NCBI GenBank assembly: GCA_963752595.1
Contig: CAVVYZ010000005.1
Location: forward strand, 64,001-128,000
Reading direction: 5' to 3'
DNA: 64,000 nucleotides
Source of the DNA: an uncultured delta proteobacterium
GTDB taxonomy: Bacteria > Desulfobacterota > Desulfomonilia > UBA1062
The translations under genes were made by a program, and so were the position numbers. The notes under the pieces are model-generated. The model had not been told where the DNA came from and made no database searches. It saw only the letters and a list, made by a program, of their open reading frames with translations. How positions within the stretch are numbered: position 1 is the first letter of the stretch; each line of letters begins with the position of its first letter. Shown here in pieces: positions 1-64,000 of this stretch.

Positions 1-1379
1 GTTGCCAAGGCAAAGTGCTGGAGATGACACGCGCCCCGGTTGGACATCATGTAGGCCAGGCCCATGCCGTGGAAGCCTCTGGGGTCGTGCATCGGGGCTT
101 CGAGGCCCTTGACGTGAACCACGGCATCGATGGCATCGCCGCCTATCTTTGTGGCCGCCTTCACTGCACCTTCTGCCAGGATGTCTCCGAATCCTTCCCT
201 GAATGCGATCTTTGTCACGAGGGCAATCACTGCATCCATGTTTCCCCAGGTGAGCTCCAGTCCGTCAAGCTGTTCCTTCGTGACCCGTCCCTTTTCATAG
301 AGCTCCATGGCAAGAGCAATGGCGGAGCCGCAGCTGATGGTGTCCATGCCGTAGCGGTTGCAGAGCTCGTTGGCCTTGATGACTGCCGAAAGGTCTCCGT
401 TCATCAGCATGGTTCCGAACACGGCGCAAGTCTCGTACTCGGGACCGGGGCCTTCAACCGACCGGTACGGCCCGTCATCCACCTTGACCACCCTCTTGCA
501 GGCAATGGGGCAGTTGGCGCAGGCGTGCGCCTTGGTCAGATATTTCTCCCGCATGGTGGGGCCGCTCAAGTTATTCGAGAGATCATATGCACCTCCCGAG
601 GTCCAGTTCTTCACCGGGACGTCGCCGGTTACCATACCGAGGTCCATATTCGCATCCGAGCCCATCAGATGAAGTCCTTCGGCAAGGGCCGACTCCTTGA
701 TTTCCTGCATGGCCGCCTTCTGGGCCAGCTTGAACTTCTCATCATCGAACTTCTCGACCTTGCCCGTGCCCCTGACCTGGATCGCCTTGAGCTTCTTTGA
801 TCCCATGACGGCACCGAGCCCTGCCCTGCCGCTGAAATGGCCCTTGTCATTGCCGATGGCGGCGATCCTCACGAGGTTCTCACCCGCAGGCCCTATGACG
901 AGGACTTTTAATGACTTATCCTGGAGCTTGAGAATGTCTGTCGTCTCGTAAATATCCTTGCCCCACAGGTGGGCTGCATCGAACAGCTCGGCCTTGGAAT
1001 CTCCCACCGAGAGATAGACCGGTGAGTCTGCCTTGCCTTCGATGACGATCCCGTCATACCCTGCCCGTTTGAGGTCGGGGCCGAAGGTGCCGCCGCAGGC
1101 CGATTCCGCCCAGATACCCGTCTGAGGTGATTTTGCGCAGATGGAAAACCTGGATGTACCCGGAAAACCGCTTCCCACCATGGGGCCGGTCATGATCATA
1201 AGCGGATTGTCGGGAGAGAGCGGGTCGACCGCCAGGGGATAGCGATCGAGGAAAAACTTTGCCGCCAGGCAGCTTCCCCCGATATACTTCTTCAGATCTT
1301 CGGAACCGATGGTGAAGTCCCTGCATTCCTTTCGAGAAAGATTTACCAGTAAAAATTTCCCGGCATATCCTCCGGCCAT
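1..1379 (-). CDS. Aldehyde ferredoxin oxidoreductase family protein (runs off window start)
   Basis: Translated by hand from ATG at 1379 (GGAGG RBS): MAGGYAGKFLLVNLS...AKSPQTGIWAESACGGTFGPDLKRAGYDGIVIEGKA...GRAGLGAVMGSKKLKA, the AOR N-terminal signatures. Absent from the ORF track because no stop lies in the window. Confidence 0.92.
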   Translation of the reverse strand, partial: MAGGYAGKFLLVNLSRKECRDFTIGSEDLKKYIGGSCLAAKFFLDRYPLAVDPLSPDNPLMIMTGPMVGSGFPGTSRFSICAKSPQTGIWAESACGGTFGPDLKRAGYDGIVIEGKADSPVYLSVGDSKAELFDAAHLWGKDIYETTDILKLQDKSLKVLVIGPAGENLVRIAAIGNDKGHFSGRAGLGAVMGSKKLKAIQVRGTGKVEKFDDEKFKLAQKAAMQEIKESALAEGLHLMGSDANMDLGMVTGDVPVKNWTSGGAYDLSNNLSGPTMREKYLTKAHACANCPIACKRVVKVDDGPYRSVEGPGPEYETCAVFGTMLMNGDLSAVIKANELCNRYGMDTISCGSAIALAMELYEKGRVTKEQLDGLELTWGNMDAVIALVTKIAFREGFGDILAEGAVKAATKIGGDAIDAVVHVKGLEAPMHDPRGFHGMGLAYMMSNRGACHLQHFALA

Positions 1380-1624
1380 GGGCTACCTCCTTTTTTACAG
1401 AGCAATTCTAGATTAATGTAAAGCATGCGGGTGTTTTCTTCAATCGAGGGGGAACTGAATCTTCTGTAACAGGCATCTGCATATCGTTGTACGATAATAT
1501 ATTATATTCTCATAAACAGAATTCAAAATTCTATGATCCGGTTGTCGAGCGAGAATCCGGGATACGGCATCGTCTCCACGAGGCAACCGGCTCGTGATAC
1601 TGTTCATCCAACCAAAATTGTGTA

Positions 1625-1650
1625 TTTTTCATACTTAAGTAGGATGAGAA
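1625..1650. promoter_or_regulatory. Candidate operator TCATAC-N4-GTAKGA, copy 1 (upstream of acyl-CoA dehydrogenase)
   Basis: TTTTTCATACTTAAGTAGGATGAGAA; 22/26 identical to 22822-22847; palindromic core. Confidence 0.55.
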
Positions 1651-1715
1651 AGGGATCTCTTTCCTGAATAATCTATCAACTCAGAATTCTATGAGTAAAG
1701 AGAGAGGAGACGCAC

Positions 1716-3578
1716 ATGGCTAACCTTATTATGGATGAAAGGGACCAGAAATTCGTTCTGTTCGAGATGCTCGGGGCGGAAAAACTCTGCGATGCTCCGA
1801 AGTATGCAGAGTTCTCCCGGGATATGTTTGAAATGATCCTGAGCGAGGCTCAGAAATTCGCTGTCGAAGAAGTGCTGCCTACACTGGTGGAATCCGACAA
1901 GACGGGCTGCAAGCTCATAAACGGGCAGGTCCATGTCCCGGAGTGCTTCCAGCGTCCGTACAAGCTCTTCTGCGAGGCCGGCTGGAACTGCATGTCATTT
2001 CCTCCGGAGCACGGCGGCCAGGGGCTGCCGTTTCTCATGAGGGTGGCAGCGCATGAGTGGTTCACGCACAACTTTTCTTTCATCTCCTACCCGGGTCTCG
2101 GCGAGGGTGCAGCGCACCTCATCGAATCGTACGGCACGAAAGAGCAGAAGGAAAAATATCTCCCCAACATGCTCACCGGCCAGTGGGGCGGCACCATGTG
2201 CCTGACCGAGCCCGGCGCCGGCACCGACGTGGGCAACCTGAGCACCAGGGCGATCCGTCAGCCTGACGGGACGTTCCTCATCAAGGGCACCAAGATGTTC
2301 ATCACCGGCGGCGATCACGACCTGGCGGAGAACATCATCCACCCGGTGCTCGCCCGCATCGAGGGCGACCCGGCCGGGACAAAGGGCATTTCGATCTTCC
2401 TCGTTCCCAAGTACCTCATCAATGAAGACGGCACTCCCGGCGCACGCAACGACTTCGAGATCGCCAAGATCGAGGAGAAGATGGGCATCCACGGGAGCGC
2501 AACCTGCGTCATCAATTTCGGCGACAACGGCAAATGCAAGGCCGAGCTCATGGGACAGGAACGCGAGGGCATGAAGATCATGTTCCAGATGATGAACGAA
2601 GCCCGGATCTCCACGGGGCTGCAGGGCCTCACCAGTGCGAGCATCGCGTATCTCCACGCGCTCCAGTACGCCAAGGAACGGCTTCAGGGCGCATCGCTGA
2701 TGAATTTCAACAACGCGGAAGCACCGCGCGTGGCCATCATCGAGCATCCGGATGTACGCCGCAACCTCCTGTGGATGAAGTCCAACGTCGACAGCATGCG
2801 CGCCCTCATGTATTACGCGACCATCTGCGGCGACAGGGCATTGACCGCGACCGATGAAGCTGAAATGGATAAATGGATGGGCATCTTCGAAGTGCTCACG
2901 CCTATCTGTAAGGCATACACCACGGATATCGGGTTCAGGGTCACCGAAACAGCCATGCAGGTATACGGCGGATACGGCTATTGCAGCGAGTATCCCGTGG
3001 AGCAGTTCATGCGGGATGAGAAGATCGCCAGCATCTACGAAGGCACCAACGGCATCCAGTCCCTGGACCTCGTGGGAAGGAAGCTCGGCATGAAGAAAGG
3101 CACCTACTTCATGCACATGCTCGGCGAGATGAATGCAACCGTGTCAGCAGCCAAGGGAAACCAGGCCGTCAAGGACCTTGCCGACGATGTGCAGGCAGGG
3201 ATCAATGCTTTGACCGACATGAGCCTCTATTTTGCATCCTGCGCCAAGGCCGGGAAGTTCCTCATCCCGGTGGGAAACGCGTATCCGTTCCTCATGATGA
3301 TGGGCAAGGTCATCTCTGCCTGGATGCTGCTCTGGCAGGCAGACATCGCATCCGGCAAGCTTGCCGCCCTGTGCAACGAGAAGGGCGTGGACATCGCCGA
3401 CCAGGCCGCACTGGGGAATCTTGCAAAGGATAACAAAGAGGCTGCCTTCTATGACGGCAAGCTCAAAGGCGCACGCTACTTCATCAAGAACGTGCTGCCT
3501 GAGATCGAGGGCACCATCAGGTCGATAAAGAGCGAAGATCTCTCCATAATGAACATCTCACAGGAGAGCTTTGCTTAA
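1716..3578 (+). CDS. Acyl-CoA dehydrogenase (long form with C-terminal extension)
   Basis: TMCLTEPGAGTDVG, KMFITGG, EEKMGIHGSAT, QVYGGYGY, IYEGTNGIQ motifs. Confidence 0.95.
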   Translation: MANLIMDERDQKFVLFEMLGAEKLCDAPKYAEFSRDMFEMILSEAQKFAVEEVLPTLVESDKTGCKLINGQVHVPECFQRPYKLFCEAGWNCMSFPPEHGGQGLPFLMRVAAHEWFTHNFSFISYPGLGEGAAHLIESYGTKEQKEKYLPNMLTGQWGGTMCLTEPGAGTDVGNLSTRAIRQPDGTFLIKGTKMFITGGDHDLAENIIHPVLARIEGDPAGTKGISIFLVPKYLINEDGTPGARNDFEIAKIEEKMGIHGSATCVINFGDNGKCKAELMGQEREGMKIMFQMMNEARISTGLQGLTSASIAYLHALQYAKERLQGASLMNFNNAEAPRVAIIEHPDVRRNLLWMKSNVDSMRALMYYATICGDRALTATDEAEMDKWMGIFEVLTPICKAYTTDIGFRVTETAMQVYGGYGYCSEYPVEQFMRDEKIASIYEGTNGIQSLDLVGRKLGMKKGTYFMHMLGEMNATVSAAKGNQAVKDLADDVQAGINALTDMSLYFASCAKAGKFLIPVGNAYPFLMMMGKVISAWMLLWQADIASGKLAALCNEKGVDIADQAALGNLAKDNKEAAFYDGKLKGARYFIKNVLPEIEGTIRSIKSEDLSIMNISQESFA

Positions 3579-3621
3579 GCCCCTGAAAGGTCCTGCCGGA
3601 GCCGTTATCATAAACTGGTAA

Positions 3622-3691
3622 AGGCTGCCTCCTCTTCCTCTCCCCCCGTTTCCGGGGGAGAGGGAGGAGAGAGGATGCAGCCTAATTTTTT
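3622..3691 (+). terminator. Long hairpin/intrinsic terminator after acyl-CoA dehydrogenase
   Basis: AGGCTGC..CTCTCCCCC-loop-GGGGGAGAG..GCAGCCT followed by a T-run. Confidence 0.6.
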
Positions 3692-3838
3692 CAAGCACAA
3701 CAGCGCCGGATACTCGTTAATCGGGGTTAAAACCACCCCCTCATTCCCCCTTCCTTGATAAAATTCAAGCATCAGTATAAATAAATAGTGTTATATGGTA
3801 TATGATTGAAAAAAATCTGCCGGGCGGAGTATGCCTTT

Positions 3839-6628
3839 ATGATCAGCAGCGTCCTGAAAACGAAGCTTGCCATCCCGCCTGCCCAGGCCAATTGGATGAG
3901 CAGGCCCCGGTTGATAAGGCTCCTGAACTCCGGGTTGGAACACAAGCTTACCATTGTTACCGCACCCGCGGGTTTCGGAAAGACAACGCTGCTGGGCGAA
4001 TGGGCAGGGAGCCGGCGAAATATTTTTTCCTGGCTTTCTCTGGATGAGGGCGACAACGATAGTTTGCGTTTCTGGATTCATTTCATTTCATCCCTCCGGA
4101 TGCCGCGGCCGGGGCTCGGCAAGGCAGCTCTCGAAATGCTCCAGTCTTACTCTCCCTCGCAGCTTCCCGTGGAAACGTGCCTGACAACCCTGATCAATGA
4201 ACTATTTGAAGAGAACAAGACCTTTGTCATGGTTCTCGACGACTATCACCTCATCAGCAACCCAGCCATACACACCGACTTGAAGTTTCTCATCGATCAC
4301 ATCCCTCCCCGGTTCCATCTCGTCTTCTCGACCCGGGTAAAAGTCCCGTTTCCCGTCGGGCGCCTGAGAATCAAAAACCAGCTGACCGAGCTCAATGCCG
4401 ATGACTTACGCTTCACGGCCCAGGAGATATCGCTCTTCGCCAAAAAGGTGATCGGGACCAAGCTTGCCGATGCAGATATACCCGCGCTTGGCGCCTACTC
4501 AGAGGGATGGGCTGCAGGATTGCAGATCGCTGCCATCGCCATAAAAAAAGACATGCCCGGAGATGTCCCGCTGGTTTCCAAAGGTTATGAGCACATGATC
4601 GAGTATTTCATGGAAGAGGTGTTTTCCTCCCATCCTGAAAGGATCCAGACATTCCTGCTGGAAACTTCCATTCTCGAACGATTGAGCGGACCGCTGTGCG
4701 ATGCCGTCACCGGGCAGAAAGACAGCGCGGCGACACTCGAAGCGCTCTGTGCAGGAAACATGCTCATCGTTCCTCTGGACCACGAGCGCCGCGAGTACCG
4801 CTACCATGTCCTGTTTGCCGACACGCTGAAAAGCCGCCTCCGGAAACTCGATCCCGGACGCATCCGGAGCCTGCATGCCTTAGCTTCAAGGTGGTTTGTG
4901 GAGAACGACATGCCCGATGAGGGCATCCGCCATGCAATCGAGTCAGAAGACTGGGATCGGGCGGTGGATCTTGTGGACAAATACGCGGGGATCGCGCTGC
5001 TGCGGGGTGAATCGTCGACTGCTCTGCGATGGATGAAGTCGCTGCCTCCGAAGAATATCAGCTCCCACCCCGGGCTCTCCACCGGGTATGCCTGGGCGTT
5101 GTTCTTAAGCAACTTGAGGAACAGGACGGGAATACCCTATGAGGTAATCGGACAGTTCTTAAGGGATGCGGAGAAGGCCTACCTGGAGAAGAATTATGCA
5201 GCAAGGTCGTTTTCCGTGCGTGAACGCCAGGTCATCGGACATGCCAATGCACTGCGGGTATATCTGGCCTATGAACGGGGAGAACCGGCCAATAAGATCA
5301 TCGACCTGTGCAAGCGCAGCCTGACAGGCACGGAAGGAGACTTCCCCATCGTGCGGGCCGGTGTCTACAACATCCTCGGGATGACCTATATGAACATGGA
5401 CGAGCCCGAGGCCGCTGCGAGGGCACTGGAAGAAGCGAGGACCATCGGGTTCGTCGAAGGATTGTGCTTCTCGGTCGTCACGATCGACTGCTTCCGGGCG
5501 TATCTTGCAAAAATCCGCGGAAGGCTCCGGGAATCGGAATCCATGTGCCGCGAGTCTATGAAGACCATCAACGAATCCTTCATAAAGACCCGAAGGTTGC
5601 CGCCTGAGATGCTCGGGCTCATCCAGCTGGTGCTTTCCTATATCCTCATCGAGAAAAACGAACTCAAGACCGCGGACCGGATGCTCCATGAAATCATCAG
5701 GCCGATCCGGCTGCTCAAGGAGACGTTTACCGCCATATCGCACTATACACTGCTCGCCCGCACCAGACTCAGCCAGGGAGCAGACCTGAAGGATGTCTTT
5801 TCCCTGTTGACGGAAATCGGGCTCATGGAGCAGTCATGCCCCGGAGCCGGGGCGCATTCCGCTGCGCTGCGCATCCGGTTCCTGCTCCAGCGCTACCGTG
5901 ACAACCCTTCTTTCCTGGAATCCGCCTTCCGGCTGGCAGACCAGTACGGCTTTCAATTAAGCAGCCAGGCAAGGCCGTACATCAATCCTTTGGCAAAACA
6001 GTGGTATCACACGGAGCAGCTCTCCCTGGTCCGGCTCTCGCTTGCCGAGGCGGACGTGAGGCCCCGGAGCCGGTGCCGCCTCCCCCTTGAGGAGGTACTC
6101 CCTTTTCTTGAAGCAGTCTTGGCCAAGGCAGGGAAAGAAGGCTGGGGTGAGCTGGAAATCGAAGCGCTCATGCTGACCGCACTGGTGCATCATGCACGAG
6201 AGGACGAAGGACAGGCAATGGCTGCACTCGAAAGCGCCTTTTCTCTGGCCGAGCCGGAAGGATATGTACGCATCTTTGCCGAGGAAGGAGCGCCCATGGC
6301 CGGGCTGCTTCGCCAGGCAATCGCCAAGGGCATATATCCTGGTTTTGCCGCCAAGCTGCTGGAGGCCGCACAAGGGGAATCCGGAAGCGGCCGGCCTTCA
6401 TCAGCCATTCCGGATGACCTGTTCAACGCGCAGATAGAACGTTTGAGCCGGCAGGAAAACGCCATCCTCAAACTCATTGCAGACGGCCTCTCGAACCAGG
6501 AAATTGCCGATGAGCTCTGCATTGCCCTGACAACGGTCAAAACTCACAATTACAATATCTTCAGCAAGCTCAACGTAAAAAAGCGCTTCCAGGCAGTAAA
6601 AAAGGCAAAACAATTGAATCTTCTGTAA
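3839..6628 (+). CDS. MalT-like STAND ATPase / LuxR-HTH transcriptional regulator
   Basis: TKLAIPP..RPRL start, Walker A APAGFGKTT, LVLDDYH, YSEGWAAGLQ, YRYHVLF, C-terminal LuxR HTH (GLSNQEIADELCIALTTVKTH). Confidence 0.92.
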   Translation: MISSVLKTKLAIPPAQANWMSRPRLIRLLNSGLEHKLTIVTAPAGFGKTTLLGEWAGSRRNIFSWLSLDEGDNDSLRFWIHFISSLRMPRPGLGKAALEMLQSYSPSQLPVETCLTTLINELFEENKTFVMVLDDYHLISNPAIHTDLKFLIDHIPPRFHLVFSTRVKVPFPVGRLRIKNQLTELNADDLRFTAQEISLFAKKVIGTKLADADIPALGAYSEGWAAGLQIAAIAIKKDMPGDVPLVSKGYEHMIEYFMEEVFSSHPERIQTFLLETSILERLSGPLCDAVTGQKDSAATLEALCAGNMLIVPLDHERREYRYHVLFADTLKSRLRKLDPGRIRSLHALASRWFVENDMPDEGIRHAIESEDWDRAVDLVDKYAGIALLRGESSTALRWMKSLPPKNISSHPGLSTGYAWALFLSNLRNRTGIPYEVIGQFLRDAEKAYLEKNYAARSFSVRERQVIGHANALRVYLAYERGEPANKIIDLCKRSLTGTEGDFPIVRAGVYNILGMTYMNMDEPEAAARALEEARTIGFVEGLCFSVVTIDCFRAYLAKIRGRLRESESMCRESMKTINESFIKTRRLPPEMLGLIQLVLSYILIEKNELKTADRMLHEIIRPIRLLKETFTAISHYTLLARTRLSQGADLKDVFSLLTEIGLMEQSCPGAGAHSAALRIRFLLQRYRDNPSFLESAFRLADQYGFQLSSQARPYINPLAKQWYHTEQLSLVRLSLAEADVRPRSRCRLPLEEVLPFLEAVLAKAGKEGWGELEIEALMLTALVHHAREDEGQAMAALESAFSLAEPEGYVRIFAEEGAPMAGLLRQAIAKGIYPGFAAKLLEAAQGESGSGRPSSAIPDDLFNAQIERLSRQENAILKLIADGLSNQEIADELCIALTTVKTHNYNIFSKLNVKKRFQAVKKAKQLNLL

Positions 6629-7134
6629 CGCTCTCTTGCACCATCTTTCCGTATTGAATCCTGGGGGTTTCCCCGCAGCAGGAGGGATGCTAAAAAGAGT
6701 CTGGCATTGCCGTATCAGGGAAATCAATAAGTTAAAGCCAGCGGCAAAAGAGATAGTCATCGAGCTGCCCCAGTCAATTTGATGGGAGATGCCATTCATT
6801 CTTATGAAACCGATCTTGGTAAGCTGAGACGACTTATGGTGATTGATAGCGGTGGCCGCCTCATCTGGGAGTGAAGATAGTGTAATGATATTTCTAAAAA
6901 GAAGATAAATCGACTCCGCCCCAGATTTTTTCGGCCGGCTCCATCATACAGGTTTAATGTTTTTAATGAGCACCTGTCCGAAACTATCCGGGTAGAAAAA
7001 TCATTGGATTCATGCCTTGTCCTTATGATCCTGCACATTATTTTCTTAATTGTGATGAAGAATTCATCATCGGGCAGTGGGAGTTCCTACTCGATGCGAT
7101 GCATGCTTTTCATCACAACAGCCTTTGAGGAATA

Positions 7135-8172
7135 ATGATGAGCTATGTAGTCCTGAATAAAGACCAGCTGAACAACTTCATCGTACAGCTCTCGGCAAGG
7201 CAGAAGGTGGTTGCCGCGGTCCATAAGGGGAATAACCAGTATGCATTCGAGGAGGTGCGGTCCGGGGACCGGATCTCGATCAGGTATATACCGACCATCC
7301 TGCCTCTAAAAAAGTATTTCGTGCCCCAGTATGAGACTCTGCTCGAGTATGACGTCAGGGAAGTCCCGAAGACCAAGGTGGTCGTGGAGTACGAGCCTCT
7401 GGTGCTGTTCGGGGTCCATACCTGCGACCTGGCAGGGATCCAGTGCCTGAACATCGTCCTTTCGGACAGGCCCAAGGACCTGCACTACCTGTTCCGGAAG
7501 AACAAGCTGATCATCATGGGCCTGGAATGCAACGATTACTGCGACGGCTATGCCAGCTGCTCACTGATGGGCAACCATCTGCCCTTCGGCGGATACGACC
7601 TGTTCTTTACCGAGCTCGACGAGTCGTTCATCATCCATGTTCAGACAAAGACAGGCGATGATCTCATAGAACAAATGGATTTCATCAGGAAGGCTGAGCC
7701 GTCCCACATGAACGCCCTCGAAGAGGTCCGGGCCCGCAAGAGGGAGATCTTCAGAAACGAGGTGGATCTGGAGCGGGATGAAATACCAATTCTGTTCGAC
7801 AAAGGCTTCGACCATCCCGTGTGGAAAGAGATCGGGGAGCGCTGCCTTTCCTGCGGAAACTGCACCAATGTCTGCCCCACCTGCTACTGCTTCGATGTCA
7901 TGGACATCCCGAACCTCGATCTTACCACAGGCAGGAGGGTCAGGGTCTGGGATTCCTGCCAGAACGAGCCATTTGCCAAGATAGCCAGCGGAGAGAGCTT
8001 CCGGGCCGAGAGGAGCGACCGGCTGCGCCACCGCTTCTACCGGAAGTTCAAGTACCACAACCAGCGGTTCAATCGGTATTACTGCACCGGATGCGGGAGA
8101 TGCACCCGCACTTGTATGGCAAAGATCAATCTCAAGGAAACCATTACCGCGCTGAAGAAGGTGCCGCTATGA
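7135..8172 (+). CDS. hydB: Group 3b [NiFe] sulfhydrogenase beta subunit (4Fe-4S)
   Basis: CLSCGNCTNVCPTCYC and CTGCGRCTRTC clusters; first gene of a beta-gamma-delta-alpha order. Confidence 0.88.
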   Translation: MMSYVVLNKDQLNNFIVQLSARQKVVAAVHKGNNQYAFEEVRSGDRISIRYIPTILPLKKYFVPQYETLLEYDVREVPKTKVVVEYEPLVLFGVHTCDLAGIQCLNIVLSDRPKDLHYLFRKNKLIIMGLECNDYCDGYASCSLMGNHLPFGGYDLFFTELDESFIIHVQTKTGDDLIEQMDFIRKAEPSHMNALEEVRARKREIFRNEVDLERDEIPILFDKGFDHPVWKEIGERCLSCGNCTNVCPTCYCFDVMDIPNLDLTTGRRVRVWDSCQNEPFAKIASGESFRAERSDRLRHRFYRKFKYHNQRFNRYYCTGCGRCTRTCMAKINLKETITALKKVPL

Positions 8173-9011
8173 GCAGGGAGAAGGTGATCATCAGGAATTC
8201 TTCCTATGAGATAAAGCCTGCCGGGATCGTCCGGAAAAGGGTGCTCACGGACAAGGAACAGCTGTTCGAGATAGCGTTCGACAGCGGAGAGCTCCTCGAC
8301 CACGAGCCGGGCCAGTTCGTCGAGGTGTCCATCCCCGGGGCCGGAGAAGCCCCGATCTCCGTCTGCTCCTCGCCCACGCTGCAGGGGAGCTTTGAGCTCT
8401 GCGTGAGGAAGATCGGCAAGGTGACCACTGTCCTGCACCACCTGGAGGTGGGCGACGAGATCGGCATCAGGGGGCCGTTCGGCAAGGGCTTCCCGGTCAG
8501 CATCCTCGAAGGTAACGACCTCCTGATGATAGCGGGCGGCCTCGGGCTGGCCCCGCTGCGCTCGCTCATCAATTACGTCATGGACAACCGCCGCGACTTC
8601 GGTCATGTTTCCATCCTGCTGGGCTGCAATACGCCAGGGAGCATCCTGTTCGGCGACGAGGTCGAAGCCTGGGGCGAGCGCACCGATGTCAGCTTCGAGT
8701 GCACGGTGGACAGGGCCGAACCCGACTGGAAGGGGCATGTTGGGGTGATAACCACGCTGATACCGGGTATCAGCCTCGACCCCCACTATACCTTCGGCAT
8801 CATCGTCGGCCCGCCGGTGATGTACAAGTTCGTGATAAAAGAGCTGCTCGGCAAGGGCGTTCCCGAGGACCAAATCCTGGTGTCCCTGGAGAGGCACATG
8901 AAGTGCGGCCTGGGCAAGTGCGGCCACTGCCAGATCCATAATATCTACTGCTGCCAGGACGGGCCTGTCTTCCGCTACAGCCGGATAAAAAACTTGCGGG
9001 GTGCTATCTGA
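8169..9011 (+). CDS. hydG: Sulfhydrogenase gamma subunit (FAD/NAD(P)-binding, 2Fe-2S)
   Basis: ATG at 8169 overlaps the upstream stop; PGQFV, GIRGPFGKGF, IAGGLGLAPL, MKCGLGKCGHC..CQDGPVF. Confidence 0.9.
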   Translation: MSREKVIIRNSSYEIKPAGIVRKRVLTDKEQLFEIAFDSGELLDHEPGQFVEVSIPGAGEAPISVCSSPTLQGSFELCVRKIGKVTTVLHHLEVGDEIGIRGPFGKGFPVSILEGNDLLMIAGGLGLAPLRSLINYVMDNRRDFGHVSILLGCNTPGSILFGDEVEAWGERTDVSFECTVDRAEPDWKGHVGVITTLIPGISLDPHYTFGIIVGPPVMYKFVIKELLGKGVPEDQILVSLERHMKCGLGKCGHCQIHNIYCCQDGPVFRYSRIKNLRGAI

Positions 9012-9764
9012 ATGGAAAAACCGAAGACCGCCTTCTTCGATTTTGCCTGCTGTGAAGGGTGCCAGCTTCAGGTGGCCAATCTGGGGGAGACTCTCCTGGA
9101 TCTGCTGGGCTCCATCGAGCTGGTCGAGTTCCGCGAGGCGATGTCCGAGAAATGGGACAAAAACTATGACATCGCCGTCATCGAGGGGAGCATTACCACC
9201 CCGCATGCCGCAGAGCGGATACGCAGGATCAGGGAGCGATCAAGGATTCTGATTGCGTACGGATCGTGCGCGACCATAGGCGGGGTAAACGGGATCAAGA
9301 ACTCGTTTGACCTGGATGAGATACGCCAATACGTCTATACCCATGATTACCGGTTCTATCCCTCGGAAAAGACCAGGGCCGTGCATCAAACGGTGCAGGT
9401 GGATTATTTCGTGACCGGCTGCCCGGTGTATCCGCCCGAGTTCCTCGAGGTGCTGAAGGCTGTCCTCCTGGGCATCCCGTACCATGTGCCGGATAAAGCC
9501 GTGTGCGTCGAATGCAAGCTCAACGAGAATATCTGCATGTACGACCGCGGGGTCACCTGCCTGGGCCCGGTAACCAGGGCCGGGTGCAACTCCTGGTGCA
9601 TAAATAACGGGAACATCTGCTACGGATGCAGGGGCATGGTTTCCAACCCCGCCGAGAACGCCATGAAGCAGGTGATCGAGATGTACCGGATCCCCCTGGA
9701 TCTGATCATCAGGAAAATGGACATGTACAACAAATGCAGAGAGATCGACGAACATGGATCATAA
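9012..9764 (+). CDS. hydD: [NiFe] hydrogenase small (delta) subunit
   Basis: CCEGC, VIEGS, GSCATIGG, GCP, CLGPVTRAGC..CYGCRG. Confidence 0.9.
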   Translation: MEKPKTAFFDFACCEGCQLQVANLGETLLDLLGSIELVEFREAMSEKWDKNYDIAVIEGSITTPHAAERIRRIRERSRILIAYGSCATIGGVNGIKNSFDLDEIRQYVYTHDYRFYPSEKTRAVHQTVQVDYFVTGCPVYPPEFLEVLKAVLLGIPYHVPDKAVCVECKLNENICMYDRGVTCLGPVTRAGCNSWCINNGNICYGCRGMVSNPAENAMKQVIEMYRIPLDLIIRKMDMYNKCREIDEHGS

Positions 9765-11082
9765 GACCATAAAGGTGGATGTCGAGTACCTGACCCGTGT
9801 GGAAGGCCACGGCAACATCGTGGTGGATGTCAGGAACGGGGTGCTCGAAAAGTGTAACCTGGAGATCGTGGAAGCGCCAAGATTCTTTGAGGGCATGCTC
9901 CGTGGCCGGTCCATATTCGAGGCCCAGCATATCACCTCCAGGATCTGTGGCATCTGCGCATGCGCCCATACATTATCGTCGGTTCAGGCTGCCGAGGATG
10001 CCTTAAGCATCAGCCCGAGCCCCCAGACCGTGAAGCTGCGGGAGCTCCTCCTGGACGTGGAGATTCTCGACAGCCATATCCTCCACATCTACCTGCTGGC
10101 CCTCCCGGACCTGCTGGGCGTCAAGAGCTTTGTCCCCCTGATCGACACCCACCACAAGGTCGTCCGGAGGGCCCTGCGGATGAAGAAGACCTGCAACGAC
10201 ATCTGCGACATCCTGGTGGGCCGGCATGTCCACCCCATTTCCTGTATCGCTGGCGGCTTCACGAAGCTTCCCGCGCCGGATGACCTTGAAGAGATGCACG
10301 CTCTCTTAAAGGGGATGCGGCCAGACATGGACGCCACCGTGGACTTGGTGCTTCAGCTCTCCTTCCCCAAGTTTGAAAGGAAGACCGAGTATGTGGCGCT
10401 GGTGAACGATTCGCCGGATTATCCCCTGCTGTACGGAGATATCGGGTCATCGGACGGAAAGCGCGTGCGCAAGAAAGACTTCCGGAGTGTGACCAACGAG
10501 TTCATGGTGGAGCATTCCTCTGCAAAATTTGCAAGGTTCGCCCGGGACTCGTATGCGGTGGGCGCCCTGGCAAGGATGAATCTGAACTTCGACAAGTTGA
10601 GCCCGGGCGCGAAGATGATCGCCCATGCCGCAGGTTTCAAGCCCCCGGTACACAATCCGTACCTGAACACCGTTGCGCAGCTGATCGAGTGCGCCTATTG
10701 CCTGGAGCATGCAATCCGCATCGTGGAGCACTTCCGGGGCAGCGGGGTCGATCAGGACGAGCTGATCCTGGTTGGCCTGAACGAAAAGCATGAGATCCCG
10801 GTGCGTGCGGGGGACGGAGTCGGCGCCGTGGAGGCTCCGCGCGGCATTCTGTTCCATAATTACGCAACGGACGAACAGGGCGTTATCGTACAGGCGAACT
10901 GCATCATCCCGACCGCGCAGAACATCAACAACATCGAACACGACATGCGCAAACTCGTGCCCGAGATCCTCGACAGATCACAGGAGGAGATCACCCTGGC
11001 GCTCGAGATGCTGGTGAGGGCCTATGACCCCTGCATATCGTGCTCTGCGCACTTCCTCAATGTGCGCTTTAAAGACTCCTGA
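9754..11082 (+). CDS. hydA: [NiFe] hydrogenase large (alpha) subunit, group 3b
   Basis: TRVEGHG, L1 RICGICACAH, EAPRG, L2 RAYDPCISCSAH plus short cleavable C-terminal tail. Confidence 0.93.
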   Translation: MDHKTIKVDVEYLTRVEGHGNIVVDVRNGVLEKCNLEIVEAPRFFEGMLRGRSIFEAQHITSRICGICACAHTLSSVQAAEDALSISPSPQTVKLRELLLDVEILDSHILHIYLLALPDLLGVKSFVPLIDTHHKVVRRALRMKKTCNDICDILVGRHVHPISCIAGGFTKLPAPDDLEEMHALLKGMRPDMDATVDLVLQLSFPKFERKTEYVALVNDSPDYPLLYGDIGSSDGKRVRKKDFRSVTNEFMVEHSSAKFARFARDSYAVGALARMNLNFDKLSPGAKMIAHAAGFKPPVHNPYLNTVAQLIECAYCLEHAIRIVEHFRGSGVDQDELILVGLNEKHEIPVRAGDGVGAVEAPRGILFHNYATDEQGVIVQANCIIPTAQNINNIEHDMRKLVPEILDRSQEEITLALEMLVRAYDPCISCSAHFLNVRFKDS

Positions 11083-11084
11083 TC

Positions 11085-11639
11085 ATGGAGCTGTCTAACG
11101 AGGTGGAAAAGGCGCTTTCCCCATCAAAAACCGGAAAGACCATCTATGTCCTTACAGGGAATACGCTACGGGGAGATGACGGCGTCGGGCCTTACATTGC
11201 AGGCAGACTTGGGTCGGATGAATCACCCGGCAGGGAACTGCGAGATATCAAAAACAAAGGCAAGGAATATAGCGAGCTGCGAAGAATGAACCCGGCCGAG
11301 ATTCAAAAGTGCTCAGTCATTCTCGATGCAGGCGAACGGCCCGAGGTCTTCATCGACCGGATCATCCGGGAAAGACCGTCGAAGACGATCTTCATAGATG
11401 CCGCAGATTTTTATGGTGAAGCCGGCGAAGTACGTGTACTCCCTTCAAGCACCCTGGATGATTCCTCCATGAGCACCCACCGCTTTCCGCTCAGTGCCGT
11501 GGCGCGAATTATCCAAGAGGATACCAGGGCCGAAGTGATCATTGTCGGAATCCAGATCCGTACGGTTCATTTCGGCAGTCAGATGGATCGACGTATAGAA
11601 GCGAGTGCCGAGAAAATCATCGAATTGCTTCTGCCTTGA
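11085..11639 (+). CDS. Hydrogenase maturation endopeptidase (with ~30-aa insertion)
   Basis: GNTLRGDDGVG, FIDAA, STH motifs; directly follows the large subunit. Confidence 0.88.
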   Translation: MELSNEVEKALSPSKTGKTIYVLTGNTLRGDDGVGPYIAGRLGSDESPGRELRDIKNKGKEYSELRRMNPAEIQKCSVILDAGERPEVFIDRIIRERPSKTIFIDAADFYGEAGEVRVLPSSTLDDSSMSTHRFPLSAVARIIQEDTRAEVIIVGIQIRTVHFGSQMDRRIEASAEKIIELLLP

Positions 11640-12180
11640 TGTTTCTTAAGCCCTTCATATACATTCGGATTGTTAAAATTGACAAACAGATTGAATCATT
11701 TCTTAGGGAATGATCATCTCTGGCTATAAGAGATCATTAATTCGGGAGAAAGATGCGTATGGAGGAGATAAAATAGACAGAGAATCTTTTCCTGATCAAC
11801 GTCAACTATTATTTCCGGTCGGGAGTTTTAATTGTCGCTCATCATTTTCCGTTTACCGGAATTACTTGTGGTTCATTTATATTACATCTGCGATAGATGA
11901 TAGTTTTCAGGCCTTCCTGAAAAGCTACGATTATCAGATGATATCTATACTATCATGGCCTTATGTTTGGACTATAGATTATGTGGCACGATCTCTATCT
12001 ATCAGGCACCCTAATTTCTATTCGGATCAGTTGCCCCCGTTATCTCTATACATATTGTTAATTTTCGGACATTGGTTCAGATTGTACTGACATATTATTG
12101 CCGGTCAAGTCATCTTCAATAGGGTAATAAAGTATGGTAAACGATACAGCGATATCGAATTGTAAAGTACGAAAGCAGGC

Positions 12181-12774
12181 ATGGGGAAAAATATGAGTGG
12201 TAAAACAAAGGGTACCCGAGGGAGGGATAAGGCTACTTCACGTGATACGATTGAAGAATGCGCAATCGGGCTATTCCAATCCAAAGGGGTGGAGAAAACA
12301 TCAGTCAACGAGATCGTAAAAAAGGCAGGGATCGCCAAAGGTACTTTTTATCTGTATTTCAAGGACAAGGACGACCTTGTAGACACCGTCATCAGCCGAT
12401 ACACCAGAGAATTCCTCGACCAAGTAATCATCCCCTTCCTGAATGTACCGAAGATCATTATCCTCTCGGATGCTATCATCAATTATTTTTCTCAGAACAG
12501 AATGCTGCTCATCGAGCTTCGGAAGAACCTCCAGAGCGGCAAGCCGTACCCTTCGACACGCCGGACCATCCGGGGTTTTTCTGAGCTCATCCTCAATTAT
12601 TTAAATCAATACGAAGACTATAAGATCGACAACTGGGAACTCTATACCAAAGTCCTCCTGGGGCTCATTCTGGATGTCTGCTATAAGGCCCTGATCGAGG
12701 AGAACTTCTCTTCGATCCAAGAAGCGAAAAATATGCTGAGCGATCTCCTGAAGCGTTTCTTCAGCTGCGATTAA
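12181..12774 (+). CDS. TetR/AcrR family regulator
   Basis: KTSVNEIVKKAGIAKGTFYLYFKDK HTH. Confidence 0.92.
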   Translation: MGKNMSGKTKGTRGRDKATSRDTIEECAIGLFQSKGVEKTSVNEIVKKAGIAKGTFYLYFKDKDDLVDTVISRYTREFLDQVIIPFLNVPKIIILSDAIINYFSQNRMLLIELRKNLQSGKPYPSTRRTIRGFSELILNYLNQYEDYKIDNWELYTKVLLGLILDVCYKALIEENFSSIQEAKNMLSDLLKRFFSCD

Positions 12775-12790
12775 ATTTTGCCTTGCCTTT

Positions 12791-12888
12791 TATGACCAGC
12801 GGTCATATTATTGCTTGAACGACCCTGGATCACTTTCCAGAGAACAATGAAGGCGGGTTTTTACTGCATTTAAATTGACCGGAGGTCA
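12791..12888. promoter_or_regulatory. Two TGACC-N3-GGTCA palindromes (candidate TetR operators)
   Basis: TATGACCAGCGGTCATA at 12791-12807 and TGACCGGAGGTCA at 12876-12888, between the TetR gene and the next ORF. Confidence 0.6.
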
Positions 12889-12908
12889 TTAAAGAAAGGA
12901 GAGCCTCG

Positions 12909-14876
12909 ATGAAAGCAACGTGGGATATCCCGGAAGTGATGCTGGATAATCGAAACGATTTCCTGAACGATTTCTATCAGCGCTTTACCCTCCGCAAGGC
13001 GCGGCAGCCCCTGAAAATGACCGAAGAGTTGACCAAGGATTATCTGTTCCCCACATTCTACGGTGATGTGTCCTGCGCTATGGCAGTGTTCATGTGCTCC
13101 TATGATAAAGCTGCAGCCTTGGTGAGCGAGCAGCTGAGCCCTCAGATCGTTCCCGTGAGAATGCCCAGGGGGCGTGCCCTGGCAGCCTTCTCCTGCTACG
13201 AGTATAAAAAGGTCATGGGGGTACGGCCGTACAACGAGATTGCCATTGCTATCCCGATCATGGTCGATCCGGACTGCAATATCCCTGTCCTTCCCATGGT
13301 CACCAATTCCTTCAGCCGGTTCGGATACTATATTGCCGGGATGCCGGTTACCTCGAAAGAAAACACGATCCGGGGCAGGAAGATCTGGGGCCTGCCCAAG
13401 GTGACTCAGGATATCGATATCTATCACGAAGCAGGGAATTGCATAGTAAAGGCAATGGATGAGAGCGGAGATGTGTACCTGTCGCTGCGCATCCCCATGC
13501 AGGGCACGCCTACCGAGTTCGATGTCACTTCCTACCTGTATACGCAGCTTGGGGGAAAGTTGCTCCAGAACCGGACAGACTTCAAAGCTTCTTTCAATGT
13601 AAAGAAAAACATGCAGCTTCTCTTGAAAAAGAACGAGAGGCCGGACCATCCTTACATCGAGCTGGGCAGCACCTCCTTTGCCCCGCTGCTCAAAAGGCTC
13701 GAGATAGAAGAAACTCCCTTCCAGACACGCTATGCCGAGCATATGTCATCCTGCTTCGACCTACCCAACGAGCAGGCGCCCAGCTGGGCTCAGACCATTC
13801 ATGTAAGCGGCTATACACTGGATGATGAAGCCGGCATGAAGCTTGAATCCAAAGATATGAAGATCGCTTTTTTCGGGGCCGGTTCCATCGGCGCTTCTGT
13901 AGGCGGCTGGGTCGCTCCCTTCCACGAAGAGACCTACTTCATCGATCAGGGGAAAATTCTCGATGCACTGAAATCGAGCGGTATAACGCTCTATCAGGGG
14001 GATAAGAAAAAAGAGACGACAGCGCATGTTCCGGTCAAGATAATTGAAGACATCTCGGATCTGAAGTCCATGGATGTAGTCGTTGTCGGTGTGAAGAACT
14101 TCAGCCTCGAATCGGTTGCCGGGCTGATCAAAGCCAATTCGAAAGAAGATGTGATCATCGTATCCATGGCCAACGGGATAGATAATCAGTCGATCCTGCC
14201 CAAGTACTTTTCTAAGGTGATCTACTGCATCGTCAGCTACAATGCATGGATGGACCATCCGGTAACCGTGGGATACCAGAAGCGGGGGCCGCTCGTCCTG
14301 GGAACGCCCGACAACAGCCTGCTGACCGAAATGAACACCATTGCCGAGATCTTCAGCCAAGGCGTGGAGACCGTGGTTACCGATCATTTCCAGGATGCAG
14401 TACACTCGAAGATCGTGGTGAACCTTACCAACCCCGTGACAACTCTGGTGGGCCATGGGTTCAGGGAAATCTCGGATTTCGATACCTTTCAGAAAATCCT
14501 CAGCAATACGCTGTACGAAGGAGTACGGATCGTTCATGCTGCCGGGTTCAAGGAGTGCAAGCTTGGCGGCATGCCTCCGTGGTTCCTCCTGAAGGCGTCC
14601 GCCCTTCTCCCGAGGTCTCTCACCAGGCCATTGTTCAGAAAGAATGTGGCAAAGATGGTCATGTCCAGCATGAGCCAGGATATCATTCAGCGCGGGGGAA
14701 CTGACTCCGAGCTCGATTCACTGACCGGGTATATCCTTAAGCTTGCCGGGCAGAACAGAATAAAAGCGCCGTATAACGAAACCATCTACGAGCTCGGGAA
14801 AGAGCTCTTCAGCAAGCCGGGCTTTTCCCCTATGGATGTGCGGGATGTATGGGCAAAGATACAGCAGAAGCTGTGA
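12909..14876 (+). CDS. Fusion: acetoacetate-decarboxylase-like domain + ketopantoate-reductase (ApbA/PanE)-like domain
   Basis: N-half PYNEIAIAIP..GRKIWGLPK (ADC fold); C-half GAGSIG, GVK, MANG, KIVVN, SSMSQDI..SELDSLTG (PanE motifs). Confidence 0.8.
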   Translation: MKATWDIPEVMLDNRNDFLNDFYQRFTLRKARQPLKMTEELTKDYLFPTFYGDVSCAMAVFMCSYDKAAALVSEQLSPQIVPVRMPRGRALAAFSCYEYKKVMGVRPYNEIAIAIPIMVDPDCNIPVLPMVTNSFSRFGYYIAGMPVTSKENTIRGRKIWGLPKVTQDIDIYHEAGNCIVKAMDESGDVYLSLRIPMQGTPTEFDVTSYLYTQLGGKLLQNRTDFKASFNVKKNMQLLLKKNERPDHPYIELGSTSFAPLLKRLEIEETPFQTRYAEHMSSCFDLPNEQAPSWAQTIHVSGYTLDDEAGMKLESKDMKIAFFGAGSIGASVGGWVAPFHEETYFIDQGKILDALKSSGITLYQGDKKKETTAHVPVKIIEDISDLKSMDVVVVGVKNFSLESVAGLIKANSKEDVIIVSMANGIDNQSILPKYFSKVIYCIVSYNAWMDHPVTVGYQKRGPLVLGTPDNSLLTEMNTIAEIFSQGVETVVTDHFQDAVHSKIVVNLTNPVTTLVGHGFREISDFDTFQKILSNTLYEGVRIVHAAGFKECKLGGMPPWFLLKASALLPRSLTRPLFRKNVAKMVMSSMSQDIIQRGGTDSELDSLTGYILKLAGQNRIKAPYNETIYELGKELFSKPGFSPMDVRDVWAKIQQKL

Positions 14877-15093
14877 TCAATATGGGCTGAAAAAAGGATC
14901 CAGGTGCTGCCGCGTTGAAAGCGAATATCTTAAAAAGATCGTCAGCACGTGCACGTTGCGTACATAGGTCGGGTGACAGAAGTATCTCATACCTTGCTTC
15001 ATGGAAGCCTCATGGCTTTGAAGAAGGTGAGCTCTGTCCCCCATTGTGACCCTGAGCCTTCAGGCCCCAAGTCCTGACAAAAAAGGCTCCTCC

Positions 15094-15870
15094 TCAATCG
15101 TCCATGAGGTTTCTCGGCCCGTAGAGGATGGCCTCCATCAGTGGCATGTACTGGAAGAAGAGCGGCTTTTCGCTCAGTTCCAAATCTTTAAGCTGCAGGG
15201 CGATGCTGTGTTTGTCGCCGAGGCTGAGCTGCGCTGCGCTTCCGCTCATGCTTTTGCCGAACTCGAGGGGATTCATGTAAATGTTCGCTGCCAGCGGAAC
15301 GCCGTCTTTCACTGAATAGGTCTTGAACCTGTTCACCTTCTCCTGGGATGTTTTCAGCTTTTTGCCTTTGAGCGTGAGGATCTTTTCCCCGCCTTCGGAA
15401 AGCGTGCAGGCCGGCATGGAGCCTTCATGGGAGAAAGCGATGTCTGCGAGGAACTTGGGATATCCGTACATCTCGACACCGCCTTTGCGTGCCCGTTCGG
15501 TGGTTACGGGAAGCTGCCAGACATATGCCGAAAAGTATCTCCGCGCCATCATACTCAACACGGTGAGACCCGGTATGGCTTTTTTGCGGAAAGTTATGGG
15601 GAAAGAGATGGAAAATTCGTTATAGGGGTCGATGTCTGTCCTGCGGTACTCGAAGGCCGTAAACGCGACCAGCGCCCTGCCTTTCCAGACCTCAACCGGG
15701 TGCATGTCAGGCAGGGGAAGATGTCTCCGGACTTTCTCGACAGGGGCGGTGAAGATAGCCGTCATGGCCGTGTTGTCATAGTAGAATACGGGGAGCTTGC
15801 CCTCGAGAGACAGATCCTTTGTCATCATATCCCACTGAACAACGCCTTTGAAAAAATCTCCTTTTTTCAT
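15094..15870 (-). CDS. Acetoacetate decarboxylase-like family protein
   Basis: FEYRRTDIDPYNEFSI, LPVTTERARKGGVEMYGYPKF; ATG at 15870 with GAGGAGG RBS. Confidence 0.85.
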   Translation of the reverse strand: MKKGDFFKGVVQWDMMTKDLSLEGKLPVFYYDNTAMTAIFTAPVEKVRRHLPLPDMHPVEVWKGRALVAFTAFEYRRTDIDPYNEFSISFPITFRKKAIPGLTVLSMMARRYFSAYVWQLPVTTERARKGGVEMYGYPKFLADIAFSHEGSMPACTLSEGGEKILTLKGKKLKTSQEKVNRFKTYSVKDGVPLAANIYMNPLEFGKSMSGSAAQLSLGDKHSIALQLKDLELSEKPLFFQYMPLMEAILYGPRNLMDD

Positions 15871-15951
15871 ACATCCTCCTCGATTATTTTCATGGATACT
15901 GTTCTTTTTTGAGCTTCCCGCTACAGGCATGGCCTGCTCAGGTTTTTCCTC

Positions 15952-16794
15952 TCAATCCTTCTTCTCTGCGTAAGTCCTCGCAACATACCTGCTGAACAGG
16001 CCGCTTAAGCTGACTGCGGTTACGGGGAAGAACCTCGTGAGCAGGTCAAGGACCTTTGCATCGGTGCCTATCAGGATGCGCCTCCTGTTCCGCTTGATCC
16101 CTGCAATGATGATCTTTGCAGCATCATCCGCGGTTGTCCTGAAAAGCTCGTCCTCGTAGAGCCTCTGGGCCTTCTCCTTGGACAGCGAGTACATTGCCCG
16201 GTTCACGCGGGCGTTCTTTGCGATGTTGGTCTTGATCCCTCCTGGATGCACGCAACTCACCCGGATATTCGTACCGTGCATCTCCTGGGCAAGGGTTTCC
16301 GTGTATCCCTTGACCGCAAACTTTGCAGAGCAGTAGGGGCCGTTATTGGGATTGGGCATGATCCCGTTGATGCTGGAGACGTTGACGATGTGGCCTTCCG
16401 GCTGCTTCTTCAAGTAGGGAAGGAATGCCATGGTGCCGTGCACGACGCCCCAGAAGTCGATGCCCATGAGCCACTCGAAGTCTTCCAGCGGAACGGTTTC
16501 CAGGAAATCGCCCAGGGCGACTCCTGCATTGTTTATGACCATATCTATGCCGCCGTGGTTCCGGGCAGCCTCTTCGGCAAAGCCGAATACCTGGTCTCGC
16601 TTCGACACATCCACGATATGGGTCGAAACATTCACCCCTGCGCCGACGAGCGCGGTTGTCTCCTGCAGCCCTGCCCCGTCGATATCCGCAAGGGCAAGGT
16701 TGCATCCTTCGTCTGCAAGATTGACGGCAAGCATCCTGCCGATACCCGAAGCAGCACCTGTGACCGCCGCAGTCTTATTTTTCAAAATCTTCAT
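15952..16794 (-). CDS. SDR family oxidoreductase
   Basis: TGAASGIG, INNAG, YCSAK (YxxxK), VHPGGIKT. Confidence 0.93.
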   Translation of the reverse strand: MKILKNKTAAVTGAASGIGRMLAVNLADEGCNLALADIDGAGLQETTALVGAGVNVSTHIVDVSKRDQVFGFAEEAARNHGGIDMVINNAGVALGDFLETVPLEDFEWLMGIDFWGVVHGTMAFLPYLKKQPEGHIVNVSSINGIMPNPNNGPYCSAKFAVKGYTETLAQEMHGTNIRVSCVHPGGIKTNIAKNARVNRAMYSLSKEKAQRLYEDELFRTTADDAAKIIIAGIKRNRRRILIGTDAKVLDLLTRFFPVTAVSLSGLFSRYVARTYAEKKD

Positions 16795-16818
16795 GATCGT
16801 CTTTTCCTCCGGTGTGTA

Positions 16819-17958
16819 CTACCTGCCGCTTCCGGCAAGGCCTGCAAGATCCCGTATCAAGTCGAGCTTCTTCATGGGTGAGCTGCCGAGCAGTGCCTGC
16901 ACCTGCCGGGCATCACGGAAGCGCTTCTCCTGTCCGTAGTCCTTCATATAGCCATTGCCTCCCAGAACCTGCACACCGTCGGTGACTGCCTCGCAGGCCA
17001 GCTCATGAACATGGAGACCGGCCGCGATACAGTGAGAGCCCCATGCTTTCCCTTCCTGCTCAAGGGCCAGGCAGGCCTGGGCAACGCACATCTCAGCCAC
17101 GTCGGCCTTGATTGCCATGCCGGCAAGCAGCATGCTCACCTCGCTCCACTGAATGATCTCGCGTCCGCCCTGGGAGCGCTCTTTCGAGTATGCCAGCGCT
17201 TCGCCCAGCGAGCCCTTCATGATGGCTGAGTTCATGGCTGCCGCAGCCACGTGCATCTTCATGGAGGCCTGCTTGAAATAGTCCCTGCCTTTGCCCTTTT
17301 CCCCGATGAGCTGTGTCTCAACTCCCTGGAGGGTGACATCTATGGCAGGGCATGCGTGCATCCCAAGGCTGAAGATGGGATCGCTCTTCGAAAGTCCTTT
17401 GTCCGAGAGATCGACCAGAAAAAATGAATAGGAGCCTCCCGTGCCGGTGCGGGCCGGGATAATCGCCTTCTGCGCCAGGCCTCCCAGCACGAGGAATTCG
17501 AGCTTGCCGGTCAACGCATAGCCTTTGCCCGACTTGGTAGCGCTGGGGATTTTATCCGTGTGGGAGGGGTCGGTGTAGGACGGGAACGCGACCAGGAATT
17601 CCCGTGCGGTTGACGCCTTGGGAAAGATGTCTCCTGCGAGCCCGTCTGCCTTTGCCGCAAGCAGGATCTCCTGAGCCAGGGCATTGGTGAATACTATCCC
17701 GCCCAGAGAGCTGTCGGCCCGACAGATGTTGTCGAGGATGACGCACAGTGTGCTTATGCTCCCGCCGATGCCGCCGAGCCCCTCGGGAAGCATGACTCCA
17801 AGGAACCCCACTTCGTAGGCCTTGTTCAGGACGTCTTCGAAGAAATCACCAAAGGGGTAGCGGTCGTTTTCCTCGGTCTTTTTTGCGAGCTCTCTGGCCG
17901 CAAAGGACTGCGCCAGCTCTTCAAAGGGTTTCAGATCGCTTTTGAATGAGGTCAGCAT
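16819..17958 (-). CDS. Acyl-CoA dehydrogenase-like subunit lacking catalytic motifs
   Basis: ACAD fold (YSKERSQGGREI, VQVLGGNGYM) but no TEPxxGSD or YEG motif. Confidence 0.8.
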   Translation of the reverse strand: MLTSFKSDLKPFEELAQSFAARELAKKTEENDRYPFGDFFEDVLNKAYEVGFLGVMLPEGLGGIGGSISTLCVILDNICRADSSLGGIVFTNALAQEILLAAKADGLAGDIFPKASTAREFLVAFPSYTDPSHTDKIPSATKSGKGYALTGKLEFLVLGGLAQKAIIPARTGTGGSYSFFLVDLSDKGLSKSDPIFSLGMHACPAIDVTLQGVETQLIGEKGKGRDYFKQASMKMHVAAAAMNSAIMKGSLGEALAYSKERSQGGREIIQWSEVSMLLAGMAIKADVAEMCVAQACLALEQEGKAWGSHCIAAGLHVHELACEAVTDGVQVLGGNGYMKDYGQEKRFRDARQVQALLGSSPMKKLDLIRDLAGLAGSGR

Positions 17959-17976
17959 TGGTTCCTCCTTGTATGA

Positions 17977-19482
17977 TTAGTCTTCAAAGACGTTTGCCTG
18001 CGGCACCTGGGGTGCGATAAGGCACTTGAAAGTATTGAGCCGGTTGAGCTGGTTGGTGCCCTCGTAGATCTGCAGAAGCTTGATGTCGCGGAGCATCTTC
18101 TCTACCCCGGCATCCTGACGCAACCCCGTAGAGCCCATGAGTTCGATGGCCATCTGGCAGTTGTGTACGCCGATGTCCGTGCCGGCGAATTTCGCCAGAG
18201 AAGCCCAGCCCGAGCAGCACAGCTGGTCCTGAGGCTTTGCCCAGTCATAGTAGAGCTTCCGCATGAACTTTCCGGAAGATTCCGTATCAAGGGTCGGCGC
18301 GACCACTTTATCGAAGTAGGCCTGGGGCATGAGACGGAAGTAATAGTAGAGGGGCTTGAGCTGGAGGAGCCTGTACATGCCGCGAAGGCTGTTGGCGTAG
18401 TTCGCTTCCACATAGGCGAGCCTTCCCAGTGCGACGTTCTTGTACATCTCGGCAAGCAGGCATTGCACCCACTCGCTTTTTACGAGGAGCTTACCGTTTA
18501 CCGTAGTCGTCGATGCATAGTTCAGAGCTGCCTCAAAGGCTCCCCGTGCGACGCCGACCCCGAAGGCGCATACGCCGGGACGCGTTGCCGAAACCACGTA
18601 GTCGATGTAGCGCTGGGAGAGGTCCTTCATGGGCTTTTTCGAGATCTTCTTCATCAGATCCGCACTGAAGAGCACCTGGTCGTCCGGGATGAAGCAGTCT
18701 TCGAAGATGAGCACGCTGGCAGGGCATACCCGCTGGCCCATCTTGTTTTCATGGGTACCGAAGGAAAAGCCCTTGGTGCCTGTCTTTACCATCATGCCCA
18801 CGCCCGACACAGAAGGCTTCTTGAGGTCGGAATATGCAAGGAGTACGGTCCAGGTCGACACGTGCCCCATGGAGATGAATACCTTGGTGCCGTTGACGAT
18901 ATAGCCGCCATTGACCTTCTTTGCATGGCAGCTGACCTTGCCCTTGTCTACGAGATCCACCTCTTCCACATCGGTTCCCGCACCGGGCTCGGTGGTGGCA
19001 AGGGCAATGAGACAGGGCTTGCCGGTCTTCTCACCTTCCACGACCTCGCTGATGACCTTTTTTGCCAGGGCCGGGTTGGCCGAAGCGATCAGCCCTGCCA
19101 CGCCGAGGTAGTGGACGCCGATGACGTTCATGATCCCGACACAGACAGAACTGACTTCTTCGGCAAAATAAGACATGGAAGGCATGCTGCTCCCCTTGCC
19201 TCCGAACATCCTGGGTATCCACTTGGTGTAGAAGCCCCATTTATTGGCGATGTCGACGAGCTCCAGGGGCATGTAATCAGGGTCTTCGTGGGTCTTCCGG
19301 TCGAGTTCGAGGGCCCTGGGCCTTGCCACTTCTTCATTGAACTTGCGGGCAAGGGCAATGACCTCCTGTATCTCCTTGATCATGTGCTTCGGCATGCGCG
19401 GGGCATACGGCAGGCTCAAATGGATGTCCTCGAACTTCGGAAAACGGGACAGTCTGGCCGATACTTCAGATCTGGACAGCAT
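17977..19482 (-). CDS. Acyl-CoA dehydrogenase (with internal insertion)
   Basis: TTEPGAGTD, NGTKVFIS, ENKMGQR, QIYEGTNQ; start chosen from the AGGAGG RBS. Confidence 0.9.
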   Translation of the reverse strand: MLSRSEVSARLSRFPKFEDIHLSLPYAPRMPKHMIKEIQEVIALARKFNEEVARPRALELDRKTHEDPDYMPLELVDIANKWGFYTKWIPRMFGGKGSSMPSMSYFAEEVSSVCVGIMNVIGVHYLGVAGLIASANPALAKKVISEVVEGEKTGKPCLIALATTEPGAGTDVEEVDLVDKGKVSCHAKKVNGGYIVNGTKVFISMGHVSTWTVLLAYSDLKKPSVSGVGMMVKTGTKGFSFGTHENKMGQRVCPASVLIFEDCFIPDDQVLFSADLMKKISKKPMKDLSQRYIDYVVSATRPGVCAFGVGVARGAFEAALNYASTTTVNGKLLVKSEWVQCLLAEMYKNVALGRLAYVEANYANSLRGMYRLLQLKPLYYYFRLMPQAYFDKVVAPTLDTESSGKFMRKLYYDWAKPQDQLCCSGWASLAKFAGTDIGVHNCQMAIELMGSTGLRQDAGVEKMLRDIKLLQIYEGTNQLNRLNTFKCLIAPQVPQANVFED

Positions 19483-19577
19483 ATTACCCTCCTCTTTGTC
19501 GGTCATTTCCTAAAAACGGCGGTGAGGCCGGTTGTAAACAAATATTTCAATATTTTAAGGCGTTGTCTTCATCCCCG

Positions 19578-20252
19578 TCATCTCCCGCCATCCGGGAGCA
19601 TGGGAACGATCATGTCGCCGATTTCGGCCCTGCCCATATCCGTCAGATACATGGAGACCATGGAATGTGTAAGGGCCATGAGATTGTCGATGGCTTCGTC
19701 CCGGGTAAACCGGCGGTCCACCAGATAGCTTAAGGCCACATGCAGGCACATGCCTATGATAATGTGCCCCAAGAGCGCGCCGTTTACGTCTTTCAGGAAG
19801 CCCAATTCTTCCCACTTGCGGAAATCTTCTTCGATATCGGATGCGAAGCCCTGAAAAAATTTCCAGAGGACGATATCCTGCTCTTCATCCACACCGAAGC
19901 CGCCGCGCAGGATCAGGAGGACCTGATCCGGGTTCGCCTCCACATAGTCGAAGAAAGCGGCATACGCCGGTCTCCACTGCTGAATGCGTTCGCGGGCGTC
20001 GCCGGGCTTCCTGGTCCGGCTCAGATCTTTGAGCTTTGCCCTTAAGCTTTCGAGCGTCTCGCGGGTGATCTGCTCGAACAGGTCCCGCTTATCCTTGAAA
20101 TGAGTGTAGATGCTTCCCGTGGATATGCCTGCAGCCTTGACGATATCCGCAATCCGGGCCTTGTGATACCCCTTTTCGCTGAATACCTTGATGGCAGCCT
20201 GGAATATCATCTCCCGTGTCTCGGCCTTGCGCGCCTCCAATGGATTCGACAT
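19578..20252 (-). CDS. TetR/AcrR family regulator
   Basis: ARIADIVKAAGISTGSIYTHFKDK HTH. Confidence 0.92.
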   Translation of the reverse strand: MSNPLEARKAETREMIFQAAIKVFSEKGYHKARIADIVKAAGISTGSIYTHFKDKRDLFEQITRETLESLRAKLKDLSRTRKPGDARERIQQWRPAYAAFFDYVEANPDQVLLILRGGFGVDEEQDIVLWKFFQGFASDIEEDFRKWEELGFLKDVNGALLGHIIIGMCLHVALSYLVDRRFTRDEAIDNLMALTHSMVSMYLTDMGRAEIGDMIVPMLPDGGR

Positions 20253-20402
20253 CGCTTCTTTCCTTGAGAATATTATATAGCATAATAAAAGTGAATCAAA
20301 ATTTCTAAGCTATAAATAATTACACATGTTATCTTTCCAGTCAATATAATATATTGAAAGAAACTTATCTCGATACTTGAGAAGAGGGAATCTCATAAAA
20401 AA

Positions 20403-20432
20403 AGGGAATGGGATACAAAATCCCATTCCCTC
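20403..20432. terminator. Hairpin downstream of FN3 gene
   Basis: AGGGAATGGGAT-loop-ATCCCATTCCCT with an A-run on the + strand (T-run on -). Confidence 0.55.
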
Positions 20433-20456
20433 ACCTTTTGATTGCACAATAGGAGG

Positions 20457-21056
20457 TTATCTTTTTTTGAAGTAGTACCGGCTGCTTTTATACACCTGGC
20501 CGCTTGACGTAGTGCCTTCCACGTACCAGTATACCGTGTTGCCGGAAGAAACATCATATCTCCACCAGGATGACGGGAAAACGCACGAAGTGCCGGTTCC
20601 GTTGTAGATATTGTAATAGTTCCTGGCATCCTTTGAGACAAAGACCTTGTACCTCGCCATGCCGGTGCCTTTCCAGGTGAACGTGGGTGCAGTGCTCAGA
20701 ACCGCGCCGTTTTGCGGGGTGAGCGGCGAGAGAGTGGGTGTTGTGGTCGGCGCAGGAACATACACGCTCGTCTCGCTGGAGTATCCCGATTCATTGCCCG
20801 ATGTGTCATATGCAGTTAAAGCCAGATAGTAGGTTTTCCCGGTTCCCACGTTGGCGAACTGATAACTCGTGACCTTCCCAACATCTACTGCCGTGCTGTA
20901 CACGCCCGACTGGGTCCCGGTATAGATGATATACCCTGCGAGGTCGCTCTCGGTGTTCGCACTCCAGTTGACGAGAATCGATGCAGCACATCCCAGGGCC
21001 GGATAAAAAAATAATAATGAAAATATGACAAGGACTATATTCCAAGAATGCTTCAT
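20457..21056 (-). CDS. Secreted fibronectin type III domain protein
   Basis: Signal peptide; W..NTESDLAGY.IY.G..SG.Y....DVG...TYY.A.TAYD.SGNES.YS FN3 pattern. Confidence 0.85.
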   Translation of the reverse strand: MKHSWNIVLVIFSLLFFYPALGCAASILVNWSANTESDLAGYIIYTGTQSGVYSTAVDVGKVTSYQFANVGTGKTYYLALTAYDTSGNESGYSSETSVYVPAPTTTPTLSPLTPQNGAVLSTAPTFTWKGTGMARYKVFVSKDARNYYNIYNGTGTSCVFPSSWWRYDVSSGNTVYWYVEGTTSSGQVYKSSRYYFKKR

Positions 21057-21097
21057 AGGTTGCCTCCAGTAGTTTTATTGACTGTGGAAAGACTCAA

Positions 21098-21113
21098 GGC
21101 AATTGGTGAGCCA
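21098..21113 (-). promoter_or_regulatory. Candidate sigma54 -24/-12 promoter
   Basis: Minus strand TGGCTC-ACCAA-TTGCC, ~40 bp upstream of the FN3 gene. Confidence 0.5.
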
Positions 21114-21312
21114 AGTTGGAAACGGTAATGATACTGCAAAAATAGAGGATTGATCAGCTGAGAAGAACGACAGTTTCGTCGAAAATCGTACAATTTTTGT
21201 AATTTGACTTTGTTGAATATGCGGGACGGGGCCTTATGTTCTATATAGACCCGGTTTCGCTCATAACGGGCATCTCCAGCCGGCATGCCCTTAAAATATC
21301 CAAGGAGGCTTT

Positions 21313-22398
21313 ATGAACTCAGGGGATGATAAGCTTCATCCATCAGGAATCGGAACGGGCATGGATCGGACTGAGAATGTACCCATGCCGACATGGGTGG
21401 ATGTCGCACTGACACGGCGAGAATTTCTCGAAGCTGCTGCAACCGCTGCCTTTGTTGCAGGCGTAGGCGGGCCTGCATGGAGTGCCGTTACAAAGGGCTC
21501 GATCCCGTACCGTACATTGGGGCGTACAGGCGAGAAGGTCTCCATAGTCGGATTGGGAGGCGCTCACCTTGGGGTACAGGACGATGAACAGGAAAGCGTC
21601 CGCATCATCCGTACTGCACTCGACAGCGGGATCAATTTCCTCGACAACTCCTGGGACTATAACAGCGGCAGGAGCGAGATCCGCATGGGCAAAGCCTTGC
21701 TCGACGGATACCGGCAGAAAGCGTTCCTCATGACCAAGATAGACGGCAGAACCAGGAAGGAAGCTGCTCGCCAGCTCGAAGAATCGCTCCAAAGGCTCCG
21801 GACCGATCACATCGACCTCCTGCAGTTCCATGAGATAATCCGTATGGAGGATCCGGACCGCATCTTCGCACAAGGAGGTGCACTGGAGGCAGTACTGGAA
21901 GCTCGGCAGGCGGGGAAAGTCCGGTATATCGGCTTTACCGGGCATAAGAGCCCGGATATCCACCTGAAAATGCTTCAGACAGCCTCCCGGAACAATTTCC
22001 GTTTCGATGCCGTGCAGATGCCGCTCAACCTGATGGATGCCCATTACAACAGTTTTGGGAAAAAAGTCCTGCCGGTTCTCGTGAAGGAAGGGATAGGCGT
22101 TCTCGGCATGAAGCCCATGGGCGATAAGATCATTCTGGAGAGCAAGACCGTGACGCCCATCGAGTGCCTGCACTATGCGATGAACCTGCCGACCAGCGTC
22201 GTGATTACCGGCTGCGACTCGTGGCCGATCCTGCAGCAGGCACTGGATGCCGCAAGAAGCTTCCGGCCCATGGATTCCGGTGCGGTAGATACGCTCCTGA
22301 GGAAAACCGCACATGCTGCTGAGAATGGTCGGTTCGAGCTCTACAAGACATCCCGCACCTTCGACAGCACCCACAGGAATCCCGAATGGCTCGGATAA
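21313..22398 (+). CDS. Aldo/keto reductase with Tat-like leader
   Basis: TRREFL twin-arginine; YRTLGRTGEKVSIVGLGG, DHIDLLQFH, IGFTGH. Confidence 0.88.
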   Translation: MNSGDDKLHPSGIGTGMDRTENVPMPTWVDVALTRREFLEAAATAAFVAGVGGPAWSAVTKGSIPYRTLGRTGEKVSIVGLGGAHLGVQDDEQESVRIIRTALDSGINFLDNSWDYNSGRSEIRMGKALLDGYRQKAFLMTKIDGRTRKEAARQLEESLQRLRTDHIDLLQFHEIIRMEDPDRIFAQGGALEAVLEARQAGKVRYIGFTGHKSPDIHLKMLQTASRNNFRFDAVQMPLNLMDAHYNSFGKKVLPVLVKEGIGVLGMKPMGDKIILESKTVTPIECLHYAMNLPTSVVITGCDSWPILQQALDAARSFRPMDSGAVDTLLRKTAHAAENGRFELYKTSRTFDSTHRNPEWLG

Positions 22399-22459
22399 TT
22401 TGACACTTCCGGCACCGGATACTATTAAAGAATCATTCACCATCTTGGGAGGTTTGGCA

Positions 22460-22645
22460 ATGAACATCATATCAGAAAAAGAAGAAACAAAAAAAGCCAT
22501 CAGATGGATTTCGGAGCACCTGGAAGAGAATCCCGACCAGCCGGTGAGGAAGCTCATAGACAAGGCTATTTTTGAATTCAATCTTTCCCCTGCCCATGCG
22601 GAATTCCTGACACGCTTTTTCCATGAGCGGGCAGCAGGAAAGTAG
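22460..22645 (+). CDS. Small hypothetical protein (61 aa)
   Basis: GGAGG RBS; MNIISEKEETKKAIRWISE...FNLSPAHAEFL. Confidence 0.7.
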   Translation: MNIISEKEETKKAIRWISEHLEENPDQPVRKLIDKAIFEFNLSPAHAEFLTRFFHERAAGK

Positions 22646-22821
22646 CTGCCGGAAGATTAGCGGGCCCGGACGGTTTTCCTTTGCATACTTACCCAGGGTA
22701 GAAGGGCGTCAAAGGGTATTCTGAGGAATTCCAGACTGCCCTCCCCGCTCATACGCCCGGTATACCAGGGTCTCCCTCCTGACCGGTCCATGAAAAATCT
22801 CTCTTCGTTTTAAATTCATCC

Positions 22822-22847
22822 TTTTTCATACCTTAGTATGATGAAAA
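22822..22847. promoter_or_regulatory. Candidate operator TCATAC-N4-GTATGA, copy 2 (upstream of acyl-CoA ligase)
   Basis: TTTTTCATACCTTAGTATGATGAAAA; near-copy of 1625-1650. Confidence 0.55.
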
Positions 22848-22927
22848 GTGGTGTCTTATAATAGTATAATCATATGATCAAGCCGGAAAGATCGTTTCCG
22901 CTTGCGATATGATTTGGGAGGCTTTCA

Positions 22928-24970
22928 ATGGAATATCGAGATGATACACTCTGCGGTTTCTTTCATAAGCGGGTCCGGGAAATGGATGGAAACAGGCCCT
23001 TTCTCATGGGGAGATTCGACGGGCGGGGAGACCCCGTATCCGAATTCCAAACCATTACCTGGGGCGAGACGAGGAGGCTTTCCCTCGAACTTGCGTCAGG
23101 ATTGACGGCGCTCGGCGTGAGCCGTGGTGACAAGATCGCGATCTTTTCCGAGAGCCGTCCGCGCTGGATCATTGCCGACCAGGCCATACTGGCCATAGGC
23201 GGGGTCGAGGTGCCATTGTACCCCACTCTGTCGAAAGAAGAATTCTCTTACATGATCGGCGACAGCGGCTCGAAGGTCGTCTTCTGCTCCACGGCGGAAA
23301 AGGCAGAGATGGCCCGCTCGGTCCGCCCGGATACCTCGCTTGAGATCATCATCACCATGAGTTCGTACCGGGGGGACCCGGGCGATAAGGTCTACCACTT
23401 TAACGAGATCATCGAGATGGGGAGGAAAAACTTCGACCTCCCGAAGCTTGAACAGGAAATTGCTCGTGCAAAGCCCGAAGACCTCGCCAGCATCATTTAC
23501 ACCTCCGGAACAACCGGCATGCCCAAGGGTGTGATGCTCACCCACGCAAACTGGATCGCTTCCATACACCAGTTCAGCGACCCTACCCTCATCCGCCGCC
23601 AGGCCCTTGATACGAATTCCCGCCTGCTCTTCCTGGTGCACCTGCCCATATGCCATGTCTACGGCCGCACCTGCGACTACCACGTCGGCGGGATCAAGCA
23701 GGGAGGCATCCTGGCATTCGAACCCGACTTCAGCCGTATTCCCAAGACGTTGAAAGAGCTTCGGCCCAACGTGATCATCAGCATCCCGCGGTTCTTCGAA
23801 AAGGTCTACGATCAGATCAATGCGATCATATCGCGGCAGCCTCCGCGGGTGGGCAAAATCTTCGCCTGGGCCATGCGCCAGGGGCAGAAATACACCGATG
23901 CCATGGCAAAAGGGACCCGGCTTGGCATACTGGACCTGTGGCTGTTTTCCCAGGCCAATATCCTCGTGTTCAACAGGATACGCAAGGAGGTGGGCATCGA
24001 CCGCCTCGTCATGGCAGGCTCCGGCGGCGGGAAGCTCTCGGCAGAGGTCTGCACCTTCTTCCGCTCCATGGGGGTCCAGCTCTGCGAAGGCTACGGCCTC
24101 ACGGAGACTGCAGCCGTACTGAACTACAATGCCCCGGAGTTCTGGGGACTGGACAGGGACAATCTCACCAGGTTCCAGAACAGGATGATCGACTGGACCA
24201 TCGACTGCATGGTCCGGAAGCAGGCTGAAGGCAAGTCTCCTTACACGAACCCCTTGCGCTCGCTCAAGCTCATGGTCGCTTACCTGTCCCTTGCATACCG
24301 CCTCCAGGTCAAGGCAGGGACAGTGGGCAAACCCGTCATCCGGACCGAAGAGAAGATCGCGGACGACGGGGAGATCCTCGCAAAGGGCCCCCAGATCTTC
24401 AAAGGCTACTGGGGCATGCCCGAGGAGAACGAAAAGACCTTTACCCCTGACGGCTGGTTCTGCACCGGCGACATCGGACGGTTCGACGAAGACGGGTTCC
24501 TGGAGATAACGGACAGGAAAAAGGATCTCTTCGTCACTTCCGGCGGCAAGAACGTTGCCCCGCACCCGATAGAGCTCGCCGTCATATCCCGCCCTTATAT
24601 CGACCAGGCATGCCTCGTGGGCGACGGGGAAAAATATCTGGCGGCACTCATCGTACCGGACTTTCCCGAGCTGAATCGATATGCAAAGGAATCGGGGATC
24701 TCCTGTAGAGAGCCGGAAGAGCTCATCCTGAATGAAAAGGTAAAGGCCCTGCTCCAGAGCCAGGTGGATGAAGTGAACAGCCACCTTTCCCGCTACGAGC
24801 AGATCAAGTATTTCACCCTGCTTGCACGACCTTTCAGCGTGGAGGGCGGCGAGCTGACGCCCACGCTCAAGCTCAAGCGTCGGGTCATCAAGGAGCGCTT
24901 CCAAGATCAGATCGCATCGATGTTCCGGGTTCAGGCGCAGGCTGCCGGAAAGCAGGAAGCAGGCAGATAA
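22928..24970 (+). CDS. Long-chain fatty acid-CoA ligase
   Basis: IIYTSGTTGMPKGV, GYGLTET, TGDIG, DRKKD..SGGKNVAP, LTPTLKLKR. Confidence 0.93.
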   Translation: MEYRDDTLCGFFHKRVREMDGNRPFLMGRFDGRGDPVSEFQTITWGETRRLSLELASGLTALGVSRGDKIAIFSESRPRWIIADQAILAIGGVEVPLYPTLSKEEFSYMIGDSGSKVVFCSTAEKAEMARSVRPDTSLEIIITMSSYRGDPGDKVYHFNEIIEMGRKNFDLPKLEQEIARAKPEDLASIIYTSGTTGMPKGVMLTHANWIASIHQFSDPTLIRRQALDTNSRLLFLVHLPICHVYGRTCDYHVGGIKQGGILAFEPDFSRIPKTLKELRPNVIISIPRFFEKVYDQINAIISRQPPRVGKIFAWAMRQGQKYTDAMAKGTRLGILDLWLFSQANILVFNRIRKEVGIDRLVMAGSGGGKLSAEVCTFFRSMGVQLCEGYGLTETAAVLNYNAPEFWGLDRDNLTRFQNRMIDWTIDCMVRKQAEGKSPYTNPLRSLKLMVAYLSLAYRLQVKAGTVGKPVIRTEEKIADDGEILAKGPQIFKGYWGMPEENEKTFTPDGWFCTGDIGRFDEDGFLEITDRKKDLFVTSGGKNVAPHPIELAVISRPYIDQACLVGDGEKYLAALIVPDFPELNRYAKESGISCREPEELILNEKVKALLQSQVDEVNSHLSRYEQIKYFTLLARPFSVEGGELTPTLKLKRRVIKERFQDQIASMFRVQAQAAGKQEAGR

Positions 24971-25007
24971 GGCTCGTGGACTTTCTCAGGGCAAAGAGGA
25001 CGTTGTC

Positions 25008-26183
25008 ATGAAAGAATGCGTGATCGTTGACGGTGTACGGACTGCGAATGCCAGGGCTCATGCGGGAAAAGGCTGGTTCCGGAACGTGCGGCCGGAAAGC
25101 CTGCTCATCGCGTGCTATAATGCCCTTTTCGAGCGGAACCCGGATGTCAGGCCGGAGCACGTCGAAGCGGTTTTCTGCGGCTGTGCAAATATAACAGGCA
25201 TGCAGAACGATATCGGAAGGCTTGCCTGGCTTGCCGGCGGGTTTCCCGAGACCGTTGCCTCCAATACTCTCACCCAGCAGTGCCCTTCGGGCATGTCTGC
25301 GCTGGAGCACGCCGCAAGGGCGATCATGTGTGGAGAGGGCGATACCTACATCGTCTCAGGCATCGAGGACATGCAGAAGGTCCCCATGGCCATGGGCATG
25401 GATTTCGCGCCTGTGCTCTTCGAACGGTATGATGCTTTAGAGATTCCCATGGGATCGACCGCCGAGAAGGTGGCCAGGCTCTACGGCATCAGCCGGGCAG
25501 ACCAGGAGAACATGGCGCTCTGGAGCCACAGGAAGGCTTCCGATGCCACAATGGCGGGCAAATTCAAAAGCGAGCTCGTGCCAGTTGCGGGACACAGAGA
25601 AGACGGCACGCCGTTCATGGTCGAAGAAGACCAGTGGATCAGGCCCGATATATCTCTGGAAAAAATGGCAGCCATGCAGCCGGTTTTCGACCCGAGCGGC
25701 GTGGTGACCGCTGCCACATCGTCTCCTCTGACCGCGGGCGGGGCCGCGCTGCTCCTCATGGAGCGTAAGAAAGCGGACAAGAGGGGCCTTTCCTACCATC
25801 TCAAGTACGTCCACGGCTCCATGGCAGGCTGCGACCCCACCCTCATGGGGATAGGACCTATCCCTGCCTGCCGGAAACTGCTCGAACGGACCGGCCTCGC
25901 CGTCCGGGACATCGATGTCTGGGAGCTCAACGAGGCCTTTGCAAGCCAGGCGCTCGCCTGTCTGCGGGAGCTCGGCATCGCACAGAACGCTCCTTTCGAG
26001 AACGTGAACGTCTGGGGTGGAGCGCTGGCCCTGGGACATCCTCTGGGAGAATCCGGGGCACGGATCGTCGTGACGCTGAACAGCATCATGAAGACCGACA
26101 GGAAAAAGTCAAGGTACGGCATCGCCACGCTCTGCGGCGGTTTCGGGAACGGCAATGCCGTACTGCTGAAAAGGGTGGGATAG
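25008..26183 (+). CDS. Thiolase (acetyl-CoA C-acyltransferase)
   Basis: [31 protein letters not shown]. Confidence 0.93.
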
Positions 26184-26277
26184 AAGCTTTTGCCTCGCTG
26201 ACAGACGATTGAATCCGACCCGGCAAGGGAATGTGCCCGGCGATATTCGGTACGCTATTATGTAAAAGGAGGATCAT

Positions 26278-27045
26278 ATGAACTTTGAAACATTGCTTAT
26301 TGAAAGGCACGCATATGTGGCGGTACTTACCCTGAACCGCCCGCCGAACAATGCAGTGAGCTACATCATGCTGCAGGAGATCGACAAGGCACTGACAGAG
26401 GTGGCAGCGGACAGGGAAGCGCGGGCACTGGTGATTACCGGTGCAGGAGAGAAGAGCTTATGCGCAGGCATGGATGTGGTGGATGCAATCAACCACCCGG
26501 ATGTAGGCGAAGTGGGCAGGGCCTTATGGACAAGGTGGACCTCTTCGAGAAGCCGACCTTTGCGGCCATCAACGGCCACGCCCTGGGGGGCGGGTGCGAG
26601 CTGGCACTGGCCTGCCATTTCCGGTACATGGCGGAAAACCCCAATGCCAACATAGGCTGCCCCGAGATCAACCTGGGCATTATGCCGGGCTGGGGCGGGA
26701 CACAGAGGATGACACGGCTCCTGGGCAGATCCAAGGCACTGGAACTCATGCTTAACGCAAGACGCCTGAGCCCCCGGGAGGCTTTTCCGTCGGCCTGGTG
26801 GACGGCTCTTTGCACCTGAGCAGCTCATGCCCCAGGTCATGGAGATCGCCGCCGCCCTTTCCGAGAAGGCGCCGCTTTCCGTCACGCGCCATCATCAAGG
26901 CCTCTACCACGTTTGTAAACAAAGGGATCGAAGAAGGACTCAAGGCCGAGGAAGAGGAGAGCAAGATCTGCTCGCCATCCAAGGATGCCATCGAGGGGTT
27001 CACGGCATTCATGGAGAAGAGAAACCCGAGTTCAAGGGCGAATAA
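26278..27045 (+). CDS. Enoyl-CoA hydratase/isomerase (frameshifted in this sequence)
   Basis: LTLNRPP, AAINGHALGGGCELALAC, PEINLGIMPGWGGTQR, AIEGFTAFMEKR spread over several frames; probable indel errors. Confidence 0.8.
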
Positions 27046-27067
27046 GAATAGTTTCCTGGAGGAGAAT

Positions 27068-28207
27068 ATGGACGTAAAAAAGATTGCAGTAATCGGCGCC
27101 GGCGCCATGGGCAACGGCATCGCCCAGGTTGGGCTCATGGCAGGGTATACCGTTCCATGCACGACATGGAGCAGCGCTTCGTGGACAGGGGCGTGAGCAC
27201 GATCAAGGAGAGCCTGGCTAAGTTCGTGGGCAAGGGCAAGATCACCGAAGACCAGAACAAGGACATGCTTGCCCGGCTCCTGCCCACGACCGACCTCAAG
27301 GCAGCGGTGGCGGATGCGGACCTGGTCATCGAGGCCGTGTTCGAAGACCTGGGCCTCAAGAAGAAGATCTTCGCCGAGCTGGATGCCTATGCCCCGGAGC
27401 GAACCATCCTGGCGAGCAACACCTCGTCCATGAGCATCACCGAGATCGCCTCGGCAACCAAGCGGCCGGAGAAGGTCGTGGGCATGCACTTCTTCAACCC
27501 CGCGGTGCTCATGAAGCTCGTGGAGGTCATCTACGCAAAGCAGTCAGCGGATGCGAGCCATCCAGACCACCTTTGACGTGGCCAAAAAGATGGACAAGAT
27601 CCCGGTCATCGTGAAGAAGGACTCGCCGGGATTCATCTACAACCGGGTGAATGCGCCCACCGCCCTGCTGCTCCAGCTCATCCTGGACAAGGGAGCCCCA
27701 CCCCCGCCCAGTTCGACGCGGCATTCAAGGCCTTCATGCCCATGACCCCCTTCGAGCTCCTCGATTATGTGGGTCTCGACATCGTGCTGCACACGCAGAA
27801 GTACTATTCAGAAACGCTCTCGAAGGATTACACCCCGGGAAAGGCGCTGGTCGATCTGGTATCAAGTCCGGAAACCTCGGCAAAAAAACCGGCAAAGGCC
27901 TGTACGACTGGTCTGCAGGCAGGCCCGCCATCGACACCTCGAACCCCACCACCGAGTACGATTCACGCACATGGTTGCCCTGCAGGTGAATGAGGCCACC
28001 AAACTCCTGGAGGAAGGCGTGGCGAAGACCCCAAGGATATCGACCTCGCCATGGCCAACGGAGGCGGCGGCATCGGCCCTTCGCGCTGGCCAAGGGCATC
28101 GGCTACGACAAGCTCGTGATCCGAAATGCAACGAGCTGGCCGACAAGTTCGGCATCGAAACCTTCCGGCCCACAAAGACCATGCTCGAAGGCAAGGTCGG
28201 GGTGTAA
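27068..28207 (+). CDS. 3-hydroxyacyl-CoA dehydrogenase (frameshifted in this sequence)
   Basis: VIGAGAMGNGIA, LVIEAVFEDL, ASNTSS, GMHFFNP, PGFIYNR, GKKTGKGLY across several frames. Confidence 0.82.
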
Positions 28208-28323
28208 CCGGCCCGGCCCGGCAAAAGGCAGAAGCCCAGGGATCATCCGTACCCGGCGATGAACCGCTTGTCTTCGCTCATAGAAGGGTCGCAGAGAACA
28301 TAATTGCCGGTTGGACGTTTTTG

Positions 28324-28360
28324 AAAAAGGGGAAGAGTTCCGGAAACTCTTCCCCTTTTT
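28324..28360. terminator. Bidirectional intrinsic terminator
   Basis: AAAAAGGGGAAGAGTT-loop-AACTCTTCCCCTTTTT between convergent genes. Confidence 0.75.
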
Positions 28361-28361
28361 A

Positions 28362-31300
28362 TTATGCAGTCATAACTTCTGCCGCAGGAACCCTTTCTTC
28401 CGATATCTGTCCGGTGTGATCTGCCGCGAGGAAGAGGTACATGGCCGGCACAACGAACAGGGTGAACAGTGTCCCGATAGCTATGCCGGTCGTGATCACG
28501 AGTCCCATGTTGAATCGGCCTGCAGCTCCGGCTCCGGACGCGAAGACGAGCGGCATTACGCCCAACACCATAGCTGCCGTGGTCATGAGGATCGGCCTTA
28601 AGCGTATGGTCGCAGCCTCCTCGATGGCCTCGCGTTTTACCCTTCCCTCCCGCTGAAGGTCATTGGCGAACTGGACGATGAGGATGCCGTGCTTGCTGAT
28701 AAGGCCTACGAGCGTCACCAGCCCGACCTCGGTGTAGATGTTCAGGCTCGCGCCGCCGATGCCCAGGCTGATGAAGATCAAAGCCCCGCAGATGGACATG
28801 GGCACGCTGACGAGTACGATGACCGGATCGCGGAAGCTCTCGAACAATGCAGCCAGAGCCAGAAAGATGATGATGAGCGCAAAGGCGAATGTGACGAGGA
28901 GAGCACTCGATTCCTGAACGTACTGCCGCGACTCGCCTCCGTAGTCGATGCTGTAGCCCTGGGGCAGCACCTCACCGGCAGCCTTATTGAGGGCATCCAA
29001 TGCCTGGCCCTGGGTGATGCCGGGAGAAGGAACTCCCGAGATGGTGGCGGAGTTGAGCTGCTGGAAGTGATTGAGCGACACCGGCACCACACCGGTCTTG
29101 AGATGCGCAATGGTGGAAAGCGGTATCGATTCACCTTCGGCAGTATTGACATAGTAATTGTTCAACTGGTCGGCCGTGAGCCGCTCGCTCTGCATCACCT
29201 GGGGAATCACCTTGTACGAACGGCCGGACATGCTGAAATAGTTCACATAGCCCCCGCCCAGCATTGAGGCAAGGGACCCGCCCAGATCAGCCATGGTCAG
29301 GCCCAGCTGTGCGGCCTTGTCCCGGTCGAACTCCACCATGACCTGCGGCTTGTCGATCTTGAGGTCGGTGTCCACGAACATGAACATCCCGCTGGCGGCC
29401 GCCTTATCCTTCATGGCCTGGGAGACCTCGTTCAGCCGTTCGAAGGAGTCGGTGGTGCCGATCACAAACTGCACCGGCATTCCATGTCCGGATCCGGGCA
29501 GGGACGGAGGCGGGAAGGCCACCCCCCGGGCCCCGGCGATGCTCCCGAGCTTGGCCTGTATCTCGGGCTGGAGCTCGCCGGCCGAACGGCCCCGCTCGCC
29601 CCAGGGTTTGAGCACCAGGCCCACAAAGGCCGAGTTGAGTCCGGAGAATCCCTCTACCTGGAATATATGATCGATTTCCGGTATGGGTGCCAGGGCATCA
29701 TAAACCTGTTTGGAATAGAGCTGCGTCTGCTGCAGGCTGGCATCCGGGGCAGCAGACAGCATGGTCATGAAGAAGCCCTGGTCCTCCTGTGGTGCGAGCT
29801 CGCTCCGGGCGCTGACAAACAGGAAGTAGTTGCTCAGGAGGATGACGCCTGCGAACACCCCGACCACGGGCAGCGAGTTCAGCGCCCCTTTGAGCAGCCG
29901 GGCATAGCCGGACCTGATGCGGTTGAATCTCTCGTCGATGAAATCCGTGAAACGGTGCCGCGAGTCTTGTCCCGGGTGCTTGAGGAACCGCGAGCACATC
30001 ATGGGCGAAAGCGTCAGCGCGATGACAGCCGAAACGAACACTGCGCCTGCCAGCGTGTAGGCGAACTCGGTGAACAAGGTCCCGGTGAGGCCTCCCATGA
30101 ATCCGATGGGTATGTATACCGCGATCAGAACCACGGTCATGGCGACTATAGGCCCGCCGAGCTCGCGGGCACCCCGGAGAGCGGCTTCCTGGAGCGGGAC
30201 GCCCTCTTCCAGGTGGCGGTGCACGTTTTCCACCACGATGATCGCATCGTCCACCACGAGGCCGATGGCGAGCACCAGTGCCAGGAGCGTCATGAGGTTG
30301 ATGGTGTAACCCAGGATGAGCATGATGAAGAATGCACCGATCAGCGATAACGGTATGGCCACGGTCGGGATGAGCACCGAGCGTACCGAGCCCAGAGAGA
30401 GGAAGATAACCAGAGTCACGATGAGCAGGGCCTCGATCAGGGTAATCACCACCTCATGGATCGAGCTGTTCACGTAGTCCGTGGCATCGTAGACGATACG
30501 GCCGTCCAGCCCCTGGGGAAGCTGATGGGCAATGGCCGGGAATACCTTGCGCACTTCTTCCACGACCGAGAGCAGGTTCGCGTTCGGAGCCACCTTGATG
30601 GCCATGAACACCGCGCTCTTGCCGTCGAAATGCACCGCCGAGTCGTAGTTCTCCGCACCGAGCGTTACATTGGCGATGTCTCCGAGGCGGACGATGGCCC
30701 CGTCAACCGACTTGACAGCGAGGTTGCGGAATTCTTCCACCGAGTGCAGGCCTGTTGCTGCGGTGAGATTTACGGTTACCATCTGTCCCTGCGTGCGGCC
30801 CAGAGCCGAGATGAAGTCGTTGGCCGAGAGCGCGTTCCTCACGTCCGTGGCGGTCAGGCCGTGGGCGGACATCCGGGCCGGATCGAGCCATGCCCGCAAC
30901 GCGAACTCCTGCTTGCCGAAGATCTCGGCCGTCTGAACTCCCTCCACTGCCTGCAGCTTCGGCTGCACGACCCTGATGAGGTAATCCGTGATCTTGTTCG
31001 TGGGCAGGTCCTCGCTGTAAAACCCCATGATCATCGAGCCGATGTCCTCGCCTGTAGACAGGCTGATCACAGGCTGCTGGGCCTCCCTGGGAAGCTGGTT
31101 CACCACCGCGTTGACCTTGGTGTTGATCTCGGTGAGCGCCTTGTTCGCATCGTAGTTCAGACGCAGGTTCGCCGTGATGGTGCTCACGCTCTGCGAGCTC
31201 GACGAGGTGAGATAGTCGATGCCGTTCGCCTGGGCAATGGAGTTTTCGAGCGGGGTCGTGATGAAGCCGGACACGAGCTCGGGATCGGCCCCCGTATACA

Positions 31301-31448
31301 CGGTCATGACCGTGACCACGGCATTCTGGGTTTCCGGATATTGGCGCACCGGCAGCAGATTGATCGACCTCAAGCCCAGGACCAGGATCAGGAGGCTCAT
31401 CACGGTGGCAAGAACGGGCCTGCGCACGAAGATATCTGTAAATTTCAT
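28362..31448 (-). CDS. RND efflux permease (MexI/MexW-like)
   Basis: MKFTDIFVRRPVLA, GLVVDDAIIVVEN, RLRPILMT; 1028 aa. Confidence 0.95.
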   Translation of the reverse strand: MKFTDIFVRRPVLATVMSLLILVLGLRSINLLPVRQYPETQNAVVTVMTVYTGADPELVSGFITTPLENSIAQANGIDYLTSSSSQSVSTITANLRLNYDANKALTEINTKVNAVVNQLPREAQQPVISLSTGEDIGSMIMGFYSEDLPTNKITDYLIRVVQPKLQAVEGVQTAEIFGKQEFALRAWLDPARMSAHGLTATDVRNALSANDFISALGRTQGQMVTVNLTAATGLHSVEEFRNLAVKSVDGAIVRLGDIANVTLGAENYDSAVHFDGKSAVFMAIKVAPNANLLSVVEEVRKVFPAIAHQLPQGLDGRIVYDATDYVNSSIHEVVITLIEALLIVTLVIFLSLGSVRSVLIPTVAIPLSLIGAFFIMLILGYTINLMTLLALVLAIGLVVDDAIIVVENVHRHLEEGVPLQEAALRGARELGGPIVAMTVVLIAVYIPIGFMGGLTGTLFTEFAYTLAGAVFVSAVIALTLSPMMCSRFLKHPGQDSRHRFTDFIDERFNRIRSGYARLLKGALNSLPVVGVFAGVILLSNYFLFVSARSELAPQEDQGFFMTMLSAAPDASLQQTQLYSKQVYDALAPIPEIDHIFQVEGFSGLNSAFVGLVLKPWGERGRSAGELQPEIQAKLGSIAGARGVAFPPPSLPGSGHGMPVQFVIGTTDSFERLNEVSQAMKDKAAASGMFMFVDTDLKIDKPQVMVEFDRDKAAQLGLTMADLGGSLASMLGGGYVNYFSMSGRSYKVIPQVMQSERLTADQLNNYYVNTAEGESIPLSTIAHLKTGVVPVSLNHFQQLNSATISGVPSPGITQGQALDALNKAAGEVLPQGYSIDYGGESRQYVQESSALLVTFAFALIIIFLALAALFESFRDPVIVLVSVPMSICGALIFISLGIGGASLNIYTEVGLVTLVGLISKHGILIVQFANDLQREGRVKREAIEEAATIRLRPILMTTAAMVLGVMPLVFASGAGAAGRFNMGLVITTGIAIGTLFTLFVVPAMYLFLAADHTGQISEERVPAAEVMTA

Positions 31449-31464
31449 AGGTCAGCCTTTTTCC

Positions 31465-32589
31465 TTACTTGTCCATGGGTTTCGGTGCAGCATCGTTCAG
31501 CGGCCGGACTTTGTTGTCTATGATGACCGGGCTCCCGCTCCTGAGCTTGAGCTGCCCGCTCGTGACCACTGTCTCCCCTTCCCTGATGCCGGAGAGAACG
31601 GCGATCTGATCGCCCCGGGAAGGACCCACGGTGATGAAGGTCTGCCTGGCAAAGAGGGCGGGTTTCCCGTCCTTGCCTTTGTCATCCACGAGATAGACGG
31701 TCTCGCCGTAGGGATTGAAGACCACTGCTGTCCTGGGCAGCGTCAGATAGCTCTGCGCCTGACCGGCCTTGACCTCGACCGAGACAAACATGCCCGGCAG
31801 AAGCTCGTGCCCCGGATTTGCGATCTTCGCTTCGATGCGCACATTGCGCGTGCTCGTCTCCACCTGGGGATTGATGGCGCTCACTGTCCCGCTGAAAGTC
31901 TTGCCCGGGTAGGCATCGGAGGTTGCGGCAATAGTCTGGCCTTTCATGATCCGGGACAGCTCCTGCTGAGGCAGGGAGAAGTCCACATACAGATAATCCA
32001 GAGACTGGAGGGTAACGATCCTGTCTCCCGGGTTAATATACTGACCCGGATTGACCGAACCGATACCGAGCCTTCCGGCAAAGGGCGCACTCATTGTCTT
32101 TTTATTTATCAGGGCGGCCTGCTGGGCAACGAGAGCCTGCTTGCTTTTCAGTTCGGCGGAGTCGATGTCCAGGGCAGCCTGGCTTATGGCCTGGGCTTCG
32201 AGCTGTTTTCTGTCCCGCTCAAAAGTGGAGCGGGCAAGCCCCGCAGCAGCTTCCAGTGCCTGCAGCTGCGCGATGTCGGAATCCGCATTGAGCTTCACCA
32301 GGACCTGGCCCGCCTTTACCTCATCGCCGGAGGTGAAGTGAACGCTTTTGACGAGGCCTGCGATCTCACTGGCCACCTCGACTCCGCGTACGGCCCTCAG
32401 GCTGCCCACAGCCTTGATTTGAGGCTGCCAGGTATCGGTCGACGCTTTTTCCGCAGTCACGGTAACCGGCGGCATCTGGCCGGAAGACATGTATTTCTTC
32501 ATCATGTTCGCCATGAAGGCCTTGTAGCCGAATATGCCGCCGAACAGAATCACGACGGCTGCCAGCATAATCACCATACGTTTGGTCAT
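31465..32589 (-). CDS. RND periplasmic adaptor (membrane fusion protein)
   Basis: N-terminal TM, lipoyl-like G.V..G..L, APFAG, LLPGMF. Confidence 0.93.
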   Translation of the reverse strand: MTKRMVIMLAAVVILFGGIFGYKAFMANMMKKYMSSGQMPPVTVTAEKASTDTWQPQIKAVGSLRAVRGVEVASEIAGLVKSVHFTSGDEVKAGQVLVKLNADSDIAQLQALEAAAGLARSTFERDRKQLEAQAISQAALDIDSAELKSKQALVAQQAALINKKTMSAPFAGRLGIGSVNPGQYINPGDRIVTLQSLDYLYVDFSLPQQELSRIMKGQTIAATSDAYPGKTFSGTVSAINPQVETSTRNVRIEAKIANPGHELLPGMFVSVEVKAGQAQSYLTLPRTAVVFNPYGETVYLVDDKGKDGKPALFARQTFITVGPSRGDQIAVLSGIREGETVVTSGQLKLRSGSPVIIDNKVRPLNDAAPKPMDK

Positions 32590-32655
32590 CAGAAATCTCT
32601 CCGTATCCTGGAAAATGAACCTCTACCGAGGTCCTTACACACTATGGACATGTTT

Positions 32656-34170
32656 CTATTCCTTCTTTGCCGCTGCCGGAGCCGTGTCTTGCGGGCGGTT
32701 CCACCATCCACCGCCGAGCGCCTGGAACAGGGCCGCGGTATCGGCATAACGCAGGGCCTGGGCCTGAACGAGGCCGATCCTTGCCTGCTGCTCCTGCCGC
32801 TGGGCGTTGAGCAGCGTCAGGTAGCTTACCGACCCGAGCTCGAACTGAATCCGGGCAAGGTCGAGGGTTTCTTTCGCTGCAGTCTCTGCCTCTGCCTGGG
32901 CCTTCAGTGCCTGGGCATCCGCATCAAGTGCCCGCAGCACATCCGCCACGTCCTGGAAAGCCAGGAGAACGGTCTCCCGGTACTGCGCCTCTGCCTGGTC
33001 ATAGGCAGCGATAGAAGCCCTGCGAATGGCGGTGAGCTCGCCGCCGCGGAATACCGGCTGCAGCAGCCCTGCCCCAAGGTTCCAGAATGCCGAATTGGCG
33101 CCGAACAGATTGCCTGCCTTGATTGCCTGCGAACCGTAGGTGCCGCTCAAAGTAATCTGCGGGTAGAGATTCGCCGTGGCCACCCCGACCTGGGCGCTCG
33201 CACTGTGCAGGAGTGCTTCCGATGCAAGGATGTCGGGCCGCTGGCGTACGAATGACGACGGCAGGCTCACCGGCAGTTCCCGAGGCAGCGTAAAATCACT
33301 GAGGTCGAACTCGGGCAAGCCTGCCTGCCCGGGCAGGAGGCCTGCGAGGACAGAGAGCCGGTGGCGAATCTGATCGAGATCCTTTCCCAGAAGAGGAAGC
33401 GAGGCTTTGGTCTGGGCGAGCTGCGCCCTCTGCGCGAGCATATCGGCGCGCGATACAGCTCCAAGCTGCAGCTGGCGCTCGACGACGGCAAGCTGCTTTT
33501 CCTGGACATCCACGATGTCTCTCGTTGCCTTGATCTGTGCCCGGATTGAGGCCTCCTGCACCGCGGTAGTGACTATGTTCGAGGTGAGTGCGAGGTAGAC
33601 TCCTTCGAACTGGAATGCCTGGTAGTCGACCTGGGATTGCAGCGACTCCAGCTCACGCCTCATGCCGCCGAACAGATCAAGCGAATACGAGATACCCACC
33701 GACGCGTTATAGAGGGTAAAGGGACTGGTATCGGCATTCGGCTGTCTCGTGCCGGCACTCGAGCTCTTCTGCCTGGCGGCCGAGGTATTTGCATCCACAC
33801 GGGGGAGGTAGGATCCCTTCCCTGCAATCAGGTATTCTTTGGCCTGGCGCAGCGCCGCCTTTGATGCAGAAAGGGACGGGCTCCCCGCGAGCGCCTGACG
33901 GATCAGCCCATCCAGCTCCGGCGAACGATAGAGTTCCCACCACTGTCCAGGGATATCTTTTTTGAGGACAAAGCGCTGCTCAACGCCGCCGCCTGTGGGC
34001 GCTGCTGCGGTCTTTTCCGGCAGAGGCTTCACCGTGTAGGAGGAAGTGTCAGGGGCGGCAAGCGGCTTGAAATCAGGACCGACGGCACATCCGGCCAGGA
34101 GGGTACCTGCAAGTACAACAACGAGCCAGGATCTCAGTAACCAAAGATATGTTCTTTTCTTTCCTGCCAA
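32656..34170 (-). CDS. Outer membrane efflux lipoprotein (NodT/OprM family)
   Basis: Lipobox LAGC-AVGPDF, RPDILASE, LFQALGGGW. Confidence 0.93.
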   Translation of the reverse strand: MAGKKRTYLWLLRSWLVVVLAGTLLAGCAVGPDFKPLAAPDTSSYTVKPLPEKTAAAPTGGGVEQRFVLKKDIPGQWWELYRSPELDGLIRQALAGSPSLSASKAALRQAKEYLIAGKGSYLPRVDANTSAARQKSSSAGTRQPNADTSPFTLYNASVGISYSLDLFGGMRRELESLQSQVDYQAFQFEGVYLALTSNIVTTAVQEASIRAQIKATRDIVDVQEKQLAVVERQLQLGAVSRADMLAQRAQLAQTKASLPLLGKDLDQIRHRLSVLAGLLPGQAGLPEFDLSDFTLPRELPVSLPSSFVRQRPDILASEALLHSASAQVGVATANLYPQITLSGTYGSQAIKAGNLFGANSAFWNLGAGLLQPVFRGGELTAIRRASIAAYDQAEAQYRETVLLAFQDVADVLRALDADAQALKAQAEAETAAKETLDLARIQFELGSVSYLTLLNAQRQEQQARIGLVQAQALRYADTAALFQALGGGWWNRPQDTAPAAAKKE

Positions 34171-34198
34171 GAACTACTCTCCTCTTATCTGTGATGGA

Positions 34199-34879
34199 TC
34201 AGCGATCGGGAAGGGCCTGGAAATCTTCCGTGTAATAACGGCGGATAACTTCTTCCTTCAGACCGATGCCGCGCAGCAGAAACCATACGATTTCCCTGAC
34301 GAGCTCTTTGCGTGCAATACCATAATCGATGACAGGGGTAGGCGGCAGCAGATCGGCCATGAGTATGAAGGTCAGACGATCCGCGAACCAGGCGCGCAGA
34401 TGAAGCGGCACCGGGCTGTCCACGATATCTCCGGATGCGACGGCTGCTTGTATATTTTTTTCGAGATTCGGGATCAGCAGTCTTTGAGGTTTCGAGAGTA
34501 CCAGGTGCGCAAACTCGCCATCCCCTGCCAGGCTCCTGAGATAAATCCGGGTTATGTCATCAAGCTCATCCGGGTGATCGGACAAGAGCGTGGAGACCAG
34601 GTTGTGTATAATCATGATGAGATTCGAGGTCGAAGGTTCGGATGACAGGTTTTCCCGGATCTTATCCGGCAGCTTTGCTTCGATGGAAGCCAGCATGGCA
34701 CGGTGGATGGCCTCTTTGTTGGGGAAATGCTTGAACAGCAGGCCCTCCGATATTCCTGCAGCCTGAGCCAGCTCGCGGGTCGTGGCACCTTCAAGGCCTT
34801 TGTGCGCGAACAGCTCCCGGACCCGCGTGATGATCAGCTTCTGCCTTTCATCTGATGGCATTCTGGTTTTAGTGCCCAT
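34199..34879 (-). CDS. TetR/AcrR family regulator of the efflux operon
   Basis: ATTRELAQAAGISEGLLFKHFPNK HTH. Confidence 0.92.
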   Translation of the reverse strand: MGTKTRMPSDERQKLIITRVRELFAHKGLEGATTRELAQAAGISEGLLFKHFPNKEAIHRAMLASIEAKLPDKIRENLSSEPSTSNLIMIIHNLVSTLLSDHPDELDDITRIYLRSLAGDGEFAHLVLSKPQRLLIPNLEKNIQAAVASGDIVDSPVPLHLRAWFADRLTFILMADLLPPTPVIDYGIARKELVREIVWFLLRGIGLKEEVIRRYYTEDFQALPDR

Positions 34880-34888
34880 GGAACCGGC

Positions 34889-34917
34889 TATTTAGCAAGT
34901 ACTTACTTACCTGTCAA
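34889..34917 (-). promoter_or_regulatory. Sigma70 promoter with overlapping operator; near-leaderless transcript
   Basis: Minus strand TTGACA-17 bp-TAAATA; spacer holds an imperfect palindrome (GTAAGTACTTGC); -10 ends 9 bp before the ATG, no SD. Confidence 0.6.
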
Positions 34918-35020
34918 TGCCGAATGTTCCCCCTTAAATTCTCTCATAAAACTTATGATCACACCCAATAAGGGGTAACCCCTTAAGCCGGGATGCGCGG
35001 AATCATCTGATTGAGGTATC

Positions 35021-35254
35021 TCAATCAACGTCAATGATAACACCGCACTGTTCACACCGGTAGCGGGTCTTTCCATCCTCTGATGTGCCGGTTTCTTCAA
35101 AGTCGAAATTTTTCCTGCCGTGCGCCTCATAGCACTCAGGGCAATGACTGCCCTTAAGTTCTTCAGCAGTGATGGTCAAATGACACTGCCGGCACCGCAG
35201 CTTGTGTGTGGCCTGGGGTAAAAGAACCAGGTGTAGATGCCTGCAGGAGCTCAT
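35021..35254 (-). CDS. Small Cys-rich zinc-ribbon protein
   Basis: CRH..CRQC..CPEC..CEQC; GAAGGG RBS. Confidence 0.7.
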   Translation of the reverse strand: MSSCRHLHLVLLPQATHKLRCRQCHLTITAEELKGSHCPECYEAHGRKNFDFEETGTSEDGKTRYRCEQCGVIIDVD

Positions 35255-35380
35255 AACGTATCCCTTCTGAAAAGAATCACTCTCGTGATCAAATAACCTG
35301 TCTGAATACCTGATCGCTGTAACTTTCTATTATGCATCTTCGGATTTTTCAATATTTGCGCCCTCAGCGACCTCAAAGAA

Positions 35381-35935
35381 TCATATTTGTCTGAGCTCAA
35401 ATTCGAAGGTGCTGACAACCCGGTTTTTTCAATGGCATACTGGTAGGGCTATAGGGTGCAGATTCATCATTTCCATCACTTCCGAAAATCCGGATTGTAC
35501 CCTGGTTGGCAGAGCGGATCTTGCCGACTCGTGCACCGGAATCTGAGGCAAACTGCTGGGCCGTCATGCGTGCATTCTTTGTAGCGTCGGCGAGGAGCTG
35601 AGGCCGCAGGGCATTAAAGGCAGTGATGACATATCGGGGATCGGCTGTCCCTCCTTCCTGTTGGCCGTCCAGGACTACGCCGGACTTGAGCAGCTCTTCG
35701 GTTGTCCCCACTGCTTTTGTCACGAGGTCGACCTTTGAAGTTGCCACAACCAGATTGCCCGGTCTGCCTTAACCTCTTTTTCCACCAATCCCTTGACAGT
35801 AACCGTTCGAGTATCAGACTTAAAGCGTGCAGCGCCCTTCCCAATGAAGTATCCTCCGAGCGTAAGCCCGGCGAGAAGACATACACCCACGATCATTGCT
35901 GCCACCAGCATGCTATGGTTTCTATCAGATGTCAT
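35381..35935 (-). pseudogene. SIMPL-domain protein remnant (internal deletion and frameshifts)
   Basis: RTVTVKGLVEKEVKAD N-part joined out of frame to ATKNAR..AQQFA.DSG..VGKIRSANQG..RVVSTFEF C-part. Confidence 0.7.
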
Positions 35936-36104
35936 ACTGTTCGCTCCTCCTTCCGGAGTTATCCCATGTCCAACGGCACAGATCACCCGGCACCTGCAAG
36001 CATAAATTATTTGTTAAGATCTCAATATACACTTTTCACAGGAACAGGGAAACGCCCGTCTATCGCAGCTATGTTCACTCTCAACGCGGTGAATCTCAAC
36101 AGTT

Positions 36105-36764
36105 CTACAGCTTTGCCACATATACAATGTGCCGCAATCCTCCGTGGCCCGGCCGCGAGGTGCTCACGCGAAATCCGGCCCTGCACAGACGTTTGTCGAA
36201 CGCGCTGTCATAGTTCTCGCCCCACACAGCAAAGACACCGCCCGGTTTGAGCGCGGTGCGCGTCCACTCAATGGCGCGGCTGCCGTAGAACGGGTCGTCG
36301 CGCTTGTGGGACGCGGCGTGGGGACCGGTGTAGAGGTCCAGGATAATGGCATCGAAGCCTTCGGCGGCCTTGCGAATGAGGTCGGTCACATCGGCAATCT
36401 CGACATTGACGCGCGCATCTGATACGGCGCCCTGTGTGAGCCCTGCCAAAGGACCCCGACACCATTTCAGCACCACGGGATTGATCTCGGCCACGATGAC
36501 CCGGGCCGTGGCAGGCAGCGTATCAAGAGCAGCTTTGAGCGTGAACCCCATTCCCAGACCGCCCAGCAGAACGCGTGGGAACGCCTGCTGCCGGAGATGG
36601 CTGCATGCAATCCGGCCCAGGGCAACCTCAGAGCGATTCGCCGCACTGTTCATCAGCACCTGAGTGCCGAGCTTGATGAGAAAATCCCGTTCACCCCGTT
36701 GGCGCAGCTCAAGGACCCCATCCGTGGTGGATATGCTCTCGATGGTTTTCCAGGGTTGTGTCAT
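36105..36764 (-). CDS. Spermidine synthase-like SAM-dependent methyltransferase
   Basis: VLLGGLGMGFTL, FDAIILD, LKPGGVFAVW. Confidence 0.85.
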   Translation of the reverse strand: MTQPWKTIESISTTDGVLELRQRGERDFLIKLGTQVLMNSAANRSEVALGRIACSHLRQQAFPRVLLGGLGMGFTLKAALDTLPATARVIVAEINPVVLKWCRGPLAGLTQGAVSDARVNVEIADVTDLIRKAAEGFDAIILDLYTGPHAASHKRDDPFYGSRAIEWTRTALKPGGVFAVWGENYDSAFDKRLCRAGFRVSTSRPGHGGLRHIVYVAKL

Positions 36765-36874
36765 GGGCGTTCCTGATACCTTTTTCACCCGTTATACACG
36801 AACAACAGGCATTGTAAACATCCTGCCGGAGCACATAAAAACACTCTGCAGTGGAACCATTGGGGGCCGCGACT

Positions 36875-38182
36875 GGTTAAGTCTCTATAGTTCTGTAAAA
36901 AGGTAAAACGAGCCAAGAGCAACTCCGATAAAGCGAAGTGACCAAACAAACGCTTGAAGGAGGAGCAGATGGCTCGCAGGGAAGATGATAAGGATTTATT
37001 GGGTATTTGGCAAGAGGCGACGGTGCAAGGAGACGATGGTTTGCGGAGAGTAATGGAATCGGCAATACAAAGGATCCTTGAAGAAGAACTGACCTCATTT
37101 CTCCAGGCAGAGACTCAGGAACGGGTACAAGCCGAGGGCATTGATGACCCGGCTGGGACGGATGGAGCTTCTGGTGCCCAAGGACCGGGAAGGCCGGTTT
37201 CAGACCGAACTCTTCGATCGATATCAAAGGAATGAGAAGGCATTGATGCTGTCATTGGTAGAGATGTACGTGCACGGGGTATCGACCCGGAAGGTCAAAG
37301 CAGTTACCGAGGCCTTGTGCGGATTAGACATATCGAAGAGTCAGGTATCCCGGTTGGCGAAAGACCTGGACGAGGAAGTAAAGGCATGGAGAAGTCGTCC
37401 ATTGAAGAAGTCCTATCCGTATCTGGTGGTGGACGCCCGATATGAGAGGATAAGAATCAATCATCAGGTATTACCGCAGGGTGTTCTTCTGGTAGTGGGC
37501 ATAGGAGAGGATGGGTATCGTGAGATCCTGGGCACCTGGGTAGCCGATTCCGAGAACGAGGCGAGCTGGTCTGAGGTATTCAAGGAACTCAAGGAAAGAG
37601 GCCTCAATGGTGTACGGTATGTGGTGTCTGATGATCATGCCGGTCTTGTTAAAGCCATTGGAAGGCACTTTCAGGGTTGTCTGTGGCAGCGATGCCAGGT
37701 TCATTTTCTCCGCAACATCATTTCTCAGGTCAGCAAGAAGGATCGGCCCAGGATCATAGAGATGGTCAGGGACATCACGGCTGCACAGAGCTATGAGATT
37801 GCCCGTAAGCGGATGGATGAGGTCATCGAGGCCTTGGAGAAGACTCATCCAAAGGTATCTCAGATGCTCGACGAGCATGGAGAAGAGATTCTTTCTGTCT
37901 ACCAACTGCCTCTCCATCACCGGAGATCGATGAAATCCACGAACATGCTGGAGCGGTACAATCAGGAACTGAAGCGCAGAACTAGGGTAGTTCGCATTTT
38001 TCCTCATCAGGAATCCTGCCTCAGACTGGTGACTGCCATGGCCATGGAAATGAGTGAAGAATGGATGGTCCGCCGATACCTCATCTTCGAAGATGGGGTA
38101 TCGGATAAGAACATAAAAGATCAGCTGGCTGCTTAATGCTTATGTCGGAGATTGCAATTTACAGACAATCGGGGACTTGACT
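36875..38182 (+). mobile_element. IS256 family insertion sequence (1308 bp) with 8-bp target duplication
   Basis: Imperfect terminal IRs GGTTAAGTC..TCTGTAAA / TTTACAGA..GACTTGACT; direct repeat CCGCGACT at 36867-36874 and 38183-38190. Confidence 0.92.
36969..38136 (+). pseudogene. IS256 (Mutator-type) transposase with small N-terminal deletion/frameshift
   Basis: MYVHGVSTRKV, YLVVDARYE, VVSDDHAGL, WQRCQVHF, STNMLERYNQELKRRTR; frame breaks near 37115 just before RNGY. Confidence 0.85.
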
Positions 38183-38257
38183 CCGCGACTCAAAATTCAA
38201 CAAAGTTGATGCCCTCAATCCTACTAAATAATTGTCGCTGAATTACGATTATCATCC

Positions 38258-38635
38258 GAGGCTGTCGGAAAAGTCCGAAGACTTCTTATGGAATATTTCC
38301 TAATAATTTCTTGCTAATGCCATTATAGCCTATTTCATGTGAGAAGGACCTCATCATCTATTTGAGCAGGGGGGAGCAGAGCTTTCGGCGTAGCCGGAAT
38401 GTGACAGCGGCAGCCGCTCTTGCTGAGGAACCTTATTGAAAGGTATATTAACCGTATGAAACATTTCAGATCCCTCGCAACTCGGTATGATAAATCAGCT
38501 TCAAGCTATCGGACCTTGTGGACCATTGGTGCTATACTCCTATGTCTCTAGCTTTTACTTTGCGTACAGCACCTAGATCATTCTGTGAGGTCGTTTTCTG
38601 ATCACCATTGATCATTTTACTTTTTCGACAGTCTC
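38258..38635. mobile_element. Degenerate IS1182-type element ends enclosing an IS5 fragment
   Basis: GAGGCTGTCGGAAAAGT ... ACTTTTTCGACAGTCTC inverted ends; right part shares CATTCTGTGAGGTCGTTTT with the 147-bp MITE. Confidence 0.6.
38426..38576 (+). pseudogene. IS5 family transposase C-terminal remnant with right end
   Basis: RNLIERYINRMKHFRSLATRYDK...; ends GTACAGCACCTAG. Confidence 0.75.
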
Positions 38636-38694
38636 TATAGATATCTGCACATTATCCTATTCATCCTATTCAAGAAATAGCTCATATCTTCATG

Positions 38695-38841
38695 GAGGCT
38701 GTTGAAAAACTCCGGGAAGTGCAAAAACTATCAAATCGGGACCATCAAAACACAAGCCTCGATCAATAAATTTCCAATGTCGGGCATTCTGTGAGGTCGT
38801 TTTTTTGTCACTTTTCAACCTTTTAGTTTTTCAACAACCTC
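38695..38841. mobile_element. 147-bp MITE (IS1182-type ends), copy 1
   Basis: GAGGCTGTTGAAAAACT...AGTTTTTCAACAACCTC terminal IRs; flanked by ATG/ATG; identical to 42650-42796. Confidence 0.88.
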
Positions 38842-38904
38842 ATGGGATATCTGTAGTACTAGTCAACGCTGGAAGGTTCAAAGTATATCAATTTTAATGA
38901 ATAT

Positions 38905-38966
38905 GTCTGTAATAAGTGTTATACATAAATATATGCAGAATTAATTCTGCATGTCCATTGTTCGAA
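38905..38966 (+). other. attI-like site / first cassette junction (G|TTCGAA)
   Basis: GTTCGAA at 38960-38966 is the exact complement of TTCGAAC closing cassette 1; preceded by GTTATAC and the perfect palindrome ATGCAGAATTAATTCTGCAT (38933-38952). Confidence 0.6.
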
Positions 38967-38981
38967 TCATAGGAGTATAGC

Positions 38982-39611
38982 GTGGGATACACTAAAAAGG
39001 ACTGGGTAGCACGAATCCGCGAACGTACAGATATGAGCACCCTCTTGACTCATCTGACCAAAGAGGGTCCGGATGGTAAAATTTCTAGGGAGGTCCTTCT
39101 TAAGATATTACTTGAGCAACGGCTCATAGGGAGTACAAGTACTCAAGGATTCATTTGCGGTGACACTCCTGCGGTATGCTTCCAAGATGCTCCTCTTTAC
39201 TCGATTGCTCAGAACACGCTATTCGAGCAGAAGATGCGCCAAGATCGCAAATCATCAGTTGTCCGCTATAGGCCTCTTGGGTTAGCTTTCCCCAAACCAT
39301 ATCTCTACATGAAAGGGGCACGGCCAGTTGTGTACGATGATACCGAAAATGCAAAGAGGTTTCTCCCAAGAAATGAATGGTGGCGCATCGTTCGGCTTGA
39401 TCTTTCAAATGAGAATGCCTTCGTGGATTGGACTCATGAACGTGAGTGGCGGCTTCCTGGAAATCTTGAATTCAACTTGAGCGAGGTTACTTTACTCGCA
39501 GTCGACAATGAGGCAGTGAGTAATATCGCTGCGCTATATATGAAGGAAACTGGCAGGGAGATTAGAGACGAGATCGGAGGCATAGTGACCATGCGAGATG
39601 TTCTCTACTGA
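38982..39611 (+). CDS. AbiGi/DUF2971-like ADP-ribosyltransferase-fold protein (cassette 1)
   Basis: LTHLT, VCFQDAP, GLAFPK..GARPVVY, DWTHEREWR motifs; GTG start with AGGAG RBS. Confidence 0.68.
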   Translation: MGYTKKDWVARIRERTDMSTLLTHLTKEGPDGKISREVLLKILLEQRLIGSTSTQGFICGDTPAVCFQDAPLYSIAQNTLFEQKMRQDRKSSVVRYRPLGLAFPKPYLYMKGARPVVYDDTENAKRFLPRNEWWRIVRLDLSNENAFVDWTHEREWRLPGNLEFNLSEVTLLAVDNEAVSNIAALYMKETGREIRDEIGGIVTMRDVLY

Positions 39612-39624
39612 TTAGGACTGGAGG

Positions 39625-39681
39625 TTCGAACAAGCTAATTCAGCGGACGGCTTACATCCGCCGCTGATCCGCACGTTCGAT
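39625..39681 (+). other. Integron attC site 1
   Basis: R'' TTCGAAC, L'' AATTCAGC, stem GGACGG/CCGCC, L' GCTGATC, R' GTTCGAT; just after the ORF stop. Confidence 0.88.
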
Positions 39682-39721
39682 GCATGAGAAAAAGATACTG
39701 CCAGGCTTATGGAGGTGACCA

Positions 39722-41023
39722 GTGTCAGTAGCCGATATGTTTTCCGAGTTCATTGCCAATCTTGCGATCGACAACTCTGAAACGATCAGCTCACGTTACG
39801 GTGAACTGACCACGGCACTAAACAAGGCATTCCGGGACACAGAGTCGAAGACTGCAAACACGCTTCAAGTTGGATCGTTCGGAAGGAAAACTGGCATCAA
39901 AGGTATTTCCGACTTGGATATGCTTTATCTCATGCCCAAGTCAAAGTGGGACGCCTACAAAGACTCTAAGCAGCTCAAGCTTCTTCAGGATGTGAAGACA
40001 GCCATTCTCAATCGATATCCAAAAACTGACGTTCAGGTTGATCGGCTTGTAGTAACCGTCACCTACACGAACTTTTACGTAGAGGTGCAGCCCGTATTCG
40101 AGCAAGATGATGGAAGCTTTAAGTATCCTGACACGAAGAATGGAGGCGTATGGAAGACCACCAAACCACGAGAGGAAATGAATGCTATTGCAGAATTGGA
40201 CACGTGGAAGAACTCAAACCTTCGTCGACTCTGCAAAATGGCTCGCGCATGGAGGAATAAGCATGGTGCCGGAATGGGGGGCCTCCTTATCGACACGCTT
40301 GCATACAATTTTCTTAAGTCGACAAGCGAGTATGATACAAAGAGTTTCCTTTACTATGATGAACTCAGCCGGGATTTCTTCGAATATCTCTCTGAACTCC
40401 CCAAGCAAGACCGCTACGACGCTCCCGGAAGCAAGCAGCATGTCAAAGTCAAGAAAGCATTCCAACGAAAAGCAGCGAAAGCATATCGCCTCTGCGTCAA
40501 GGCAATTGAGGCGGAAGGCACAAAGGGCGTTAACGATAAGTGGAAGAAAGTATTTGGACGCCCATTCCCCGCTAACGCCGAACTGACAAAAGAGGTCGTC
40601 CTCGCGAATAGCACAGCGACTTGGGACGATACTGAGGAATTTATTGAAGACCGATACCCCGTCGACATCCGCTACACACTTAAGATTGACTGCGACGTAA
40701 AACAGAACGGCTTCCGCGAGGACCGCTTAAGCGCGATGCTCGCAAAGATGATTCCTTTGCTAGCGAAGAAAACACTCGAGTTCGAGATTGTGCAGATAGA
40801 TGTGCCAGGGAAGTATTCGATTGAATGGAAGGTTCTTAACAGAGGAGAGGAAGCCCGCAGGCGTAACAAAATAAGAGGGCAAATTGTCCGTGATGATGGA
40901 TCTCACACGAAGATTGAACCAACCTCTTTCAAAGGCGACCACGTTGTCGAGTGTTATGCAATAAAGAATGGAGTGGTTGTAGCGAAAGATCGAATCCACG
41001 TGCCAATCAGTACAAACGGTTAA
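39722..41023 (+). CDS. CBASS CD-NTase: SMODS nucleotidyltransferase with C-terminal AGS-C domain (cassette 2)
   Basis: GSFGRKTGIKGISDLDML catalytic motif, VEVQPVF..YPDT..GG.WK.T.P; C-terminal EEFIED..WKVLNRG.EA..IRGQI..E.T.F.G.H.VECY (AGS-C). Confidence 0.9.
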   Translation: MSVADMFSEFIANLAIDNSETISSRYGELTTALNKAFRDTESKTANTLQVGSFGRKTGIKGISDLDMLYLMPKSKWDAYKDSKQLKLLQDVKTAILNRYPKTDVQVDRLVVTVTYTNFYVEVQPVFEQDDGSFKYPDTKNGGVWKTTKPREEMNAIAELDTWKNSNLRRLCKMARAWRNKHGAGMGGLLIDTLAYNFLKSTSEYDTKSFLYYDELSRDFFEYLSELPKQDRYDAPGSKQHVKVKKAFQRKAAKAYRLCVKAIEAEGTKGVNDKWKKVFGRPFPANAELTKEVVLANSTATWDDTEEFIEDRYPVDIRYTLKIDCDVKQNGFREDRLSAMLAKMIPLLAKKTLEFEIVQIDVPGKYSIEWKVLNRGEEARRRNKIRGQIVRDDGSHTKIEPTSFKGDHVVECYAIKNGVVVAKDRIHVPISTNG

Positions 41024-41027
41024 TGCC

Positions 41028-41603
41028 ATGAAGAAAGAAGACATCCTTAGAAACATAGCCGAAACAGGGTATAATGTAGGCTTTGGTGCGAAGAAACACT
41101 TCGCTACGTACGACATTGTGGCAAAAGTTCCTGGTCTAATTGGTTTTGCATCGACTGCAGTTGGTATCTTCGCCCTCTTTATAGATTTTCTCTCCACGAA
41201 GCATCTATCCGCTGCGTTTATAGTCTTTGGTGTTGCGGGACTTTTCATCAGCCATTACGACCATAAAAAGCAGAGCTATGCGGACGCAGGAAGCGAACTT
41301 ACCGTACTATTTAACCGACTAAAGGCGCTTTATTTCAACGTAAAGGGGACCGATGCGCGCGATCTCAACGAGTTCGAAAATGAGCTGGTGAATATTGAAC
41401 ATGATTATTACGCTAAATGTATAAGCGAGCAGATCCTCTTTAGTGATTGGTATGCTCACTACAAGTTCTTCTGGCAGCACCAAATTGGTTGGATCGAAGA
41501 GCAGAAGCGATTTCGGTTCTTTCGCGATAAGGTACCGCTTAGCCTTATGGTGACGATTCTTTTTGTGGTGATCGTATCTGGTTTGGTTATCTGGTTGGGT
41601 TAA
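41028..41603 (+). CDS. SLATT-domain transmembrane CBASS effector (cassette 2)
   Basis: IAETGYNVGFGAKKHFATYDI, two TM helices, helical region, SDWYAHYKFFWQ, terminal TM; starts 4 bp after the cyclase stop. Confidence 0.85.
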   Translation: MKKEDILRNIAETGYNVGFGAKKHFATYDIVAKVPGLIGFASTAVGIFALFIDFLSTKHLSAAFIVFGVAGLFISHYDHKKQSYADAGSELTVLFNRLKALYFNVKGTDARDLNEFENELVNIEHDYYAKCISEQILFSDWYAHYKFFWQHQIGWIEEQKRFRFFRDKVPLSLMVTILFVVIVSGLVIWLG

Positions 41604-41631
41604 AAAAACCATTAACGGTTCATAGAGCGGC

Positions 41632-41686
41632 ATCGAACAAGGCGGCGGACGCCGACAAGTCGCGCCGCTGAGCTTAAACGTTACTC
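41632..41686 (+). other. Integron attC site 2 (L'' box appears partly deleted)
   Basis: R'' ATCGAAC is the exact complement of GTTCGAT at the cassette start; GCGG..CCGCTGAGCTTAAAC; R' GTTACTC. Confidence 0.8.
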
Positions 41687-41699
41687 CAGGAGTCTGAAA

Positions 41700-42506
41700 G
41701 TGCCATCTTGTAAAATATGTAGAGAAGCTATTTTCGATGGTATTCATCTTTCCGATGGTGAGATGATCCATGAATCGTGCTTGAAAAACATTCAAGGCAA
41801 GGAAAAGGAAGTTGAAAACTACATATATGCACAGAAAGATAAATTGAAAAGGCTTAGGCAAGAAATTGAAAGACGTGAAGGGTTGGGATTTAAGATTATA
41901 TCAATATTTTCAAAGCCTGACATTGCTACCTTTGACATAGAAAGGGAAATTCCAACAATTGAGAAAAATATTTCTAGTTTGTCCAACAACTTGATATCCT
42001 TGCAAGCTTATACCACTTCTATTTACGATTACTTTCTTTCATATCCCCCTGATTGGGAAAAAAGAAGACGTCAAGTAATAGAAAGAGATGGTGAGCAATG
42101 CAGTGAATGCGGGAACGGGGGGCATCTTCACTTACACCATATCAAGCCCTTATCTAAGGGAGGCAGTAATAAAATATCAAATTTAAAACTGCTATGTGAA
42201 AATTGTCACTCGGAAGAGCACTGTGGGCGAAATTTCTCTGGTGAGTTTAACAGTTCGGAAACAGCATTTTCTAAACGTTTAGCAAATATACGATATGCCA
42301 TAGACAACGGAAAGCGTATTAAATTTAGCTACATGAAGTATAACGAAAAAAGCTATAAACAAAGAACCGTTAAGCCAGCTGAACTTGTAAATTTAGACCA
42401 TCATAGAGATAGTGGATCAACTCTTTGTGTTCGTGGATATTGTGAACTAAGGGAAGCGGAACGCGTATTTGCATTAAAGCGAATGAAGGGCCTGAAAGTA
42501 TTATAG
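41700..42506 (+). CDS. Zn-finger/coiled-coil/HNH endonuclease/WYL fusion protein (cassette 3)
   Basis: CKIC..HESC; coiled coil; YPPDW..RDGEQCSEC..HLHHIKPLSKGGSNKISNLKLLCENCH (HNH); AIDNGKRIKFSY..RTVKP..RGYCELREAERVFALKRM (WYL). Confidence 0.82.
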   Translation: MPSCKICREAIFDGIHLSDGEMIHESCLKNIQGKEKEVENYIYAQKDKLKRLRQEIERREGLGFKIISIFSKPDIATFDIEREIPTIEKNISSLSNNLISLQAYTTSIYDYFLSYPPDWEKRRRQVIERDGEQCSECGNGGHLHLHHIKPLSKGGSNKISNLKLLCENCHSEEHCGRNFSGEFNSSETAFSKRLANIRYAIDNGKRIKFSYMKYNEKSYKQRTVKPAELVNLDHHRDSGSTLCVRGYCELREAERVFALKRMKGLKVL

Positions 42507-42530
42507 GCATAACAAGCCCATCAACTCGGA
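42507..42530 (+). other. Truncated attC half-site
   Basis: GCATAACAAGCCCATCAACTCGGA immediately after the stop; no matching L'/R' half visible. Confidence 0.55.
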
Positions 42531-42649
42531 TAGGGGATTTCCCCCAGGAATAGATCTCAATAAGCACCAAAAAGTAGTTATCGGAATGGTCAAAACAATT
42601 GGCAGGGCTCAAAACCCTTCATATTGTTTTTAGTATACACATTATCCTA

Positions 42650-42796
42650 GAGGCTGTTGAAAAACTCCGGGAAGTGCAAAAACTATCAAATCGGGACCAT
42701 CAAAACACAAGCCTCGATCAATAAATTTCCAATGTCGGGCATTCTGTGAGGTCGTTTTTTTGTCACTTTTCAACCTTTTAGTTTTTCAACAACCTC
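42650..42796. mobile_element. 147-bp MITE (IS1182-type ends), copy 2
   Basis: Identical to 38695-38841, same orientation; flanked by TA/TA. Confidence 0.88.
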
Positions 42797-42851
42797 TATA
42801 GAGGTCTGTCCTTTCGGATGAAAATATAGATGCTTTGATATCCTTTGAACA

Positions 42852-44129
42852 TCAGGGATCAAGATTAGATACGTCCACGCATGATAAGGGACTTTTCTCA
42901 ATTTTGACCAGATACAGCGGGGAAAGCACTGTCAGGCCAAGAGCGATAATCATTAAGGCCTGACCTAAACCAAGATAGTCGGCCAGAAGACCGATTACAA
43001 AAGCCAGGACGGCGGTGTAGAATGCGGTTACCAATGAGCGGACAGACAGCGATGTCGCCAAGATTTCGCATGGTACGGTGTCACTCACGTAGGTTACGCT
43101 CATAGGCGACCTCAGGTTTTGGATAATAAAAATGCCCGTGAACAGAACAACTGCCGCAAAGCCATAGCCGAAATGATAAGTGAAGCCACAGAGGATGCCG
43201 AGACAGAAGCCTGTGAGCATCGTGAGATTCAGTGGTCTGGTAAGCGTATCGAAGTGCGCGGTAAATTTGCCTGAATACCTGCTGGCCCATGATGTCATTA
43301 AATAAATACAAAAGTAGACTATGCCTACTAATACAGCCGAACGCTGTTTAGCTTGAAACATGACCAGCACAGGCAAAGTCAGAGCTAAGCTCTTGATGAT
43401 GGGCTGCAGGAAATCTTTGACGGCATTGTAAAACCCGTCATAGATGCAGACATTGGTAGTTGCCCTGAAGGCCCCCTGTCCCCTGAACGTAACCTTCAAA
43501 CTCTGCCATACCATGAAGAAGCTTTCCTTGATACTGTCACTCTTATTAATTTCCCGATCCAGCTCCTGGGGATATGTGAGCATCAGGAATAGGTTCAGGA
43601 CATAGGGCAGGGTCGATATCAGAAAGATCACATCGTATCGTCCGCTCACGAAGACGATTGCCGCCGCGATCAGGGCTGAAACCGCCGAACCCTTCTGAGA
43701 CCAGGAACGGGTATGCCCGTAGTAGTCTACCTTTTGATCCTGCCAGCCGTTCATCTTGAGGTATTCGAAAATCATGGCCTTGTGAGTGCCTCCCCTGAAT
43801 GCTTCACCGAAGGCAAAAAAAGTCATGGCAAGCATCATGAGCCAGAAAGCTGATGCGTAATAGAAGATAAGGAAGGATGTGATGTAGGCCAGAAATGACT
43901 GAACCATTGTTCGTCGACGGCCGAGCGCATCAGCGATAACACCGGTAGGTACCTCCATGAGGCTTGTCATGATTTCCCGGTAGGCATAGAGCGTACCGAT
44001 CAGTGTGTAGCTCAAGTTTTTTTCCAGCAGGAACAGGATCAGAAAAGGCTCGAAGAGCTTAAGGTTTTTCAGGAAACCATAGGCGCTGAACTTGACGAAC
44101 TGGAGATCCTTTTTGTATTTTTCAGCCAT
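42852..44129 (-). CDS. MFS transporter
   Basis: ~12 hydrophobic segments; EVPTGVIADALGRR motif. Confidence 0.9.
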   Translation of the reverse strand: MAEKYKKDLQFVKFSAYGFLKNLKLFEPFLILFLLEKNLSYTLIGTLYAYREIMTSLMEVPTGVIADALGRRRTMVQSFLAYITSFLIFYYASAFWLMMLAMTFFAFGEAFRGGTHKAMIFEYLKMNGWQDQKVDYYGHTRSWSQKGSAVSALIAAAIVFVSGRYDVIFLISTLPYVLNLFLMLTYPQELDREINKSDSIKESFFMVWQSLKVTFRGQGAFRATTNVCIYDGFYNAVKDFLQPIIKSLALTLPVLVMFQAKQRSAVLVGIVYFCIYLMTSWASRYSGKFTAHFDTLTRPLNLTMLTGFCLGILCGFTYHFGYGFAAVVLFTGIFIIQNLRSPMSVTYVSDTVPCEILATSLSVRSLVTAFYTAVLAFVIGLLADYLGLGQALMIIALGLTVLSPLYLVKIEKSPLSCVDVSNLDP

Positions 44130-44732
44130 GGGTTGTTGAGCGTCTCCGTGAACCTTTTACTATCCACCCCTAAAAAGATAACGTACACAAAGAATGCCCT
44201 CTTGAGTGCCTCTATTAACACGAAGATCATCTGTTATGGAATTGGGTTTAGTGCTACAATTTTCATCATGAGTCATGAAAAAACATTTTTTCTGCATAAG
44301 CAGGTTCTCGTCCGCTATCCCAACCCTGTCGGTGTGGGCATCGCTGTTGGAGGCAGTGCTGTATTTTTATGCGGCCGTCAGTCTGATCGCCTATATGATG
44401 GAGGATGACCGGGTAGCAAGCGGGAACTCTGATGTCATGGCTGTACACGTTATGGTAAAGGCATGGTCAATTGATGGGGAGATTATAAAGAGCTCTGCCA
44501 ATCGTTATAGTCTCAAGTATTAAGTAATTTTGTACGGATATATCTTGAAGATCATAAATTTCTAAATATTGTAAAACCAAAAATTTATCGCGAAACTGTC
44601 AGTACTTTTAGTAAGTCCCTTACATAGCTCTTGAATAAGTGAAGTGCATCGCTACAATAAATGTGTGGAATGCGCTACAGGTGAGCCTAGTTGATAGTAG
44701 AGTTTTATCAAGATATGAATGGAGCTTATTAA

Positions 44733-45038
44733 ATGAAAATTTCAGAATGGTTGGATAAAAAGGAAGCAGAAGGCTTCGATGTATCTCAAATCATATTGCC
44801 TGATGCCGTATCTTTTAACGATGATCCCACCGAAACTATTTTTTTTAAGGAGATTAGGCCTTGCGGAATCCTCTGCACAGGCAATCATCCGTTTTCTACT
44901 GTTGAACGCTTTGAACACTGGTATTATAGCAGAGGCCAAGACAAAGAGGCCGGTATTCACTCCTCCAAGATGAAGTGGTGGTTGTTTACAAAGGATAAAG
45001 ATACCGCTGTCGATGCAGCTAAGTCACACATAGAATAA
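44733..45038 (+). CDS. Hypothetical protein (101 aa)
   Basis: GGAG RBS; plausible ORF in an AT-rich stretch. Confidence 0.6.
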   Translation: MKISEWLDKKEAEGFDVSQIILPDAVSFNDDPTETIFFKEIRPCGILCTGNHPFSTVERFEHWYYSRGQDKEAGIHSSKMKWWLFTKDKDTAVDAAKSHIE

Positions 45039-45384
45039 TCTGATCTAATTACGTGGCTATATGATCTTTTGAGGAGATCTTCGTCAGGCCTCTGTTTTGA
45101 TAAAATAGTGCCATGCAAAAGCAAGTGTTCAGTATTTATATTATTATAAACTATAATTATAATAATTGTCGTAACATTCATTATTCTCAAAGCTATATAC
45201 CTGGACTATAGAGATCATCACAGAATCTATGGTCTTGAAAAATCCAACTCGTTTCGTTGCCTCTAGCACAGGATATTCAATATTTCGGATATTTCGGAAT
45301 AATAGAGTCCGTGACATACAGTAAATTCTCATATTATCATATTACAAGAAATCAGTAAGCAACATTTTAATTAATAAATGATGT

Positions 45385-45415
45385 AAGGCAGGGCAGCATA
45401 CGCTGCCCTGCCTTT
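45385..45415. terminator. Hairpin downstream of secreted repeat protein
   Basis: AAGGCAGGGCAGC-ATAC-GCTGCCCTGCCTT. Confidence 0.6.
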
Positions 45416-45432
45416 GAAGGTACATCTGATTA

Positions 45433-47376
45433 TCAGCCTTTTCCCTTGTCGTGAGGAACGATGATCTTGATGGTTGCCGAACTCTGGTTGCCGGCTGTGT
45501 CTGTTGCATAGATCGTGATGGTATACGTTCTCCCGATACCGGACCCTGATCGTTCAGACCTGAGCTGCAGGGTGATGATCCCTGTCTGCTGGTCGATGAC
45601 CGGGGTGATCCAGTCAGGTGATACATCGCCATCTCCCAGACCGTCTTCCGGCTCATTGCTTGTCACTGTGGCGGACAGGCTTACGGGCATCCCACTCGAA
45701 TCGAATGCATTGGCCACGATGTCAACGGTTACCATCTTGTGGTTCGGTGGCCACAGGATGCCTGTGTCCGCGTAGGGGGCGAGGGTCGGGGCTGTGGAAT
45801 CGATGACATTCACGGTAGTCTGCGTGCTGACAGGGTCATTCACGCCATCGCTCACGGAAAGGGTCAGCGTATGCTGGCCGAGCATCAGGCCTGATGCCGT
45901 ACAATACGGGATCTGAACAGGGCTGCCTGCAAGTATCGACTGGATGGTTCCAGAGCATATAGTCTGGCCGTCCGCTTTCCATTCGTAGCTCAATACATCC
46001 CCGTCAAAATCGGAAGCCTCTCCGCTGAGGAACACGTCCGCGCCGTATTCATACGTCCCGCCGCCTCCCAAGATCGCCGCATGGGGGGCTGAGTTGTTTA
46101 AGGTAAAGATCATGGTGTCGGAGGCGCTTATCACCCCGTCCGTTACCTCGAGGGTAAGGGTGTAGGTGCCGGGCGGTATTTGGGCGCCCTGCGGGACAGT
46201 GAGGATGCAGTCCATGTTCTGGCTGACCGGAGTCCATCCGAGGAGCATGGTCTGCCCGCTATACCATCGGTAGGTGAGCGGCCTGGAGCCGTTGTACTGG
46301 GCCTTCCCATACATGGTTGTGCCATAGAGATTTTCACTGTACACGGTGATGTTGGGTCCTGCGTCTGCGGATATCTGAATGACAGGGTCGGGCAGGATGG
46401 TGATCGTCATCGTGTCTGTGGAGCTTTTCACCCCGTCCGTCACCTCGAGGGTCAGGGTGTAGGTGCCGGGCGGTATTTGGGCATCCTGCGGTATGGTGAG
46501 GTTGCAGCCCATGTTCTGACTGACCGGAGTCCATCCGAGGAGCATTGTCTGACCGCTATACCACCGGTAGGTGAGCGGCCTGGAGCCGGTGTAAATTGTC
46601 TTCCCCTGAATGACGGTATTCGGTAAATCCTTTACGTACACGGTCATGTCAGGCCCTGCATCTGCTGTGAGTTCTGTGGGAACAGAGATCGGACTGAGAT
46701 CGAGCTGTGCGTAATCAAAGGCGATAAAGGGCTCTTCCGGGGCAACGATCTCAATCGTCACCACCCCATCCAGCATATCCGCCCAGGGCACCTCATAATA
46801 CGCTCGCCAGATGAGTCCATCCTGAAAAGTCCCTGCGGAAGAATTCCCACTGAGAATCACCTGCTGACCTTCCACAACTGCATACATGGTTCCCACATCA
46901 TAGTCAGCATAGAGAAAACTGACATAGTGATTCTTTCCATAATCCGCATCACCTGGCTCAGGAACAGCAAAGGTAAAGGTGAAATAGGCATCGTCTGCGA
47001 TTCCCGGGGGATTGTAAAGCAGGGGAAATTGCGTATGCATCAGATCAGCATAAGCAGACAGGGTTATATCCGTCCATCGTGCACCGTTTGAAGGATCCTT
47101 TTCCGAAGCAGAACGGTTGTCGAAGACATCCCCGATTTCCCCTGACTCGAGCTGCATATCCCCGTCCTGATCGATGTCCGGGAGCACGTCGCCGGCTCCG
47201 AGGATGCCGTCGCCGTTTCTGTCTGCAGGGAGCCCGTCGAATCCGAGAAGGGATGATGCATTGGTATAACCAAAGCCATCGATATCCCCGATTACAACTG
47301 ATACAGCATGAACATCCATGCAACTTAAAAACACCATGAGTCCAAATAGAATACTGAACAACCTAACTTTTTTCAT
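45433..47376 (-). CDS. Secreted protein with Ca-binding DxDxDG motifs, PKD/Ig-like repeats and LWPPNHKM C-terminal domain
   Basis: Signal peptide; DRNGDG/DIDQDGD; ADAGP..LTYRW..GTYTLTLEVTDG repeats. Confidence 0.8.
   Translation of the reverse strand: MKKVRLFSILFGLMVFLSCMDVHAVSVVIGDIDGFGYTNASSLLGFDGLPADRNGDGILGAGDVLPDIDQDGDMQLESGEIGDVFDNRSASEKDPSNGARWTDITLSAYADLMHTQFPLLYNPPGIADDAYFTFTFAVPEPGDADYGKNHYVSFLYADYDVGTMYAVVEGQQVILSGNSSAGTFQDGLIWRAYYEVPWADMLDGVVTIEIVAPEEPFIAFDYAQLDLSPISVPTELTADAGPDMTVYVKDLPNTVIQGKTIYTGSRPLTYRWYSGQTMLLGWTPVSQNMGCNLTIPQDAQIPPGTYTLTLEVTDGVKSSTDTMTITILPDPVIQISADAGPNITVYSENLYGTTMYGKAQYNGSRPLTYRWYSGQTMLLGWTPVSQNMDCILTVPQGAQIPPGTYTLTLEVTDGVISASDTMIFTLNNSAPHAAILGGGGTYEYGADVFLSGEASDFDGDVLSYEWKADGQTICSGTIQSILAGSPVQIPYCTASGLMLGQHTLTLSVSDGVNDPVSTQTTVNVIDSTAPTLAPYADTGILWPPNHKMVTVDIVANAFDSSGMPVSLSATVTSNEPEDGLGDGDVSPDWITPVIDQQTGIITLQLRSERSGSGIGRTYTITIYATDTAGNQSSATIKIIVPHDKGKG
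46131..46667. repeat. Intragenic tandem duplication, 297-bp period
   Basis: 46131-~46370 closely matches 46428-~46667 (SRPLTYRWYSGQTMLLGWTPVSQNM occurs twice). Confidence 0.85.
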
Positions 47377-47609
47377 TGAATCCCTCCTCTTTTGGTTAAG
47401 GTACTATCGAAGGTAATCGTTTCTGGAGGCCACCATCGTACGGTTAACGAGTCCCCTACGTAATGTAAATCGCTGCCGTCAGGATTACCCCATGCCAGGA
47501 CATAATAATTGTCCACACAGATGGTTGCCGTTACGATTTTGGCTGATGCCTGAACTGCATACCCAGCTATGAAAAAGGCCAGGAACAGAAAGATTACTCC
47601 CCTTTTCAT
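47373..47609 (-). CDS. Short secreted protein, possibly a truncated remnant
   Basis: GGAG RBS, signal peptide MKRGVIFLFLAFFIAGYAVQASA; stop overlaps the next ATG. Confidence 0.55.
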   Translation of the reverse strand: MKRGVIFLFLAFFIAGYAVQASAKIVTATICVDNYYVLAWGNPDGSDLHYVGDSLTVRWWPPETITFDSTLTKRGGIQ

Positions 47610-48121
47610 AAGAAAACTCCATTCAGATATGTAAATTACTTTATTGGACAATGCGCTGAATAATCTTCTTAGAGGAAGGTACCTGAGATGCTAGTTAAAC
47701 TCATGGAGGAAAACCTACAGTCTAGAAAGAGATGCAAGATCTATGCTATATGTTCACTGATTAAATATCTATTAATATTAAAGAAATAAAACCTAATAGT
47801 TGCCCCATAGACCTCCTGTGGAGAAATATTCTTCCGCAAAGGTGGAAAATAATTTGTCAGATCTTTCTGTAGGGGGACGGGTTAGGGGATAGGGGACGGA
47901 GGGTAGAGTGAAACTGACTGCGGTACGCCTGTCGGGACTTTCATTAACGCCTTGTCTCACCGGAGTATCTACCTCATCAGTCTCCCCTCATCAAACCGTA
48001 CATATTGTTCTCCAACAACTGCTTTTCCGAGTGACCAGACTCTTTATGTCAAAATAGGTCTTATAGGAAGTCAATATTCCTTGAAGTTATCTCTAGTCTG
48101 CTAATACATATGATCTCATCA

Positions 48122-48788
48122 GAGGGTGTTGAAAAACCCGTTTTGGAAGATGTACTTGTATCCCTGAACCGACCCATGGGAGGTCGTCATTATCGCTGAC
48201 TCGTTATCCGTCATGTTGCTCTTGATCTCCTTGCCTTTCTTCCCACCCTTCCCGTCGTTCTCCTCAAGCCATGCCTTTATCCGCTGTGCCTGCTTCGTGA
48301 GTTTCTCGATCTGCTTTTCCTTGCTGCTCCCGGATGGGGGAGGCGGATCATCATCCTTCCTGTCTTCATCCTCCTGCTCCTTGAGCATCTGCCGCACCTT
48401 CTCTTCGATCCGGGCCTTCTTCCGCTTCAGATCGGAGACCTTCCCGCTCCACTGCTTCGAAGCATTCGATGGAAGCTTGCACCCGTCCCGGGCAAAAAAC
48501 GTCCCGCCTAAAAGTTCCAACTCCTCACATACCAGCAGAATGTTCCTGAACAACGGCAGGATCTCGTCCTTCATGGTGGGGACAAACGTGGCTATCGTCG
48601 TATGATCCGGGCATTGCCCGCAGGATAAGGCCATGAATACGATATTCTCACGGCAGGCCTGCTCGATCTTCCTCGATGAGATCAATCCCCGAGAGTATCC
48701 CAGCAGCACTACCTTCAGCAGAATCTTCGGGTCATAGGCCGGACTGATAGCTTCCTTGAGACTTTCTGGGGACTTTTTCAGCAGCTTC
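48122..48788 (-). mobile_element. Internally deleted IS1182 family element
   Basis: AYDPKILLK..SSRKIEQAC..PDHTTIA..TDNES..GY transposase fragment between ends GAAGCTGCTGAAAAAGT and TTTTTCAACACCCTC. Confidence 0.82.
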
Positions 48789-49170
48789 TTCGAAGATCTC
48801 AACTGGCGGGAGATGAATCCTCAGTTTAAGTCCCTAAAAGAATTAAAAGATCCGAGGGGATCACAAATCGAACAAGCTGTATGTACGATAACTTCTTGAC
48901 TAAAGCAGTTTTTTTGCCTAATCAAATCTCAACTATTACGGCTTAAGATCCGGTCGGACATTCTTCAGAAAGATGACCACCTGGCGCACTCAGATCGGAT
49001 CATAGCTGCTACTCCCCCGATATCACGGAGTAAATATCATTCCATAAGGCTTCACAGATGTTGCATACATACAAATGACTTCGTCACAATTACTCGTCGG
49101 CATCAAGCTTTCATGGTTGAGAAATGGCGATCCCTGCGTGCTCGATTCACGTCCATTGGGAGTGAATCCT

Positions 49171-49827
49171 TCAGTGCTCCTCAACCCACCGTACGGCGAA
49201 GCGCACCAGCTCTGCGGCGTTCTTCAGGTGGAGTTTTTCCTTGATTCTTTCCCGGTAAGTGCTGATCGTGCGGACGCTCAAGTGCATCTGATCCGCTATC
49301 TCGCCTGTGGATCTGCCTTCACCGATCATTCTCAGGACCGTGAATTCCCGGTCGGACAGGGTTTCTATGGGGGATTTTTCCAGGGAGTCCGGGCCTGTCC
49401 TTACCCTGTTCAGAAGATTGCCCATGATATTCTGGCTGACATAAATATTGCCCTTGAGGATGTGGCGTATGGCCTTGACTATGGATTTCGAGGTTTCCTG
49501 CTTCATGATGTAGCCTTGGGCTCCTGCCTGCAATGACCGCTCGGCATAGAGGAGCTCATCGTGCATGGACAGGACAAGGACTTTCATATTCTGGTAAGAA
49601 GTGCTGATCTCCCTGATCAGGTCGATGCCGTTGCTGCTTTTCAGGGTGATATCGATAACCGCCATGTCCGGGTCCAAATCCCTGATCAGGTTGCGCGCCT
49701 CGCCCACATCCTCGGCTTCTCCGCATACATGCAGATCCGGCTCGTGGTTGATGAGCTCTTTGATCCCGAGGCGAAACACCTCGTGATCTTCAACGATAAG
49801 AATCCTGACTTTGCCTGGTGCACCCAT
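49171..49827 (-). CDS. NarL/LuxR family response regulator
   Basis: ILIVEDH, VIDI, VLSMH, GYIMK; LSDREF..HTH. Confidence 0.93.
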   Translation of the reverse strand: MGAPGKVRILIVEDHEVFRLGIKELINHEPDLHVCGEAEDVGEARNLIRDLDPDMAVIDITLKSSNGIDLIREISTSYQNMKVLVLSMHDELLYAERSLQAGAQGYIMKQETSKSIVKAIRHILKGNIYVSQNIMGNLLNRVRTGPDSLEKSPIETLSDREFTVLRMIGEGRSTGEIADQMHLSVRTISTYRERIKEKLHLKNAAELVRFAVRWVEEH

Positions 49828-49829
49828 AC

Positions 49830-51698
49830 TTAATCCCTCATCATCTGCACGGGTTCTTTCCGGCCGTCGTATTTGAATGACAGGGTGACCATCGTGCCTT
49901 CATCCGGGTTGCTCTGGATATTTAAACCTGCGCTGATCATTTTCGCACGGAATTTCATGATCTTCAAGCCCATCCCTGAAGAGGCATTGCCGGCCATGCC
50001 CTTGCCGTTGTCTTCGATGGTGAGCGTTACCACATCATCGTCGCACAGGAGCCCGATATCGACTCTCGTTGCTTGAGCGTGCCGGATGGCATTATAGATG
50101 GCCTCGTGCACGATGTAGTAGATATGGGTGCATACGGAGATATCATCCACCAGGATCGATTCGTGGTAGTTGAACGAGCAGGTGATCCCGTACACCTCCT
50201 GGATGTTCGATGCCATCTCCTGAAGAAGCGACTCCAGCCCGTGGTCTGCAAGGAACACCGGGCACAGCCCCCGGGAGAGCCTCCTGGTTTTTTGGATAGC
50301 CTCTTCAATGAGGCACCTGATCTTTTCCACCTCCCCGGTGGAGGGGACGATGTTCTCCTGGAGCTTCTTCTTCAGGAGCTCGCTCATCACCTCGATTCCG
50401 ATGAGGTGGGGGCCGAGATCGTCATGAAGATCCTGGCCGATCTTCTGCCTCTCCCGCTCCCCGATGGTCATGATTTCGCGCTCGAGTGTCTTTTTCTCGG
50501 TTACATCTTCGATGGTTGCGATCATGCACGGCTCATCCCAGAGCATGATCACCTCGGCAGAGATGGTGGCCATCCGGATATCGCCCGAACACGTGCAGAG
50601 CTCCGTATCGAATCCCCTCACCTGGCCCTGACTGACCAGCGCATTGATCATCCGTTCATAATCATCCGACGAGCGGAAAAGCCCGACGCCCTTGATCGTC
50701 CTCCCGATCACCTCTTCCCTCTTATACCCGGATATCTTGGTGAAACTTTCATTCACGTTGAGGAAAAACCCTCCGTCTATCTTCCATATGACGATGCCCA
50801 CCGGAGATGACCGGAATGCCTTTGAAAACATCTCCTCGGAATTGCGCAGGGAATGGGCCAGGATGTTCACATATTGGCTGATGACTCCTATCTCCCCCTT
50901 TGTAAGCAACGGGATGGGCTCGACGTTCAAGTTTCCCTTTTCAAGCTCTGCAAGATTCTTAACCGTCATCATGAGCCCTGAGTGAATCCCTGCATTCGAT
51001 TCATAGACCGTGACGAATATCGCAGCCAGGGATAAAAATAGAATGATGAAGACGTGGGTGGTCAGGTCGGTGAACCGGACTCCCCCCAGATTCGAGAGAA
51101 AAAGAAAGTGCCCGAGGGTGACGAGCGGTATGATGAGGGCGGAAACAACGATCAGGGCTGTCCTGTAGGAGACGCTGAAGAGCTTGTACATGTGCCGGGG
51201 GATATATACGCCTCTGATCCTCTCGTCCATGAGCAAAGGCGCCAGGAGGTGTTCGGTCGTGCTGTATGAGATGACGCTGTTTATGGGGATGCACAGCAGC
51301 AGAATAAAAACGGTCGGCAGCGTTTCGAACCACGTGAGCTCCACGAACGATCGCATCATGAGATAACAGCACAGAAGCCCGAATAACCAGCGGAGCGTGA
51401 TGATGGTGCTCTCGGAGCGCGGATACGAAAGGAGCCTGAGCTTTATGGAGGTATAGTCCTCCCTTTTCGCCTCCAGATCGGAGAGGATATTGGAGAGTTT
51501 CCATATCCTGACGAATATGCCGAAGAGCGTGGCCAGGGTAGCGGAAACGATGGATGCGGCGATGAGGTAGTTGAGCTTCTCACCTTTGTATCTGCCGGCT
51601 ATGGTCCCATAATACATGGCCAGAGGCACCACGATGAGATTGATGTAGAGCTCGAGCCGTACGGTAAGCCTCAGGATCAATCTCCATGCCGAGATCAT
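49830..51698 (-). CDS. Membrane PAS-domain sensor histidine kinase (HisKA_3)
   Basis: Multiple TMs, PAS, ERQKIGQDLHDDLG, EAIYNAIRH, IEDNGKG, GMGL. Confidence 0.92.
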   Translation of the reverse strand: MISAWRLILRLTVRLELYINLIVVPLAMYYGTIAGRYKGEKLNYLIAASIVSATLATLFGIFVRIWKLSNILSDLEAKREDYTSIKLRLLSYPRSESTIITLRWLFGLLCCYLMMRSFVELTWFETLPTVFILLLCIPINSVISYSTTEHLLAPLLMDERIRGVYIPRHMYKLFSVSYRTALIVVSALIIPLVTLGHFLFLSNLGGVRFTDLTTHVFIILFLSLAAIFVTVYESNAGIHSGLMMTVKNLAELEKGNLNVEPIPLLTKGEIGVISQYVNILAHSLRNSEEMFSKAFRSSPVGIVIWKIDGGFFLNVNESFTKISGYKREEVIGRTIKGVGLFRSSDDYERMINALVSQGQVRGFDTELCTCSGDIRMATISAEVIMLWDEPCMIATIEDVTEKKTLEREIMTIGERERQKIGQDLHDDLGPHLIGIEVMSELLKKKLQENIVPSTGEVEKIRCLIEEAIQKTRRLSRGLCPVFLADHGLESLLQEMASNIQEVYGITCSFNYHESILVDDISVCTHIYYIVHEAIYNAIRHAQATRVDIGLLCDDDVVTLTIEDNGKGMAGNASSGMGLKIMKFRAKMISAGLNIQSNPDEGTMVTLSFKYDGRKEPVQMMRD

Positions 51699-51839
51699 AT
51701 GCACGCCCCGCTGATACAATGCAGCTGGTCCGGAATTGCATTCCTCATCAGCTCCTTTTATACTCTATATTCTCTCAACAGGAAACTCCATGAATATTTC
51801 GAAGCAGATGCATGTATCCGCCGCTTCAAAGTAATCTCG

Positions 51840-52385
51840 TCAGGGAATCACGACCCCGGCGCCAGGGCTCATTTTCCTCTCAATATAAGAGACGATCTCC
51901 CTCAGGAACTCAGGGTTATTGGTGTAGATGGGTGAGGTGATGATGTTCCCGTCAACCACCACGGGCACTTTATGCTGATAGAATGCCCCGGCATTGCGGA
52001 GATCGGCTTCCAGCGTCCAGTAGGCTGTGACCTTCTTACCCTTGACGACGCCGGCATTGATCAGTACCCACGGGCCGTGGCATATGGCTGCAATCAGCTT
52101 CCTGCTCTTGTCCATCTCACTGACGAACCGGACCACCTCGGGCATGATGCGGAGCTTATCCGGTGCTGCAACGCCTCCGGGGATCACCACAACATCGAAC
52201 TCATCTGCATCCAGATCCTTTACGGACATGGTGGCATCGGCAGGCACACCGTATTCTCCATACGCGATCTCTCCATCCGGCGTAGCCACTTCAACCCGGC
52301 ACATTATTTCCTTGAGCCGGTAGTAAGGGTATAAGAATTCTTCATCCTGAAAACCCTGTGCTGTGATAATGACAGCTGTAATCAT
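51840..52385 (-). CDS. DJ-1/PfpI family protein
   Basis: GFQDEEF.YP, IPGG, AAICHGPW. Confidence 0.9.
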   Translation of the reverse strand: MITAVIITAQGFQDEEFLYPYYRLKEIMCRVEVATPDGEIAYGEYGVPADATMSVKDLDADEFDVVVIPGGVAAPDKLRIMPEVVRFVSEMDKSRKLIAAICHGPWVLINAGVVKGKKVTAYWTLEADLRNAGAFYQHKVPVVVDGNIITSPIYTNNPEFLREIVSYIERKMSPGAGVVIP

Positions 52386-52502
52386 ATGGTATCCTCCTTG
52401 AGAAGAATCATAGAGAGGAACGGGCAAGGCCTGCATAAGGTCTTGCCCGTAATGATACGTTGGATATGCCGCAAATCGGCAGCCGCTATCTTTTAAGAGA
52501 GA

Positions 52503-53687
52503 TCAGGATTCCGTGAACAAGATGGTGTACCCTCCGTTGATGGTAAAAGATCTTCTTTGCTCAGGTGTAAAGGTTCCCTCGGTTTCTTCCTCGATCTCGG
52601 TGTGTACGAGATCGGTAAAAATCACACCGCCCGTGCTTACCTGTTCGGGCCCGAAACCGAACTGCGTCATTACATCCACACTGTCCCTCTGCTCGGTATC
52701 CTTTATAAACCCGACAAGGTCGATCTGCCCGTTCATCAGATCGTCGATGATCCCTTCATCGGCATTGTCCCAACACTGCACAAAATTCCACCGGAAGCTG
52801 TCTCCGGCCCCGAGAAGACCGTCGTTATCGGTGTCGAGCCAGGTGAGCGTACGGGAAGATTCATCGGAAGAGCTTTCGGGGAATGTTCCGCAATCGAATG
52901 ACACGCTCCCGCTGCTTTCGAGTACATCTGCGCGGGCATTAATGGTATCTGTGGTCCTTGCCACGAAAATGGCCTGCTCGGCGAGTTCTTCGAGGACGAA
53001 AAAGGCCAGGCATGTTTTCTGCTGCCAGGGATAGATATTCCCATCCACGAGATCTTCAAAGGCGTCGAAATCATAAAAGACCGTCTCGCCATCATTCCTG
53101 CTCATATTTATGCCCACATTGCCATCGTTATTGACAAAGGCAGCATTGACTTTATTCCCATCATAGAAAAGCGAGAGCGAGCCCTGTGTGGGAAAATCAT
53201 CCTGGACTCCGGGGAGGCCGTCCTGAAATACGATCGGGTCTTCTACAAGGATGCTGAAATCCGTATCTGTCATCTCGCCCCAGAAGTTGCTCAGGACAAC
53301 ACGAAATGTCGAGCCGTCATTGAAGGTCACCTGCCTTGTCTGGGGATCATAGGTGCCGGTTATAGGATTATCGCTGCTGGTCCGTACCTGAAGCGTCCTA
53401 TCGCCTTGTGATCCAGGAATAGGCTGGGAAAGGGTCAGAAACGGATCGGTTGTATTTATGCTGAGGGTGAAATTGTAGAGATCGAGCATTTCCGGACCTA
53501 CCGGAGGCTGTTCGCCGTTATCTTCTTCCGACTGGTTTTCATCTCCCTGCTGGTCATTGTTTGCCTGCTCATCACGTGCTGCAGGATCGCTGTTGTGATG
53601 ATCACTGTGGCTGCAGGATGTGAGCATGATCGAAGAAACAATGAGTAAGACGAACACCACGAATATTTTCCGAAATCTTCTCTCCAT
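52503..53687 (-). CDS. Acidic lipoprotein of unknown function
   Basis: Lipobox LTSC; AAGGAG RBS; acidic linker. Confidence 0.75.
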   Translation of the reverse strand: MERRFRKIFVVFVLLIVSSIMLTSCSHSDHHNSDPAARDEQANNDQQGDENQSEEDNGEQPPVGPEMLDLYNFTLSINTTDPFLTLSQPIPGSQGDRTLQVRTSSDNPITGTYDPQTRQVTFNDGSTFRVVLSNFWGEMTDTDFSILVEDPIVFQDGLPGVQDDFPTQGSLSLFYDGNKVNAAFVNNDGNVGINMSRNDGETVFYDFDAFEDLVDGNIYPWQQKTCLAFFVLEELAEQAIFVARTTDTINARADVLESSGSVSFDCGTFPESSSDESSRTLTWLDTDNDGLLGAGDSFRWNFVQCWDNADEGIIDDLMNGQIDLVGFIKDTEQRDSVDVMTQFGFGPEQVSTGGVIFTDLVHTEIEEETEGTFTPEQRRSFTINGGYTILFTES

Positions 53688-54258
53688 GTTTTTCTCCTTT
53701 CTTACCGGTTCTGGTATGGTTTTCATCATCTCTTAAAGGCACCATACCGGCCCTTGAAGTAGGTATGCGGGTTTTGTGCACCGGCACGGAGCAGGTACAA
53801 AGGTCTCGGAATCGGGTTCGATTGGATTCGTACAGGGATACCCTGCAAAGGAATGGGGGAAACAGGCGTTATAGCCCATTGATTCGAACCTCCTCTCACA
53901 TGTCGTGCCTCAAAGCCCTGAGTAAATTCTTTCATGCATACCGGCATTCATAAAAGGTGCTCTCTCGATATATTCCAAGGATGTTTCAGATCAGTCCGGG
54001 AAAGGAACAGTACGACCCTTGCCCGGTAATGAATCTATTCAGAGGTGTACCCAAGGAATAAGAAAGCTGGAGCCGGTACCTTTACTCGTGATTTTTCCAA
54101 TTGAAAGTATAATAATGATCAGGTGTCAGAGGCTCAATACTGTGAGCAGAAATCACCTTGATCACAGGGAATTATCAGGCGGACGGAGGGCAACTTCGCA
54201 CGTGGCGACTATGGAAGGTGCACAGTCGGATAACGGGAAAGCCTGTAAGCTGCTGAGC

Positions 54259-54880
54259 TCAAGGCCCGGTCTTCCGGTACTTGCCGGGCTCTATGGCCGG
54301 AGGGGTCATCATTTCCGGGTATTTCCCGGTGATGCCTGAGTAGAAAGAACTGATCTTCTCCATATCGGCTTTCATATCGCCCGTAGGGAGTCAATACCGG
54401 GCCGATGCCGCACGTCTTGCTGCGATAATCGATGAATGCCAGCACAAGAGGAACACCTGCGCCTACAGCGATATGATAGAACCCGGTTTTCCAATAGCTC
54501 GTCTTTCTCCGGGTGCCTTCCGGTGCAAGTGCAATGATCAGCCTTTCCTGCTCATGAAAAACCTGAATAATACGATCCACCATGTTCTGCGATCTGTTCC
54601 GGTTGATGGGGATACCGCCTATCCAGTGGAATAAATTGACGAAAGGAGGTTTAAAAAGATTATCTTTCCCTATCCAGTAGATCTTGGCCTTCAACACGAA
54701 TGCTGTAAGAATGCCGATGACGAAATCCCAGTTCGAGGTATGGTATGCAGCGATGATCACATATTTGGGCAAGTCCGGCAGCTGCCCTGTTACGCGCCAT
54801 CCCAATGCCTTCAGGCACACCCGGGAAAACAGCCGGAAGAAAGATCCGATGACAGGTGTCTCGAATATCGTGTACTGCAT
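54259..54880 (-). CDS. Lysophospholipid acyltransferase (PlsC-like), one frameshift near 54385
   Basis: HTSNWD, APEGTR, KTGF; C-terminus continues TGDMKADMEKI in another frame. Confidence 0.85.
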
Positions 54881-55080
54881 GAGATGATAAAGCCCCTTTC
54901 TCTTGATGAGTGTACCGGCCCTTATCATACACATCTGCAAGCCGATTGTAAAACCACCTCTTCATCAGACCGTTTTGTCATTTACATATGATTCTCACGT
55001 AGCATGCAGCACAAGTGAACAGTTTCGTGGTCAGGTTTTTGATTTCTCTTGATGGACTGACTGCATGATCTTAAAAAGTC

Positions 55081-55110
55081 CAAGAGCCGATGGGGTTCAT
55101 CGGCTCTTGG
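55081..55110. terminator. Hairpin downstream of atpZ-like gene
   Basis: CAAGAGCCGATG-loop-CATCGGCTCTTG. Confidence 0.55.
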
Positions 55111-55150
55111 GGTGTGTGGGGGTTAAAACCTTTATCAGTTGCGTATAAGA

Positions 55151-55408
55151 CTAGAGTTGATATCGGTACCTCTTGATGTTCTCCCGTGTCTTGATGAAGT
55201 CACCGTACATCCTGCCGATGCAAAGCGCGATGCCCAAGATGAACAGACCGATCATGAACCCGGGCTCCGTCCCTATCTTCTCATCGATCCACCTGCCCGC
55301 GAACAGAAACACAAACGAGGAAACAACTATGGTAAAGCTCCATGCACTCATCATCATTATGTGATTGAGGTTCCTTGCATCCTGGACCTTCTTATTCATC
55401 CGTACCAT
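55151..55408 (-). CDS. AtpZ/AtpI (ATPase gene 1)-like 2-TM protein
   Basis: TM-GRWIDEKIGTEP-TM pattern; AGGAGG RBS. Confidence 0.72.
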   Translation of the reverse strand: MVRMNKKVQDARNLNHIMMMSAWSFTIVVSSFVFLFAGRWIDEKIGTEPGFMIGLFILGIALCIGRMYGDFIKTRENIKRYRYQL

Positions 55409-55506
55409 ACCTGTTCCCTCCTTTCTTCTCATCCCCGCCCATAAGCCCCTTGCTCGGCTACCCTGCTCAAGGGCGGGTCCTCACCAGGTCCTTTATCCCT
55501 TCTCCC

Positions 55507-55782
55507 TTAGCTTACCAGATTCTTTACCGCTCCGATTACCGGAGCCGTGAACATCGCTACCAGCACCGCGTACAGCGCAAATGACCCAACCGCTTCGCTT
55601 AAGTACATCCTCGGATACCGGTGCTTCAATGATACGATCGTCATCCCGCCCATGATCAGACACCCAAGATGAAAGTACGGAAAGCTATCTCCTCCTGAGG
55701 TCGCATGCGCCGCAAATGCAAAACTTGACGTGATCAGTATTACAAAAAATGCTACGATTGCTGTCTGGACTGTTTTCTTCAT
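55507..55782 (-). CDS. Small membrane protein with signal peptide
   Basis: AAGGAGG RBS; signal ending AFA plus two hydrophobic helices. Confidence 0.7.
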   Translation of the reverse strand: MKKTVQTAIVAFFVILITSSFAFAAHATSGGDSFPYFHLGCLIMGGMTIVSLKHRYPRMYLSEAVGSFALYAVLVAMFTAPVIGAVKNLVS

Positions 55783-55835
55783 GGTAAGGACCCTCCTTAT
55801 TATTCTCTTTTTGTGTGCTTGCTGCCCCTTCTCTT

Positions 55836-55851
55836 AGGAAAAACCGTGCCA
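55836..55851 (-). promoter_or_regulatory. Candidate sigma54 promoter (leftward)
   Basis: Minus strand TGGCAC-GGTTT-TTCCT (imperfect -12). Confidence 0.45.
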
Positions 55852-56282
55852 ACTCTCCGCAACCATGATTTTAACCTTCCAGCTTATTGTTTTTACTCGT
55901 TTTATCAGCAGATAGCCACTGGCACCCCTAGACAAAATACACCCGCATACTCGCTAAGAATTAAATGGAATGTTCAGCCCGTTCGATGAAACGTTGAATG
56001 AAACCAGCTTCGGCCGGTGCTGAAAAGTGAAAATAAAAACTTTCATCCGGAGACATGCACGAAGCAGTAAGCATACTCCCTTTCATTCGCCAAAGAAGTT
56101 AACAGGCATATCGCATGCGATTCTGATTACCTGTCGCACTTTTCGTTCAACGAGCGGGGGAGGGATTGAACGATATGTTTAATGGAAGGGGGATGAACCG
56201 GGGAGTGTGCCGTGGGTGGGGAGGCTGGAAATTAGGTTGTAAATCAGATGGTTGGTCAGGTTTCAGGAGGGAGGTATGCGAT

Positions 56283-56298
56283 TGGCATATCTATTGCT
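56283..56298 (+). promoter_or_regulatory. Candidate sigma54 promoter for atpE
   Basis: TGGCAT-ATCTA-TTGCT, near consensus with correct spacing. Confidence 0.65.
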
Positions 56299-56377
56299 CA
56301 ATGGTAGTCAGCATTGAGAATTCATTCACTCGGTGCTTACGGTACGAAAACTATTGCACAATGAAAGGAGAAATAAC

Positions 56378-56755
56378 ATGTATCGCAATTCAGCTAAAAT
56401 TTTATTCTCTTTTGCAGCAACTGCAGCCGTCTGGATACTGGCTTCACCGGTTGCCGCCTTTGCAGCGGATGTCATCCCTCAGCAGGCGCCTTATGTAAAG
56501 GTCATCTTCTCGGTGGGCGCCATGATCGGCGCCGGCCTCGCTATCGGGCTCGGCTGTATCGGCGCTGGTGCGGGCATCGGTAATGCCGCGGCAGGTGCTT
56601 CCGAGGCAGTGGGCAGAAACCCGGCGGCTCAGGGCAAGATCATGATGACCATGATGGTCGGTATGGCCATGGCCGAGTCCATCGCCATCTACTCCCTGGT
56701 CATTTCGCTCATTCTCCTCTTTGTGAACCCGTTCAAGGCTTTCTTGTTCGGTTGA
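56378..56755 (+). CDS. atpE: F-type ATP synthase subunit c (orphan, N-terminally extended)
   Basis: GxGxGxG, GRNP loop, AMAESIAIY carboxylate; AAGGAG RBS. Confidence 0.93.
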
Positions 56756-56879
56756 TGTGCTGAAAGTGACTGACGGGAGAATATATAATTGTTACCAGTT
56801 TCACGAACAACTAAAGTATGAACAAACCGGCGTAAGAGTTTGTAAAGAATACGCTTCAAACAATAAGGGGGAAAAATAA

Positions 56880-58182
56880 ATGCCTGAAACAATCAAAGGA
56901 AGTCGCATTCTCACGGTTGCGAGGTTATTTTTCCTGCTCGTAGTCATCCCCTTATTACTGATATCTTCCCTCATTGCCTTCAGCATTGTCCACTTCGGCG
57001 GCATGTCCAAGTCAGGGGCCATGCTGGCTCTGGATCAGAAGTCTCAAGCAGGAGATCAAGGTGCGCGCGGTCGATCTGGGCCAGAACATCGCGGATTTCC
57101 TGCGTGAGCGCCAGAAAGACGCGCTCATCGCCACCATCATTCCTGCCACTGCTTCCGCATACAAGGATTTCCTCACCACCAAGACGGGCTCCCTGTGGGT
57201 CAAAACCGACCAGGGCATCGTCAAGGAGCAGCTGCCGTTGTATGTGGAGATGTCATTTATCGACAGAAACGGCCAGGAGGTCATCAAACTGGTGGACGGC
57301 CAGGTTGTTCCGGGAAACACACTCCAGAACGTGAGCAACCCTGCCAATACGACCTATAAGTCCGAAGATTACTTCCTCAAGGCAAAGGGTCTGGACAAGG
57401 GTCAGGTGTATCTGTCTCACATGACCGGGTGGTATGTGAACAAGGCTGAATTCGAGCAAGGGAAGAGATTCAAGGGGATCATTCGAATGGCGACACCGCT
57501 GTTCGACAAGCAGGGATTCATCGGGGTAGTGGCTCTTGCCCTCGATGCACGGCACCTCGCACGATATACGGACAACATCATCCCGACCGAGTCCGAGTAT
57601 GTCATCAAGGCAGATGCCTCAACCGGCAACTATGCCTACATGGTAGACGAGAAGGGTTTCGTCATCGCCCATCCGCTCGATTACCACATAGCAGGGTTGT
57701 ACAAGGACGGCACACAGGTGCCTCCCATCAATCCCACCAACTATGACGAGATGAAGAAGCTGGGCGAAGAAGTGCTCAACCTCATCTCAATCGACGGGAT
57801 CGAGCCCGGCATGCCCGAAATAGCCAGGGAAGCCCTGGCCGGCAAGTCCGGGATCAAGACCTACAAGTTCGATGAACGCACCAAGATGGTTGCCTATGCT
57901 CCCATCCCCTTCTACTCCGCCGATTATCCCAAACCCGCAGGCTTCGGGTTCGTAGCCTTGGGCGTGGATATCGAAAAGTTCAACGAGCAGGCCAAGGTCA
58001 CTTCCGACAAGATCGAGAAAGAAGGCCAGGTCTGGCTCGCCACCATCGTCATCATCCTTTTCGGCGCCATGATCATCCTGTTCTCCATCGCCGCGATCCT
58101 CGCCAAAGGCATCAACCGCTCCATCGCCTCAGAGGTACCCCCCGATGCGCAGAAACCCCATGTATATGACGACGAAGACTAA
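56880..58182 (+). CDS. Membrane-anchored Cache-domain protein without cytoplasmic output domain (one frameshift near 57047)
   Basis: TM, YAYMVDEKGFVIAHP and MVAYAPI Cache motifs, TM, ~25-aa tail. Confidence 0.75.
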
Positions 58183-58210
58183 CTGACACATCATAAGCTC
58201 ATTCACTACG

Positions 58211-58251
58211 AAAAAAGGGAAAGGCCCCGGCTACCGGGGCCTTTCCCTTTT
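58211..58251 (+). terminator. Intrinsic terminator
   Basis: AAAAGGGAAAGGCCCCGG-CTA-CCGGGGCCTTTCCCTTTT. Confidence 0.8.
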
Positions 58252-58385
58252 AAGGATTCACGCTTTCACAAAGAAAGACCCTGACGGCTTAAAGAACAAT
58301 ACCGGCCTTGCGGTTTATTCCTCTTCAATTCTCTGCTAGACTGCAAAGCGCAGACAAAATTCCTCGTTCAAAAGGGACAGCCGCG

Positions 58386-59231
58386 ATGACGACACCGCAT
58401 ATGCTCGGAATCCTGTTCGCACTTGCCTCTGCAGTATCATGGGGCACAGGCGATTTCAGCGGAGGATTCGCCACAAAATCCCATAACCAGTTTCAGGTGC
58501 TCTTCCTCATGACTATCCCCGGAATCATTGTATTAACGCTCATCGCATATGCGGTCGGAGAGCCTTTCTCACAGGGCTCAGATGCTCTCTGGGCAGTGTC
58601 GGCAGGCCTATTGGGGGCATTCGGCATCGCATCCCTCTACCGGGGACTCTCGATGGGAAATGCTGCCGTTGTCGCACCGACAGCAGCGGTTATCGGTGCC
58701 GGCCTGCCCGTTGCCTTCAGCACTCTGTTCATCGGATTACCTGGGATATGGAAGACGCTGGGCTTCCTCACGGCGATTGCAGGGATATGGTGCGTATCGC
58801 GCCCCGTGGACGGAAAGCCGCATCTATCGAGCAAAGGCTTTATCCATGCGCTCATTGCAGGAGCCTGCTTCGGAGGATACTTCATCCTGATTGCCCAGGT
58901 TGAGCAGGGCATGATCTTTGCCCCGCTGGTATATGCCAAGATCGCGTCTCTGCTCGTCGCAGTCCTCGTCATCTTTTTCAAACGGGAGAAGCTCCCTGCG
59001 CTCACGGCAAGCCCGGTTGCCATTCTGGCCGGGGTATTCGATGCAGGAGGGAATGCGTTCTACATGCTTGCCAGACAGCACGTACGCCTCGATGTAGCTG
59101 CCGTGCTCGCATCCATGTACCCTGCCGTAACCGTGCTCCTTGCGAGCCTGGTCACCCGCGAGAATGTGGGCCGGTCCCAGTTGGCGGGCGTTGTCCTGTG
59201 CCTTGCCGCCATCGCGCTGATCAGCGCCTGA
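58386..59231 (+). CDS. EamA/DMT family transporter
   Basis: ~10 TMs; WGTGDFSGG, ASMYPAVTVLLA. Confidence 0.9.
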   Translation: MTTPHMLGILFALASAVSWGTGDFSGGFATKSHNQFQVLFLMTIPGIIVLTLIAYAVGEPFSQGSDALWAVSAGLLGAFGIASLYRGLSMGNAAVVAPTAAVIGAGLPVAFSTLFIGLPGIWKTLGFLTAIAGIWCVSRPVDGKPHLSSKGFIHALIAGACFGGYFILIAQVEQGMIFAPLVYAKIASLLVAVLVIFFKREKLPALTASPVAILAGVFDAGGNAFYMLARQHVRLDVAAVLASMYPAVTVLLASLVTRENVGRSQLAGVVLCLAAIALISA

Positions 59232-59248
59232 GATTGAAAGCATCTGCT

Positions 59249-60517
59249 TTACTGGTCGCCGTTCTTCATAAAGAGCATGGACGCATAGGTAACGGCACTG
59301 CGTGTGGCTGTTTCGTTATAGACCCTCCGGCGCAGGAGCTTCGGAGTGCAGGGCCGGAGAAGCCATGAGGAGAGCACCAGCGATGGCAGGCCGCATATAT
59401 TGCAGTAGTCTTTCGTTTCTGCGGCACAAGCAAAGATCTTTTCCGGGCTTCCTTCTTCAAGGGCTGCTATAACGGCCTCATCATATGCCTGCGCCTTCGG
59501 CAGAAGGCCTTCCGCAGGTCTGTCGTGTCCGAATTTCGGGCCTACGTGGGAGAAGTCCACCCCGGAGACGATCAGTGTCTTCAATCCTCTCTCGGCAGTC
59601 AGATCCTGCACGGCCTGTTTCATGGCAAGGAACCTGTGGTCTTTCAGCGGGTCTTTTTCCGCATGGATGAACTCGTGTATGCTGCCGCAAAGAATAGGTA
59701 CGATCTTCGGACCGTCGCCGAGATAGTGCTTGAGGAAGACCGTCTGGAACTCCACAGAATGTTCGGTTTTATGGTCGAAATCGCTCGCGGCCAAAGCCCC
59801 TTCGGGAAGCCTTGCGCGCAGCCCGGCCACGAAATCCCGGTCTGTATGCAGGGTGCCGAGTGGCGTGAGATAATCCTTGTCGGAGACTGACCAGAGCCCG
59901 TGAGAGCCGTTGTGGTTGATGCCGAAAATGATTACAAGGTCATACTGCCTGCCTTCGAGGTAGCGGTACGCGTCAACGTACGTTTCCAAGGCAATGGAGA
60001 TATCGATATGCGGGGCGAGTATGCCCAAGATATCACCGGAGAGGATCTCCTCATCCGGGGGCGGCAATTTCTGGCGGGCCTGCTCGATACACTCCCGGAG
60101 CCTTTCAGGGTCCTTCTCATAGCTTGTGCCCGCCAGGGATGCCGTACGTTCCCGGGCACGGCTGAACTCATCCAGGACAGCCTGTTTGCGGGCAAAAAAG
60201 AGCTCACTCTCGAGCAGCAGGGATTCGTCCAGCGTATGGATAAAGTCTTCGATCTCTTGAATGGGGATGATGTTTCCGCCGTTTGCATGCATAAGCTCTA
60301 TCTGGATATCCTTCACGCTGTGGGTGCCGTCGAGCATCCTCAGGAGCGGTACTACGCTTAAGTCCAGTGCTATCCCGGCCTCTGCAAGATGCAGCGGGTC
60401 GAGAAAAAAGATCATGCGCTGCTTCCCTGCAGAGACGGGAACCGGCTGAATATCGCTTCTCAACTTCAGATTGTTCACTTCATCTCCTTTTCTGAGCGGA
60501 AGATGACCGGGATTCAC
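59249..60517 (-). CDS. amrB: AmmeMemoRadiSam system protein B (MEMO1 family) with N-terminal extension
   Basis: LAGTSY, APHID, EHSVEFQ, DFSHVG, NICG; start may be the GTG near 60478. Confidence 0.85.
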   Translation of the reverse strand: MNPGHLPLRKGDEVNNLKLRSDIQPVPVSAGKQRMIFFLDPLHLAEAGIALDLSVVPLLRMLDGTHSVKDIQIELMHANGGNIIPIQEIEDFIHTLDESLLLESELFFARKQAVLDEFSRARERTASLAGTSYEKDPERLRECIEQARQKLPPPDEEILSGDILGILAPHIDISIALETYVDAYRYLEGRQYDLVIIFGINHNGSHGLWSVSDKDYLTPLGTLHTDRDFVAGLRARLPEGALAASDFDHKTEHSVEFQTVFLKHYLGDGPKIVPILCGSIHEFIHAEKDPLKDHRFLAMKQAVQDLTAERGLKTLIVSGVDFSHVGPKFGHDRPAEGLLPKAQAYDEAVIAALEEGSPEKIFACAAETKDYCNICGLPSLVLSSWLLRPCTPKLLRRRVYNETATRSAVTYASMLFMKNGDQ

Positions 60518-60616
60518 AAAGACAGGTATCCGCTTAAGGGCGTATTTCCCCTGCTGTCAAAGACCGGCGCTCTTAAAAAGGTCTGATGAGAAACAAAAAG
60601 CTTCGTGTAAGGCTGG

Positions 60617-60727
60617 TTATTCGGATTCTTCCTTGGTAACCTTTTTGCTCTTGCTCTTAGGCCTGGTCTTTCCGTTGGACCCACGCCAGATCTTTCCCCG
60701 CTTGCTCCGTTTATCACCCTTTCCCAT
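60617..60727 (-). CDS. thx: 30S ribosomal protein Thx (bTHX)
   Basis: Hand translation MGKGDKRSKRGKIWRGSNGKTRPKSKSKKVTKEESE; AGGAGG RBS; matches the MGKGDxxxxRGKIxxGxxGKxRP signature; below the ORF-track length cut-off. Confidence 0.9.
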   Translation of the reverse strand: MGKGDKRSKRGKIWRGSNGKTRPKSKSKKVTKEESE

Positions 60728-60917
60728 GTACTATCCTCCTCACTTCGTTCTTCTTGAGATGTCCTGCGCAATCAATGTCTTGGTTTGGATTCATTCAAAA
60801 CAAGTCGGCTGGTACGATGAACTCTTCACCTTTTTCCGCATGCGGCGGCATTTGTCAAGCCCTTTGAGGCATGACCGGCTCAATCCCCGCATTGCTGCTC
60901 ATACTTCCGTTGCTTGT

Positions 60918-61794
60918 TCATTGCATCTCCGTGAGCATCTGCTCAAGCTCTTCTTTGGAAAATATATAGTTCTTGCTGCAGAACTGGCAGGTGACATCCA
61001 CCGCGCCCTGATCAGCAATTATATTCCGGATCTCATCACTCCCCAGGGTGATGATGGCCTGCTCGATGCGCTCCCTGCTGCACGAACACATGAATGTAAG
61101 ATCTCGTTTCTCAATGATGTGATAGGGGACATCATCGAATATCGTCTGCAGAAGATCCTCCGGCAGCTTTCCTTCCCTGATCTGGGAAGTGACGCTGTCC
61201 ATGCTCTCGATCCGCCCGATGATATCATCGATGAGCTTCTTCTTCCGCACCCGGCAGAGATTGGATAAGAAAGCCGCCTGCCGCAGTCACCCCGGCATCG
61301 GGTCCGACAAAAACACCGAGGCCCACGGCCGAGGGGATCTGCTCGGATTCGGTATAATAGTAGGCAATATCCGAGGCAATCTCGCCATTGTAGAGGTGAA
61401 CCACGCCCCGGTAGGGCTCCTTGAGGCGCAAGTCCTTGGATACGGTGAGAAAGCCCTTCTTCCCGAGCGCACCGGATACATCGAGCTTTCCGTTCTTCGG
61501 AGGAAGGTCTACATGGGGGTTCATCACATAACCCCGCACAGTACCGTCCCCATCCGCCTCGGCGATGATCTTCTGCAAAGGTCCGTCGCCTTCGAGCTTG
61601 ATGGCAACCCTCTGCTCGGAGTCCAGGAGCGATGCCATGAGCTCACACCCGGTAAGCGCCCTTCCCAGGGCTGCCGTTGCGGTAGGATAGGTGTCGTGCC
61701 TTAAGGCTGCGTCTCTCACGAGATTCGTAGTCAGACACGCCACCCCGAGCACATCCTTCGCCCGGGTCATGATTTTCACCATATAATCATCCAT
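60918..61794 (-). CDS. hslO: Hsp33 redox-regulated chaperone (one frameshift near 61245)
   Basis: PTATAALGR, Y..ESEQIPS, AAGGFLIQ, CSCS..CQFC. Confidence 0.9.
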
Positions 61795-61910
61795 GATCCG
61801 ATCCTTTTCTTCTGTTTCGTTATGAGCTCATCGCATTGCCTGTGTGGAAAGTCATGCAAGGAGATAATTTCCGGCTTGTTTCTTTATCACGATGTGCCAT
61901 ATAGGGATAT

Positions 61911-62804
61911 ATGCCTTTTCACATTCCGGATCGCAAGGAGATCATGAATGCCATAGGGAATACCTCGGGATTAACGTTGCCGCTCCAGCGCGCACTGATG
62001 CCCGGCGATGACTTCGACCCCATTCCCCTTCCCCATCCCGGCGACTGGCTGAGCGTTCAGCAGGAGCCCGGCCAGAGCTTCGATGACTTCGTGAAATCAA
62101 ACCCCCGGAAGCCCGATAGCCGCAAGCACGTAATCTATCTCACGCCTATGGGAGAATTCACGGAAGGATCGAGCCCGCGTTTAAGGCTGCTCAAGGAATG
62201 TGCGGAAGCATACTTCATGATGGAGGTGAGGACGCTGCCCCCGGTCAAGGCAGAGCGTTCGCGTTTCACCACGCGGTCCAATCCCGTGACCGGCAACTTC
62301 CAGATCCTCACCCTTGACATCCTCACTTATCTGAAAAAGCATTCCCCGGCCGATGCCTTCTGCATGCTCGGGATTACCATGGAAGACCTCTATCCCGGGG
62401 AAGAATGGAATTTCGTATTCGGCCAGGCATCTCACAACAGCGGCGTCGGCGTATTCAGCTTTGCACGGTACGACCCTGCCTTCTACGGCAACGGCCGCGA
62501 CAACAATTATATCGAGCTTCTGAATGCGAGGAGCTGCAAAGTCCTTGTCCACGAGACAGCCCACATGTTCTCTATCAGCCACTGCATCTACTCCCACTGC
62601 CTCATGAACGGCTCCAATCACCTCGCCGAAAGCGATGCAAGGCCCATGCACCTGTGCCCGGTGTGCCTGCGCAAGCTCCACCACGCTGTCGGGTTCGATG
62701 TGGTGCATCACTACCAGAAACTCTTTTACTTCTTCCGCAGCGCAGGGTTCGACAAGGAGGCGCGCTGGGTATCGCGGAGGCTGGAGCACATCCTGGGGAA
62801 CTGA
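61911..62804 (+). CDS. Archaemetzincin (peptidase M54)
   Basis: DLYP..WNFVFGQA, HETAHMFSISHC..CLM..CPVC. Confidence 0.9.
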   Translation: MPFHIPDRKEIMNAIGNTSGLTLPLQRALMPGDDFDPIPLPHPGDWLSVQQEPGQSFDDFVKSNPRKPDSRKHVIYLTPMGEFTEGSSPRLRLLKECAEAYFMMEVRTLPPVKAERSRFTTRSNPVTGNFQILTLDILTYLKKHSPADAFCMLGITMEDLYPGEEWNFVFGQASHNSGVGVFSFARYDPAFYGNGRDNNYIELLNARSCKVLVHETAHMFSISHCIYSHCLMNGSNHLAESDARPMHLCPVCLRKLHHAVGFDVVHHYQKLFYFFRSAGFDKEARWVSRRLEHILGN

Positions 62805-63123
62805 GAAACAAAGGTTTAGCCGATCAGTGCCGGGGACCTTCCGATGAGCTCTTTCATATCTTCGCTCGTTCCCTTGCCCACATGAACGAGAAAGGATGCG
62901 ATGCTCAAGTTCGCACGGACCTGGGATAGCTTCACTTCCTTCCGGAACCGGTCTGAATCGGCTTTATGCATTGCCGCAAGATAGGTCTCGATGAACTCCT
63001 CTTCCTCGTATTGCCTGATCACACCGGTATAATCCCTGAACTGGTTCTTGAACCGGGAAATGCTGATCCCATCAAAGCAAAAGGCTCCGCATGCTCATGC
63101 AGGGGAGATCTCGGAGTGGGGCC

Positions 63124-64000
63124 TTACTCGGTTCCGGTCCTCAGGACGAACTCGCCTTCATACATCCCCTCGATTGCATCGGCATAGTCGTTGAGGATGG
63201 CCTTTTTCCTGGTCTTCTGCGTGGGGGTGAGCCGGCCGTTTTCTTCCGTGAAACGGACTTTAAGGATGGTATATTTCCGTATCTGCTCGAAATCTTCCAG
63301 CATGCTGTTGGCAGATGCCACATCCTGCTCGATGAGCTCTCTGAGCCTCGGATGGTTTACAAAATCCTCGCCTGCTTCTACACAGACGCGCATGCCGCCG
63401 ATTTCCGAGTGCCGGAGCCCGTTCTTGTCATACGGGATGTTCTCGCGGTCGAAGAGATCGATGAAGTAATCCAGATTCGGAACGATCAGTGCCGAGATAT
63501 AGTTGCGCTCATCGCCTATGAAAAAGGCCTGCTCGATGACATGGGACAGGGAGAAGCGGTTTTCGAGCTTTGCCGGCGCGATGTTCTTGCCTGTGGCGGT
63601 ACAGATGATCGCCTTTTTACGGTCTATGATGCGGTAGTAGCCGTAATCGTCCTTTTTCACCACATCGCCTGTCTTGAACCAGCCGTCTTCGGTGAACGAT
63701 TCTTTCGAATTTTCGGCAACGTTGAGATATCCGCCGAATATTCCCGCCCCGGATATTTCGAGCTCGCCGTCGGGAGCCACCCGTGCAAACGATCCGTTTG
63801 CCTCGATTCCCATATAGCCCGGCTTGCATGCGGTGAGCGGATTCAGGATGCACGCGCTTGCACTCTCGGTTGAGCCGTAGCCTTCCATCACGGCAAGGCC
63901 CAGGGTGTAGAAAAACCTGAGCAGGTCGGGCGCAATGCCCGCACTCGCGGAAAAGGCAAATCGGAACCGGTTGCCGAAGAGCGCCCTCACCTGGGAAAAG
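63124..64000 (-). CDS. Long-chain acyl-CoA ligase (5' part outside window)
   Basis: EGYGSTE, WFKTGD, DRKK..GKNIAP, LTPTQK. Confidence 0.9.
   Translation of the reverse strand, partial: FSQVRALFGNRFRFAFSASAGIAPDLLRFFYTLGLAVMEGYGSTESASACILNPLTACKPGYMGIEANGSFARVAPDGELEISGAGIFGGYLNVAENSKESFTEDGWFKTGDVVKKDDYGYYRIIDRKKAIICTATGKNIAPAKLENRFSLSHVIEQAFFIGDERNYISALIVPNLDYFIDLFDRENIPYDKNGLRHSEIGGMRVCVEAGEDFVNHPRLRELIEQDVASANSMLEDFEQIRKYTILKVRFTEENGRLTPTQKTRKKAILNDYADAIEGMYEGEFVLRTGTE

Follow-up and report, generated by a model that had tools for sequence, protein, structure and literature searches.

An array of defence-like gene cassettes that has no integrase gene beside it and lies between two identical MITEs raises the question of how it was built, and of whether the MITEs had any part in its arrival. 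Such an array is found in the window, by which we mean the whole stretch of 64,000 nucleotides analysed here, from a genome assembly of 4.1 Mb in 31 contigs (84% complete, 6.8% contamination). The locus is a CALIN with defence cassettes and, integrase-less arrays of such cassettes being already known, an ordinary instance of its kind. Taken as a whole, it is probably an array without an adjacent intI that carries a CBASS and two likely defence genes, in which attC2 has an internal deletion and attC3 is truncated, so that the CBASS and HNH-WYL cassettes can probably no longer leave; the identical MITEs were likely inserted separately (Table 1).

Table 1. Features of the array and its surroundings (positions in the window).
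Feature	Positions	Strand	Remarks
IS256-family element	36875-38182	+	Transposase reading frame broken into two; 8-bp target duplication of its own; Pfam Transposase_mut and NF033543 above cut-off
Older IS1182-type non-autonomous element	38258-38635	+	378 bp; right end 81% like MITE
12-bp direct repeat, left copy	38648-38659	+	Pair brackets whole array
MITE1	38695-38841	+	147 bp; ends of IS1182 type; flanked by a 3-bp target duplication (ATG) of its own
Conserved leader	38884-38962	+	76 bp, ends at cassette-1 GTT; attI-like by position, putative
Cassette 1 gene (ORF1)	38982-39611	+	209 aa; ADP-ribosyltransferase fold like that of DarT, related to AbiGi/DUF2971; stands without a partner gene
attC1	39625-39681	+ (recombinogenic strand -)	Intact; fold and covariance model
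Cassette 2 gene 1	39722-41023	+	433 aa; CD-NTase (SMODS) fused to AGS_C
Cassette 2 gene 2	41028-41603	+	191 aa; SLATT_6 two-TM effector
attC2	41632-41686	+	Damaged; about 5 nt of L'' box missing
Cassette 3 gene (ORF4)	41700-42506	+	268 aa; Zn site of Cys and His residues, a long coiled coil, an HNH nuclease and a WYL domain at the C-terminus
attC3, 5' half	42507-42541	+	R'', spacer, L'', apical hairpin; right end approximate
12-bp direct repeat, right copy	42638-42649	+	Abuts MITE2
MITE2	42650-42796	+	Identical to MITE1; flanks CTA / TAT, 2-bp overlap only

As read from the sequence, four co-oriented ORFs form three units across the array, which bears out the arrangement described in an earlier sequence-only reading of this DNA. 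The cassette junctions proposed there hold as well: GTTCGAA at 38960 is complementary to TTCGAAC at 39625, and GTTCGAT at 39675 to ATCGAAC at 41632. The R'' of the third site, GCATAAC at 42507, is 5/7 complementary to GTTACTC, the core-site complementarity at cassette ends 1, 2 and 3 being 7/7, 7/7 and 5/7. Of the two junctions that had been taken for attC sites, 39625-39681 is real but 41632-41686 is not intact, as judged with a covariance model of our own build, distinct from that of IntegronFinder, derived from 13 sites outside the window and tuned to the genus. attC1 has the R''/R' and L''/L' boxes with bottom-strand folding, scores 54 bits (E 5e-11) and folds with a z of -4.94, which 0/200 shuffles equal. 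For attC2, the genus-tuned model gives 12.2 bits (E=1) and the bottom-strand fold a z of -0.53, with 52/200 shuffles equally good; AAC and the conserved GAC lie 9 nt apart in it, versus 14-15 nt in 20/22 other sites of the genome, and about 5 nt of L'' have therefore gone. At the attC3 position there is no covariance-model match, and the 3' arm is absent. With attC2 and attC3 broken, the cassettes for CBASS and HNH-WYL have probably lost their mobility, and the array offers a natural snapshot of cassettes held in place by attC decay. The identity of the array as a CALIN is nevertheless supported by attC1, the complementary junctions and the lack of intI on the contig; since one of the three attC sites would score, a two-site CALIN threshold may miss it.

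The absence of an integrase, noted before, is true of the locus, whose contig (C5) gave no TIGR02249 or PF00589 match in a profile search, but not of the genome, in which a full intI lies on another contig (C20:132916-133845; 457.8 bits versus a cut-off of 265). An IS sits between this intI and its attI, so that expression of the integrase is not assured. Clusters of attC are present on the intI contig and on four more (C13, C16, C2 and C26). Moreover, copies of attI of the intI-linked types head arrays without intI in three genomes (C16, C13 and C26 of G000; C15 and C18 of G004; C8 of G007), and the sites on G000 C16 and G004 C15 have 337 bp of upstream DNA in common and no cassette DNA. As portrayed in the accessible text of PMC4889954 and 10.1101/2022.09.11.507474, CALINs and SALINs likewise consist of attC-bounded, co-oriented cassettes with no intI nearby and an intI elsewhere that possibly acts in trans; the present array differs in its conserved leader, which is common to another species.

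This leader matches a sequence on contig C17 of the congener G004 at 81%, and the homology ends at the GTT, after which different cassettes follow. Upstream of the GTT, 31/40 and 28/40 identities were counted, a likeness reached by 0/500 shuffles, and none is seen beyond it. The leader thus has an attI-type arrangement, with a crossover GTT before the first cassette, a conserved upstream region and variable cassettes, in two genomes only. A search of the 121 other genomes of the class gave a single convincing match, in G004, besides four weak matches (19-40 nt), and no array is present at the one weak match inspected. By a weak nine-site matrix, the two GTTs of the leader rank 1114 and 1922 of 91,129 GTT sites, in the top 1-2%. 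That the leader is a copy of the C20 attI was rejected, there being no match. In G004, the leader heads an array that adjoins a phage-type integrase and tRNA-Met as island cargo, and that array likewise contains a collapsed attC.

A tentative proposal, in which we place less than even confidence, is that the genus maintains 'satellite integrons', several arrays without an integrase gene, each headed by an orphan attI of its own and supplied with cassettes in trans by a single IntI, and that the 76-bp leader is a third attI type, so far not linked to an integrase, that captures defence cassettes, which attC decay then fixes. The probable reading given at the outset goes less far: IntI acting in trans would have assembled the array behind the leader; cassette 1 would be the latest arrival and the sole one still excisable, between the leader GTT and attC1; and decay of attC sites would afterwards have fixed the remaining cassettes. 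The AT-rich ends of the array would then have collected the IS256 element, the older IS1182-type element and the two recent MITEs, which appear to favour a palindromic target. No report of an orphan attI heading CALINs was found in a full-text literature search of mainly open-access main texts. According to the part of PMC4889954 consulted, current tools look for class 1-3 attI sequences only, and they would therefore overlook an orphan attI like the leader. If the proposal is true, it touches the unsettled question of CALIN origin, and the CALINs of this lineage would be live capture sites and not only remnants.

The leader may not be an attI, a somewhat unlikely alternative in which the cassettes entered at a secondary (attG-type) GTT or the array is a piece broken off a larger integron. 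IntI is described in the available text of 10.1101/2022.09.11.507474 as inserting cassettes at genomic 5'-GWT-3', and small CALINs and SALINs may arise in this way; comparison of the leader with the attI regions next to intI at 27 loci of the family revealed no likeness above shuffles, bar one weak score, and attC3 is cut as a break would leave it. Against this, cassettes enter attG sites almost at random, whereas in two species different cassettes follow the same 76 bp at the crossover GTT. An origin of part of the picture in the assembly, through the collapse of repeats or a spurious 5-nt gap in attC2, is invited by the 31 contigs, the 6.8% contamination and identical repeats that favour misjoins, but it is highly improbable: a third MITE copy on C20 is about 3 positions off both array copies, every copy sits between target-like flanks of its own, none of the four ORFs is truncated relative to its homologues, and the G004 array too contains a collapsed attC. 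An arrival of leader and cassettes as one 4-kb block via a 12-13-bp core (38648, 42638), with the MITEs landing later, is unlikely, even though the 12-mer is unique to those two places in 4.1 Mb, a repeat of at least 12 is reached in 17/20000 shuffles, the repeat grows to 13 bp once MITE2 and its TA are removed, and the leader-headed G004 array, next to a phage-type integrase and tRNA-Met, is island cargo. Against it, the repeat was noticed post hoc, after many looks, in AT-rich DNA beside elements that prefer similar targets; the ends of the block have neither an integrase nor terminal inverted repeats, and no empty allele was found in 40 relatives' genomes. The comparison with related genomes that had been called for thus located the genes flanking the array, left and right in unrelated contexts, but no empty allele in those 40 genomes, and the order of events is therefore only inferred.

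That the MITE pair brought the array as a composite transposon is very unlikely. The pair itself is as it had been described, identical (147/147), direct and with IS1182-like ends, and it encloses the leader and all cassettes; in addition, MITE2 lacks a 3-bp duplication of its own, and MITE composites have a precedent in Acinetobacter. The available text of PMC3934969 reports class 1 integrons there with identical direct MITEs around the cassettes, as here, but in those integrons a single 5-bp target duplication encloses the pair, whereas at the present locus the two outer flanks are unlike and MITE1 has a target duplication to itself. The ends, GAGG(C/T)TGTTGAAAAA, are common to IS1182-type remnants and match a 1885-bp element on C2 and a remnant at 48119-48802 over 16-18 bp. 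The family thus has the marks of IS1182-derived MITEs, namely end inverted repeats like those of an IS1182-type element, no ORF and a 3-bp duplication, which is the length in 13/16 copies in relatives and in 4/7 paired elements of the studied genome. Of the separate duplications noted earlier, ATG at MITE1 fits this rule, but TA at MITE2 is shorter than 3 bp. With outer flanks ATG versus TAT and a duplication of MITE1's own, there is no composite-transposon signature, and the evidence does not support a mobile unit bounded by the MITEs. Further evidence against it is the 12-bp repeat, by which 35 bp of DNA from the side of the array lie beyond MITE1, and the third copy, 98% identical and solitary on C20. 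The suggested genome search did find an intI, on C20, but in an assembly that is 84% complete none of the IS1182 transposases that exceeded the cut-off was full length. When the flanks of the MITE copies were matched against one another, no reciprocal pair emerged. The two MITEs likely landed separately, and homologous recombination could perhaps delete the DNA between them. A clean 3-bp duplication is missing at MITE2 and at two other elements of the genome, which could mark rearrangement.

The best-defined cargo is cassette 2. CD-NTases carry the motif hG[GS]x9-13Dh[DE]h, and the cassette's cyclase has GSFG...DLD and a third acidic residue; with an adjacent effector and without Cap2/3 or HORMA genes, the composition is that of type I CBASS. 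The earlier CBASS call is supported, and the pair appears to form an intact type I system, with Pfam matches to SMODS (6e-45), AGS_C (1e-50) and SLATT_6 (5e-74), PADLOC scores of 659 bits for the cyclase and 288 bits for the 2TM effector, and an NCBIfam cyclase_b score of 110.6 bits, below the cut-off of 200. By homologous architecture, the CD-NTase is predicted to respond to phage infection by synthesising a cyclic nucleotide, which would activate the SLATT_6 membrane effector and so lead to abortive infection. In the congener G006, the cyclase, at 82% amino acid identity, forms a cassette with an intact attC on either side, adjoining a Gabija cassette, and its partner is an unrelated 2TM effector, which presents one cyclase with an exchanged effector within a cassette. 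In the portion of 10.1101/2023.05.21.541620 available, type I CD-NTase-SLATT6 operons protect E. coli, and EcCdnF04-SLATT6 is likewise a two-gene operon of a SMODS and AGS_C cyclase with a SLATT_6 two-TM effector; for the present cyclase, by contrast, the close homologue in G006 pairs with an unrelated effector. CBASS-like cassettes exist in integrons, including the type I CBASS-like two-ORF cassette brc135 (accessible text of 10.1101/2024.07.02.601719). Defence cassettes in integrons, both sedentary and mobile, in the text searched of 10.1101/2024.07.02.601686 and 10.1101/2024.07.02.601719, are likewise compact one- or two-gene systems, as against the integrase-less three-cassette array here; the ART-fold and HNH-WYL families are not named in that text, and supplements may list them. 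A plasmid collection contained no record with the array, its 13 matching records covering the cyclase region only. Across the 121 other genomes of the class, the cyclase occurs in 1/121, ORF4 in 1/121 and ORF1 in 0/121, which makes these genes rare in relatives. No Rfam family exceeded threshold in the window, and a promoter scan gave 13 sites versus 9.0 +/- 2.9 in shuffles, none of which stands out.

The other two cassettes contribute single-gene defence candidates of integron provenance, a lone DarT-like ART and a Zn/coiled-coil-HNH-WYL sensor-nuclease, for both of which we infer a defence role. A PADLOC run, as had been advised, matched the CBASS, but ORF1 and ORF4 belong to no complete system in it. 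The ART fold assigned to ORF1 is supported by its predicted structure, whose top matches are all DarT, the closest fold, at a middling level (best Z 8.0, rmsd 4.8, 9% identity, Foldseek E 0.014); sequence identity to DarT is 9-13%, and there are invariant H-x-T and E-x-E motifs. No PDB sequence matched up to E=1, nor did any PADLOC or NCBIfam profile. The antitoxin expected of a DarTG toxin-antitoxin was not found: a Pfam scan gave no adjacent macrodomain or NADAR antitoxin of the DarG type in the cassette or among the 98/132 homologue neighbours scanned. Aristaios, which the accessible text of PMC11381338 describes as a single-gene anti-phage protein with a DUF2971 ART fold, has a similar single-gene organisation but, at 316 aa versus 209 aa, is longer than ORF1. 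ORF1 may thus be a single-gene ADP-ribosylating abortive-infection factor, possibly targeting DNA. Its homologues adjoin attC matches at 8/80 loci and are flanked on both sides in three.

The WYL domain of ORF4 recalls CapW/BrxR regulators, which join it to an N-terminal winged HTH; the WYL matches, but the N-terminus of ORF4 consists of a Zn site, a coiled coil and HNH, with no HTH, and the protein does not fit that group. It is predicted to cut DNA upon binding of single-stranded nucleic acid to the WYL domain. Its homologues have attC-model matches at 3/34 loci, by a model that overlooks long attC sites. By eye, several of these homologues show an R''-like motif past the stop codon.

By most of the features tested, the locus is a small CALIN carrying defence cassettes, for which sedentary and mobile integrons are a known setting (10.1101/2024.07.02.601686). 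Between two repeats lie four ORFs of 209, 433, 191 and 268 aa in one orientation, which make up the three co-oriented units described in the sequence-only reading, and the complementary cassette junctions that it proposed hold at 7/7 and 7/7 positions, with 5/7 at the third core site. The attC array that it claimed stands for one site. Under a covariance model built by us from 13 attC sites, none of which lie in the window, attC1 reaches 54 bits (E 5e-11) with a bottom-strand folding z of -4.94, versus only 12.2 bits (E=1) and -0.53 for attC2, and there is no model score downstream of ORF4, where an R'', a spacer, an L''-like box and an apical hairpin are present and the 3' arm is absent. The AAC-to-GAC spacing is 9 nt in attC2 versus 14-15 nt in 20 of the 22 other listed sites of the genome, the two exceptions being one with an earlier GAC and one without AAC. 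Because the alignment places this gap in L'', and the L box is described as one of two integrase-binding boxes in folded attC (PMC5027507), attC2 is likely dead. Core-site complementarity and the state of each attC therefore give three cassettes with one intact attC.

Features of the array and its surroundings (window positions)
Feature	Position	Strand	Remarks
SIMPL (DUF541) gene	35391-35986	-	broken into pieces
IS256	36875-38182		directly left of array; ends intact, own 8-bp duplication, transposase split across two frames
Older IS1182-type element			378 bp; directly left of array
12-bp repeat	38648 and 42638		only copies in genome
MITE1	38695-38841		left copy
Leader	38884-38962		
attC1	39625-39681		
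attC2	41632-41686		
R'' 3' of ORF4	42507		
MITE2	42650-42796		right copy
Secreted-looking protein	45433-47376	-	647 aa; internal 297-bp repeat, copies 87% identical
IS1182-type transposase remnant	48112-48802	-	ends in MITE-like terminal repeat

The two repeats are, as had been noticed, identical MITEs, the identity extending across exactly 147 bp, and their IS1182-like ends match both those of an 1885-bp IS1182-type element on contig C2 and those of the window's remnant at 48119-48802. Further copies in the genome comprise one on contig C20 at 98% identity and three at 77-82%. A search of the genome (4.1 Mb, 31 contigs, 84% complete) for the intact IS1182 transposase gave nothing above the family cut-off, the C2 copy being broken. 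In relatives, a 3-bp target duplication inside a loosely palindromic target accompanies 13 of 16 copies of 145-148 bp, a tally that excludes two longer pairings reusing a left end and includes copies with common flanks, so that not all are independent; within the source genome the figure is 4/7 paired elements. The ATG duplication reported at MITE1 is thus family-typical in length, and the TA at MITE2 is only a 2-bp overlap between its left flank, CTA, and its right flank, TAT. Published MITE composites carry a single duplication outside the pair (PMC3934969), whereas here MITE1 has its own ATG and the outer flanks differ (ATG versus TAT), so the defining feature of such a composite is missing and the proposed MITE-bounded mobile unit is not supported. 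In principle, the two identical MITEs could recombine with each other and delete the array. Rather than being poised for movement as a MITE unit, the array is probably decaying and becoming a fixed defence island. No empty allele was found in relatives, and we infer the order of events, the expression and the function. Overall, the earlier observations are confirmed, and their interpretation supported, in part. A relative has two 80%-identical copies of the MITE (G064:C43:78958-80323, loci L239/L216) in direct orientation at a distance of 1.2 kb; each is flanked by a 3-bp duplication of its own within a repeated target, and a gene that we take to be pilin-like lies beside them.

Mobile elements have repeatedly inserted here, IS256 and the older IS1182-type element lying immediately left of the array. 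The 12-bp repeat brackets the entire block; 17 of 20000 shuffles do as well, and the match was noticed post hoc. An intact SIMPL homologue lies ~3.6 kb past the last scored attC of an array in the congener G004 (contig C15).

No tyrosine recombinase was matched on contig C5 of the source genome (G000), the window being its positions 64001-128000, in agreement with the reported lack of intI in the window, and the genome-wide search recommended earlier located a full intI beside an array on C20 (457.8 bits; cut-off 265), with an IS between it and its attI (L025:3496-4620). Additional attC clusters occur on C13, C16, C2 and C26 (1379 candidates, 150 of them scored, 33 matches), and of 11 other genomes in the genus, 8 contain intI matches. 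IntI acting in trans on CALINs is described as an accepted possibility (PMC4889954, PMC9668308, 10.1101/2025.06.18.660453). In the G004 integron (C4, L181:1-240), an IS1182-type element starts directly after the GTT of an attC.

The main interest of the locus lies in two candidate defence genes and in its leader, the 76 bp between MITE1 and cassette 1 ending at GTT. The leader recurs in G004:C17 with identities of 31/40 and 28/40 (0/500 shuffles) and no similarity before or after; other cassettes follow it there, next to a phage-type integrase at tRNA-Met rather than an intI. Several integrase-less arrays start with copies of intI-linked attI (G000 C16, C13, C26; G004 C15, C18; C8 of the relative G007): C16 and C13 have the C20 type, and C26 that of the C2 intI pseudogene and the G004 integron. 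G000:C16 (~18440-18830) and G004:C15 (L249:7774-8109) have 337 bp in common up to GTT and no common cassette DNA. Further such heads without intact intI beside them (C13:107309, C26:46168, C2:220278, L259:6321, L264:4490) fall into two attI types, one common to the C2 pseudogene. These arrays, each headed by its own attI, might be loaded in trans by one IntI, with the leader as a third attI type, a tentative reading that we consider somewhat improbable. No clear match to the leader appeared among the attI regions adjoining 27 of the family's integrase loci, and a weak attI matrix placed its two GTTs only in the top 1-2% of 91,129. Insertion at random attG sites is the usual alternative explanation (10.1101/2022.09.11.507474), and partial attI sites have been described inside mobile-integron arrays (PMC12901181); orphan attI heading CALINs was not found in the literature searched, whose coverage was incomplete. 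The G004:C17 array (L170:9097-12400) consists of an HTH-HNH gene, a collapsed attC, a 219-aa gene, an attC and a further gene, presumably ADP-ribosylglycohydrolase-like.

Cassette 1 was read as an ART-fold protein, and both structural searches place its predicted structure (pLDDT 88) nearest to DarT, at intermediate scores (Z 8.0, rmsd 4.8; Foldseek E 0.014). The family is wide (306 homologues; 0/121 other genomes of the class), with invariant H24, T26, E153 and E155 and weak AbiGi matches in 63/103 members; 8/80 loci adjoin attC matches. No macrodomain or other constant partner was found among 98 of 132 nearest neighbours scanned, mostly same-strand, among which we read 13 defence-type domains, a raw count with no background control. 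The nearest tested precedent is Aristaios, described as a single-gene DUF2971 ART-fold system (PMC11381338; also PMC13064643).

The CBASS call for cassette 2 is borne out by SMODS and AGS_C domains, a catalytic motif and a SLATT_6 effector with two hydrophobic segments, and the cassette is of type I. CD-NTase-SLATT6 operons, likewise cyclase plus SLATT6, are reported to protect E. coli (10.1101/2023.05.21.541620), and a CBASS-like cassette is known in mobile integrons (10.1101/2024.07.02.601719). The cyclase occurs in 1/121 other genomes of the class. In the congener G006, the same cyclase (82% aa) lies in a cassette with intact attC sites, downstream of an adjoining Gabija cassette, and is paired with an unrelated 2TM effector; similarity stops just past the cyclase stop codon, and we read L015:1721-3691 (G006:C41) as an integron cassette in which the effector has been swapped.

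The cassette 3 protein, called HNH-WYL, has both domains together with a Zn-site and a coiled-coil (152 homologues; family in 1/121 other genomes of the class), which may indicate a defence role. It was rejected as a CapW/BrxR regulator because no HTH was found in it. At loci L110/L111, the HNH-WYL gene has an R''-like motif past its stop; the AT-rich DNA beyond this motif is not attC and contains a weak 20-bp match to the window's leader.

Follow-up and report, generated by a model that had tools for sequence, protein, structure and literature searches.

CapW, BrxR, DriD and PafBC have a common WYL fold, operate in a defence or DNA-stress setting and are wHTH-WYL-WCX proteins whose output is transcription. 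The accessible text on CapW describes an ssDNA crevice that uses WCX domains, and reports that ssDNA binding shifts the protein's conformation and frees dsDNA (PMC11662680). According to the available part of Mueller et al. 2019, a survey that omits small classes, more than 90% of WYL proteins carry an HTH. Another setting is found in the Pif1 helicases TePif1, DdPif1 and SsPif1, in which a C-terminal WYL domain without WCX is fused to an enzyme. The isolated TePif1 WYL domain is reported in the available text to bind ssDNA and not dsDNA, and in the full-length protein, a monomer, the WYL domain couples binding to catalysis (10.1101/163188). Fusions with a nuclease were noted by Makarova et al. 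2014, whose available text lists HNH among the WYL fusions and proposes that WYL senses nucleic-acid fragments as ligands (PMC4012209); Supplementary File 6 gives as examples a 402-residue protein of Gracilimonas tropica and a 524-residue protein of Clostridium sp. CAG:768 with the order SIG+HNH+HNH+WYL. On the nuclease side, EcoKMcrA and other reader-HNH type IV restriction nucleases also combine a reader domain and an HNH domain in one chain.

The gene described here, which we call HNH-WYL, occupies positions 41700..42506 on the forward strand of the window, the 64,000-nucleotide stretch of DNA that was analysed; domain, cassette and attC coordinates below refer to the same strand. It starts with GTG, preceded by AGGAG at 41688–41692, ends with TAG and encodes 268 amino acids, as supported by Pfam, AlphaFold2 and homologue searches. 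Its GC content of 0.368 (GC3 0.32) compares with 0.530 for the genome and 0.44–0.48 for the three upstream genes, in line with the AT-richness noted in the preliminary description. Together, Pfam and AlphaFold2 place a Zn-finger motif, a helical hairpin, an HNH domain and a WYL domain in this order. The AlphaFold2 model, built with 55 aligned homologues (pLDDT 91, pTM 0.78), consists of a short β module, helices spanning residues 25–59, 62–70 and 77–109, the HNH domain, a low-confidence linker and the WYL barrel; the linker (residues 181–186, pLDDT <50) is predicted to be disordered. Besides HNH and WYL, the Pfam search of the protein returned only HNH_5, and no modified-base reader family. 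The domain layout first proposed, a 268-residue open reading frame with CxxC..HxxC, a coiled coil, HNH and WYL, is confirmed by Pfam scores above the cut-offs and by the predicted hairpin. The proposed absence of wHTH and WCX also holds, since a Zn finger and a hairpin make up the N-terminus and the chain stops at the WYL domain.

A first homologue search yielded 152 relatives among 546 candidates, and a profile search, counting matches with E of at most 1e-30, extended the family to 246 clusters of 50% identity. Of 141 new representatives, 136 span both HNH and WYL, and the Zn finger is covered as well in 118 of these. The pairing of HNH and WYL is not due to chance, because 115 of the 120 matches listed, the query's own entry included, carry both domains; the best Atlas match has the same two domains at a score of 0.96, and the matches without WYL look like truncations or frameshifts. 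HNH-WYL is a real, conserved, uncharacterised four-module protein. Variants carry a second WYL, or N-terminal TPR, ankyrin or DnaJ_C domains (P0225, P0172, P0255 and P0147). The gene is present in a single copy in the host and was not found in any of 11 genomes of the same genus. It matched in 2 of 60 relatives, in one of them only at WYL; elsewhere in the phylum it was found in 1 of 400 further genomes, with at most six candidates scored per genome. IMG/VR holds one relative, and searches of 50,697 phage and 72,556 plasmid records (E 1e-12 and 1e-15) detected none. HNH-WYL is therefore a sporadic cellular accessory gene that is widespread and nearly absent from phages.

The WYL domain (residues 189–268; 42264..42503) is matched by Pfam at residues 194–267 with E 2.2e-10 and 40.8 bits, compared with a cut-off of 21.8. 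In structure comparisons its barrel fits BrxR, CapW, PafBC and DriD (Z 9.3–11.1, rmsd 1.6–3.3 Å over 73–79 residues), so that both the Pfam match and the Sm-like barrel fold bear out the earlier assignment of the C-terminus as WYL. The protein ends directly after the domain, leaving no room for WCX, and the tail after WYL is at most 15 residues long in 126 of the 136 representatives. Among PDB sequences it comes closest to the C-terminal WYL regions of the Pif1 helicases 8bns and 8bnv, which the WYL profile matches with E 7.7e-10 and 2.9e-9. These Pif1 regions are modelled and absent from the crystals, and DdPif1 R464, R491, R495 and R501 are among five arginines modelled on ssDNA, as given in the available text (PMC9964779). 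The four align to R222, R251, R255 and R261 of HNH-WYL, while the fifth, R498 (by offset TePif1 R504), corresponds to Ala258 in 85% of the family. By residue offset, three of the four mutated TePif1 WYL residues appear to be kept. R222, C248, R251 and R255 are jointly present in 132 of the 136 representatives and R261 in 92%; the R/C/R positions are common to the Pif1 helicases and HNH-WYL, which, unlike the Pif1 WYL, has an additional conserved C243. By analogy with the WYL domains of Pif1, CapW and DriD, we infer that this WYL domain binds ssDNA.

The YPPDW-HNH nuclease domain (residues 113–175; 42036..42224) contains C134/C137/C166/C169, H146, H147, N161, H170 and H174 and is matched by Pfam HNH at residues 134–174 (E 4.6e-11, 43.1 bits compared with a cut-off of 21.4). 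H146, H147, N161, H170 and H174 align with the same spacing to EcoKMcrA H228, H229, N243, H252 and H256, which the available text describes as a metal ligand, the water activator, a structural Asn and two further ligands, with all four histidines required for activity (PMC6182155). The HH-N-H-H site and the Cys4 Zn motif are shared with the reader-HNH type IV restriction nucleases in exact register, and all five key residues are kept in 130 of the 136 distant representatives. With a Pfam score above the cut-off and with Cys4, the structural Asn, the activating His and the histidines that bind the metal all in place, the domain belongs by sequence with the Zn-binding McrA-like HNH endonucleases, and its register with EcoKMcrA suggests that it is catalytically active. 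The two differ in their readers: EcoKMcrA-type readers recognise modified bases, whereas in HNH-WYL the reader is the C-terminal WYL domain, for which ssDNA is the expected ligand by analogy. HNH-WYL also has a hairpin with an amphipathic tip, unlike the EcoKMcrA-type nucleases. Zorya type II ZorE is similar at HNH only (PADLOC, E 1.5e-7 to 3.9e-5); its NCBIfam model scores 18.3 bits against HNH-WYL compared with a cut-off of 600, and the array in the window has no ZorA or ZorB. ZorE is a nuclease that acts near the membrane, which makes it an analogy to HNH-WYL; it is not known to have a WYL domain. An identity as IscB was rejected, since NF040563 reaches 54.9 bits compared with 175 and covers residues 118–177 only.

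The N-terminal segment begins with a C3H zinc-finger motif formed by C4, C7, H24 and C27 (41709..41780), for which a treble-clef-like fold is predicted. These residues are kept in 86–93% of the 136 distant representatives, and where they are missing the alignment almost always has a gap. The CxxC knuckle, hairpin and HxxC at the start of a helix agree, in motif and predicted topology, with a treble clef; the best fold matches are to Zn fingers but weak, to ZAD, ClpX ZBD and CsfB at Z 4.1–4.6 (none above 4.6), with no Foldseek match at E 0.001, and residues 1–115 have no usable Atlas match. ZAD, ClpX ZBD and CsfB dimerise. The helical hairpin, placed at residues 25–109 by the AlphaFold2 secondary structure (41772..42026), carries at its tip a basic, aromatic amphipathic helix at residues 61–71 (41880..41912), a predicted membrane anchor that we take to resemble the MinD membrane-targeting helix. 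Gap-free windows could be compared in 64 of 141 representatives; there, this segment has a hydrophobicity of 0.69 compared with 0.14–0.18 in four flanking windows, a charge of +1.5, 2.1 aromatics and 0.14 acidic residues, compared with about 2 acidic residues in the flanking windows, and it is also much more basic and aromatic than they are. The best hydrophobic-plus-amphipathic window falls 0.3–0.6 of the way along the linker for 86 of 108 representatives.

Two relatives, P0186 and P0211, have an N-terminal transmembrane-like helix in place of the whole module, and P0189, whose sequence is incomplete, may also carry a transmembrane-type N-terminus. Transmembrane-like hydrophobicity occurs in 4 of 136 representatives, and a search seeded with P0211 found 19 proteins and no large transmembrane subfamily. 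In a tree of 70 of the 147 cores, made by a quick method, the three transmembrane-type rows stand apart, without strong support for independent origins. Conservation of the tip, together with the transmembrane swap in two relatives, suggests membrane tethering; amphipathic tips can also be protein-contact surfaces.

Comparison with named systems covered PADLOC 2.0, NCBIfam 20 and PHROGs and gave no full-length match; DefenseFinder and the 2025 integron screens may bear on novelty. In PADLOC 2.0 and NCBIfam 20, the matches of the query, like those of 55 aligned family members, are all partial and confined to HNH or WYL, and the PHROGs matches are centred on the HNH region only. Searches of the open literature found no study of an HNH-WYL protein, and the available text of PMC11754643, PMC12839542, PMC13434031 and bioRxiv 10.64898/2026.03.17.712381 contains no relevant WYL passage. 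The earlier view that this architecture is not a named system therefore stands as far as PADLOC 2.0 and NCBIfam 20 are concerned, but the combination of HNH and WYL and the sensing idea are already in Makarova et al. 2014. The sensor-effector idea for HNH plus WYL is thus not new; the fusions in the available text of that study have the same HNH-then-WYL order and the same ligand-sensing defence logic. They comprise two proteins, offered as a prediction only, and the available text mentions neither a Zn finger, a hairpin or a membrane tip nor a cassette setting or a dead subfamily. What is new is the Pif1-type WYL, the conserved amphipathic tip with its transmembrane swap, and a Poribacteria dead-HNH subfamily in which the WYL arginines are kept.

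In the window, an attC array carries the gene as its third unit. The first cassette (38982..39611), whose core sites are 7/7 complementary, encodes a 209-residue protein with a weak AbiGi-like match (E 0.0088, below cut-off) and no match in PADLOC, NCBIfam or PHROGs; this lone AbiGi-like gene is itself a defence candidate. It is followed by an intact attC of the host's own type (39625..39681) and a two-gene CBASS cassette (39722..41603) with a SMODS-AGS_C cyclase (39722–41023) and a SLATT_6 2TM effector (41028–41603). The attC closing the CBASS cassette (41632..41686) is without the 5' half of its L'' box and belonged to the training set of the attC model that detects it; its R' core starts the HNH-WYL cassette. 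Behind the gene lies a truncated attC (42507..42545), missed by the model, which retains the R'' core and the start of L'' only and whose R'' is 5/7 complementary to the R' of the HNH-WYL cassette. In the attC alignment, 85.5% of cells are paired, with compensatory changes at 7 pairs. The best reading is that HNH-WYL is a decayed one-gene cassette independent of CBASS, since the attC at 41632–41686 separates the two. The preliminary description had placed it as a cassette next to CBASS: the adjacency stands, the gene is best read as a decayed cassette, and CBASS is a neighbouring cassette with which it shares no system. A role as a CBASS component was likewise rejected because of this attC, and CBASS is adjacent in only 1 of 42 other non-Poribacteria loci (L087), with an unrelated cyclase that is 23% identical to that of the window.

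The host genome contains 28 attC sites in six clusters by a model scan, 10 of them training sites, and an integron integrase (457 bits compared with 265) lies beside the array on host contig C20. That contig holds a complete chromosomal integron at 114958–133848 that contains at least 14 attC sites and whose cassettes are for the most part unannotated; methyltransferases, a hydrolase and a GTPase are among its genes. Four further attC clusters lie on contigs C2, C13, C16 and C26. According to the available text of a 2026 review, at least a third of the unknown-function cassettes of mobile integrons are anti-phage, compared with 16 of 88 for chromosomal integrons (PMC13434031), which raises the prior for a defence role of HNH-WYL.

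Several further elements surround the array. Identical 147-bp miniature inverted-repeat elements at 38695–38841 and 42650–42796 bracket the three cassettes; their ends match an end at 48121–48137 beside a DUF772 transposase fragment, and a 97% identical copy lies on contig C20 near 192.8 kb. The reading of the two elements as a composite transposon is not supported, as the outer flanks share no duplication; the flanks suggest separate insertions. An AT-rich inverted repeat at 38930–38966, just before the first R' core, could be attI-like or a promoter remnant and has no match elsewhere in the host genome. Upstream of the array, an IS256-family (Mutator) transposase at 36969–38136 is split by an apparent frameshift near 37110–37140. 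An Rfam scan of 36000–49000 gave nothing relevant, and a promoter and terminator scan was near chance (12 compared with 7.7 ± 3.2).

For the neighbourhoods of homologues, we collected 68 loci from GTDB (50 titled Poribacteria and one similar) and 63 from metagenomes. After six duplicates were dropped, 50 non-Poribacteria loci were left, 42 of them with flanking ORFs; the duplicate pairs L080/L005 and L081/L074 remained. At a PADLOC threshold of 1e-25, 12 of the 110 nearest genes match, in 8 of the 42 loci, compared with 3 of 40 distal genes of the same loci (40 of 43 compared) and 0 of 45 genes of the window (45 of 47 compared). The matches include Kiwa with PDC-S31 at L005 and L080, Hhe at L062, CBASS at L087 and a type IIG RM at L105. 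Weaker among the 12 are generic ATPases at L025 and L099 and a partial DEDDh at L077, and the two at L080 repeat L005. By Pfam, Abi_alpha flanks L001 and HEPN_AbiU2/Mrr_N flank L007, and type I RM and HicB were also found. Most of the 42 loci are without a recognised defence neighbour. The defence association is moderate: it is enriched over host genes but not over distal genes. The defence neighbourhood suggested at the outset accordingly holds for the window and a minority of homologous loci, with the qualification that distal genes match at a similar rate. The single-gene character proposed earlier is supported outside Poribacteria, where no conserved partner gene recurs. At L077, a DEDDh exonuclease-WYL fusion (L077:810-1646) lies two genes from the HNH-WYL homologue and beside a phage-type integrase, giving two WYL-nuclease fusions in one locus.

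The suggested integron enrichment did not extend to the family. By a strict test with a sensitivity of 15/28 and 2/150 false positives, attC directly flanks 2 of the 50 non-Poribacteria loci, and the host-trained attC model gave 6 matches in 132 homologue loci. An R''-like TAAC after the stop occurs in 5 of 18 close homologues compared with 13 of 364 controls, in a test chosen after seeing the data. Core complementarity of at least 6/7 was not enriched, with 1/16 close, 1/18 distant and 1/51 Poribacteria loci compared with 7/500 AT-rich host controls.

In Poribacteria, the gene is present in 46 of 131 genomes, and all matches are without internal stops. The HNH domain there is degenerate: all four histidines are found in 0 of 50 sequences, with His at H146 in 0/50, at H170 in 25/50 and at H174 in 5/50. 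Cys4 and H147 are invariant, and R222, R251, R255 and R261 are present in 50/50. Median identity is 0.81 for WYL, the best-conserved part, compared with 0.68 for HNH. The subfamily is probably non-catalytic, judging from these sequences; as the metal ligands are lost yet the gene is kept intact, the Poribacteria protein would do something other than cut. Most copies in the Poribacteria loci (L008–L066) lie in one variable hotspot. An AAA_35-PD-(D/E)XK gene, which has 8–13 copies per genome in the three genomes checked, is the immediate neighbour, on either side, in 36 of 51 loci. For 29 of the 51 loci, which are not independent, a IIG RM, DarTG, Zorya II, ApeA or type II RM lies no more than 5 kb away. 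Some of the DarTG in the hotspot are DarT-DarG fusions. Because the subfamily is probably non-catalytic, this context is indirect evidence for the protein of the window.

The reading we favour, at a probability of about 0.42, is that HNH-WYL is a stand-alone anti-phage or anti-plasmid DNase directed by its WYL domain and possibly tethered to the membrane, the defence role being proposed from context. The WYL domain would grip exposed ssDNA, and the flexibly tethered HNH domain would be brought onto the same DNA that WYL holds and cut there. The amphipathic helix is predicted to hold the enzyme at the inner membrane, and the Zn finger may provide for dimerisation. The host would be protected from its own enzyme because little free ssDNA is normally exposed. 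The closeness of the domain to the enzyme-accessory, ssDNA-binding Pif1 WYL favours such substrate reading over allosteric switching. We rank it narrowly higher because the nearest WYL is of the Pif1 type and the CapW crevice uses WCX. The partner enzyme differs, being a helicase in Pif1 and a nuclease in HNH-WYL; compared with the wHTH-WYL-WCX regulators, HNH-WYL has no wHTH or WCX, and its output would be cleavage.

The best-surviving alternative, although unlikely, is an allosteric sensor-effector, the reading given in the preliminary description. In it, ssDNA or RNA fragments produced by infection or by other defences would bind WYL and switch on an otherwise silent HNH domain, which would degrade DNA broadly and abort the infection. 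The conformational change of CapW on ssDNA in the accessible text (PMC11662680) and the ligand sensing proposed by Makarova et al. 2014 provide precedents, and a nuclease for which no conserved antitoxin or methylase partner is seen must be self-limiting. The pTM of 0.78 would be compatible with a WYL domain docked against the other modules, and the conservation of WYL above HNH in the probably dead Poribacteria form is as expected of a sensor. However, WCX and the signal-relaying linker helices of the CapW type are absent, the nearest sequence relatives are the enzyme-accessory Pif1 WYLs, and the linker is predicted to be disordered.

We consider it improbable that the protein acts outside defence, as an accessory ssDNA-processing nuclease for DNA damage or recombination intermediates, or that it is a neutral passenger of mobile DNA. 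The WYL proteins PafBC and DriD act in DNA-damage responses in the available accounts, the majority of the 42 loci show no recognised defence neighbour, integron cassettes carry many functions, and the gene is kept in 46/131 Poribacteria genomes. Yet the gene is sporadic and AT-rich and shows no family-wide linkage to repair genes, and its neighbours are CBASS (twice, and unrelated), Kiwa, Hhe and RM, with IIG RM, DarTG, Zorya II and ApeA in Poribacteria. More doubtful again is a sensor or adaptor that needs a partner, whose WYL domain detects ssDNA and recruits or activates another nuclease, its own HNH being optional. The degenerate HNH with invariant WYL arginines and the frequent AAA_35-PD-(D/E)XK neighbour in Poribacteria would fit this, but that neighbour is multicopy, and most of the loci go back to a single ancestral hotspot; homologues from other lineages have an intact HNH and show no recurrent partner, and the copy in the window is a one-gene cassette. 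A selfish, free-standing homing-type HNH endonuclease with WYL as its DNA-binding domain is very improbable: the resemblance of the HNH part to many phage HNH families and to the IscB HNH segment would fit it, but these matches cover essentially the HNH region only, and the gene is single copy in the host, with one IMG/VR relative and none in the phage and plasmid collections.

Taken further than the favoured WYL-directed DNase, HNH-WYL could be a nuclease licensed by ssDNA that is tethered to the inner membrane, patrols it and destroys entering or unwound DNA, with the dead Poribacteria derivative repurposed as an ssDNA sensor for the AAA-PD-(D/E)XK nuclease. We regard this full picture as unlikely. 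If the patrol reading were true, the DNA targets would be conjugative strands, transforming DNA, and filamentous or injected phage DNA, and HNH-WYL would be the first enzyme whose WYL domain directly licenses a nuclease; the WYL roles characterised so far in the available literature are a switch on transcription factors and a grip on a helicase. Literature searches found no test of the 2014 prediction of WYL-controlled nucleases. A partner-free protein of 268 residues makes WYL control of a nuclease testable through its HNH, WYL and membrane-tip parts, and the dead-HNH subfamily and the transmembrane-swap variants provide natural controls. If HNH-WYL guards DNA entry, it would provide a barrier to ssDNA transfer encoded by one gene, and a compact nuclease triggered by ssDNA.
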